From assembly GCF_020745735.1 (NCBI RefSeq), contig NC_083428.1:21328001-21392000 (forward strand): a stretch of 64,000 nucleotides of DNA. Direction: 5' to 3'. Numbering within the stretch: the first letter of the stretch is position 1; every line of letters begins with the position of its first letter. Positions 1-64,000 of the stretch are shown here, piece by piece. The stretch comes from Hemiscyllium ocellatum. Lineage: Eukaryota. A program made the position numbers and the translations under genes. The notes beneath the pieces were generated by a model. It had not been told where the DNA came from. It made no database searches and saw nothing but the letters and a program-made list of their open reading frames with translations.

Positions 1-160
1 TTGTGTTCAGGGATGTGTAGACTAGATGGATTAGCCATAGGAAATACAGGGTTACAGGGATAGAGTAGGAATGGGTCTGGGTGGGATGCTCTTCGGATGG
101 TCGGTGTGCACTTGATGGGCTGAATGGCCTGCTCCCACATTGCAGGGATTCTATGATTCT
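1..160 (+). mobile_element. 3' part of a HE1-family SINE (CR1/HER1-derived tail)
   Basis: gatgtgtag..gattagccatagg...gatgggctgaatggcctgctccc...gggattctatgattct. Confidence 0.65.
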
Positions 161-1194
161 AAATGATTCACTAAAATCTGCCACATGCAGCTTCAGAATA
201 CAGGAAGGATCTCATTGCCAGTGGCTGTAAAAGACAACAAACTTCCATGACTAGTGCTTCTTTCATGTTGTAGTTGTAGGAATTGTGGCATTTTGCAATT
301 TGACATCCACATGCTGTATAATGGAAGTTCATTGAAACTGTCTAAAGAAAACATATTACAGTTCTGTTTTGTTTTGACAGAGAGCAGCCAGAAGAAGGAA
401 CACGTAACTTTGCAAGGATTTCAGACTACTCCAGTGTAGAGAGTCACATCACTTTGCTGGTGCTGCACATATTGTCTGAGGTCTATTGGAACTGAAAAGG
501 ATTCTATTTCCTCAGCTGTTATCTGACCATACTGAGAGAATGTAGGTCAATGTGCAGTTTGCTGGCAGCAGCCAATGTACATCCATTGTCATTGAGCTAC
601 GATTGCAGACCAAAGGATGCTTCTCCCTGACAAAAGCAATCCACCAATGACTTGGCTCATGGCTCTAGTGTGCAACTCACAAACATACAGGTTTGCAGTA
701 TGCATACAATGAGAGCTATGCAATGGGGGAAACCATTGGCATGCTGAAACAAGACTTGTTGCTCTGGAAGAGTCCTGCAGTACTCTAAAGAAGGGTTCCA
801 AGATTTATAGTGGCCTGCATCTATACAATTGATGCCACAAAATGTAGGCTAACTTAACACCTGCCAGGCTCTCTTGATTTTGTGTTGAAAAGGGATGCTG
901 GGATTAACTGTACAATGACTGAAACTTTAGAGATTAGAATAAAGAAATTAGAAGGTGCTGAGATTCAACTATGCAGGAGCCAGAGCAAAAAGATTAGTCA
1001 GATGGAAGTTCACCAGAGGGTGAGACTGAAAATTTGTTAGGCTACAGAGAATCTCATTAGTGACGTGGCGAGAAGGAGGTGAATATCTCATCAAGATCAA
1101 ATTGCCAAATTATTTCTTCTTCTCACTGCCTCTCTCTCCATCTCTACGGATGAGGGAAGGGGTAATTCTGCTTCAAGTTGAAATGGATCATAAA

Positions 1195-1440
1195 AACATA
1201 AAAAAATAAGAAATAAGGGCAAGAGTAAGTAATTTGCTCCAATGAACCTGCTGTGCCATTCAGTAAAATCATTGCTGATCTGATTGTGGCCACTTTTCTG
1301 CCGGTGCCAGCTCCAACACTCAAAGAGAATAAGCCTTGATCCCTGTGTAGATCATAATTCTGATAAACTCAGTCTTCAATATATTCAATAATCTAGCCTC
1401 CATTGTTCTATGGAAAAGAGAATTTCAAAGATTAACAATG
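1195..1440 (-). mobile_element. Old CR1-type LINE 3' end
   Basis: aacataa..ataagaaataagggcaagagtaag...gccattcagtaaaatcattgctgatctg; same family at 9365, 16130 and 23915. Confidence 0.6.
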
Positions 1441-1540
1441 ACCTGATTGAACAGTGGATTAATCTTGAGGGGATGTTTGTATCTCCCCTCTTTGGCTTCT
1501 GTTTGCTTGTTTTTTTCTGCCCCGGCTGCTTCTTGTTTGA

Positions 1541-1860
1541 TAGATTAGATTAGATTAGACTTACAGTGTGGAAACAGGCCCTTCGGCCCAACAAGTCCAC
1601 ACCGACCCGCCGAAGCGCAACCCACCCATACCCCTACATTTATCCCTTACCTAACACTACGGGCAATTTAGCATGGCCAATTCACCTGACCCGCACATCT
1701 TTGTGACTGTGGGAGGAAACCGGAGCACCCGGAGGAAACCCACGCAGACACGGGGAGAACGTGCAAACTCCACACAGTCAGTCGCCTGAGTCGGGAATTG
1801 AACCCGGGTCTACAGGCGCTGTGAGGCAGCAGTGCTAACCACTGTGCCACCGTGCCGCCC
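1541..1860 (-). mobile_element. HE1-type V-SINE, full length, young
   Basis: On - strand: tRNA-like head gggcggcacggtggcacagtggttagcac with B box ggttcaattcc, V-domain tgtgtggagtttgcacgttctccccgtgtc, (TCTAA)n tail; CpGs retained. Confidence 0.92.
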
Positions 1861-2690
1861 TTTGCATAGCTGTGGTAAGAACTGTTCCCTCATAATCATG
1901 ATTTTGTGCGGCATATACAAAATTACTCCAATGTTCGAAATCCACTTAGGTGGCTATTGCAAAGCTCCACCTCCTGATTCAGTTTTGGATTAAAAGTGAT
2001 TCACATTCAGAGTTGGATTATAAATGATTCACATTCAGATCTATATTCAGAGTGAAACAGGCAGCAGAAGCATTGCTGAAGAAAGCAGAATGTTCTGCAA
2101 TGTTCCTTGTGGTATTATGGCTCTCACCATTGGTCTTGTTTGCATGTGTGTGATTTTCAAACAGGAGCCATCAGCTACTCATGTAGATAACATTTTTTGT
2201 CGAGTCATCTATCTTGTTGTGGTGGGTCAAACACAGTGGCACAGAGGACTGCAGCAGAATGAAGGAACTGTGACTGCTGTCAATATAGGAAGTATTTATT
2301 TGCATAATGCACTGCCTATATTACATAGCAGCTATACATTGAGGAACTGGAATCCTTCTTCATGCAGCTTATCACCCATATGCAAACCTCTTTACCAAGA
2401 GGGCACTTAGCACACTTTACATTGGAAATGCATGGACATATTGGAACAGAACCAATGTAGTATCTAATAATGGGTCTTACATGGCTCAGTTTAGCCCTTA
2501 AGTTATCATCTATTCAGATCTGAAGGGATTCCTGAGAACAAAGGAATATGTGATGGATAAATTATTTGAGTGAGAATTGATTGTTTAAATGCAGGGAGCT
2601 GTAACCAATAGTGTTCACTTTTATGGAGGGTGGTTAGCTGAAATAAGTGTGGACACTGTCCAAAAACATTTATCTTCTAATGTACATCAG

Positions 2691-4330
2691 TGGTAGCACA
2701 GGAAGATTGAGTCAAAATGAAAAGCTTAGAAAAGTGAAAAGATTAGCTATCTCTGAGTGTGAATCTTATGACCAATGGAAGAATGAAGTAATTATGTGGA
2801 TCGGGGCGACTTGTTTACTGAAGAAGAAAAAGGCATGACCTTAGCTTTCATTACCATATGGAAGCAAAAAGTCTTTTTTTATAATGGAATTGCAGCCAGA
2901 TGATTTGAATGCAGATTGAATGTTTGATAAAATTTACCAAAAAGATAGCTTACTGATTGTTTGTGAAATGTTGTTGGATTTTGAAATATTTAGGAAGACT
3001 GAGGATAGTATCATGGAAGATTACATAATGGAATTCTGTACATTGTTTGAAAGACTGCAAAAATAACACTTGGAATTTCTACAATCTGGACTGACATTTA
3101 AGTTTTTGATCAGTGTCAAAGTATTGAGTATGGATAGACTTCGGATTTTGATGTGTGTTAAATTTGCAGATATACAAATTGCTAGAATAAATGTTGGAAA
3201 CATTTAAAAAAAACCTTAGGCGTACATTCCTTTCCAGAAGTATTTGTAGCACGAAGGTGGCAATCAGGATGAAGGCAAAAAATTGAGGACTTAGTATTAA
3301 CAAATTAACAAGACTGTCTAAATATGAAATGGAAACAAACGTGTGAAAGGAGAACTGTAACTAATAGAAATTAGGTCAGAAATGCTATTGATGATTTTGA
3401 GAATAAAGAGAATGAACCTCAGAAATGCCCAGAGTGTCATCGAATGATATTCCAGGTTAAAGTCAAAGTACCATTAAGCCATGATTCATCCCAAATGCTG
3501 TAATAGAGTATTCAATACTAAAAATGAAATGTAAGATTAAGATGACGATGGAGATCCATATCAAAAGAGGGCATTGTTTTGGTCTCAACAATCTTCGGCT
3601 GAGTGATGAATAAGTTGGTGACAGAGTCTTTCTATTGTGCTATATGAGACAGTAGTTTCATGGCTACAGTACGTGCAAGTGGGTATGATAACATAACAAA
3701 ATCATTGAAAAGTGATCATTCCTTGTAAAATAGCCAGAATCAATCATTTTATTAGTGCACATATGTTGTGTTCAGTGAAATACCATTGTTATTAAGTAGA
3801 TCATCAATTAAGAAAGCACAGCTGATTTCTTCACTAAATAAATTTCAAGAGGTTATATTGATATTGGTGTGGAAATTTAGAAGACAAAAATCAATTATAT
3901 TAAAATTACACAGGCAATTTGTCTCTCCACCCTCTTAAAATGTTAAATTTTCATAAGTATGCAGGACAAGGGATGGGGAATGCAATAGATTTGAGACTTT
4001 TAAGAAGCACAATGTGACAGCTTGCAGTAGTCTGCCCATAGCAAGAGATTTCAAAGAGGTAGTGGCTCTGGATTTAAAGGTAAACACTTAAAGGAAAAAA
4101 GAAACACTTTGACATTACATTTTGTAGAATTGGCAACCAAGTTTTTAGTCAACAACGATACATAATAAACAGTCAAAAGTAATTATGGCTAATGTAATGC
4201 AAAGGTCTAAATTTGTACGAACAACAAAATTTCTCACTGATAATGGGGTGAATTTCCTCACAGTTAAATAAGACGTGTGTGTGAATATGAACATGAATAG
4301 TTTTGTATATGGCAGCAAAAATTCCTTTTT
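2691..4330 (+). mobile_element. Decayed Copia (GalEa-like) LTR retrotransposon: PBS, gag, protease, integrase remnants
   Basis: PBS TGGTAGCACAGGA; fragmentary translations YDQWKNEVIMW, FDKIYQKDSL, MEDYIMEF (gag); CAI*DSS, VVFSEIPLLLSRSSIKKA (protease); KLHRQF, SLPIARDFKEVVALDL, LHFVELATKF, KFLTDNGVNF (integrase); PR directly followed by IN is the Copia order; many stops and frameshifts. Confidence 0.75.
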
Positions 4331-4849
4331 GCACGACATCGTCATATGTGGGAAAATGTACTTTCAGTGCAGTGAGATAGTTCTATTGTAAATGTAATTT
4401 AATCATTTACAATGAGGAAAACCATGACACTAAAAATGACAAAGATAATTGAAAATAAGGCTTTATTGATATACTATGGACAGGACTTAAGTATATTATG
4501 AACATGACTCATTGTTCAATTCATGTATGTGTTCATTTGGGCAGTACTCACAGAAAAATTATAAGCATGCCCTTTCAACATACTTTTAAGCTTTGAGTAC
4601 AAATAGCAACAATGGAAATCTCTCATGTCTGTGCATTTCAGTGTGTGCCATATACTACAAAAGGTGCATCAACAATCATGAATGTTACATTATTTACAAT
4701 TTTTCTAATGTCATGGTGGGATTCTTTTCAAGTGTCAACAAACTTTTTTTTAAATAAACTAATTGATTTCCACCAACTAATACTATGGAAGGACATAACC
4801 TGAAATTATTCACTTGCCATCATTGCTTAATAAAAAAAATCCTATAGTC

Positions 4850-5005
4850 AACAACACAAGAACAGATTATTTGATTATTATCACGTGGCTACTTGTGGGA
4901 GCTTGCTGTGTGTAATTTGGCTATTTAGTTTCCTACATGACAACAGTGACTTTGCTTCAAAAATACTTCAGTGCTTCATAACATCCGTGGATTGCAATAG
5001 CAGTG
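4850..5005 (+). mobile_element. DeuSINE/SacSINE1-like 3' fragment
   Basis: ttgtgggagcttgctgtgtgtaatttggct...caacagtgactttgcttcaaaaatacttca; related tails at ~42660-42740(-), 43370-43600(-), 51120-51210(+). Confidence 0.55.
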
Positions 5006-7308
5006 AGGTTTCTTTATCATCACTTTTATTTATAGCCATGGCAGTGAGCTGAAACTGACCCACTGATTTTGAACTTAATTGTTCAACATGTTAGGGACCT
5101 TTTCCATTGAATGTCAGTTTATTCCTCAGAGAAATTAACTACAGAAACATGCTTCATACATTTGGTCACTTCCAATTGGCTTGTTTCAAGCATTTTAATG
5201 ACATTCTAATGAATGTGGTGCAGATCTGTACTTTAAAAATACCAAGTATGTGACTATCTTGATGAGCCATGGGTTAATTGCAACAACAAATAATCAGCAA
5301 CTTCTAAAAATCATAATCTAGTCAAATTCTTGAAGTTGAAAACAAAATGAAACATCCAAAATGACTAAACAACTATCAAGCAAAAGATAAAGGATGCACT
5401 TTTGTTTCAGGGACATTACTGCTGTATATTCTCATGTCCAAAACATGAGACAACAGGGAGATAAAAATCTTTTACACATGAATACTTAGGATTTGGAATT
5501 GACTTCTTGACAGGGGAATGAATACAAAATCATTGCCTTCAAAAGAGAATGTAATGAATAAAGTGACCTCTATCATCGAAAAACTGCTTCTCAGGCTTTA
5601 AGCATGAATGAAGAAGAATCATGCCACCAACTGAATTATTAAAGAGAAGAACTCTCTAAAGTAATCCTTCCAAATATTTTGCAGTATTATAATGCTTTTT
5701 TAAAATGTGAGATCAATTAGAATTAATAACTAAACGCGTCAAAGAAAAGTGCTTTTACACTCCATGTATTTGACTACTCACAAACATTGTTACTTGAAAT
5801 AGATCAAAATTACAGGGGTCTGGGGTAGGAATAGAAGAGAGATACTAACTGGACTGTTCTTCTAAAGTGTAGACACACACTTACTAGACCAAATGGCTTT
5901 GTTCTGTGCTGTTAGATTTTATGATTCTGTATCTCACAGTGAAAAGGAATGTGTGAATCTTTGGGGATGACAGAACATGAGGATATTCCCTTGCTAGTTC
6001 TACTTTCTGAGCATTATGTTCCAGTTTCAATTAATTTGCGAATGCAAAGCCAGAGAATAGAAAGCCGATTCCAAATTTAGAGACCATTTAGCTATAAAGC
6101 AGGAAATACATTAAAATCAGGTTTTAATATATGTAATGAAAGTTATTGTTCCATCATGTCAGCTATCATCGCAGGTCTTGCTATTTTTACAATCTACAAT
6201 GTTAGTCAGATTTTTGGTTCATTATAATGGGAGTTTTAAAAAATTTATGTTACATATGCACAAAATCTAAAGGGCAAGAACATTAAATGCAGCTGCAAAA
6301 CAAAGATTTTAAGTGAATTGGAAAATCAGTAGATTATTGATGCTAATTCTGTGGATGGGTTATTGCAATTTATGCATAGCACTGAGATGACTTACGGACT
6401 ATTTTATCTTCAGTATTTAAGGGCTGGGTGGACATAGGATGAAACTCTTTGAAAAATGTTGTATTATATTTATGTCCAACTGAACAGGTAGATACAGCAT
6501 TGGTTCAACATTTCATTCAAATAACAATAAAACTTTCTTTCCTTTAGAACTGCAGCAAGTTTCAGCTTAGATTACATACTTAATCATGGGATTTTGAAAA
6601 TAAGCATAATTTTTCCATCTTACTTGGAAGAGTTTTGTAAAATATTGTGTCAAATAACCTATTTATATTTATGCAGGGTATTAAACTTCTTTTGTTGTTT
6701 TGATAAGCTGACATTTGTCACTGATAATTGATTCAGAGGATTTAAACATGAATAATGAAAAATCAGATCACCAATTGAATTATCACAGAGAAGAACTTTC
6801 TAAAATAATTCTACTAATAATTTGCAGTATTTTACACATACTCAAATGTGCAAATAAGCAACATTTTAAGATATGATTATTTATCTTTTCAAAGCAAAAT
6901 GCCTTTTCACAATATGTTATCAGAAAGAAGTAATGTGATAATATTAATTCTAATGTAATTGCAGAACAACTGCAGGAATTTTAAACAAATTTGAACACTT
7001 ACAAACTATAATGAAATAGTGTATGGCACCTTTGAGTAGTCTCTCACAGGTACGAATCCTTCACGTGTATCATTATCTCGTTGTTATAACAGCATCCAGG
7101 ATGACTTGGCCTTACCTGATTTTCTATTCATTTGAGTGAAAAAGGGCTTAGTCAACTTCTCCCAAAGCAATAATATTGATTAATCTGGCAGAATTTCCTG
7201 TTACTGTTACGACCAGGAGAAAATAAGACTGGTTTACAATCTTGGTGTTGATGACATTAGACTAAGTCTCGACTTGTGTAACAGATTGCAATTGTTAACT
7301 TTTTTTTA

Positions 7309-7627
7309 TTAGATTCCCTACAGTGTGGAAACAGGCCCTTCAGCCCAGCAAGTCCACACTGACTCTCCGAAGAGTAACCCACCCAGACCCATTCCTGTAC
7401 CCTATATTTACCCTGACTAATGCACCTAAACTATGGGCAATTTAGCATAGGCAATTCACCTAAACTGCACATGTTTGGATTGTGGGGGGAAGCCAGAGCA
7501 CCTGGTGGAAACCCACGCAGATACAGGGAGAACATGCAAACTCTACACAATCACCCAAGGCTGGAATCGAAACCCGGGTCCCTGGCGCTGTGGGGCAACA
7601 GTGCTAACCACCGAGCCACCGTGCCAC
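7309..7627 (-). mobile_element. HE1-type SINE (older subfamily)
   Basis: Same head, V-domain and tail as 1541-1860, more diverged. Confidence 0.9.
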
Positions 7628-8331
7628 TCCACAGAATTATTATTGCAAACTTATCATCTACAGCACAGAGTTCTGGTGTGCTTTAACACCATGCCATTCT
7701 TTTCATTCTATTCAAAATATGTTTTTCACCCTTTTCAGTCTCAAACTATCTTACATGTGGTACTCTATATTATTGCTTAAGCAAGATGGCATTCAAATAA
7801 CATGTGCCTAGGGCTTTCTACTATTTAAATGAATCTGATTACAGGTTGTAGTATAAAGCACCCTTGCATATCTCATCTCTAATATTGACCTATGACTACA
7901 AAAGTTGCTTTAAGCAACTCTTTCTAAAACAACCTGTGTGACACAGGACGTTGCTATACCAGTTTATTGTACCACATGTTTCTGAATTAACTTTCTGAAT
8001 CATTTGGCAAAGTGATAAAATAAGCTACATTTATTTTTAAATTCTAGCAACTCAGATATTACCCTTAATCCCAGAATAAACACTTGAGGGATTTTGAGGT
8101 CACATCTGTTTGTTATAAGAGAATAAATTCTGTACCAACTTTAATCTAGAGCTCATTTACGGATTGCAGTAGATTGTGCCAACACTGATTACAGCACATA
8201 TTTGGGAAAATCTACATATCTGCAATATCAACACGTTCATCTGAAGATTACAATGAAAACATTCATTTTAATTTAATACTATTTTATACTTTACACTGAT
8301 TAAATGTTTCAGATACCCTAAAATGCTATTT

Positions 8332-8632
8332 GATTAGATTACTTACAGTGTGGAAACAGGCCCTTCGGCCCAACAAGTCCACACCGACCTGCCAAAGCGC
8401 AACCCACCCATTCCCCTACATTTACCCCTTTACCTACCACTACGGGCAATTTAGCATGGCCAATTCACCTGACCTGCACATCTTTGGACTGTGGGAGGAA
8501 ACCAGAGCACCCAGAGGGGGGCCCACGCAGACACGGGGAGAATGTGCAAACTTCACACAGTCAGTCGCCTGAGTCGGGAATTGAACCCGGGTCTTTGGCA
8601 CAGCGAGGCAGCAGTGCTAACCACTGTGCCAC
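8332..8632 (-). mobile_element. HE1-type SINE
   Basis: Highly similar to 1541-1860. Confidence 0.9.
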
Positions 8633-9364
8633 CCAGAAATTCCTACCTATCTATATTTATTGAACAACTGTTTCTTCAAAACACATATACCAACAAAATG
8701 AACACAGAAAGAAATAAATTGAAATCATATAATGTCTTTCAGGGAATTCTAAAATGCTTTGCAGCCAATGAAGTGTAATCATTGTTACAACATAGGACAC
8801 TATCGCCTGTATCAGTTTGACCTTTCCTCTCATCTCTCTCGGTTTATGTTGTTCCACATTCCTTCTAAATATACATAGTTACTTCAATTTGTCATTAACA
8901 GTATTTTATTGACTCTAGTTAAAGATTTTACAGTATGATTGTTACTGCATAACGAACATTGCAGCTGAGGATTTATAGCTTAATGGTTATTAATTGTATT
9001 AGGAAAAAATCATAACTTTTTGGGGGTTTTCATAGTGCAACACTGATTACAAATAAAGAACATAGCAACTACAAGGTCACTATGACAATTAATCTAAGAT
9101 TACTTCTGATATTAATATTGCCTTCCTAATCTCTGATTTTCACATGTTTCATCAATTCCTTGGAGCTTGAACTCACCTTGTTTCTAGTGTTAGGATCATG
9201 AATTCATAGCTTGTAAGTGGAACTTCGGGAAATAAACCCACATATAACTTCTCTCTGGTAAAGCATGCAAGCATATCAACCAGCCAGCCACTGGAACTTA
9301 TTGCTATGTGTTTTGAAGTGTTGCTCATAGGATGAAATTTTAAAATACATTTCAAGACTTTAAG

Positions 9365-9690
9365 ACATAGGATTAGAAATTAGGCATTCAGCTCATTGAG
9401 TCTGCTCCACCATTCAATCATGGCTGCTAAGTTTCTCCAACACATTCTCCTGCTTTCTCCCCTTGATACCCAAGAATCTGTCTATCTCAGTCTTAAACAT
9501 ACCCAATGACTTTGCGTTCACAACATTCTGTGCCAATGAATTCCATAGATTCACCATTCTCTGACAGAGGAAGTTTTGCCTTATTTCCATTCTAAAAGGT
9601 CTTCCCTTTACTCTAAGGGTCCCTTGGGACCCAGCCTATCCTCCCAATGGAAACATCTTCCCAACCTCTACTCTGTCCAGGCCATTTTGG
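9365..9690 (-). mobile_element. CR1-type LINE 3' end
   Basis: taagacataggattagaaattaggcattcagc...gaattccatagattcaccattctctg; inverse of the 61951-62304 family. Confidence 0.7.
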
Positions 9691-12654
9691 AAGCATTAAT
9701 AACACTATTAGCAGTTAACATTTAACAACCAGCATTTTGTAGCACTTTTAATAATTTTGTTGGTAAATGTGTTTTGAAGAAATATGGATAGGTAGGAAAA
9801 TCAAATAGCATTTTATGGTATCTGAAACATTTAATCAGTGTAAAGTATAAAATAGTATTAAATTAAAATAAGTGTTTTCATTGTAATCTTCAGATGAACA
9901 TGTTGATACTGCAGATATGTGGATTTTTCCAAATATATGCTCTCATAAATGTTGGCACAATCTGCTAAAAGGTCCTAAATGCTTCACAGGAGCATGATCA
10001 AACATGAGACTAAGACAAAGAAGGAATTACAACGATGGATGGCCAAGTGCAAGTAATGATGCAGAACTTGAAAAAATAACATATTGCAAAAGATTCAGCT
10101 AGTAGAATTCAAGTAGAGACTAATTGGTCGATGGGGTTAAGCAGAACCAGTTAGAGCTTGGCAAAATTAGTCCCCAGGAGATGAGGTATGTGGGAAAGTG
10201 GGTGAAAGAAAAGGATACAGCATTTGGATATTTGCATGTGAGGAGGTAGGGATGAGTGCCTTGGAGGACTCTTAGGAATTTGAGGAGATGCACAGATGGA
10301 AGTGGGCTTATCTAAATGGAGTAAAACTTGAGACATCAGCACAAGAACAGAACGTTATAAGAAAAGTAAAATGCTGCACCATTGATTTAGATTTGGTAAA
10401 GTACCTTAGACGAGAGACATGAAAGGAGGCATGACTAGACAATAAGAAGGAAAGGGAATAGAAGTATAGTGTCCAAGGAAAGTAACGAGAAATACAAAAC
10501 AAAAGATGGAAATACTAAGTTCACATCCAAGGCAAATAAAACTTACATGTAAAACATACCATACAATAGGTAAAAATGTCGATCTATATGTCCTCATCAT
10601 AAATGGAGAGTAGGAAGGAAACAAGTAAGACTGCAAAAGAATGCACTAGCAGGTTAGCTTTAAAAAGGTCAGCACATTCATAGGATGATTTGATCTACAT
10701 AATCCATATGATTTCTACATTGATACCACCTCACCAATACACCGTTTTCCTAACTTAAGAACACTAGTGAATGGCCTTAGATTCTTATGGAGGTTATTGT
10801 TTTCTAGTTTGACTAAATAATTGACAATAATGCTTAAGGGAAAATATTTAAAATAAGAATATTTTAGTCTATAGAGAGATTTATTTTAAAGAGTTATTTT
10901 CATTATTTAATTTTGCTAAAATAATCATACTGCCTTGACCAAGACTAAGTTTATCTTAGCTACAGTCCTCATTCTTTTCACACATACATACACATAAGCA
11001 CACTTATAAAATGTTATTCTCATGTGAAATACAACAAAATTATTCAAAGTCACAAAAATAATAAATTTCCATTATTTTAATTGCCTTCTTCTATTTGACA
11101 ATTGTTTTAAGGAAGCAATAATTCGCCAGATCTGCAGACTCCACTCTTATATCGCAACTCGTCCAGAAATAGCAACAGAACCCAGGGGCCATTAAAATGA
11201 AAAAGGACGAACAAGATTAACTATTAAATTCATATGTGAATGTGAAATAAATACTTCATCAAAAGTGACTCACTTGATATCTTTCAGATGTAAGGCAGTT
11301 CTATATAAAAGTCCTGATTTTATGTGGTGCTGAGGTCTCGAGCTGCCCCTCTCGTTCTTCTCTGTCTCAGTCTGGGACTGATGAGATGCAACAGGTGCCA
11401 GCTCCGGTAGAATCAAAATATCAGCCAATCCTGTGTGATAATCATCTACAACACAGTCACTATTGAAAGTAACTCTAGAATTGACGGGTAGGACTTGGAA
11501 TGGCCTGGGATTGAAGTATGTATTATTGGCATTAAGATCTTGAATTCTATCATCCTTTGGAACAGTTCACAATAAGAAAATCACTAGATGTTACTTTACT
11601 TTTTTTAAAATTTAATTCTCTTTTCTCTCTTCTAGGCTTAATGTGATGAGTTCATTCTGAAATTGTTACAAAATCTTTCCAGAGATTTCTGAAGCTCAAA
11701 GTCAAAATCTGTTATTCTAGCCATCACGACATGGGACGAATTGAAATAATTCAATTAATAGCATTATATAATGTGGTTTTGAATCTATTTTCCATTTCGA
11801 TTCTCTTTTCAGTCGAAACCACATTGCAAATTTTGGATACTCTTCATAGTATATTTGGTAAAGCTCCAAAACTATTGCAAATTAATTCATTTAGACCAAA
11901 ATGACACCAAGTCATGACATTCATTTGCAGAACTAGAGAAGGCACAATGGATCAAATGGTCTCCTTTTGTACCATAACAGTTCTGTGAAAATTCTGAACT
12001 TAGATAATAAGAATGAAAAGTAATCAACCTTTTTATGCATTTTCGTCCTTTCCACCGAAATTAGCAAAGAGGCAAGTATGAACCCAATTGTAACAGAGGA
12101 CTTGGTCAGCAAATTGAATTCTCCCACTCAGTACTTTCTGTGCCTTTGCTTCTTGTTTTCTCCAAGTGTTGTTCAAGATGGAGGAGTAATCATTGATCAA
12201 TTGAGAGAGATTATTTACTCCTGAATATTTGTTTACACTTCAAGTTGTTTTCATCGTGTGATTCCATTCAGAATGTGAAGACATGATCTATTTATATAAA
12301 GGTCTTAAAAGTGTCCATCATACTTCAGGTCTCCCTCTTCAGACTCTGCTGGCATAGAAAATGTAAACATATCACAACTGAACAGTCTTTAAAAAGCAGT
12401 GAACAATAGGGGAGAATTGTTTCCTGTTTTAACCTTGGACTATTGAAACACAATTTACAATAACAAAGAGACAAACCAAGCAGATGCTAGTGGAGGGCAT
12501 TCTTAAAATAATAATTAATGCCTATCTGATTTGTTATTCCAAAAATACACTTGTTTTATATCCAAAGTGTACATTACATAACAGATTAAATGTAATTGTG
12601 CATAGCATGCAGTTTATTTAAATATAGTACATGGATCTTAGAAACCCTACTTGC

Positions 12655-12950
12655 AAATAGAGACCATTCAGCCCACTGAGTTGACACCAACCCTCAGAGC
12701 ACCCTATCCAGAAACATAACCCCCGTTATCCTGCATTTTCCATGGCTAATCCACCAAGCCTACATATCCCTGGACCTCAGGGGCCAATCCATCTAACATG
12801 CACATAAAGTTGAACTGTGGGAGGAAACCGGAGCACCCAGCAGAAAACCACAAAAACACAGAGAGAATGTGCAAACTCCACACAGTCATCCAAGGCTGGA
12901 ATTGAACCTAGGCCCCTGGTGATGTGAGGCAGCAGTGCTAACCACTGAGT
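12655..12950 (-). mobile_element. HE1-type SINE (diverged)
   Basis: gggaggaaaccggagcaccc...tgcaaactccacacagtc...gaggcagcagtgctaaccactg. Confidence 0.85.
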
Positions 12951-13162
12951 CAAAACTTGCCTCACTGTACTTATTCTTTATATATACAATGCATGTTTAC
13001 ATTTCATAATCAAACATTCTCTGGCGCATACAACCCCAGGAATTTTAGACATTTCTAGTTCCTCAGTTTGTTATGAGAGAGTGCCTTGGAGCCTAACTGA
13101 CTTCCAGACATGTTAGGCTTTATTTCCCCTTGGTCAACAGAATGCAAGAGCAGACCACTTAT

Positions 13163-13465
13163 CAGCGGCACGGTGGCACACTGCTGCCTCACAGCGCCAG
13201 AGACCCGGGTTCAATTCCCGCCTCAGGCGACTGACTGTGTGGAGTTTGCACGTTCTCCCCGTGTCTGCGTGGGTTTCCTCTGGGTGCTCCGGTTTCCTCC
13301 CACAGTCACAAAGATGTGCGGGTCAGGTGAATTGGCCATGCTAAATTGCCCGCAGTGTTAGGTAAGGGGTAAATGTAGGGGTATGGGTGGGTTGCGCTTC
13401 GGCGGGTCAGTGTGGACTTGTTGGGCCGAAGGGCCTGTTTCCACACTGTAAGTAATCTAATCTAA
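13163..13465 (+). mobile_element. HE1-type SINE
   Basis: cagcggcacggtggcac(small deletion)ctgctgcctcacagcgcc...ggttcaattccc...ccacactgtaagtaatctaatct. Confidence 0.92.
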
Positions 13466-13914
13466 ATCTACAGCCATACTGCAGAACCCAGCCTAACTGA
13501 GCAACATAGTGTTCAATATTTGTTCATGTGTCAGATTAGTAATCGTTCATAGTCAGCTGTTAAGCCTCGGGTGTGCACAAAAATTGAAACTAGCTGAAAA
13601 TAAAAACTAGTTGCAAGCATGATTGCAGAAAATTTAAACCATTAGAAATAAAGCTCCCTTCAGCTAAAGGGCTGAATCTTACGGTGTTTTGACAAAGTGT
13701 AATTTTTGGCAAATTTTATAGAGTTTCCGTCCAAGAAGCTAACCCATTTCCTCACGCTATTGTCCCAGACTTACCATCATCAAATTATCTTCCCCTCCCC
13801 TCCACTCAGAATCTCTTTACCAAACCCTATTTGACTCCTCCATTACTCTTCAAACACCCATTGCATCTTCCCAAACATTAGCAGAAGGCGTAAAACCTGT
13901 GTTTTCACTAGTTT

Positions 13915-14640
13915 CCTCCTCATTGAGGAAAGACCAAACACAGGCTGAGTGACCACTTTATGAAATACCTCCGCTTTGTAACAGTGACCCTGATAATTCT
14001 AGTTACTTACTATTTTAACAAACCATCTTGCTCCCATGCCTTTCATCCTGGATGCTACACTGTTCCAACAAAGCTCAATGCAAGATGGTAAAATAGCATC
14101 CCAGTTTTCATTTAGGCATTTTAGCCTTCAGAACTCTACATTAAGTTCCACAACTTCAGAACTTGACCTCTGTCCAGTTTGACTACTATCTGTTCCTTCA
14201 TACTGGCCATGGCTTGTTAGGAGGAGAGGATTGCAGATGTTGGAGTGTAGAAAAGCATGGCACTGAAAAAAAGCATTAGCCCTTCATCAGGAATGACTCA
14301 TGCCCTGTTTGGGCTTTGTTGGCTTTGCTTTCAGCAGAAAGGACAAATTTTCTCCCTTTGATACAAATCATTTATATCTATTTTACATCTCTATCTGTCC
14401 TTTACCAGAATTGGTACTCTTCATAGTTTGGTTTTGGCACCATCACCATCTATTCCACTTGCTTCTCTCTCTCTTTGAACATGGTAAAAAAACCCATCAC
14501 TTTCAAGGTCTTCTCAGTTCTGAGAAAGCATCATACTGGAATTGAAACATTAACTCTATTTCTCTTCACAGATGTTGCCAGACCTACTGAGTTTTTCTGT
14601 TTTTATTTAAAATTTCCAGCTCTGCAGTATTTTGCTTTTA
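13915..14640 (+). mobile_element. Decayed Penelope-like (Neptune-type) 3' region with degenerate hammerhead-containing tail
   Basis: GIY-YIG-region remnant (cattgaggaaagaccaaacacaggctgagtgaccacttt); tail gttctgagaaag...gaaacattaactct...cagatgttgccagacctactgag. Confidence 0.55.
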
Positions 14641-16409
14641 TTTGAATGACAATTGGCACTTTGATATTGAACTTTATTATGATTAATACACTACAAATCC
14701 TGAGGTAAAGATATAATAGGAGAGTGCAAATGATGCATCAGTACTGAACACTTTTCCTCCTTGTCCCACATCACTCATGGAAGGCATAAGAAAATCTTGT
14801 ACTTGATTCTATTGAGATGGCAACAGTTCCATAACTCTATACACCCCAAAAGAGCACTTGCATTTGGTGTATTCATTTTAAGGTAAATGGTGATCACTTA
14901 TGCTTCACAGAAATGTCTCTCCAATTTGCAAAGGTCAATAACATGGTCAACATTGTTTATGACCAGTTTACTTGTCCATTGCATGTATTTCACATACACT
15001 ATCATATGATTGCAAATGCAAAACTAATGCAACTGTCTGTTGAAGAGCCTCCTGTCACTTAGAAATGAAGCACACAGTTTTGGCCAGGAAACAGACACAG
15101 ATTCCTCACTACTCCAGGAGCGTGACCACAGCCATATTTGATTTATAAGTTGCATTTAGAACTTGACAGATCATAGAATACAACATAGTTGTGCTGAATA
15201 GTGTGTGTAATAGACTCAGCCTCGACGTCAGGTTCCCTCCAAACCCCCCATATTCCTTACTATCTAGCAGTTCCTGGACAGCCCATATGTCCTGAACCCT
15301 ATTATGTTCCCACCTACCACCTTAACTATCACTCCAATTCTTATCCTTCACATCCCTACAATTTATCACGCCCACCATCATTCAGCACAGTCCCCTTGAT
15401 GAGGCCGCAGTAGTGGCAACTGCCTATCACTACACATCCCACAGCATCCCACATTCTACCAGCTCATCCTACTTACATATCGATATCCCCATTTCACTGT
15501 CCTTGTACTCTCCATATTCCAGGTTGCTGCCTTGAGTCCCCAGCATTGAGTCACCCCAGCTTCCTACTGCAGCAGGTACCCAGATATCCACCCATGAAAT
15601 TCATTCCTCTGGTCCCCAGGACTCTGTTCCCTATGCTCCCCAACTGACTGACCTGGACATATAGCCCTGAATATTGACTGTTTGGCCCCTGTCCAATCTC
15701 TGTACATCTCCCCAACTAACAATCTGCTAAGCCCCTAACTGGCTCCACTGAATCTGTGGTCCACTCCCCAGTCAGGAGATGAATGGAACGCCTGACCCGT
15801 TGGGACATCTAAACATCCAAAATCCCTCGACAGATCATGAACTGATCTTGACTAACTGTACTGGCCACCCGCAGCCACACCCCTAGCCTGACTCAACTCT
15901 GACTGACAGCAACCCTCTTTGTTTTTAACTAAGTACTACTCACCTTTAACTTTGAGACACAGCCATTTGATGTATTTGCTGTGTGAGGTACTGACACATG
16001 TTGTGGGTGTTGTATTGATATTGTGTGTACTGTGCAGCAACATGGTCACTCTCTTGACTGATCACTAATGTTCCTTCAAAGCTGTGCAATTACATGGCCA
16101 CACTCAGCATGCCAGCACCACGGAGACCTCTGAAGGATTGTAACTTTTAAGGCAAAGATAGATTTTTGAACAGGAGAGGAATTAAGTGTTATGGTGAGCT
16201 GATGAGTCCATGAAAAGATTAGCCATGATCTTATTGAATGGCAGAGCAGGCCTGAGGGGCTGGATGGCCTATTTCTGTTCCCATTTCTTATGTTATGTTC
16301 TTATGTTAACTGGTGACTGCTGACAAACTGTTTTGTGTCTGTGCTAAAAGCAAGACAGTACAAAAATATTGTGTACTTTTAAAGTGAGGCTGAGTGGGGG
16401 GAGGACGCA

Positions 16410-17702
16410 AGGTAAATTGTTGGAGGGGATTCTGAGTGACTGGATTTACACGTATTTAGAAAGGCAAGGACTGATTAGAGATAGTCAACATGGCTTTTTG
16501 TGTGGGAAATCGTGTCTAGTTAACTTGACATTTTTGTCTATATGACATTGTCTATATGGACTTCAGCAAAGCATTCAACATGATTCCAAAATTGGCTTGA
16601 AGGTAGGAAATAGAGGGTGGGGCTAGAAGGTTGATTTTCAGACTAGAGGCCTGTGACCAATGGTGTGCCACAAGGATCATCATTTATATAAAGGATTTGG
16701 ATGCGAATATAGGAGGTATAGTCAATAAGTTTGCAGATGATACCAAAATAGGTAATATAGTGGACAGTGAAGAAGATTATCTCAAAGTACAACGGGACCT
16801 TGATCAGATGGATTTTAATGTAGATGCGCGGTGTTACATTTTTGTAAGGCAAACCAAGGCAGGACTTTTATAGTTAATGGTAGGGCTCTGGGGAGCATTG
16901 CCAAACAAAGAGACCTTGGGATGCAGATTCTTTGAAAGTGGAGTAGCATTTAGGAAGGTATTTGGCATCATTGCTTTCATTGATCAGAATATTCAAGTGT
17001 GGAAGTTGGGATGTCATGTGGTGCAGTGGTGGCTTCTGTGCTCCTGATCAGGAAGGCCCAGGTTCAAGTCCCACCCACTCCAGGTGTGTACTATCATCCT
17101 TGAATGGCTTGTTTAGAAAAATAGGTTAATAAAAACAATTATTTTTAAGATGCTATTGGTGAGCTCACTCTTAGAATACTTCCAACAAGTCTGGTCACCC
17201 TTCTACAGGCAAGATATTAAACCTGAGAGGATGGAGAAAAGATTTACAAAAATGTTGCAGGACTTGAGAGTTTGAGCTATAGGGAGAGGATGAATAGACT
17301 GGGGCTTTTTTCCCGGGTATGTCAGAGTCTGAGGGCTGACCTTATAGAGGTTTATAAAATCATGAGTGGCATGATAAGGTGAATAGCCAAGGACTTTTTC
17401 TTAGGTTGGGGGATTCCAAAACTAAAGGGCATAGCTTTAAAATCAGAGCTGAAAAATTTTAAAAAGACCTGAGGGGTAACTTTTTCACACAGAGGATAGT
17501 GTATGTATGGAATGATCAGCCAGAAATGGTGGTGGCGGGTACAATTACAAATTTAAAAGGCATCTGGATAGGTATTTGAATAGGAACGGTTCGGAGGGAT
17601 TTGGGCCAAATGCTGGCAAATGGTATTAGGTCAGATTGGGATGTTCGGTTGGGGCAGACAAGTTTGACTGAAAGGTCTGTTTCCATATTCTATGACTCTA
17701 TA
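16410..17702 (+). mobile_element. CR1/HER1-type LINE, decayed RT to 3' end, with a tRNA-derived SINE head inserted at ~17018-17120
   Basis: [24 protein letters not shown]; 3' tail ctatgactcta. Confidence 0.88.
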
Positions 17703-17830
17703 ATTTTGACAATGCTATATCCGTGTCAGCTCTTCACTCAGCTAATGTTACAACCAAAGCAGAAAACTCTTGACTTTAAAGCACAGAAAGCAGCTTTCAA
17801 TCCTAGAATTTTTTTCAAACCAACATGTTC

Positions 17831-18232
17831 AGTCATAGAGTCATAGAGATGTACAGCATGGAAACAGACCCTTCGGTCCAACCTGTCCACACTGACCAGA
17901 TATCCCAACCAAATCTAGTCCTACCTGCCAGCACCCGGCCCACATCCCTCCAAACCCTTCCTATTCATATACCTATCCAAATGCCACTTAAATGTTGCAA
18001 TTGTACCAGTCTCCACCACTTCCTCTGGCAGCTCATTTCATACACGCACCACCTTCTGCATGAAAAAGCTGCCCCTTAGGTCTCTTTTATATCCTTCCCC
18101 TCTCACCCTAAACCTGTGCCCTCTAGTTCTGGACTCCCCAATCCCAGGGAAAAGACTTTGTCTGTTTATCCCATCCATGCCACTCATAATTTTGTAAATT
18201 TCTGTAACGTCACCCCTCAGCCTCCGACGTCC
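17831..18232 (-). mobile_element. CR1/HER1-type LINE 3' end
   Basis: RRRLRGDVTEIYKIM...RTRGHRFRVRG; (TCATAGAG) tail. Confidence 0.9.
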
Positions 18233-19714
18233 AGGATGTTTTGATAAATTTCCAGGGTAAGTAGCAGTTGAATCCACACCTACAGGGACACTACAACCAC
18301 ACCACAAGACCTGTTACCAGTAAACCTGTTCAGTCATGTTGGACAATTAACATTCAGTATTGATTCAGGTACAATTTTTGACAAATACCTGTAATTACAC
18401 ATAAAATATCAACACTACAGCTTTCTGTCTTGAGATCCAAAATAATTCTCTTGCCTGTAGCAATTACATTCTTCCTCAGTAATTTATAAATTCATTATTT
18501 TTTTCTTCTTATAGAAGTGATTGAATGTAGGGTACTTGTTGATAATACTGAGTTTCACTCTTTCAGTCAGGATCTGAATGATTTAATAAAAACAACAGCT
18601 GAAATGTGCTGAGCTGTCAGTTACATCCTTGGAAAAAAAGATTCCTCACTATTCCTTACAATTTATTCCAAATGAATAGCTAGGTTAAGATATCCAGTTG
18701 AAGACATGGGTTTGCATTGTTTTCCTTACTTGTATGGGTGCTAGCAACAACTTTTCCATAGATTTTGAAGTATTGACTGATTATATTTTTCAGGTAAGCT
18801 GTTGAGTATAAAACAGGTACCCCAATAGATTGAGTACAAAGGAAATCAGTGCAGGGGATGGTCACTAGAAGCAGATGGCAATTGATATTGCGCAATGTGG
18901 TTTATACCTCAGAAATATGCAGATGTGATACAATATTTTCTATGGGTGAAATCTTCCCAAGACCTTGGAATGATGTGGGATATGGCGACAATTTGTGTGA
19001 ATTGCATGAGACGTCATGCAAAGCCTTTCTCAACATCAGGTGCAACAAATTATATTTTTCAACTAAGTTCTGTAGAGACAAAATACTCGCCAGTGAACTG
19101 GAAACACAGATGGTCTGGTCCCTTTGGAATGGAGGATAAAACTGAACATGGCAGTGGCAAGTTACTGGAAGAATGGAATTATTTCAAACTTACTGAATAA
19201 ATGTTTTTGAATGTGTAATTAGCAGCGTAAAGTAGGGAAGACGTTGTTTTCACTGGCTGAGTGGATAACTAGAACGCAGGACACAATTTCAGTTTAATCA
19301 CACACCATTTAGGATTGAGGTGAGGAGAGATTTTTTTCATCCAGAAGTCTATGAAACTTCCTCTTTCCTGAGTACAAATGATCAAGTATACTTACTGAGT
19401 TCCATAAATTCATGAAAAAGAGCACAAAAGCAAAATACAAAGGATGCTGCAAATCAGAAACAATCAAAAAACCCTGGAAATATTCAGCGCTCTGGCAGCA
19501 TCTGAGTTAAATATTTCAATTAAGGTGCTGTAACCTTTAATCCTGAGGTGTGTGACCTTTCATCAGAAAATTGAGCACGGTGTTGAGCTTGAAGATGAGC
19601 CACAACCTTGTTAAAAGGTGCAGGGAGCTCGAGATTTCTGTTTGGACTGCTGTGATTTTTTTTCCTGAAATGAAGTAAGTTGAAGGTGGATTAATTTGTC
19701 CATTTGGTGGTGTT

Positions 19715-19742
19715 GATGATAATAATGATGATGATGATGATT
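19715..19742. repeat. Imperfect (GAT)n microsatellite
   Basis: tgatgataataatgatgatgatgatga; explains the poly-His ORF. Confidence 0.8.
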
Positions 19743-20328
19743 ACAAGACAGGGGGAAACACTGACTGGAGTGAATCTCTGAGTATACCCACTGGAATATT
19801 GAATTTATGAAACCAGCAAGCACCCAGCCTGATGCTTTGGACAGTTAGAGGCTGAAGCCATTTTCTGACAGTCGGTAATAAATAAGAGATCTAAGAGTAG
19901 GGCGACCACAGAGGAACTCCTGTCCCTCACTACCTCTTCCGCCATTTCACTCCAACCCATGAAAACTACAAAAACAAAGGCCGCAGACTCCTATAAAACT
20001 TCACTTCCGTCGACAACCAACGACGACACTTAAAATAATTTAAACAGTCGGCAGTAGTTAACGTTCGAGACAATATACATTTTTAAAAATAAAATTGGAA
20101 ACTTAAATAAACATCCTGCAATCCCAACGATGAACAACTGCGTTTTTTAAAAAGAAATTAGAAATATTTTTAAAAAACAAAAACCTGCGGTCCGTTGGAT
20201 TTGAATTTTTTTTGGTGGGGGAGGGGGGAGGTGAAGGAAAAAGCCGTTAAACTGGAGATTGGGGGAGGGGAGGCGGGGGCGTGAAGGACCTTTTCCCATG
20301 AGGCGGTGCGGCCTCCCAGGCCGTCGTC

Positions 20329-20336
20329 TATAAATA
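20329..20336 (+). promoter_or_regulatory. TATA box of OAZ1
   Basis: TATAAATA between GC boxes, ~180 nt upstream of the ATG. Confidence 0.8.
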
Positions 20337-20501
20337 GCCCCGCCCCACCGGTTGCTGCGTCACAGTGGCTCCGATTGCCAGAAGCTGCGTGTGCGGCAGT
20401 AGCTCACTCTCTCCTTTTTCTTATATAAAAAAATTTTCAGACCAGCGTGTGCGGCACGGCAGAGCCTTTCACCTGGTGTCCCGTGGAGGAAACCCCTTTA
20501 A

Positions 20502-26843
<6,342 letters not shown>

Positions 26844-27029
26844 ACTTGTGCTTTTATCTTGCTCTCCTGTTTTGGGTTTTTTGTTTTGTTTGTCTCATCT
26901 GTGAAGGTATATTGGTGAAATTCTGTCTTATCTAGCATTGCAGCCTCAGGAGAATCTTCAGGTTCAGTGGTGGTTGGTTGGATAATTTCACTTGTACTGT
27001 ATCTCAGTTTGCATGTTATGATTATAACA

Positions 27030-27147
27030 AATAAATTGCTCACCATGAAATTAACTGCATACACGTTTTAGTTTTGGTTGACATGTTGCATTCATCTTAA
27101 ATAAAATTTATTTTTACTGTTGAAGTGCTTAGTTTGGAGTGAATAAA
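27030..27147 (+). terminator. Candidate OAZ1 polyadenylation signals
   Basis: AATAAA at 27030, 27100 and 27142, with T/GT-rich sequence nearby; the site actually used cannot be determined. Confidence 0.6.
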
Positions 27148-27854
27148 AAAGTTTGACCATTGTTTCAGGCCGCAAGGCTTAATCTATCCCTTCAAACTCT
27201 CCACCCCTTCTCTCCCTTTGAAGAGATGCCAGTGGAATGGGGCCAGTAGTTGAACTTAAAATTTGGGTCAGTATTGCAAACAAAATTGCTTGCTCTTACG
27301 GAATGTGTTGGTATGGTCAGGTGTGGTCACAATATTGTCATTGCACATCTTAAGTACAAAGGGAAATGGGAATTTCTTATTTAAATTTAGCAACTGTACA
27401 CAACAGTTGCATAGTTAGTTTTATCTTAAACGGAGTTCCTCAAAAGTGGAGGAGTGGGCTACTCAAATTTGTTTTAGCACAAAGTGGCAATACTGATTTC
27501 TAGCACCTGACATTAATTATCTTCCAAATTAAAATTTTTTGGTTAACTTTGAAACTGGCACATGTAGAAAACATCAGAGCAATAATGGCCTTTGATTAAT
27601 GGGCAACAAAAGAATATGATTGGTGTTTGTTTAAATTATTGCATGACACTTGAAACATTTTCAGGTGAATATAAACAGGTGATCGAAAGTTGAAAATTGA
27701 GGCAGCTTGACTTTGTCTAGTCTCCTGGCTTTGTTGATGATTGATGAACATTCATTATATCAGATGGATTTACAAGCAAATGTGCCTGTTTTTCAAAATG
27801 GTTATTCTCTTGAGCTGTTATGACTACCTACATCAGGATAGCTTCAATGTACTG

Positions 27855-29330
27855 TCAAAAGTGAGGCCCTGGAAAAGCACAGCAAGTCAGGCTGCACCCA
27901 AGGTGCAGGAGAGTCAACCTCTAGCATAAGCCCTTTGTCAGGAATGTTGGTGTGGGGCTGAGCAATAAATAGGAGTGAGTGGGGCTGGGTAAAGTAGCTT
28001 GTAAGGTGATAGGGAGATGAAGGTGGGTGGTGATGGTTACAGGTGGGAGGGAAGATGGACAGGTAGGATAATTCAAGAGGATGGAGTTGAGTATGTTGAA
28101 TCTGGGAGAAGGTGAATGGAGGAGATGAGGAAACTGATGAAATGACATTGCTGTGTTGTTGAAGGGTTCCAAGATGGAAGATGAGCTTTTCCAGGTGTTG
28201 GGTGACTTTGATTTGGCAGCGGAAGTGGCCCAGGACTTGCAGGTCTTTGGCAGAGAGGAAGTTGAAGTGGTCGGCCATGGCAGTGGGGTTGTTGGGTGTA
28301 TATGTTCTGGAGGTGTTCTCTGAACTGATGTGCAAGTTAGCGTCCTGTCTCCCTAGTGTAGAGTAGACCACGTTGAGAGCAACGGACACAGTAGATGAGG
28401 TATTTGGATGTGTAAGAAAATCTGCCAGCTGTGGAAGGATCCTTTGGGATCTTGGGTGGAGGTGTGGGTGTACAGACTTTACACCTCTCGTGGTGGCAAG
28501 GGAAGATGCTCAGAGTGGAGGGTGGGTTGGTGGAGTGTATGAAGGGAGGACGAGGAGGGGTTTTATCCTGATTCTCCCTTTCCACCCCACCAATATTCAG
28601 ATGCAATGTATTGTCCATTGCCACTTCCACTGCCTACAGTCAGCCCCACCACCAGAGATATTTCCCTCCCCACCCCATCAACATTTTGCAGAGAACATTC
28701 CTTCCTCGACTCCTTTTTTAGGTCCATGCCCCCCTGCCAACCCACTCTTCACTTCTGGCACCTACCCTTGCCACTGCAAGAGATGTAAAATCTGCACCCA
28801 CACCTTTTCCCCCTCACCTCCATGCAAGGACCTAAAGGATCCTTCCACTTGCTGCACATCCAAATACCTCATCCACTGTGTCTGTTGCTCTCGAGGTGGT
28901 CTCTATAGTGGGGAGACAGGGCGCCAAGTTGTAGAACCGTTTGAAGAACTTCTCCAAGACATCCACACCCAACAACCCTACCGTTCTGTGGTCGAACACT
29001 TCCAACTCCCCCTCTCACTCTGCCAAGGATATGGACCTGGGTCATGTCCACCACCAAATTCAAGCCACCCGAATGCCTTCTCTTCTGCCTTGGGACCCTT
29101 CAACCACATGGTATCAATGTTGATTTCACCAGTTTCCTCATCTTCCTATCCCCCCACTGTATCCCAGATCCAACCCTCAAACTCCAATCTGCCTTTTGAG
29201 CTACCTGTTCATTTCCTTCCTACCTATCCACTTCGGCCTATCACCATCACCTCTTTCCCCCCCCCACCCCTTCACCTACCTCCTGCCTTCTGAGCTGCCT
29301 TCCCCTAGCCTAAACCTCTCCCATTTTTTC
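27855..29330. mobile_element. Penelope-like element (Neptune type): inverted pair, 27855-28560(-) and 28560-29330(+)
   Basis: PCHCKRCKIC Cys motif followed by CTSKYLIHCVCCSRGGLYSGETGR (GIY-YIG) on +; PCHHERCKVC...TSKYLIYCVRCSQRGLLYTRETGR on -. Confidence 0.85.
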
Positions 29331-29344
29331 CTCTGTCACCTGGT

Positions 29345-29648
29345 CTTACAATATTGTCTAGCTATCACCATTGTTAGCAGCTAACCCGAGAATGCAACTT
29401 TAAAAAGAAGGGTTTTGTGATTTACACATGAAAGAAGTGAAACTATCACTGTATTCTAACAGATGAAACGCTTAACAGACAATCAGATTTTCAATGTATA
29501 ATTTCAGTTACATCACACTGCAAATTTTTGCTATAAATTCTGTTACGATCGAGCCCTCCACAATCACCTGATGACGGAGCATTGCTCCGAAAGCTCGTGT
29601 ACTTCCAATTAAACCTGTTGGATATAACGTCTTGTGTGATTTTTAACT
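29345..29648 (+). mobile_element. Penelope-derived terminal-repeat fragment carrying a hammerhead motif
   Basis: Nearly identical to 37018-37318 and related to 51815-52095. Confidence 0.75.
29565..29599 (+). ncRNA. Minimal type I hammerhead ribozyme motif, core intact
   Basis: CAC-CTGATGA-C-GGAGC-ATT-GCTCC-GAAA-GC-TC-GTG: stem I CAC/GTG, 5-bp stem II, palindromic AGCT in place of stem III. Confidence 0.75.
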
Positions 29649-30159
29649 GTGAACAACTTACAACAATCTTGGATTTTAAAGTCTATAGTGCTTTAAAACT
29701 AATATTCTTCACTTTTCTTTTGGGTATTTGTTCTCTGATGTCTGTTAAAGATTCATTCCAAGAACGTGGCATTTATCATTCTTTTCATGCTTATCTGTGA
29801 ACCCTATGACCTACAGTCTGATCCCATTCACACTAACCTTTTGAGCATTCAACTTCTTGACTTGTTTCCATGATGTTAGAGGGAGTTGCCTCTCAATTAT
29901 TTTTTTTGAAAAAAAATTCTTCACTTTTTGAATTTAGAATTTGGTTGTCTGCTTCTGCATATAAATGCTTGATTTTCTAATCAAAATTTCACCCTGGACA
30001 CAGCACTGAAATAGCCTTAATGAAATGAATGTGCGGTACTTCTCTGTTACTTCCAATCTTTGCAACTTTTGATGCAATTTCCCAGCTGTGTGAAACTTCT
30101 GTCTCCATTTTTCTTAATCCAGCCCTAGACAGAATGTCATTGCTGCAGTTTTCACAGAA

Positions 30160-30447
30160 CACGGTGGCACAGTGGTTAGCACTGCTGCCTCACAGCGCCT
30201 GAGACCCGGGTTCAATTCCCGACTCAGGCGACTGACTGTGTGGAGTTTGCACGTTCTCCCCGTGTCTGCGTGGGTTTCCTCCGGGTGCTCCGGTTTCCTC
30301 CCACAGTCCAAAGATGTGCGGGTCAGGTGAATTGGCTATGCTAAATTGCCCGTAGTGTTAGGTAGGGTAAATGTAGGAGTATGGGTCGGTGTGGACTTGT
30401 TGGGCCGAAAGGTCTGTTTCCACACTGTAAGTCTAAGTCTAATCTAA
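30160..30447 (+). mobile_element. HE1-type SINE
   Basis: cacggtggcacagtggttagcac...ggttcaattccc...V-domain...tctaa tail. Confidence 0.92.
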
Positions 30448-30529
30448 TTCTATCTGCTTACATTTGTGTTATTCACTGTGGACTGTCTTAATGTTAAATA
30501 GAAAACACTTTCCCTAATGACCAATTTGA

Positions 30530-30800
30530 AATTTTGGGACCATAGGTTTGAGTCCCACTGTAATGAAATTTGAATAAATTTGACAAAATCTGAAATAAAG
30601 AACTGGTCTGATGGAACCATGTAACTATTAATTGTTGTGAAAGCTCATTGATGTCCTTCAGGGAACGAAATCTACCATCCTTGTCTGGCTGACATGCTTC
30701 CAGATTCACAGAAAAGCGGTTGACCCTTAACTCTGGGAAGTTTGATGTGGACAATAAATGCTGACCTAACCATTGAAGCTGACATCTCTCAAACAAATAA
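30530..30800 (+). mobile_element. Old shark SINE-like repeat; other copies ~31490-31790(-), 38270-38455(+), 38930-39200(+)
   Basis: Shared motif (g)accatg.aact...tgtcctt.aggga.gaaat.t.ccatcctt...tggc...catg..tccaga. Confidence 0.55.
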
Positions 30801-32109
30801 AGAGGAATTGCTAATACTTACTGACATTTGAAACATTTCTTAAATGCTTATTTTTGTGGAGCACTAATCAGTACCTGTCATTTGTGGGTTTCAAGTAAAG
30901 GCATGTTAAAATCTGGAAATCATTGTAGGTGTCTGCATGCACAGTAACAGCAGTAGAGTCAGGAATGCAGAGCATGGAACCAAATTGCTGTCAGGACAGA
31001 AGGGAGCACTGAAGATTTACAGTTTCTCATCACTTACTACACATTCCCTCTGGAGTTCTCCAGGGATTTTCCTGAGAAAACCCAGGGAGTGCTTGATCAT
31101 TTTGTTTTTTTATACAGTGGTGTACCAAACTATTGTGATTTGAGGCAGATTTTAAAAGATGGAAGTTATAAGCGCTCAATCTACTTCAAAGTGGAAAGGA
31201 TGATCACCCAAATCATTAGCAGTTGACCATAATCCATTTGGAATAGCAGGAGATGTTATTGTCTAAGACTATAGTTTAAAACAAGACTCACCACTGGGTA
31301 TAAAAACTGGCAGTCTCCAATTGTGACATATACCGATCTTAGTTTTTTTAAAACTATTGGGCTTTGTTTTTGTCATCTCTTTTTTTACTTAAGTTATTAG
31401 TAAATTTCATCATTGGCTTAGTTGACTTAATGTTTTCAGTCCAGCAGACTGGTGAAGTTATTGAGCTTCTTGCAGTCCCACATTAAGGTCCTTTTTTAAC
31501 AAAACAAATCATTTCACGAGACGAATGTGCATATTGCTGGTAAGGACAACTTTAGTTGACCATCTTTAATTGCATCCTTGAACTGAATGATTTGGTAGGC
31601 AATTTCAGAGGGCAGGTAAGTATCACCTGAATTTCTGTGGTTCAGGAGTTATATGTAGTCTAGACTGGGAGGACAATAGTGAACCGGATGGATTTTGTGA
31701 CAAATTTTTCATGGTTACCACCATTATTGACACTATATTTCAATTCCAGATTATTAGCTGAATTAAAATTCCACCAGCTGGTGTTTCCTATTTTGTGCCA
31801 TTTTTCATTTTCAGTTGCTGTTGAAATTAGCTTCTGCAAAGTTATTACTGCATTATTGGTTGTGTTTTCTTCCACTTATTTGTTTATGGAACGATTTATT
31901 GTGAAAGACAACAGCTTTCTGATGTTATCTCTTTTATACTTACAAGTGAGTATTTTCTACATTTAGAAACAATTATTTCTTTTATTAATTTCCTGGGGCA
32001 GTTCCTAACCTTTTTTTATTTCACTTATTGGAGTGGATTGAGGTTGTGCGATTGTGTAATACAAATAATATAGTAATTTTTATGCTACGACTTTGATGGA
32101 ATTAAAATC

Positions 32110-34245
32110 AAGCATACTGGACCTGGTATTGGGAAATGAGGCAGGCCAGGTGATCAAAATTTCAGTGGGGAAGCATTTTGAGAATACTGGCTATAATTTC
32201 ATAAAGGTTTGGACACATACATAGGGACCAGTGTGAACTTTGGATGAAGGTATTAATTTGGGAGTAGGCCTATTATAACTGAATCAGCCAAGAATTAGAG
32301 AATGTAGATTGAGAGAGAGAGGCTATTTGAGGATAAATCCACATCTGACATGAGGGAATCTTTTAAAGATCAGTTGAGTGCAGGATAGGCATGTTCCTAT
32401 GAAAATAAGGACAGGAATGACAGGATTTAGGAACTTGGATGTTGGCAAATTATCAACTTAGTCAAAAAAAGGAAACATACCTAATGTCAAGGCAACTAGA
32501 AACAAAATCCTTGAAAAATATGAGAAAGGTAGAAAGAAGCTCAAATGGGGAGTTAGGAGGTCTAAAAGGAGCTATGAAATGTCATTGGCCAGCAGGGTTA
32601 AGGAGAATCCCAATGCATTTCACACATATGTTAGGAGCTAGAGGGTAGCTAGGGAAAAAGTAGGCCCACTCAAGGACAAAGGAGGGAGGTTATGTGTGAT
32701 CTACACAAAATGGGTGTGATCTATAATAAATATTTTACATCAATATTCACCAAAGAGAGGGCTGTGAGGGATGTTGAGGTTAGGGAAAGGTGTGTGAATA
32801 TGATCAGGTTGGTCAACACAATGAAGGAGGAAATGTTGAGTGTCTTGAAATACATTAAGGTAAACAAGTCCCCAGGGCTGGAAGGGATCTAACCAAGAAT
32901 ACTATGGGAGGCAAGGGAGGAAATAAGTGGGACCTTAACAGATATCTTTGCATTCTGTTCGGACTCATATGAGGTTCCAGAGGACTAGAGAATGGCCAAT
33001 GTTGTTTCTTTGTTTAAGAAGGAAAACAGATATTCTAATTAATTACAGGCTGTTAAGCTTGACGCGATGGTGGGGAAGTTGTTGGAGAAGATACTGAGAG
33101 ACAGAATTAATACACATTTGGAAGCAAATGGACTTGTTAGTGATAGGCAGCATAGCTTTGTGTGAAGATGGTCATGCCTCACCAACTTGAGTTTTTTTGA
33201 GGAAGCAACAAGAATGACTGACGAGAGAATGGAAAGTCTACTTGGACTTTAGTAAAGCATTCAATAATGTACCTCATGGCAGGTTCATACAAAAGGTAGA
33301 GTCTCATGGATTTTGAAGTGAGCTGCCTAAATGGATACAAAACTGACTTGGTCATAGAAGACAGCAGTAGTAGTGGAAAGGTATTTTTCGGAATGGAAAT
33401 CAGTAATTAGTGTTCTGCAGGGATCAGTGCTAGGACTTTTATTATTTGTATTATGTAATAATGATCTGGAGGAAAATGTAGATGGCTTGATTGTTAAGTT
33501 TGCAGATGACACCAAAACTGGCAGACCTCGCAGATCATGAGGAGGATTGTCAAAGGACAGAGCAGGATATATTGCAGATTTGAACAGAAAAATGGCAGAC
33601 AGAGTTTAATCTGGACAAATGCGAGGTGATGAATTATAGAAAATCAAAGTTCAGGTGTGAATTATATAATAAATGGTAGAGCCCCTAACAATGTTGACAT
33701 ACAGAAAGATCTGGGCATACTAGTTCACAGATCCCTGAAAGTGATAACAAGGTGGATAAGGTGACCTTTATTGGCTGGTATTTTGAATACAAAAGTTGAC
33801 AAACAAAACAAAAAACCCAAAACAGGAGAGCACGATAGAAACACAAATTTATTCTTCATCAGATAAGTCTCATTCAAATGAATGGTCTTTTTGGGATGTC
33901 CAGGTCTCAATCTCAAAGCCAAAAGGCAAAGATAAGGCTGATAATCAGAGGCTTTTTCCCAGGTTGGGAATGTCAACTACAAGAGGGCACAGGTTCAAGG
34001 TGAGAGAGGGAGAAATGCAGGGAAAAGTTTTCACAGAGAGGATAGTAGGTGCCTGGCAAACATTTCCAGTAGAGGTGATGGAATCAAACACATTAGCAAT
34101 GTTTAAGGTGTATTTTGATAGACACATAAATAGGAAGCAAATAGAGGGACAGAAACTGAGTATGGGCAATAATTATCAGATCTAAATAAGGACTAGGAAT
34201 TGGCGCAGGCCTGGTGGGCTGACAGGCATGTTTCTGTGCTGTATA
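32110..34245 (+). mobile_element. CR1-type LINE, decayed ORF2 (endonuclease end to 3' end)
   Basis: KVNKSPGLEGI, LDFSKAF-like (cttggactttagtaaagcattc), KFADDTK (aagtttgcagatgacaccaaa), TTRGHRFKVR. Confidence 0.88.
33798..33922 (-). pseudogene. Inverted partial copy of OAZ1 exon 5 / 3' UTR (source 26740-26894)
   Basis: gacaaacaaaacaaaaaacccaaaacaggagagc...ttattcttcatcagat...ggatgtccaggtctcaatctcaaagccaa is the reverse complement of the OAZ1 stop region with ~30 nt deleted. Confidence 0.92.
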
Positions 34246-34496
34246 TTATTATTGTATTGAGCAAGATGTATAACAGGCTGCCCACTTCCTATTCTTAATT
34301 TTACATTATTGCACATAAGTTGATCCATCCTGTTATCTTTTACTGCCCTTTACAGTATCGGCTTTAAAGTCTTGAACCCAAAATAAAGGAAATGCAGTTG
34401 ATTCTACTGAGCCCATGCCTCACATGTTTGGATATGCAGCAAGATTAGAGAGATTTTTACAGAAAAGTATCCCTTGATATTTGCAAAGATGTCCTT

Positions 34497-35195
34497 TGTA
34501 ATAGCAATGCATGTTCTATAAACTCCAGAGTGCTATTTGATGTTGCTGAAACATGTAACTAACTAGTTATGACTGGTATTGACTAAGATGTGTCTGTTTT
34601 AGAAGTGCTTTACAGGTGACAAAGTGAATGTGGTATACCTATAACTATGCCTGCCTGAATCTGAAAACCTGGAATAGGTCAGCGTTTACATTCAGTCAGA
34701 AACCACAAATACAAAGCATACAATTAACTCACTAAGAACATTTCTCCTAGAAAATGGAAAGCATAACTATTGAAATGTAGGGAAATGAAAGTAAACTCAT
34801 TTGAAATTGTTATACTGCTTTATAGGGATTCTAAAAGTAGTGAATTAAAAAGTGCTTTCTTTGGAAATGGGTTGCTTTCACACCAAATAATTGAGGACAG
34901 ACATCTGGAACTAACAATGAAATCCTAGATATACCATTTTTCTCTAGGATAACAGATTATACTTCAGAGTCAAAGTTTATCGGCTAGATTTTTCTCTCAT
35001 GCTTCAGAACTCCGAAAGTTGGGAGCCGATGAGTGTCTTGGATCTGCATTTGGAAGTACCACATTCACCTTTTCACCTGTAAAGCACTTCTAAAACAGAC
35101 ACATCTTAGTCAATACCAGTCATAACTAGTTAGTTACATGTTTCAGCAACATCAAATAGCACTCTGGAGTTTATAGAATATGCATCGCTATTACA
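34497..35195. repeat. 139-bp inverted repeat (34497-34635 / 35057-35195), 421-bp spacer
   Basis: Arms are reverse complements with ~4 mismatches seen, all near the ends. Confidence 0.93.
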
Positions 35196-36506
35196 CATAC
35201 TTCCTCGAGACAGCTTCTTTGTTGGTCAACTTGAGGCTCTCTTAAGGAAGTCCAGTGAGCTCTCAGGACTGCTGACCCAATCAAAGGAACATCAATGCCC
35301 CTCAGAAGAGTTGGGTGCTGAAGAGGCAGGTTAAGGACTGAACATAGGAGGTTCCCTCTGAGACATCTATTCAAAACAAAACTTACTAGGGGCAAAACCA
35401 TCGGAAGTGGAGGGGAGTGTCTTCAAGGCCAAGGATTCAGAGTTTGCTGCCAGCTGGCCCTCCTTCAGTGGATGAAGCCTTCGATTCTGATGGACTTTCA
35501 GGTTAGTGCAGGAGGATTGCTTCCATTGCCATCGTGAAATTGAATCTAATTGGGTCCATGGTTAGCTTAATAGCTCATCTCCATGATGCAAAAATCTGAT
35601 TTGCTCCTCAGCTACCCAGGTGGGAAGTCTCCCTAGTGATCAGAATACATTACAGAACTGTCTTAACACAGTTCCTGCCTGTTTTATTTAGCCCTTCTGA
35701 CCTCTACACTCACAATAATTGAATTGAGAGAATTCTACCCATTGTGTGGTGTTGCACAAAGCATGCAGCTTTGCAAAATTTATATATGTTTCTCCGGCTT
35801 GCAGTGCGAGTGTGTTTGCCTGGGCATGTTGCTGAGGCACCAGGGCAGATTGGAGAGGCAGCAGCATCAGCAGAGTGATGGTATCTGAAGCAGCAGCTTA
35901 AAAACAGGCAGCTGAGGTCTCTCGGAGACTGAGATAAGTGGAGGACTCATCAGAGACTGATGAACTTTTAACATTGCTTTAGTTTCTTAGTTTAAATTAA
36001 GAAATACTCTAACGTTAAGAATTTCCATATTTCTTTATTTTTCTCCTTATTCTATGAAGTAATGCTTACCTTTTTAACTCATGTACAAAGTAGTAAGAGA
36101 AACAAGGTTCCTAGTTACCTTGGTACCTAAAATGGCGCCTTGTGTGACTACGTTATGCACTTTTCACTGTATTCCTGTACTTCTGTATTTGAGAACACTT
36201 GACAAAATCTAAATCTAAATCTAATGTATGAATCATTATATCTTTTGTTAGGTAACTATATGTAGTTATATTTTTAGAATTACTTTTAACTTATAAATAT
36301 AATTTTGCATATTTCTGTTTGTAAGTGTTGCTTTTAGTTGGGAGTTAGCCACAAAAGAGCTGGGATTTGGCTCAATAACTCTCAGGCACAATGAGCTGTC
36401 GGACCTTCTCTGCTGTTACCTTTTCAATGGTTCTGTAAGGGTAATGACAGTAGCTAAGAGTACCTTCCTCTGGCTTTAAACCTGTACAATGTAGTGTCAT
36501 TAAATA

Positions 36507-36734
36507 CAGGTATCCCCCGCTTTTTGAAAGTTCGCTTTATGCCACTTCACTTTTACGAAAGATCTACAATAGTACGTGTTTTTGCTAATCAAAAGAAATT
36601 CAAAGAGGACTTCTACTTTTACAAAGAAAGGCAAAACTTTTCCCATCAAAGTTAATGCTTCTTTGCTTTACACCATTTCAGCTTATGAAAGGTTTCATGG
36701 GAATGCTCTACTTTCGGAGAGCAGGGGAAACCTG
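36507..36734. mobile_element. Tc1/mariner (Tigger-like) MITE
   Basis: TA-CAGGTATCCCCCGCTTTTTGAAAGT ... ACTTTCGGAGAGCAGGGGAAACCTG-TC: imperfect 25-bp TIRs; right TA appears mutated. Confidence 0.75.
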
Positions 36735-36883
36735 TCTAACCATTCACAAATCTTCCCTTACTTCAGTCAGAGTCAATATTTCAAAACAGTTTGAATATCA
36801 ATGTTTTTAGAGTCTATTTAAGATGCCTGACAATGTACTAGTTAAGATGAAATATTTAGTTCCAGACTGCCTCAAGTCAGGAA

Positions 36884-37318
36884 TGATTTGGTGATGCCGG
36901 TGTTGGAGTACTGAGTTCAAAAACTGCAGGAGTTTATGTAAAACACTGTTATCTCACTTATTAGATTTGAATCAATCTAAACATCAGGTCATAGAACACA
37001 GGGGGCTAACACCTTCAACATATTGTCTAGCTATCACCATTGTTAGCAGCTAACCCGAGAATGCAACTTTAAAAAGAAGGGTTTTGTGAATTACACATGA
37101 AAGAAGTGAAACTATCACTGTATTCCAACAGATGAAACGCTTAACAGACAATCAGTTTTTCAATGTATAATTTCAGTTACATCACACTGCAAACTTTTGC
37201 TATAAATTCTGTGATCGAGCCCTACACAATCATCTGATGAAGGAGCATCGCTCCGAAAGCTAGTGTGCTTCCAATTAAACCTATTGGACTATAACCTGGT
37301 GTTGTGTGATTTTTAACT
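36884..37318 (+). mobile_element. Penelope-derived terminal-repeat element with short inverted 5' tail
   Basis: 37018-37318 duplicates 29345-29648; starts with atgatttggtgatgccggtgttgga, the inverse of the family tail seen at 56728-56752. Confidence 0.75.
37231..37265 (+). ncRNA. Minimal type I hammerhead ribozyme motif, core intact
   Basis: CAT-CTGATGA-A-GGAGC-ATC-GCTCC-GAAA-GC-TA-GTG. Confidence 0.72.
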
Positions 37319-38469
37319 CAAGTCAGGAAGTGTGCTACAGTTTGTGAGTTTCACTTATGGTGCTCAGCAGTTTAGTGATCAAGCAATGTCGTGCACAATT
37401 TTAAATGTTGAGGAAATGTTTGTATTTTTCTGTTCACTTGAACTCACTAAATTGCAGCTGGACTGCTCCATTTAGAGGATGACTTTAGAACTATGGAAAT
37501 TTATAGCATGGAAGGAAGCAATTCAAATTATTGTATCCGCCCCATTCCCATTCTGGCTTCTATATCATTGACCTCTGGCACTATTTGAATGAAGCTCAAT
37601 GGTAGCTTGAGATACAATACTTTATCTTTGGATTAGGTACCTCACAGTCTCAAAACATCAGTGAGTTAATCAGTTTCCAGTCTAATCACTATTTAGCTGT
37701 TGGCAGCTCTTGGTAATGATTTGGCTATGACACCTCACCACAGATAGACCTATTCTCTGTTTGTTTATTTATCTCATTGCCATCCTGTTTAGGTTTGTTT
37801 TTGTTTTTGTCATTTAATCTTGTTTGCCTTCCATCCTAGCGCAGAATCTTATGGAGGAAATGTTATCTTGGCTGCTGGTTGAATGTTCAGTGGGAACCCT
37901 TACATCATCTGTTTTTAAGAAGGCTCACCACTAACAGGCCAGTGATGTGGATGAAGAATGCAATGGACAGAAGTCTTGTTCACCATATGAGAAAAGGCTG
38001 GCAGATCCACTATATTCAGCAGCACTACTTGGCAGCTAGTGGCTACTGCCAATACTACCTGAGGCTTCTGACCAGAGACGGAACCAAGACGGAGCGATAA
38101 CTTTGGAGGTTGGGTAGGTGGCACTGGTTGCAGGGTGGTGGACAAGTGAGGAGCATCAATAGAAAGGGGAAGGGTAGCTTTCAGTGCTCCCACCCCACCA
38201 TTTCCCCTTTGGGAGCCTGAATACAGATAATGCACTGGGGACCAGAGTTTAAACGCTGCCATGACAGATGATGGAATTTGGATTCAGTAATTAAGAAGTT
38301 AAGGCTCTAATGGTGATCATGATAACATTGTCAATTGGTGTAAAGATACATCTGGTTCAGCAAGTGTCCATTAGGGAAGAAGATTGCCATCTTAACCTGG
38401 TTTGGCTTGCATGTGACTCCAGATCCACAGTGATATGGTTAACTCTTAACTGTTGGGACTGGACAGTTT

Positions 38470-38885
38470 GAGTTATAAAAATAGGCTGGGACCTCTTTCA
38501 CTGGAGCATAGCAATTTTAGGGGTGACTTATAGAGGTTTATAAAATCACGAAGGCATGGATAAGATGAATAGCAAAGATTTATTCTGAGGATGAGTGAGT
38601 TCAAAACTAAGGGGCATATTTTTGAGGTGAGAAGAGAAAAATTTAAAAGGGACTTGAGGGACAATGTTTTCACACAGAGGGCGTTCTCTATGTGGAATGA
38701 CTGCCAGCTAGCTGCAGGTACAGTTACAACCTTTAAAAGACATTTGGAAAGGTACACGAATAGGAAAGGTTTAGTGGGATGTGGGCCAAACATAGGCAAA
38801 TAGGACTAGTTTAATTTGGGAACCATAGTCAGCATGGAGAGTTGGAACAAAGTGGGTGTTTCCATGATGTGTGGCTCTACAATTC
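38470..38885 (+). mobile_element. CR1-type LINE 3' end
   Basis: KTKGHIFEVRREKFKRDLRDNVFTQR...FKRHLERY. Confidence 0.85.
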
Positions 38886-39849
38886 TACGTTTGACCTACT
38901 TTTGAGCAAATTGTTGCATCAATGAGGCATTTAATTAAAAGAAAAAGGACTATGTTCGGTCACCATAAAATGCAACCATGAAACTTTCAAGTACTTTTGT
39001 CATAAAAATCCAATTTGTTTTCTGATGACTTTTATTTATTTTAATAACGGTGGTCCTTACCTGGTCTGGTTTAAGTGTAACACAAAACTATTGAATCTAA
39101 CTCTTTACCAGCATCTTTGTGAAGTGGCCTCATAAGCATCCAAATTTTATTAAACTACTTGCAGTGGTTATGGCTCGCCTCAACTGATCTTGTCAGTGAT
39201 GTCACCCATAATTAATTAATAAAGATGGTATCTGTCTATTGGACATCCAGTAGTTCCAGGTAAAACCAGCTGAGGCAATGTAAAATTAGTTCCCAAACTA
39301 ATGTGTGACACTTCATTATACATGTCCCTTTGCAACTAAACTAAGTTGTTGCCACACTGAAGCTTTCCATATTAAGTTGCCAATACAGGAAATTTCTATT
39401 CAGGATCTTGCAAGAATTGTGAGAAAGCAGGTGCTAACCAGAAGCAATGACCAAAGCATATACTCACTTGGAAGCTACAATGTCTATTGTCACTATTTTC
39501 AAGGATTTAAATAGAGAGGTTTCTGGAAGGATCATGGGGAACATGACTTTAACTATATTGCATAGATACAGAAGCTATAGTAAATATGGAGCATTTTGAT
39601 TGGGATATTTGGGTTTAGAGTGATTGTGAAGCACACTCACCATCTAACTGAGGACTCTTCAATACCACCAGTCCACTCAACCAGTTGAAATGATGCAAAG
39701 TGAAGCATGTAAATTTGAATTTGAATTAGCTTTATTGTCACATGCACTCAAATGAGTAAAGTGAAACTTACGGTCCCATCTTAGGTACAAGATACCTAGG
39801 TACAGATTCTTAATTACATGTTCTTATGATAAACATATACTCTTTGGAA

Positions 39850-41245
39850 ACTGAGCTGACCAATCCTTTATCCCCTTCACCATCAGGGCAGACCCCCTGA
39901 AGGTTCTGGAGGAGCCCGGGCATGCCCCAAATCTTGGAAGGAGCGTGATACTAAGGTGAGGCAGAAATTGGTTAAATGGGAACACCCATTGCGCTCCATG
40001 GCGGGAAAATTCTGGTCATCAGCTGTGAGGTACTCTCAGTGTTGTTATATGTGGTGCAGGCCTAGCCTGTTCCCCAAACCTGCACCGTCACAATCACCCA
40101 GGCCAGCTTTCACTTCATGTGGAGGTCAAAGGTGAACTGTGTCTGAAGGGACACCATGTACAAAGACTTGGAGGAACAGGGAGAAAAACACACCCAAGGC
40201 TACCCTCACCCTGATGGCCACTTTTATGCATGGCTACATCAAGCTGTGCCTGCATTCTTTGTACACAAACACTTAGTGTTACTATGTAATTAAGTTCTAC
40301 CTGTTCCCGGTGTTGCAAAGGATGGACCTGGCCTCACTGCCATACTCTTTGTTCTGACTCTCCATGCTGACTCTAATTCCCAAACTGCTCCAAGTAGTTG
40401 GACCGTTCTGTACTACCAGTCCTTCATCGAGAAATTTGTGAAGGAAAACCCTTTTGACCTCAAGACCATCAGGAAGTGGTCAGCACATAGTGTCCTTGAG
40501 ACTCTTCAGGAAAAGGGCAGGATGGATCCTGTCGAGTGATTCCCTGGGCAGACCAGGACATCACTTGGTGGATGGTGAGAAGGGCTCTGCCGATGAAATC
40601 CTTCATGCATGCCTGGACTCTCTGTGCCACTGCATGCTGCCCTTGAAGTGGCTGTGGAGTGTTCAAGACTGTCACATACCTCCTTCTGGAATGTGCCTAT
40701 GCAAAGGAAGTCTGGCAAGGAATGCAATGGTGTTTTTTGAGGTTCATCCTGAGCAGCTCCATGAAGCAGGATATTGTGCTGTATGGTCTGCTCCCAAGAC
40801 TCACACTGAGACGAACATCAACTGTGACTGAAGGACCATCAACTTGGTGAAAGACGCTCTTTGGTCTGCCCGAAGCTACTGGTCTTCCAGTTGAAGGAGT
40901 TGACCCTGACTGAATGTTGCACACTGACACATTCCAAGGTCCAGGACTATGTGCTGAGGGATGCACGAAAACTTGGAGCAGCTGCCACCAAGGCACAGTG
41001 AGGAAAGACCACCGTATAAAGTCCTTCACCAAAGAATAACGAGGGGGTTCATTCAATAATTGGGCCCCGCTGATGCCTCAGCTAAAGGCCAAGAGGTTGA
41101 CTGTAAATATAGAGAATGGTGAACATCAAAGACTTAATTTGTTCTCGGCCAGTAAAGAGAGTGTAGATCTGAATGGCTTCATTAACTGTATATATACCAA
41201 AGATTTCTTTCTTTGAATAATATATATTTTTGCAATAAAAAAATC
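39850..41245 (+). mobile_element. Tx1-like (L1 group) LINE, decayed 3' part of ORF2 plus 3' UTR
   Basis: TKVRQKLVKWEH, TLTLMATF, KTVTYLLLECAYAKEVW (zf-RVT-like), INLVKDALWSAR, HSKVQDYVLRDA; ends gcaataaaaaa. Confidence 0.75.
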
Positions 41246-44200
41246 GAAAGACAAAAAAGTAATATGTCCAGAATCTTCCAGCCATTAGCATGATTTTCCT
41301 TGAGATAGATGTGCATTGTTAAAACAAGTTTTCTGGAAAACAGTCACAAACATGTTCTAATACAGTTTATCCTGACAATTTTTAACTTGGAGACACAACA
41401 GGAAATGTGAAGGTCCATCTTGCATTTCACTACATTTTTAACAGTGGCCAAAATTCCTTCCAGGTGTCACCAAATCATTGGATCTTACAACACTTTGAAT
41501 CAATTTAATTCCTCCATCCAGAAAGATCCCACATTTCCTTTTGCCAAATCTAGTTTGTTCTAGTTTTACCTTTGGGCATCCTGGCACAATTTTGTGTCCC
41601 ACAAATTATCTTTCTGTAAGTGAAGATTTTTGAAGCAGCTACTGTCGAGCCTTTGCAATTAGCTATGACTGTTACATTGCATTGTAATGCAAATATGATT
41701 AAAGAAGCTGACATTTGACAGAAATACATTGAAAAAGTTTTCCTCCTCTGTGAAAAGGCCCCTAGCCTGGTAGCATTTATACATCAATGGCGTTGGCCAT
41801 CAATACATTCTCAGTTTCTAAATAATAATGTTCTTCTAGGTTATCTCAGGACAAAGTGACAGAATAAACTAATCTTCTGTCCAGAGATGTAGTGAGAAGG
41901 TTACAGATGCATTATTAGGAACATTGAGATCATCTCTGACACAGATTTTGTAGAACATTCTACATAAGCGCGCACACAACAAAGTAGAGAAGGTTAACCC
42001 AGGAAGCAAAAATCTAGAAACATTGTTGTGAGCATGTAAGGGTGAAATCAAGTTCAGTGATATGGCAGAGTTTGACGTTTGCACATGGGATTTATCAGCC
42101 TCCTTAGAACCCATTGAACCAGAGTGGAAGAAAGTCAGCCTTGATCCTCTGGGACTGCCTATAGAGATATACTTCTCAAATTCAATTTCCCAAATATAGG
42201 TGAATTTGTTAAATTAACTTTTCTGCCCTCAACATTTTAAAAAAGGAAACTGTTCTAGGGAATCATATTTTTTGGGTGGGGGCACAGTTTTACTATTTGC
42301 TTATTTTCCAAGTTATCTACAGGTCAATTACCTTTTCAATGTGCAGTTCTCATACGCTTGTTTCAGAAACCACTTTTTCTTTCTCAGCTTTTTGTTTCAT
42401 CCCCTACTCTGATGACGTGGGAAATTAGTTACATGGATCTCTGTTCACTTATCTTTAGGGCATACTCAACTCTTGTCTCCTTGAAGTGTCTTGACCCGCA
42501 GATTTTAGGTTTGCTCAACATTTTAAAACAACAGTGATAAGGAAGCTGGTCTGGTTAGAAAAATAATCTCTTCATATTACGGTGCTGTTTCCAAGTATTC
42601 ATAATCAAAAGTGCCTTCCTCACATACAGTGTGGAAAAAGAAATGTCAAACTGAAAGAACTTACTTGTATTTATATAGCACTTTTCACAATCTCAGGATG
42701 CCCACAATTATTTTATAATTAACTATTTCTCACTACTACATAAATTCCACACGCAGTATTTCTTTTGCATTCTCCAGGTTCAATAGGGGACCATTGAACA
42801 AATGTCTTTCTAAGCCAACTTTGCAAATATTCAGGCAAACTCCTGTCAAAACCAAATATGATGGACTGGACACTGGGTCAGGATGACTGAATCGTACCTT
42901 CCCATATTTCCTAAACTCTCAAATGGCCAAAAGTTCCGAGGTGGACAAAAAAAAGACACAAACTTCTTGAAGTTTTCCTTGAAAGGGGCAGCATTAATGT
43001 CAATGACTAGCAACAACTTGCTAAGAACTGTTCAAAATGGTGACAACCTGTACATCAAGCTGCTTCATGGTTTGAGTTGAAATACCTTAAAGAGGAGGTT
43101 GCATGGCAGCAGAGAAGGAAAGAAAAGACAGCAAATGCTGCACTCTGGATCCCACTACCTTGTGTGACATCCTGCTGCATGTACCCAGTAATCTTCAGGT
43201 TGAGAATTGGGTAGTTCAGTCTTGTGAGGACCCATAGCTGAACTTGTCACCCTGAGGAGATGTCATCCTTGAATTGAGGAACAACAAGTGATTGCTACAA
43301 ATAAAACTTCAGAATTGTGGACAGTTTTGCTATGGAGATAAATCCAAGATCTCCCAAACAGCAATGAGTTAATCAGACGATCATTTTCCATTTAGTCATA
43401 AGAGATGCACATTAGTCAGGACACCAAGAAAACTCTTTCTCAAATAGTGCCATGGGTTCTTTAACACCCTTTAAAGGAGCAGATAGGGTCTTACTTCAAT
43501 AACCCATCTAAAAACTGGAATGTAATACAGTGCAGTAACCCCTCAACCTAGATCATGGTTTCAAGTCCCTGAATGCGACTTAAACTCATAAACTTTTGAC
43601 ACAGGATATACACTGGAATTTATTCTACTTTGGAAAATTAATTCTGAGTAAAATGAACTATTATGTCAGTGTAGTTCTCGTGAAGAAATTTGAATTTCCT
43701 TTGAAATAATATCAAAGATGTCACAAAGAGCAATTTAGTATCTCCTTCAGGAAATATTACACAAATGAGTGTGCCTGTAGATGGTACTAAAGACCAACAC
43801 TCAGTTCTTAAGAAAAATGAAGTAATTTCTATGCTGTCACAAAGAATCCCCTTGTGATCTTGTTTTCTACCCTGCCTTTTCCTAGCAATCATTATCATCT
43901 TTCCCGTTCTGTGCTCGTTTTTTTATGCAAATATTTCCAATGCCTGCATCTCATCTTCTTTACCCAAAATGTTCTCGTCTCCTCTGCAGTTTTCTTTATA
44001 TGACTCAGTTGTCTGTGTCATTATCTTTCTCACATACGTAGTGGTCTTAGCTCTGTAGTCATAAAGGCATTGAGATTACTTTAAATGTCAGCACTCCCTT
44101 ACTTGTTGCTCTATATGAATATATGTAGTATAATGTTGACATTCAAAAGCAAATTTGAGCAAGTTTACAGGAAAGACTCTTAGTTAGATATTAAAGCTAC

Positions 44201-45215
44201 AGAAATCTATGAAAAATCTTAAGAATGAATGAGAAATTTGCTGATGAGTAGAAAACAATGCATACATTGGGTGAAATTGTGTCAAGATATTGGCAAGTAA
44301 AGAGTAGAATATTCTAAAATTGATCTCGAGTCCAGCTTTGATCCCAAAACTTACATCAATAAATGGGAACTCAAAACAACCTTGTAACATGATACCAAGC
44401 TGGGGGTAGTTAGTGCAATCAAACAGTGCAGCTTGTAAATCACAAAATGAGTAGGAGAAAATATGTAAATAGATAAAACAACAGAATTAAATTTATTTTT
44501 TGGAGCTCTTTTAGTGCAGTAATAATAGCCCTACGCTGGTTCAACTCCACACTCAGATCTTGGTGGCTAACAGATGATTGCTGAAATGTGGTCAAACAGA
44601 CTGGCTATCAACTTGTAATTCCTTCTGATACACCTATTGCAGGAAGTACGAGTGGGACAGTCTCCTGCTTAGCCTCCCATGTTAAAATATTCCATGTGCA
44701 GGATCATTGTCATGTGTAAGTGTTTTTGTCTTTCTGAGGGACAACCACTCACAAAAAAACACGGATTTAATATGATTAGACATACGAACTGTATGTAGGG
44801 TGGGAAAATGGGTGACCCACTGCATGAACCATGTTGGATGGCAGGTGATATCGAAAATGGATCAGGATATGTAATGTAGCCATTGGGCAGCATATGTAGC
44901 CAATGCTGAGCAGCAAGCCACAAAATCTGTGGAACATTGAATTGCTGTGACAAAAAAATGAATGTTTTTACATTCAAAACATATCTAGTTCTGTTCTCTC
45001 AGACTCAAGGGAAGCAGTCAGATTTGTATTAATACACAAGAGAGTCGCAAGATTGATTTCCTTATCAAAAGTGAGAAAACACTTGAGAAACAACAATCTC
45101 CATGCTTTCGGTCTTGAAAAAAGTGCCTAAGAAATAATCTTTCAGTGCCATATAAAATGTTGCTACTTCTTGGTCAGATGCTCTGGATTCCATAAAAGCT
45201 TCTTTAACAAGGTTG

Positions 45216-46532
45216 TGTTGTCCTTGGTTTTTTTAAAAGTGTTTTCTGAGACACAGATTCCGAAATGTTTGGCTTGGTGCACTTGAAGAAGCTTTTAAGT
45301 TTAAAAAAAAACTTGCACAATGAAAGGAGAGTGGCAAGTTCTCCCAGCTCAGCTTTTCTCTGGCTTGGGTTGGTTTGGGTTTTAGCAGTCTGGCTGTACA
45401 GAGGAAGCAGTCAGTCAGGTTTTGAGGCGGCTGGTCAAAGAAACAGTTCCATGCTGGTCCCCTCCCTCTGACATCTCTCCTGTAAGACCCTGTGTTTGAT
45501 TTTATCTTTTTTTGCCAAGTAGAGTTTATGGGGATTGTTTCAGGAATTTGGAACAGCATCATTAAGTTGAGGTTTTTGGATAGGTTAAGTGAAGGCGGGC
45601 ATAAACCGCCCCGTGTTTACCGTGGAGCAAGGCCCACGTCGGGAAAACCAGCAGTATCCATTTTAAGCCAGCAGTATCCATTTTAAAGCAAACAGTATAC
45701 ATTTTAAGACAGCAGCTGCCAGCCCGACCACGTGATTGGGAGAAGGGGACCCAAAGACAGATCCAAATACACACCAGACCAGACACTAGTCAGGACTCCA
45801 GACAATGGTCATGACGCACAGATTGAAACCCACCTTATAATCTCGTCAAGGTCCCAACTGACACACACCCATAACCTGATCATGCAAAACAGTCCTACAC
45901 AAAAGCAAATACCAAACAAACAGGATGAACCTAACATACAGTTTGGAAGTAACAAAGGGGGGTGCTAGCCTCCAGCCCTCACGGAGAGACAAGCAGATAG
46001 CACCTGGACCCATTCACATAAAGATAAACAGCACACCTTTTGTGTATGCTGCCGACTCTCCGAGGACAGCAGGAAGTTGACATTCTCACATACTCCAGCC
46101 ATGAGTACCACCATTCACACTCATTCATACCCAATCTCCTACATCCTGACTCATGAAGTATATAACTTGTAACATCGCACGGGAAACGTTAGAGTGATCG
46201 AGATTCAAACCTTGGTTGGTCTCCGCCGACGTTACATACTTCAATAAAGTTACTGATTGTCGAACCGCACTCTGGGCTCGGACTGAAGATCATTTCATCC
46301 GCGCTAACAATTTTTATTCTATATTTCCTTTCTTTTGTTTGTGTTTCATTCGGTAGTCTTGCAAATAAATTCTGTTTTGTTTAAAACTAATTGGTTGGGC
46401 CACTTGGAATATCCACTTGAAATATCCACTCTTGGAATATCCACTTTACACCTGCTTAAAACAACTCGCCATGTTAGGGTCCGTGCTACTTTATTGAAAT
46501 GCTTTGAGGGGGGTCTGGCCTGGTCCATAACA
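45216..46532 (+). mobile_element. Putative solo LTR (outer), interrupted by a second LTR
   Basis: TGTTGT...ATAACA termini, AATAAA at ~46364; no clear TSD. Confidence 0.55.
45590..46309 (+). mobile_element. Putative young retroviral-type solo LTR (inner, 720 bp)
   Basis: TG...AACA ends, CpG-rich, three ~20-bp direct repeats (45648-45708), ATTGG box, TATATAA (~46159), AATAAA (46244) ~60 bp from the end. Confidence 0.6.
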
Positions 46533-46952
46533 TGGTAAATCTAGAGCATTGCTTTAACCAGGCCTCAGAGCTGCAGTTCCTAGTTGGCTAGCTTCAGCAA
46601 TTTAGGGCAAACCTGAAGATGTTAAAAAACAAATACTCTGGGTTCTCCCTCTTGATCTAACATTGGATGAAGAAAAGATGTGAAGAGTGATGAGCAAGGC
46701 CAGACATTTGCTACCTTTACTCAGCTATCTTCATATATCTGAGGACATCTGATTTTGCAAAGGAAACATTCTTAGAATATTCCTTGCAGGTTCTACTTAA
46801 ATGAAACTGGCAAGTGAGGCAGTTGCCTGTTGGGTTGCCTATTTCAATGGAAGTGCACCTGTATCTCCTTTTCACCAGTCATGATCTGACTCTTACTGGG
46901 CCTGATGCTGCCGTGACTGCTTAGTATCTTTTATGTCCTCCACAACTTGATA

Positions 46953-49402
46953 ATAGAGTCATAGAGATGTACAGCCTATCCATGCCGACCAGATATCCTA
47001 AACTAATCTGGTCTCATTTGCCAGCACTTGGCCCATATCTCTCCAAACCCTTCCTATTCATATGCCCATCCAGATGCTGTTTAAATGTTGCAACTGTACC
47101 AGCCTCCACCACTTCCTCTGGCAGCTCTTACCATACATGCACCAACCTCTGCATGAAAAAGTTGCCCCTTAGGTCTCTTTATATCTTTTCCCTCTCACCC
47201 TAAACCTAGTTTTGGACACACCCCCACAGGGAAAAGACTTTGTCTACTCAACCTATCCATGCCCCTCATGATTTTATAAGCCTCTATAAGGTCACCCTCA
47301 GCCTCCAATGCTCCAGAGAAAACAGCCCCAGCCTATTCAGCATCTCCCTATAGCTCAAATCCTCCAACCCTGGCAACATCCTTGTAAATATTTTCTGAAC
47401 CCTTTCAAGTTTCGCAACATTCTTCTGATAGGAAGGAGACCAGAATTGCACGTAATATTCCAAAGTAGTCTAACCAATGTCCTGTACTGCCGCAACATGG
47501 CTTCCCAACTCCTACACTCAATGCTATGACCAATAAAGGAAAGCATACCAAATGCCTTCTTCACTGTCCTGTCTCCCTGCAACCTTACATTCAAGGAGAC
47601 ATGAACCTGGACTCCAAGCTCTCTTTGTTCAGCAACACTCCCCAGGACCTTACCATTAAGTGTCTAAGTCCTGCTCTGAATTGCTTTTCCAAAATGCAAA
47701 ACCTCTCATTTATCTAAATTAAACTTCATCTGCCACTCCTCAGCCCATTCGCCCATCTGATCAAGATCCCATTGTATTCTGAGGTAACCTTCTTCGCTGT
47801 CCACTACACTTCCAATTTTGGTGTCATCTGCAAACTTACTAACTATACCTCCTATGTTCGCATCCAAATTATTTATATAAATAATGAGAAGTAGTGGACC
47901 CAGCACTGATTCTTGCGGCACACCATTGGTCACAGGCCTCCAGTCTGAAAAGCAACCCTCCACCACCACCCTCTGTCTTCTACCTTCAAGCCAGTTCTGT
48001 ATTCAAATTGCTAGTTCTCCTTGTATTCCATGAGATCTAACCTTGCTAATCAGTCTCCCATGGGGAACCTTGTCGAACGCCTTACTGAAGTCCATGTAGA
48101 TCACGCTCCCTGCTCTGCCTTCATCAATCCTCTTTGTTACTTCTTTGAAAAACTCAATCAAGCTTGTGAAACGATTTCCCACACAGAAAGCCATGTTAAC
48201 TATCACTAACTAGTCCTTGCCTTTCCAAAAACGTGTAAATCCTGTCCCTCAGGATTCCCTCCAACAACTTGCCCACCACTGACGTCAGGCTTACCGGTCT
48301 ATAGTTCCCTGGTTTTTCCTTACCAACTTTCTTAAATAGTGGCACCAAGTTAGCCAACCTCCAGTCTTCCGGCACCTCACCTGTGATTAATAATGATACA
48401 AATATCTTAGCAAGGGTCCCAGCAATCTCCCTAGCTTCCAACAGAGTTCTGGGGTAGACCTGATCAGGTCCTGGGGTTTATCTACCTTGATGCATTTAAA
48501 AACACCTCTTTAATATGGACATTTTTCAAGATGTCATCATCTATTTTCCTATGTTCTATATCTTCCATGTTCTTCTCCACTGTAAATGTTAAACTAAAAT
48601 ACTCATTTAGTATTTCCCTCATGTCCTGCGGCTTCACGCAAAGGCCATCTTGCTGATCTCTATTCTCTCCTTAGTTACTCTTTTTCCTTAATGTTGTTGT
48701 AAAAACCCTTTGGATTCTCCTTAACTCTATTTGCCAAAGCTATCTCATGTCCCCTTTTTACCCTCCTGATTTCCCTCTTAAGTATACTCCTACTGCCTTT
48801 ATACTCTTCTAAGCATTCACTCGATCTATCCTGTCTATACCTGACATATGCTTCCTTCTTTTACTTAACCAAACCCTCAATTTCTTTAGTCATCCACCTT
48901 CCCCTACACTTACCAGCCTTTCCTTTTACCCTCACAGGAATATACGTTCTCTGGACTTACATTATCTTATTTCAGAAGGCTTCCCATTTTCCAGCTGTCC
49001 CTTTACTTGTAAACATCTGTGCCCAATCAGCTTTTGAAAGTTCTTGCCTAATTGTCAAAATTGGCCTTCCTCCAGTTTAGAACTTCAACTTTTATATCTG
49101 ATCTATCCTTTTCCATCACTATTTTAAAACTAATACAATTATGGTCGCTGGCCTAAAAGTGCTGCCCCACTGACACCTCAGTCATCTGCCCTGCCTTATT
49201 TCCCAAGAGTACATCAAGTTTTGCACCTACTCTAGTAGGTACATCCACGTACTGAATCAGAAAATTTTCTTGCGCACACTTAACAAATTCCTTTCCATCT
49301 AAACCCTTAACACCTTGGCAGTCCCAGTCTATGTATGGAAAGTTAAAATCCCCTACCATAACCACCCTGTTATTCTTACAGATAATTGCAATTTCCTTAC
49401 AT
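46953..49402 (-). mobile_element. CR1/HER1-type LINE ORF2 (endonuclease + RT + 3' end), disrupted
   Basis: VMVGDFNFPYIDW, PTRVGAKLDVLLGN, PGNYRPVSLTSVVGK, MDFSKAFDKVPH, GVPQESVLGP, KFADDTK. Confidence 0.95.
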
Positions 49403-49983
49403 TTCAACAAGGCGGAATAGATGTGGTGATAGCAGCCTCAGTTGAATCCACTGCAAATAAGCTGCTGCATCTGGCTCAACATGGCTACTTGTGCAAGTTA
49501 TAATTGCATTGTAGATAACTAAGCCTGACCTGGAGGCTCCTCTCATTCACTTCCCTGCATGTTAAATCTGGCGAAGATTAGAGACCTGTGACTCTAAAGC
49601 AGCAACCTGAACATTACAAAGCCCTCATTCCATGTGCCTTCTGACATCCTGTTATGTGACCCTTTTCCTGCTAGCACATAAAGAGCATTGAGCTTTCATA
49701 CGTTTTCAAAGATTACCCCAATTCCCAAATGCTCGTGGTGCATCCCAGCACAGTGTAGAACTGTGATTGGCATTTGCATCTACAGTTGTTGGAAGCTTGC
49801 TTTGAACACACAACTTTATATATAGATGTTAGTGTGGCAGTAATTCCAGATCTTGAAGGCAGTTACCAACTTTATAGAAAGGACACTGACATAAGAGGTT
49901 TCCAAAACGAAGAGTGAGATTTACCTAATATCATGAAACAGGTGATCTGGCAATTATTACATTACCTTTTCATGAACCTTTTG

Positions 49984-51115
49984 TGTGCCATTGTTTAAGA
50001 AGGGCGGTAACGACAAGCCAGGGAACGATAGACAGGCGAGCCTGACCTCAGTGGTGGGCAAGTTGTTGGAGGGAATCCTGAGGGACAGGATGTACATGTA
50101 TTTGGAAAGGCGAGGAATGATTCAGGATTGTCAACATGGCTTTGTGCGTGGGAAATCATGTCTCACAAACTTGATTGAGTATTTTGAAGAAGTAACAAAG
50201 AAGATTGATGAGGGCAGAGCAGTAGATGTGATCTATATGGACTTCACTAACGCATTCAACAAGTTTCCCCATGGGAGACTGATTAGCAAGGTTAGATCTC
50301 ATGGAATACAGGGAGAACTAGCCATTTGGATACAGACCGGCTCAAAGGTAGAAGACAGAGGGTGGTAGTGGAGGGTTGTTTTCAGATAGGAGGCCTGTGA
50401 CCAGTGGAGTGCCACAAGGATCAGTGCTGGGTCCACTACTTTTCATTATTTATATAAATGATTTGGATGCAAGCATAAGAGGTACAGTTAGTAAGTTTGC
50501 AGATGACACCAAAATTGGAGGTGTAGTGGACAGCGAAGAGGGTTACCTCAGATTACAACAGGATCTGGACCAGATGGGCCAATGGGCTGAGAAGTGGCAG
50601 ATGAAGTTTAATTCAGATAAATGCAAGGTGCTGCATTTTGGGAAAGCAAATCTTAGCAGGACGTATACACTTAATGGTAAGGTCATAGGGAGTGTTGCTG
50701 AATAAAGAGACCTTGGAGTGCAGGTTCATAGCTCCTTGAAAGTGGAGTCGCAGGTAAATAGGATAGTGAAGAAGGGGTTTGGTATGCTTTCCTTTATTGC
50801 TCAGAGTATTGAGTACAGGAGTTGGGAGGCCATGTTGCGGCTGTACAGGACATTGATTAGGGCACTGTTGGAATATTGCGTGCAATTCTGGGCTCTTTCC
50901 TATCGGAAAGATGTTGTGAAACTTGAAAGGGTTCAGAAAAGATTTACAAGAATGTTGTCAGGGTTGGAGGATTTGAGCTACAGGGAGAGGCTGAACAGGC
51001 TGGGGCTGTTTTCCCTGGAGCGTCGGAGGCTGAGGGGTGACCTTATAGAGATTTACAAAATTATGAGGGGCATAGCTAGGATAAATAGACCAAGTCTTTT
51101 CCCTGGGTTCGGGGA
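49984..51115 (+). mobile_element. CR1/HER1-type LINE RT fragment
   Basis: [52 protein letters not shown]; frameshifted. Confidence 0.95.
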
Positions 51116-51219
51116 TTTCTATATCACAATGGTGACCACTCTGCAAAAGTACTTAACAGCATATAAAGCACTTTAGGATGTCTGAAGGCAGTGAGAGGCT
51201 GCATATCATTTTTAAAAAA

Positions 51220-52675
51220 GACTGTAAATGTGGGAAATTGAAACAAAAACAGAAATTGCTGTGAAAACTCAGTAAGTCATAGAATCCCTACAGTATGGAA
51301 GCATGCCATTCGGCCCATCAAGTCCATACTAACCCTTCAAAGAGCATCCCACCCAGACCTACCCTCCATATTTCTGTAACACTGCATTTCCCATGGCTTA
51401 CCCACCAGTCTGCACACCCCTGGCTGCTATTGGCAATTTAGCATGGCTAATCCATCCAACCTGCACATCTTTGGACTGTTGGACTATGGGAGGAATCTAG
51501 AGCATCCAGAGCAAACCAATGCAGACACAGGGAGAATAAGCAAACTCCACACAGACAGTTGTCTGAGGTGGAATCAAACCTAGGTCCCTGGCACTGTGAG
51601 GCAGCAGTACTAACCACTGAGCCACCCTGCCAGCTAAGATCTGGCAGGATCTGTGGTGACAAAGCAGACTGAATGTTTCAGGTCCCATGACCTTTCCTCA
51701 GAACCGATTGCAGCTAGGGAAAGGTTGGTGTATCTGTTGAAGATGGGGTAGGGAGAGGGAGGACAAGTAAAAAACAGTTGGAGGAGGAGCCCAGAGAAAG
51801 AGAACAATGGTTGGACATTAAACCTTAAGTTATTTCGAGAAAGTGACTTAAAAGGAATTTACATATTAATGAATTGAAACCTGCAACCCATTCTAAATGA
51901 TGAAAGAGTTAACAACAATGTAGGTTTGTTCAATATATCATTTCATTATATTTACATGACAACATAATCTTTTGCTATAAATTCTATGTCTTATGGTCCT
52001 GCTCCACAACTACTTGATGAAGGAGCAGCGCTCCAAAAGCTAGTGCTTCTAAAAAACCTTCTAAATATAACCTGGTGTTGTGTGATTTTTAACTAACGGT
52101 TGGACAGACACAGAAACAGATAAAGGTCAATTATAGCTGCTAGTTGGACCCATTAGTAGCTGACAATGGGTTGTGTGTGTTAGCAGCTCATGTGATGACA
52201 TGGCGTGTGTGCAAGGGTTGGGGTAAGGACGTGGGAGAATGTGCTCTGGCCCTAAAATTATTGAACTTAAAATTGAGCCCCAAAGGCTGCAGGTTCCCCA
52301 AGAAGAAAATGAGGTGTAGTTTTTCTAGTTTGCACTGAGTTTTGCTGCAGCAAGCCTGAGACAGACGGTTTGCCAGGGAACGCAGTGATATGTTGAAGTG
52401 GTAGGCGGTGGGAAGCTCAGGGTCATTTTTGTGGATAGAACATAGATGTTCTGCAAAGTGGTCGTCCAGTCTACGTTTCGTCTCCCCAGTGTAGAGGAGA
52501 TTAGATTAATTGAAGTGCAGGTAACTTGCTGCTTCACCTGGAAGGTGTGTCTGCAGCCTTGGATAGTTAGGAGGGAAGAAGTAAACGGGCAAGTATCACA
52601 CCTTTTGCTTTGTCTACATAGGTGCTGCCAGACCTGCTGCAGTTCACCAGCAATTTCTGTTTTTGCTTCTGCATA
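51220..52675 (-). mobile_element. Neptune-type Penelope fragment with nested SINE and nested repeat (51815-52095, +)
   Basis: HTFQVKQQVTCTSINLI...; hammerhead-like tail at 51669-51704; inverted short tail at ~52610-52675. Confidence 0.7.
51277..51630 (-). mobile_element. HE1-type SINE nested in a Penelope-like tail
   Basis: V-domain and head on -; host sequence gaaaactcag...gatctggcag resumes on both sides. Confidence 0.85.
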
Positions 52676-53719
52676 ATTAAAGTTTTCCTTTTCTTTCATT
52701 TTACCAATTTCATTGAGTCTTTAGGAGAAATCCATCAGCCAAGTGGTTGACGGCAATCATCAGATACCATCTGCCTAGATTTCAGAAAACCTTTGATAAA
52801 GAAACGTATAATAGAATCTAGTGGAATTAGTGATAATCTGCGGCAATGAATTTTGAGTTGGATCAATGGCCAGAGTCAGAAATAACAACAACAATAAAAA
52901 AAAACTTAAGGCATTTCACAGGCATAAAAGTCAGAAAAATAAGGATTCCACCTTAAAATAAAAGCCATTAGGATGAAAAGGTTGGTGGGGAAGAATAGGA
53001 ACGCATATAAAGCTATATGAAAAGTTTTCTTAATGCGGCCAGGAAAAGTAGGCATATTCTTCCAGGACTCTTAAAGTTATGCTGGTCATCTGCTGTCAAC
53101 TGCACCATTCATTTTCAGCCCCAGAGTGGCTTACTCTGGCTCCTGCCTCCTCCTGACATAATTTCTCGCAGTTACAACATTGAGCTTCATGATAATGATC
53201 TGCCTGCAGTCAGCCAGTTAGTTATTTACATTCATTTTTACATGAAAAGATTGTTAGTAGAATGCTGGGGCTGGAAGTAATCCACAATTGAATGTTGTAG
53301 ACAAGAGAAGGTCCAACAATATGTGCTGAGGGTTACATTAAACCTTGGACAACTGTACCAAAGGTTCAGAGTAGACCGGCCATTGTTCAGGGCCTTTCCA
53401 CTGTAGTATACTGAGGGGTTGGAGAAAATATAAAAACACTTGGACCAGAAAATGTTTGACATGAAATGCAATTTTACACTGACAATATACCTTGTAATGG
53501 CAAGTGTCATGAGGTATATAATTTACTGTATTGAACAACACTGATCTGTACAGGATTTTATGTAAAGGTCAAATTTGAGCTGTTATATATTGTACCTTTA
53601 CAAATTATATGAACAAAGGATACTTTTGTAAGATAAAGTTTATAGACAAATCAGTTTTATGCTCAAAGGCAACATATGTTGTGCAAGCTTGTGAATTTGC
53701 ATATCTCTAGTAGAAGTGC

Positions 53720-56060
53720 AAGGATACCAAATCTCAAAGGGAACAATTATTTATACTGCAAGAGAAGTGGGTACTGATTGCTTGGATTCTGGTTGGTAGA
53801 GCCATTGTCATGGAAAACACACCCAGGAACAATGACCTGCCAAACGTTTGCTTCAATTCAAAGCAAGCAAGTTGATTCTGATTAGTCAAGGCATTGCCAT
53901 GGGGAATGCACCAGGGAATGGCTGTTCCCCAAACCTGTGTGGCTATTGCATAATACCACTGTAAAATAGCTTGATCTGTTGGTTAAACTTTTGAGACATT
54001 TTACCATTAGAGGGTAATCTGAGTTAGACTGAGTACTTTTAGGACTGAATGTTGTGGCCTCCAGCCCATTCTTGAGTTTGTGTGATGAATAGCAATCAGT
54101 GATCTAATCAGAGTAGTAGGATAGCTTTGACGCACCCTATTTTGCCATCAGTTTTGCATGCTGAGCAAATGACTTGGGTCCTATTTATTAAGTTGTTGAT
54201 AAAGCCAATGTTAGGACTTGTAGAACTGTAGGAATCCCAATGCATGTACTGACAAGTGAAGATAAACATGTGTTGACAAGAATAGAAAACCCTTTAGCAG
54301 ATTTCTCTATGAGCATTTTGAGAAAAAGGAGCTCAATTGACTTCTCCATTTTAAAGGTAAATATGAGCACAGGATGGAGCTCATTAAGGCAGGTAAGGAG
54401 GTTCTTGTATAATTCTGCATTGAAATATAACAAATGCATCATTTATGCACTGGAACTATGCAAGGGGTAGGAAGTTAGGGGTCATTCCATTGTAATATAT
54501 TTCTCATGAAAACTGATGAAGATGATAGTGAGAGTTAGCATGAGGGCCATGGCAACACCATCTAATTAGATATACGTGCTATCATTAAAAATGAACTCAG
54601 TTCCACAAGTTGCTAAGTTCATGAATTCAATAGTTCAATCAGTACAAATTCAGACAATAGATCTAGCCACTGATAGGGTGATATTGTGCAAATGTCTATC
54701 GCTGCCTTGAGTGGTACTTCAATTAAAAAGGTTAACAATGTCAACTAAGCACATGAACATGATATTGCTATTGACAGGCAAGTCCTATAAAGGCATCACA
54801 AAGTCAAAGGAATCCTTCAATGTTGTATGATGTTATGACTAGGTGGGAAGGAATGAATTGGCTTCCATCTTTGTTTGGTCACAACATAGCTATATTTTGC
54901 TTCAATAAAGATGTGCTGAGCTAATTTATCAGAAACAATTAAGACATCAGTTATATTTTCTTGAGTGAAAAGCAATAACAATCTAATGACTGACCCTGAG
55001 AAAAATAATAACAAAGCAAAATCAAACACAAACACAGTTACAAAATTTGAAAGGGGATAATGTCAAGTATCAAAAGAAATTTAAAAGAATATGCAGTTTA
55101 AAGTCCTCAGGATGTTCCTGAGTTATTAGGTTTTAACCGTGATCATGGTTGGTTAGATATGTCCTGAATCAATGGCAGCCGTGAATAGCTTTGAGATTTT
55201 GGTGATCAGAATTTCACAACAGTTTGCTATTATCTGGGTCTTTGTCCATTGACAGGCCAAGTGGAAATAGGGAAAGAGAAAGAAACGTCTGTAGTTCCAG
55301 ATCCATCTCCCTGCACTGTCAATAAAAGCTCCGTGAAATACAGCTGGTTTGTGTATTCCAATGTTTAAGTTTCTTGCTTTCAAGCTGGTTAATTGTCGGC
55401 AATTTTTAACACCTCCAACATATGAACTTTCCAAAAAGATGTACATGAAACATGCGAATCTGGTTTACCATTTTCATTTTCTACAATGACATGTTAATTT
55501 CAGTTCAGGCTGGTTCTTGTTTATTGTTGAACTCATGAAGTTTGGCTCACTGATCAAGTAAACATTGTGGCTAGTGCTTAGCATTTCCCGCACTCTATTT
55601 TTTTTCTTATGTTTCTCTGTTGAAGGAGGCAACTCATGTCATGGTCAAAACAAGCAAGATGATATTATAATCTTTAGCTGAAATGACAAAAGTTGGCTGT
55701 CAGCACATTAGGTAATTTTGGCTGAAACTCAGTGTTTTTTCCTCTTTATTCCATTTCTGTCTAGGGAAATCCCAGGCATCAAAATCAGATGATGGAAGTC
55801 AGAAATTGTTAGTGCGTATAGAACAATGAAAAACCTGCTTTGAACTGATTGCAACAATTGCCCTCAACCATTTAGTCAATTCATAATTTGCAGAACCAGT
55901 CATGTATAAGCTAGGGCATGAAGGGACATCATTTTTGAATATCTTGGGCAGCCATCCATACTTGAACATGAGGATAAATTTTATCATTTACTGCATCTTT
56001 AGCAGTGTGCAAGTTCTGCATTGCCAAACAACAATTAGTTTTTTTTTAAAATAGAAAGGG
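53720..56060 (-). mobile_element. Decayed Penelope-like RT in two pieces (55790-56060 and 54050-54800) plus probable 3' tail
   Basis: YGWLPKIFKNDVP..P.LYMTGSANYELTKWL; DGVAM; LNELHPVLIFTFKMEKSIELLFL: typical PLE RT motifs. Confidence 0.7.
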
Positions 56061-56649
56061 ACTGAGTCATGTAGACACTACTCAGTTTCACAAACAAATG
56101 CTGGTTACTTAGGTGTGAGACAGTTGTTGAGGAGTGGGAAACCTCTGGCCCGCCATCTCTCCTGGCCATCTCTGTGTTATGGTTTGTAGCAGCAAAAGAT
56201 CATCATGCACATACTTTCTCTTCCAAAGCTGACTAAAACTTTTTCCAACAAGGCAAATTCCATTTTCTGGTTTGTAAAAAGGTCGATTTAATTTCCAATC
56301 TTGTCAGTTACTGAAATGACCAGACTATAACATACTAAGCTTAGCATTTCCTGCACTGTGATTTTTTTTCTCTCACTTTCCTGTGTTAAAGGCAGTGACT
56401 CGTGCTTGTGTCATGTCAGAACAGGCAAGAGGATATTATAAATTTTAACTGAAATGGACAAAAGTTAGTTGACAGCACATCAGAAGATTTTGGCAATATC
56501 AACTCCAGACATTACCTGAAACTCAAAATCAAATACACATTAAAACTCATAAGGCCTTTTGTTAAGGATGAACTGTAAACAGGTCAAGACTTTTATAAAT
56601 CAGCCAACTTGTTCCACTGGACCCACAGATTCTTCCAAACACAGTGTCG

Positions 56650-56766
56650 TTTTATGAAAGTTAAAAATCACACAACACCAGGTTATAGTCCTGGTATTGT
56701 GTGATTTTTTAACTTTGTCTGCTCCAGTCCAACACTGGCACCTCCACATCATGGCTTTTATGAAAG
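56650..56766. mobile_element. Tiny fold-back Penelope-tail insertion with 11-bp TSD
   Basis: TTTTATGAAAG at 56650-60 and 56756-66; internal hairpin 56657-56716. Confidence 0.8.
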
Positions 56767-57784
56767 AACATCAAAGGATTATTTGAACTAAATGGGAAGA
56801 GAGACACACCCTAGCTGTGTCTCAAAGAATGGAAGACCACCACAAAGAATTTGCATTGGCCCAACGCATGATATGTTATGGAAGAAGGGCTTTGGACTGG
56901 TAAGAGGATCACACTGTTAAGCCAGCCATATTTGTGATCTGCCTTTAACAATAATGGCAGAGCAACCTATGAATGCCACCTAGTGGTAATAAGAGCAGAA
57001 GAAAAGCCGATATCATTCCTCAGACACAGGAAGCAGCTGACTATTTAAAGATGGTGCCGCAGAATGTAAAATAAAGTCCCATGTACAAAAAAAACTTTCT
57101 TGTTTTGAAGTTGATTGCTCTTCTTTGCAATATCACTTTCCTGCTTCCCAACAGCCATCCAATCTTCCACCCACTTCCCTGCAGCATTCCTATCCCCTCC
57201 CATCCCCTGGCTTTCCTCGTGCTCACAGGTCACAAGGAGGCTAGTTCTTGTGCCTCCCCTACCCTGTCCACTCATTCACCCGATGACAGTCTTTGTCCTA
57301 GTTTTGCCAAGCCCCTAATCCCAGCCTCGCTTCCACAGCTCCTCATCAGCAGTGCATGTATATGGAATGCGGTGACATCATCGGCACATGTGCAGCCATT
57401 TTCAGCTGCCATTTCCAGCTGCCTCTACTGCCACAGCCATTGACAAACTGTGGATATTCATTTTGAACAGTGAAACATTATGAGAAATCTCACCTGAAAG
57501 ACCAGCTGAAAAGTCAGAAAAAATGATCACCTTTACCAATCAGTTCCATCGACAAATTCGACTGAAAGTCAATCTCCTGAGAATTCAACTACCAGAAACC
57601 TCACAGCTCATTGAAAAAGTTTTACCAGACCGACACGCTGGTTGAAGAATCAATTTAACTAAGAAACTACAAGGTGGTTACATATGAGATTGAACTTGTT
57701 ATAACATACGATTGTAATCTTTCTTTTCATTTGTATATAATCATCTGCATGAGATGTCATATTTAAAAAATAACTTCCAGAACA

Positions 57785-58636
57785 GAAGAGATTATCTAAG
57801 ATTACAAAGAGATCTTGATTATTTGGAGGAGTGACAGATGGACTTTAATTTGGATAAATGTGAAGTATTGCATTCTGGTAAAACAAACAAGGTCTGGACT
57901 TATACAATTAATGGTCAGGCTCTTGGTAGTGTGGTAGAACAGAGAGACCTAGGGGTTCACGTACATTATTCTTTGAAATGTGCATCACAGGTAGACAGGT
58001 TGGTTAAGAAGGCATTTTACATGCTTGCCTTCATTACTCAGACTTTTGAGTATAGGAGTTGGGATGTCATGTTGAGGTTATACAGGACATTGGTTAGGCC
58101 TTTTCTGGAATACTGTGTTCAGTTTTGGTTACCCTGTTATAGAGAAGACATTATTAAACTGGAGACAGTTCAGAAAAGATTTTCCAGGATATTGCTGGGA
58201 ATGGTGGTTTGTGTTATAAAAATAGGCTGGAGAGGATGGGAATTTTTTCACTGGGGGGTAGGAGGTTGAAGGGTGACCTTTTGATTTTATAAACCTCTAT
58301 GCGGGGCATAGGTAAGATGAATAGTAAAGGTCTTTTGCCTAAGGCAGGGGAACTGCAAAACCAGGGGGCTTATTTTTAGGTTGAGAGGAGAAAGATTTAA
58401 AAAGGACATGAGGGGGCAACCTTTTTACAAAGAGAGTGATTTGTGTGTGGAATGAATTGCTAGAGGAAGTGGTAGGTGCAGGTACAGTTACAATGTTTAA
58501 AAGATGTTTGGATAAATACATGAATAGGAAGGATATGGGCCAAACACAGTCAGGTGGGACATGTTTAGTTTAGGAACATGGTCAGTGTGGATGGATTGGA
58601 CTGAAGGGTCAGTTTCTATGCTGTATGACTCTATGA
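57785..58636 (+). mobile_element. CR1/HER1-type LINE 3' portion
   Basis: MDFNLDKCEVLH...EQRDLGVHV...LYRTLVRPFLEYCVQFW; tail tatgactctatgac. Confidence 0.9.
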
Positions 58637-60610
58637 CGTATCTAGTAATAAATAATGTGCTTTATTTTTAAATTCACAAGTTTGCCTGCTGCTGGAAATT
58701 AATTCAATTAGGACAAGTTATCATGATAGTAAGAAAATACACACACTTCACACATAAATACTTTTTGATCATGAACTATGAAGCAAATAAATTCTGAGCA
58801 TGACATTGGACTTGGCTCTTTGGAAGCTGGTAAATCTCTGGTGCAATAACTCAATGATTGTAATTATCCTGAATTGTGGATCACAGTGCAATCCAATCTT
58901 AATCCAATATCTGTGCCTTTCCTCTGATGCTAATGGACAGTGATTAGGAAATGAAACCTTGATGATTTTACTTGGTCGTAACTGAGAGATCATGAGATCA
59001 ATGGTTGCCTCCCATTTTGATCAAGCAGAGATCAGTTAATTCAATTCAAAACAAAGATTGCCTTTTCATTGTATTTAAGCCAGAATTACTAATGCTGAAT
59101 TGTGATTAGTGTGCTCTCCCCATCCAAATATGACATTTATACATATATGCAGGAATGTTTGAACTTGTCTGTTCTTGACTGAAGTCAGTGTCAGAGTTTT
59201 ATCATTCACATTCTACCCCTTCTAATTGTGCGAGAGAGATAGCCAGTCGGAAAAAAAGCAATTTGGATATATTCTGTTGTGTCACTGATTCCAGTTGTTT
59301 TCTCCCTGGTAGGTGGTGTGGGGAGACATTGATGGTGTGGTTGTTGGGATAGGGTATAAAGCCTCTCCCATATGCTCCTGTTAAGGATTTGGAAGTTAAG
59401 GAAACTTATGTTTCTCGTCACCTGCACGCTATAAGTGATGAATGCTGGAGCTGCCTATTATTATCTCTCATCAATGAGGGAGCCCTCAAGTTGATTTTGC
59501 AGTGTCTGTTCATAGGGCCCACTAGTGTGACTTAAGAGAAAGGTTTCCTTAAACCAGGCATCATTTTACTGCTGTGGAAGGAGCCTGAGGCATGCTATTG
59601 CCATAAACATCCCCAAAATTGGTTCAATCCCAAGAATACACCCAGCTCTGCTTTGTAAATGGCACTGCCAACAATGAATCTCCAGGGTAAACCGAAATTC
59701 AGAGCTGTGCCAAAATAGGATGGCATAGCAACAACAATAGACCTGCATAGCTTCAGATTGCATCATGTGACCAGACTATCAGTGACTGAAGCAGTGATGT
59801 TGTGTACCCTCCAATATAAGAAGTCACTCAGATATTATTTCTGAAATCAAATTTAATAAAACAGAGTTCCTGAGATAAGTAATTTGCTTCTCTCTCCATT
59901 CCACATAGACTGAAGCAAAAACAAATAAAATTGTAGTATACTCTTAAATAATCACTTGTGACCTTTATTTGAAATCGATGAAGACAGTGACACCAGCAAT
60001 CTAATTTACAGCATAACTAATGAAACAGATTGAGCAAAAAATTGTTGTACTGCAGACATTTTTTGGTACGTTTCAAATTGCAGTTGATTTTTAAAAAATG
60101 ATTGACTTCTGATACCTGATTCACGTGACTCACGTTAGCTAGTCTGTCTTTCTAACTTCAAGAGAATTTCAAGGTTGGATTAAGGTTATTGCAACTCCTT
60201 AAGAATTGGCCCTAATATTGATATTTCTGGTCAGATGAATACTGAATATTCAGCAGGATCCAGGTGCCTCCCAATTCTGCAAAACTACTCATATTATAGT
60301 TATATTTGTCAGAGAGTTTGTCCTGTGGAATGTTTGGTGTCCAGATATAACCACTGGCAGTAGAACTAAGCAAAATTGCCATTTGAGAATTTTATAATCA
60401 TAAATAGCACAGAATGAGGCCATTTGACCTATCATGTTTGTGTCAGCTCTTTGAAAGAGATAACCAGTGAGTCCCACTCCCTTGCTCTTTGCCTGTTGCC
60501 CCCTGTGATTTTCTCAAGTGGTTATCCAATTCCCTTATCGAATCTCATTCAACTCCAGCATGCCTTCGTTCAGGGCATTCCCTACTGAGGGAATTTTGAA
60601 ACTCAGGGCA

Positions 60611-61740
60611 TTTCGTCCCCTGTCTAGGTGACATCCTCAGTGCTTGGGAGCCTCCTGTGAAGCGCTTCTGTGATGTTTCCTCTGACATTTATACTGGTTT
60701 GTGTCTGCCGCTTCCGGTTGTCAGTTCCAGCTGTCTGCTGCAGTGGCCGGTATATTGAGTCCAGGTTTGTTGTGTGTTTGTTGATAGAATCTGTGGATGA
60801 GTGCCATACCTCTAGGAATTCTTTGGCTGTTCTCTGTTTGGCTTGTCCTATAGTAGTAGTGTTGTCCCAGTCGAAGTCATGTTGCTTGTCATCTGTGTGT
60901 GTGGTTACTAAGGATAGCTGGTCGTGTCGTTTCGTGGCTAGTTGGTGTTCATGGATACGGATCGTTAGCTGTCTTCCTGTTTGTCCGATGTAGTGTTTTG
61001 TGCAGTCCTTGTATAGGATTTTGTACACTACATTGGTTTTGCTCATGCTGGGTATCGGGTCCTTTGTCCTGGTGAGTTGTCTGAGAGTGGCTGTTGGTTT
61101 GTGTGCTGTTATGAGTCCTAGTGGTCGCAGTAGTCTGGCTGTCAGTTCGGAAATGTTCTTGATGTATGGTAGTGTGGCTAGTCCTTTGGGTTGTGGCATA
61201 TCCTCATTCCGTTGTCTTTCCCTTAGGACCCGATACCCAGCATGAGCAAAACCAACGTAGTGTACAAAATCCCATGCAAGGACTGCACAAAAAATTACAT
61301 AGGACAAACAGGAAGACAGCTAACGACCCACATCCATGAACACCAACTAGCCACAAAACAACACGACCAGCTATCCTTAGTAGCCACACACGCGGATGAC
61401 AAGCAACATGAGTTTGACTGGGACAACATTACTATTATAGGACAAACAGAGAACAGCCAGGGAATTCCTAGAGACATGGCACTCATTCACAGATTCTATC
61501 AACAAATACATCGACCTGGACCCAATATACCGGCCACTGCAGCGGACAGCTGGAACTGACAACCGGAAGCGGCAGAGACAAACCACTACAAATGCCGGAG
61601 GAAACATCACAGAATCGCTTCACAGGAGGCTCCCAAGCACTAAGGATCTCACCTAGACAGAGGACGAAACGTCTGCAACACGAATTCCCAGCTTGGCAAA
61701 CAGAACCACAACAACGAGCACCCGAGCTACAAATCTTCTC
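60611..61740. mobile_element. Penelope-like element 3' region (GIY-YIG) as an inverted pair: 60611-61224(-) and 61225-61740(+)
   Basis: TLPYIKNISE...NVVYKI.CKDCTK.YIGQTGRQL..RIHEH (GIY-YIG) in both orientations; junction at ccctt|aggacccg. Confidence 0.92.
61637..61676 (+). ncRNA. Minimal hammerhead motif, core mutated (CTAAGGA); partner at 60611-60643(-) has CTGAGGA
   Basis: GCA-CTAAGGA-...-GAC-GAAA-CG-TC-TGC; stem I GCA/TGC, ACGT palindrome. Confidence 0.65.
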
Positions 61741-61856
61741 ACACACTAAGGATAGGCTTTCAAATCCTGCCCTCACTAGCAATGTTCACATCCAATGAAT
61801 GTGCATAAAAGAAAATTTAAATGTTGTTGGAAACCACAAGTTGAAGAACTGTGGAA

Positions 61857-61950
61857 CAGAGCTGAAAATGTGTTGCTGGAAAAGTGCAGCAGGTCAGGCA
61901 GCATCCAAGGAGTGGGAGAAGCGATGTTTCAGGCATGAGCCCTTCGTCAG
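61857..61950 (-). mobile_element. Penelope-derived tail with hammerhead-like motif
   Basis: - strand CTGACGA-A-GGGC-TCAT-GCCT-GAAA-CA-TC; same family as 27855-27945. Confidence 0.65.
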
Positions 61951-62304
61951 CATGGCTTGGAAAGGGTGAATGCTAGGAAATTTTTTCCTTTAGGCGAGGA
62001 GACTAGGACCTGTGGACACAGCCTGAGAATTAGAGGGGGTAAATTCAGAACAGAAATGCGGAGACACTTCTTCAGCCAGAGAGTGGTGGGCCTGTGGAAT
62101 TCAGTGCCACAGAGTGCAGTGGAGGCCGGGACGCTAAATGTCTTCAAGGCAGAGATTGATAAATTCTTGATGTCACAAGGAATTAAGGGCTACAGGAAGA
62201 ATGTGGGTAAGTAGAGTTGAAATGCCCATCAGTCATGATTGAATGGTGGAGTGGACTCGATGGGCTGAATGGCCTTACTTCCACTCCTATGTCTTATGGT
62301 CTTA
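61951..62304 (+). mobile_element. CR1-type LINE 3' end
   Basis: ETRTCGHSLRIRGGKFRTEMRRHFFSQRVVGLWNSVP...FKAEIDKFL. Confidence 0.9.
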
Positions 62305-63305
62305 TTTTAATTTTGCAGTGATTAGTTGTGATGGGGTTCAAGATGCCTGATAGTGCAATTACTTATTGTGCAAATATCTGACTATAGTTACTATCCAGGT
62401 GCAGCAAGCTAAAGTGGAAATTACTGAATGCATGAGAAGACTTGATCATTTTATATAACTACATTTGTTATTGATGCTTAGTAGGGAACAACAGTAGTGA
62501 GCATTTACACTCTTAACCTTTGATATTGGCAGAGGTTCAAAGAATTATTGTGGCTTAACCAACAATATACTTGGTTTTGTACTGTAACTTAAACAAACCT
62601 GAAGGTTTGCAAAGAAATGCGCTCTCCAGCTTCGCTCTTTTTAAGAATGCATGTACATTCATTCGGCACATTTAGTCAAATGAATTCTGGCAGCTTTCTA
62701 ATCACGCATGTACATAGTTATTTGTTAATACTGTATTGGGATCCATAGAGTGAATGCTGTTCGGCCAATTGCCTGCAGGAGGCACCACAACTGCATCTGC
62801 CACTAGCCAATATACATATGCTTTGAATTCACAGCAAATTTTGTCAACAGCTATCAGCACTGAGAATGTCGCCAGATCTTATCCTATCCTTTTGAGGGCT
62901 CGTAGCATGAGTTGAATAAAATCCTAACAGAGATCAATTAAACTTAGCCCATGGTTTTGGAGGTGGAGACCTACATAGATAAGCGCCTCACAGGATGGTG
63001 AGTTTAATCTACTCATCTGTTATGGAAAGATTGGAATTTTTTGGGAACTACTTTTTAATAGATTAATGTGTGATAGTTACATTTCATCACTCACAATAAG
63101 TCAATTCCTGTTTCATAGAACATAAGTATCTAAATAAAGCTTGAGGCAGTTTAATCAAATTCAATTTGCCTATAATATGTTATACAACTTGACATAGTAT
63201 AACTATAAGTTGTTTTTGTTCTAGTGCAAGAGAAAATGACAATTTATTATTTGCCGTATAAACCTCATTCATCAATGGATACTTGTATTGGCTTCATTTT
63301 CTTAT

Positions 63306-64000
63306 TCAACACCCTTCTTCCAGTAGAATCTGTAGCCCCCATACTGCTTGAAACACTGAGTCAGGGGTAGCGAATGCAAAGTACTGGCAGCAAAGCCAGT
63401 CTTCCAGTTTTACTGGCTTCTCATCATTTAGAAACCTTTCCCCGTAATCCAGCATCAGCAAAATACGTTTCACATCCAACCAGTTTTTCAGCAACAGAGG
63501 TGGGTCTTTCAGTCCAGTGTTCAGACTGAACACATTCTGGTCTGGACCCCAGAGTAAGGCCTGTAAGATGTGTTTTGCTTCACTGATATGTATTCTTTTA
63601 TTAGGATCTGCACACAAGAGTAAATGGGCAAGATGTTGAAGCCTTTCAGAATAAACAGATAACAGGCGAATCTGAGGCAGGTCTCCTGTACTGTATTCTT
63701 CATAATGCTTTTGGCTTGAAATGCTCTCAATAGGGTTTGACATGTGCAGCACCTCATAGATCAAAATGCCCAACTGAAACTCATCAACCTTTTTGTACTG
63801 GGATGCAGACATCATTTCGGGTGCTAACCGAACCTGGTCTGGGTGCAGTTTTTGATCAATCGCTGTACTCTTTTGCTTAGCTTTGGAGAAGTTGCTGATG
63901 ATAAGTCTCAGCAGCTGAGGATTAGTACTTTGTTTTTTGCCTCCTGGCTCAGCCACTTTAACCAACAGCAGGTTTTCCAGACGGAGGTCACAATGCGTAA
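63306..64000 (-). CDS. PEAK3: PEAK-family pseudokinase, C-terminal part of last exon (5' partial); probably PEAK3/C19orf35 orthologue
   Basis: Frame open to the window edge: THCDLRLENLLLV...RLIISNFSKAKQKS...RLAPE..SASQYKKVDEFQLGILIYEVLH...LLWGP...NWLDVKR..LM...LEDWLCCQYFAFAT, the hallmark PEAK1/PRAG1/PEAK3 kinase C-lobe and SHED helices. Family call is firm; the PEAK3 symbol rests on convergent adjacency to OAZ1 as in human 19p13.3. Confidence 0.8.
   Translation of the reverse strand, partial: THCDLRLENLLLVKVAEPGGKKQSTNPQLLRLIISNFSKAKQKSTAIDQKLHPDQVRLAPEMMSASQYKKVDEFQLGILIYEVLHMSNPIESISSQKHYEEYSTGDLPQIRLLSVYSERLQHLAHLLLCADPNKRIHISEAKHILQALLWGPDQNVFSLNTGLKDPPLLLKNWLDVKRILLMLDYGERFLNDEKPVKLEDWLCCQYFAFATPDSVFQAVWGLQILLEEGC

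Follow-up and report, generated by a model that had tools for sequence, protein, structure and literature searches.

OAZ1 and an inverted copy of its last exon

The window (the whole 64-kb stretch of Hemiscyllium ocellatum DNA that was analysed) contains a + strand gene, OAZ1, and, downstream of it, a decayed LINE interrupted by an inverted fragment of the OAZ1 last exon, referred to here as the patch. The gene is identified as an antizyme gene by its +1 frameshift stimulatory element, and the Pfam match of its last exon is ODC_AZ. The features are as follows.

21919..21977, + strand: antizyme +1 frameshift stimulatory element (Rfam RF00381 Antizyme_FSE, 87.5 bits, E=5e-19)
26713..27180, + strand: OAZ1 last exon and ultraconserved 3' UTR
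26740..26894, + strand: donor segment, i.e., the last 104 nt of OAZ1 coding sequence including the stop codon, plus 51 nt of proximal 3' UTR
32116..33797, + strand: host CR1/L2-like LINE, part 5' of the patch; a decayed reverse transcriptase region ending ...FIGWYFEYKS (orthologues: Stegostoma locus L001, 20248-21472; Rhincodon locus L003, 20507-22393)
33763..33764, no strand: site of a further 24-nt LINE deletion, 35 nt upstream of the patch, located by alignment
33798..33922, - strand: the patch, a 125-nt partial copy of the OAZ1 last exon (self-blastn, repeat search, and MAFFT alignments)
33923..34192, + strand: host LINE, part 3' of the patch; the C-terminal ORF2 tail GKDKADNQRLFP...FKVYFDRHINRK

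In the window, the OAZ1 coding span is 20508-26843 (6336 nt), the same length as recorded for H. ocellatum, and its exons encode residues diagnostic of the antizyme of that species. The last exon opens at 26713 after a cag acceptor, is read in frame from 26715, and reaches its stop codon, TAA, at 26841-26843. AATAAA signals lie at 27100 and 27142, a sliding comparison places a drop in conservation at ~27180 (27183), and the mRNA likely ends at ~27180-27183. The donor segment is 99% identical across four orectolobiform genera, and positions 26700-26950 share 99.2% identity with Stegostoma and Rhincodon, compared with ~75% for nearby noncoding DNA. The donor exon is intact, so the template stayed in place after copying. 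OAZ1 is a very abundant transcript. In Chiloscyllium punctatum, a JSRP-like gene lies upstream of OAZ1, in agreement with vertebrate OAZ1 synteny, and the 10 kb following the OAZ1 coding sequence contain no called gene. Pfam has no match for the large ORFs near 27.8-29.3 kb of the window; downstream of OAZ1, coding sequence is next indicated at 63309-63965, by a - strand exon with a kinase domain, convergent with OAZ1.

The patch matches the donor in two blocks, on which self-blastn of the window and the repeat search agree. Positions 33798-33883 are the reverse complement of 26809-26894 (86 nt, 91.9% identity, E=6e-30), and positions 33893-33922 are that of 26740-26771 (32 nt, 93.8%); the repeat search places 6903 nt between the inverted arms of patch and donor. 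The patch reads in the OAZ sense on the - strand and is thus antisense to both OAZ1 and the host LINE. In pairwise and six-way MAFFT alignments, 155 nt of donor correspond to 125 nt of copy, with the missing 30 nt lost as deletions of 2, 8, and 20 nt, and the patch is ~8% diverged from the OAZ1 donor. The first-pass annotation had described a 125-nt reverse complement of 26740-26894 at 33798-33922, which self-blastn and the alignments bear out. It had also placed three deletions at microhomologies: the 2-nt deletion does fall within a TG.TG repeat and the 8-nt deletion between TCCC..TCCC repeats, while the 20-nt gap is ambiguous and can be aligned either as one deletion plus a substitution or as 9 plus 11 nt, the second with CAT..CAT flanks. 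Self-blastn of the 64-kb window found no copy of the OAZ fragment besides this one and the donor. A lenient local alignment seemed to extend the homology toward the exon start or the previous exon, as for a spliced RNA template; the added stretch was LINE coding sequence (GKDKADNQRLFP), and the extension was rejected.

LINE coding sequence adjoins both ends of the patch. The reading frame ends with ...FIGWYFEYKS at 33797 and restarts with GKDKADNQRLFP at ~33925, with no filler between besides the patch. The host LINE aligns with two paralogous copies within the window, and relative to these, ~245 nt are missing, equal to 82 codons (WEAML...IYKIMR). In the orthologues of Stegostoma and Rhincodon, on the other hand, the replaced LINE segment measures 224 nt in both. 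The loss of ~245 nt given in the first-pass annotation therefore holds relative to the paralogues in the window but not at the locus itself. Neither a poly(A) tract nor a target-site duplication (TSD) was found at the patch, as had already been noted from the sequence. With the Stegostoma and Rhincodon orthologues taken as the pre-event state, the left junction sets LINE ...AAAAGTTG|GCAAG against donor reverse complement ...GATGAG|ACAAAC, with 1 nt (G) in common. At the right junction, donor ...GCCAAGAAAGC is set against LINE ...GA(C/G)AGGCATAG, with ~1-3 nt in common depending on the later substitutions assumed.

Dating and decay of the patch

Relatives were reached through the 42-residue exon peptide, which led to full-length antizymes, and their loci were compared together with 10-kb flanks: Stegostoma tigrinum (L001), Chiloscyllium punctatum (L002, an older assembly), and Rhincodon typus (L003). 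Protein-library matches to the exon peptide (P0001, P0049, and P0108) were set aside as low-complexity sequences, tandem repeats in P0001 and P0108, and not antizyme. The orthologous loci, which had been proposed earlier as a means of dating, divide the genera in two. C. punctatum carries the patch at L002 25645-25769, with all three deletions included, inside a single collinear block (window 30447-35061 = L002 22335-26907, 93.7%). In Stegostoma and Rhincodon, both flanks are collinear (in Rhincodon, L003 20507-22334 matches window 31888-33763, and L003 22617-23759 matches window 33924-35061), and the interval is 224 nt of intact LINE, alignable to the paralogous copies; no OAZ-like sequence was found at the interval in either genus. 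Thus, the LINE was inserted before the family split, and the patch came later at that site. The distribution over the four loci shows a single origin of the patch on the hemiscylliid stem, before the split of Hemiscyllium and Chiloscyllium. The 24-nt LINE deletion at 33763..33764 is likewise common to the window and C. punctatum and is not seen in Stegostoma, Rhincodon, or paralogous LINE copy c; it may be part of the same complex event as the patch.

The near-frozen state of the OAZ1 donor allowed us to follow the decay of the copy. Substitutions were polarised using four genera, and because the donor is nearly invariant, differences can be assigned to the copy. Both hemiscylliid copies have 5 substitutions in common (4.0%), a further 2 are found only in the window copy and 3 only in the C. 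punctatum copy, and the parent gene has changed once. This single parent change is an A to G in both hemiscylliid parents; the copies keep A (TCCCAAAAAG), as do the Stegostoma and Rhincodon parents. Since the copy retains the ancestral A where the hemiscylliid parent genes have G, the patch is a fossil of the stem-lineage OAZ1 exon.

Intergeneric differences amount to 5/125 in the patch versus 138/3276 (4.2%) in the flanks (Fisher p=1), and these counts show that the patch has evolved at the neutral rate since the genus split. Over the 3276 ungapped columns of the flanks, changes amount to 2.3% on the window tip, 1.9% on the C. punctatum tip, and 13% on the internal branch. By a rough clock, the hemiscylliid stem accounts for ~6.9%. 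Set against the 4.0% of shared changes in the patch, this places the event approximately midway along the hemiscylliid stem, an age expressed as relative branch depth.

The same alignments bear on the internal deletions. In 3.7 kb of flanks, 11 gaps mark sequence missing from both hemiscylliids, 6 of them of at least 2 nt. The expected number of stem deletions per 155 nt is therefore 0.25-0.46 and the observed number is 3 (Poisson P = 0.002-0.011). The comparison was made post hoc on 3 events, and P rises to 0.13 if the background is widened, as conservatively as possible, to every internal-branch indel of either polarity. Since the genus split, the patch has gained no indels on either tip, though the tips carry 5 substitutions, equal to the 5 of the stem portion. 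The excess of internal deletions, the lack of tip indels, and the 24-nt deletion 35 nt away are moderate evidence that the patch was copied discontinuously and that the polymerase slipped where short direct repeats occur. Such a pattern would be expected of low-processivity, microhomology-primed synthesis, and the internal deletions would have arisen during the patch event.

A further inverted copy lies 1.2 kb downstream of the patch. Positions 35059-35189 are the reverse complement of 34503-34633 (97%), within 139-nt arms (repeat search), and C. punctatum, Stegostoma, and Rhincodon all lack this copy at the orthologous point. Approximately 10 nt were replaced in the event, one side of which shows an ATTAC microhomology. 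It is a second, younger event of the patch's type. Where the window carries other insertions that C. punctatum lacks, they are ordinary copies of SINEs or LINEs.

Origin of the patch

We consider it probable that the patch arose by a local inverted template switch or templated insertion on the hemiscylliid stem, in a dead LINE, and is a function-free scar. In this event, a broken or stalled 3' DNA end would have left its template within the resident, dead CR1/L2-like LINE and found a new one 6.9 kb away on the same chromosome, annealing with 1-3 nt of microhomology to the OAZ1 last exon on its opposite strand. Approximately 155 nt would then have been copied discontinuously, with 2, 8, and 20 nt skipped at short direct repeats, before the LINE was rejoined 224 nt downstream of the point of departure. 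The LINE would thereby have lost 224 nt and received 125 nt of inverted copy in their place, the donor being unaltered, and the patch would have drifted neutrally afterwards. Such an event would fall into the class of kilobase-range inverted template switches or templated insertions, made by MMBIR/FoSTeS or by synthesis-dependent end joining. A templated inverted insertion from the neighbouring OAZ1 gene was also the reading of the first-pass annotation, and it is supported by the unpatched orthologous LINE and by the loss of LINE sequence at the same point. Because the unpatched orthologues place the LINE first, the patch would fit either break repair or a replication template switch. Double-strand-break synthesis-dependent end joining would leave the same scar (PMC7165422, PMC2943611), and, with junction microhomology of 1-3 nt that is partly ambiguous after decay, classical end joining of a captured fragment is a possible route too.

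The template could instead have been RNA. An RNA-templated break patch, similar to class 2 TSIPs, would have bridged a double-strand break in the LINE with cDNA of OAZ1 mRNA or of nascent read-through RNA, copied by a cellular polymerase or an endonuclease-independent LINE reverse transcriptase and then joined by end joining; we regard this as unlikely. The donor lies wholly within mature-mRNA sequence, inside the limit set by the conserved 3' UTR ending at ~27180, the abundance of the OAZ1 transcript would have favoured such copying, and extension of the left LINE 3' end on sense RNA would put antisense sequence on the + strand, yet the patch holds no splice junction. As had been recognised at the outset, the patch itself does not distinguish a DNA from an mRNA template, since it lies within one exon (26713-27180). 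Class 2 TSIPs are patches of 73-414 bp with a microdeletion and microhomology, made without a target-site duplication or poly(A) (PMC5110952), and the patch matches them in size (125-155 nt) and in junction features. Their donors, however, are distant and scattered over the chromosomes (PMC5110952), whereas the donor here, 6.9 kb away in cis, points to local DNA or, at most, to nascent RNA. A local template switch would predict a donor at such a distance in cis; a patch made from free cytoplasmic mRNA would be expected to land this close by chance roughly 1 time in 100,000 in a several-Gb genome. The neighbouring younger event at 35059-35189, which copied non-genic DNA 421 nt away, also suggests DNA templating as the usual process here. 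We infer that the template was DNA, not RNA, and the enzymology proposed above is inferred in the same way. Reverse transcriptase template switching makes chimeric retrocopies, and the host element is a LINE, so that a switch from LINE RNA to OAZ1 RNA and back, or a truncated processed pseudogene within the LINE, has to be weighed as well. Either would have a negligible chance of explaining the patch: the orthologous LINE is unpatched in Stegostoma and Rhincodon, so the patch is younger than the insertion; an RNA-to-RNA switch would leave both parts in one sense, but the OAZ fragment runs antisense to the LINE; and the copy, which lacks poly(A) and a TSD, stops 51 nt past the stop codon and falls ~290 nt short of the likely poly(A) site. 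On these grounds, we rejected both. There is next to no probability that the patch is an assembly or chimeric-read artefact, given that independent assemblies of two genera both contain it and that it is 8% off its donor, with shared derived changes. The same holds for a dispersed repeat resembling the OAZ1 exon, an explanation that the first-pass annotation had named and that was not found: across the window and the three relatives' loci there are only the donor and the copy, with the donor and one copy in the window and at the C. punctatum locus (L002) and the donor alone at L001 and L003.

A separate question is whether the scar acquired a function, as had also been proposed. In a functional cis-antisense element, + strand RNA from the patch, made by read-through from OAZ1 or as an independent transcript, would pair with the OAZ1 stop codon and 3' UTR and alter editing, small RNAs, stability, or translation, which we judge very unlikely. 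An RNA duplex over the whole patch has a predicted energy of -176 kcal/mol (RNAduplex), but pairing between patch and OAZ1 RNA, if the two are co-transcribed, would follow trivially from the copy. The target region is extraordinarily conserved (98-100% in four genera versus ~75% for introns and intergenic DNA), yet Stegostoma and Rhincodon lack the patch although their OAZ1 exon is the same (99% identity over exon and 3' UTR), and the copy has taken 5 shared substitutions and 30 nt of deletions where the donor changed at 1 site. It has been kept in two genera; however, neutral DNA in the flanks, too, has normally been kept over this divergence, and comparison of the two carrier genera with the flanks (5/125 versus 138/3276) found no constraint in the patch above the neutral level. 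From the poly(A) signals and the point where UTR conservation stops, it is a further 6.6 kb to the patch, which falls in the intergenic interval separating two convergent genes. At the neutral rate, absent from two genera, and this far beyond the OAZ1 3' UTR end, the patch gives the antisense-regulator idea no support. Were read-through or intergenic + strand transcription to cross 33.8 kb in hemiscylliids, a duplex of ~125 bp could form on the ultraconserved stop-codon and 3' UTR part of the antizyme mRNA and constitute a lineage-specific control layer, a highly improbable outcome. If true, it would add editing, small RNAs, or decay to the polyamine-sensing frameshift control, and a template-switch accident would have given a gene an antisense partner.

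Significance and comparison with known mutation classes

Setting these alternatives aside, the patch, read as a local inverted template switch, is a real and well-dated case of a known mutation class, with no evidence of function. It is unusually well resolved, in that the ancestral allele, the donor, the time window (the hemiscylliid stem), and the later decay can all be recovered. Because these are recoverable, and because the near-invariant donor lets differences be assigned to the copy, the patch shows cleanly, in a natural case, what a kilobase-range inverted template switch with internal skipping looks like. Its range sits between the primate short-range catalogue (up to 100 bp) and the large rearrangements studied in disease. 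Together with the younger event at 35059-35189, its main value is as a data point in a pattern: a genome-wide, outgroup-polarised census of such events in these sharks, whose genomes evolve slowly, could establish how long the copies are, how far off their donors lie, and how the donors divide between DNA and RNA. The patch is also a warning for annotation, as exon-like fragments in LINEs need not be retrocopies or exaptations.

The mutation class has already been described (PMC5453318, PMC8421209, PMC7165422). The patch resembles MMB-TI events (MMBIR/FoSTeS; PMC8421209) in being an inverted copy from the same chromosome with the donor kept, a replacement insertion, and a fixed germline event. 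MMB-TI events have short junction microhomology (PMC8421209); that of the patch is only ~1-3 nt and is blurred by later substitutions on the right. The "complex" multistep events in the same study are comparable to the discontinuous copying of the patch. On the other hand, templates were sought there within 100 bp only, whereas the template of the patch is 6.9 kb off, and most events in that set are shorter than the patch, with its 125-155 nt (PMC8421209). In terms of the four-point template switch of Löytynoja and Goldman (2017; PMC5453318), the patch corresponds exactly to leaving at 33797, copying from 26894 to 26740 in reverse complement, and returning 224 nt on along the LINE. That model concerns a single replication fork (tens of bp) and is explicitly not meant for long-range or multiround events (PMC5453318), while the patch is of kilobase range and apparently multiround.

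Among break-associated insertions, class 2 TSIPs (PMC5110952) are like the patch in consisting of ~100-200 nt from a transcribed region placed at a break, with a target deletion and no TSD or poly(A). They differ in that their donors are distant and the template is inferred to be RNA (PMC5110952); the donor of the patch is the neighbouring gene. Polymerase theta end joining, or SD-MMEJ (PMC7165422, PMC2943611), has in common with the patch microhomology priming, repeated dissociation and re-annealing, repeat-flanked deletions, and templated filler in either orientation. Polymerase theta inserts, however, typically measure less than ~30 nt and have their templates within tens to hundreds of bp of the break.

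Inverted insertion and deletion near the OAZ1-derived patch

The patch, an inverted 125-nt copy of part of the last exon of the antizyme gene OAZ1 (window 33798-33922), lies within a decayed CR1/L2-like LINE. Two further rearrangements were found in its vicinity:

35059-35189: inverted templated insertion (131-139 nt), template at 34497-34635
33763-33764: loss of 24 nt from the host LINE, at a site 35 nt upstream of the patch

The insertion at 35059-35189 matches template DNA 421 nt upstream, in reverse complement, at 97% identity; it has microhomologies TA and ATTAC and replaced ~10 nt. It is missing from the orthologous point in all three species compared (Chiloscyllium punctatum, Stegostoma, and Rhincodon). 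This is a second inverted templated insertion, younger than the patch, that originated in the window lineage after its split from Chiloscyllium. The 24-nt deletion is common to both hemiscylliid genera, Hemiscyllium and Chiloscyllium, and may be collateral damage of the patch event.

Repeats and lineage-restricted DNA

Other repeated or lineage-restricted segments are as follows:

8336-8639, 12658-13726, 30155-30446: SINE-family insertions, window specific relative to C. punctatum
29344-29653: repeat of about 300 nt containing a hammerhead-like motif (29565-29599)
28283-28981: set of nested inverted repeats whose arms measure 90, 48, and 45 nt (73-92% complementarity)

The three insertions are copies of a single SINE family (unit length about 300 nt) and share 85-94% identity with one another and with 1546-1858; their presence in the window and not in C. 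punctatum indicates that the SINE was active after Hemiscyllium and Chiloscyllium split. The repeat at 29344-29653 has a direct copy at 37020-37318 (93.7%) and a more diverged one at 51857-52094 (72%), and the interval that contains it measures 311 nt in the window versus 960 nt in C. punctatum. Thus, the hammerhead-like motif probably belongs to a mobile element and not to the OAZ1 locus. The inverted repeats overlap two long ORFs, 27844-28389 (- strand) and 28373-29293 (+ strand), neither of which has a match in Pfam. This region can be aligned to C. punctatum but not to Stegostoma or Rhincodon, so an insertion specific to hemiscylliids may account for it.

The OAZ1 3' end and a probable downstream neighbor

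Two features bear on gene content:

26843-27180: ultraconserved OAZ1 3' UTR
63309-63965, - strand: kinase-like ORF of 219 aa (Pfam Pkinase)

In 50-nt windows, the 3' UTR is 98-100% identical to those of Stegostoma, Rhincodon, and Chiloscyllium, whereas introns and intergenic DNA reach only about 75%. Conservation drops sharply at about 27183, directly past AATAAA signals at 27100 and 27142; a further AATAAA, at 26839, overlaps the OAZ1 stop codon. The ORF matches the C-terminal half of the protein kinase domain (E = 3.5e-7, just under the curated Pfam cutoff). It probably represents the final coding exon of a gene, convergent with OAZ1, for a kinase or pseudokinase. The 3' ends of OAZ1 and this putative gene lie about 36 kb apart, with repeat-rich intergenic DNA in between.
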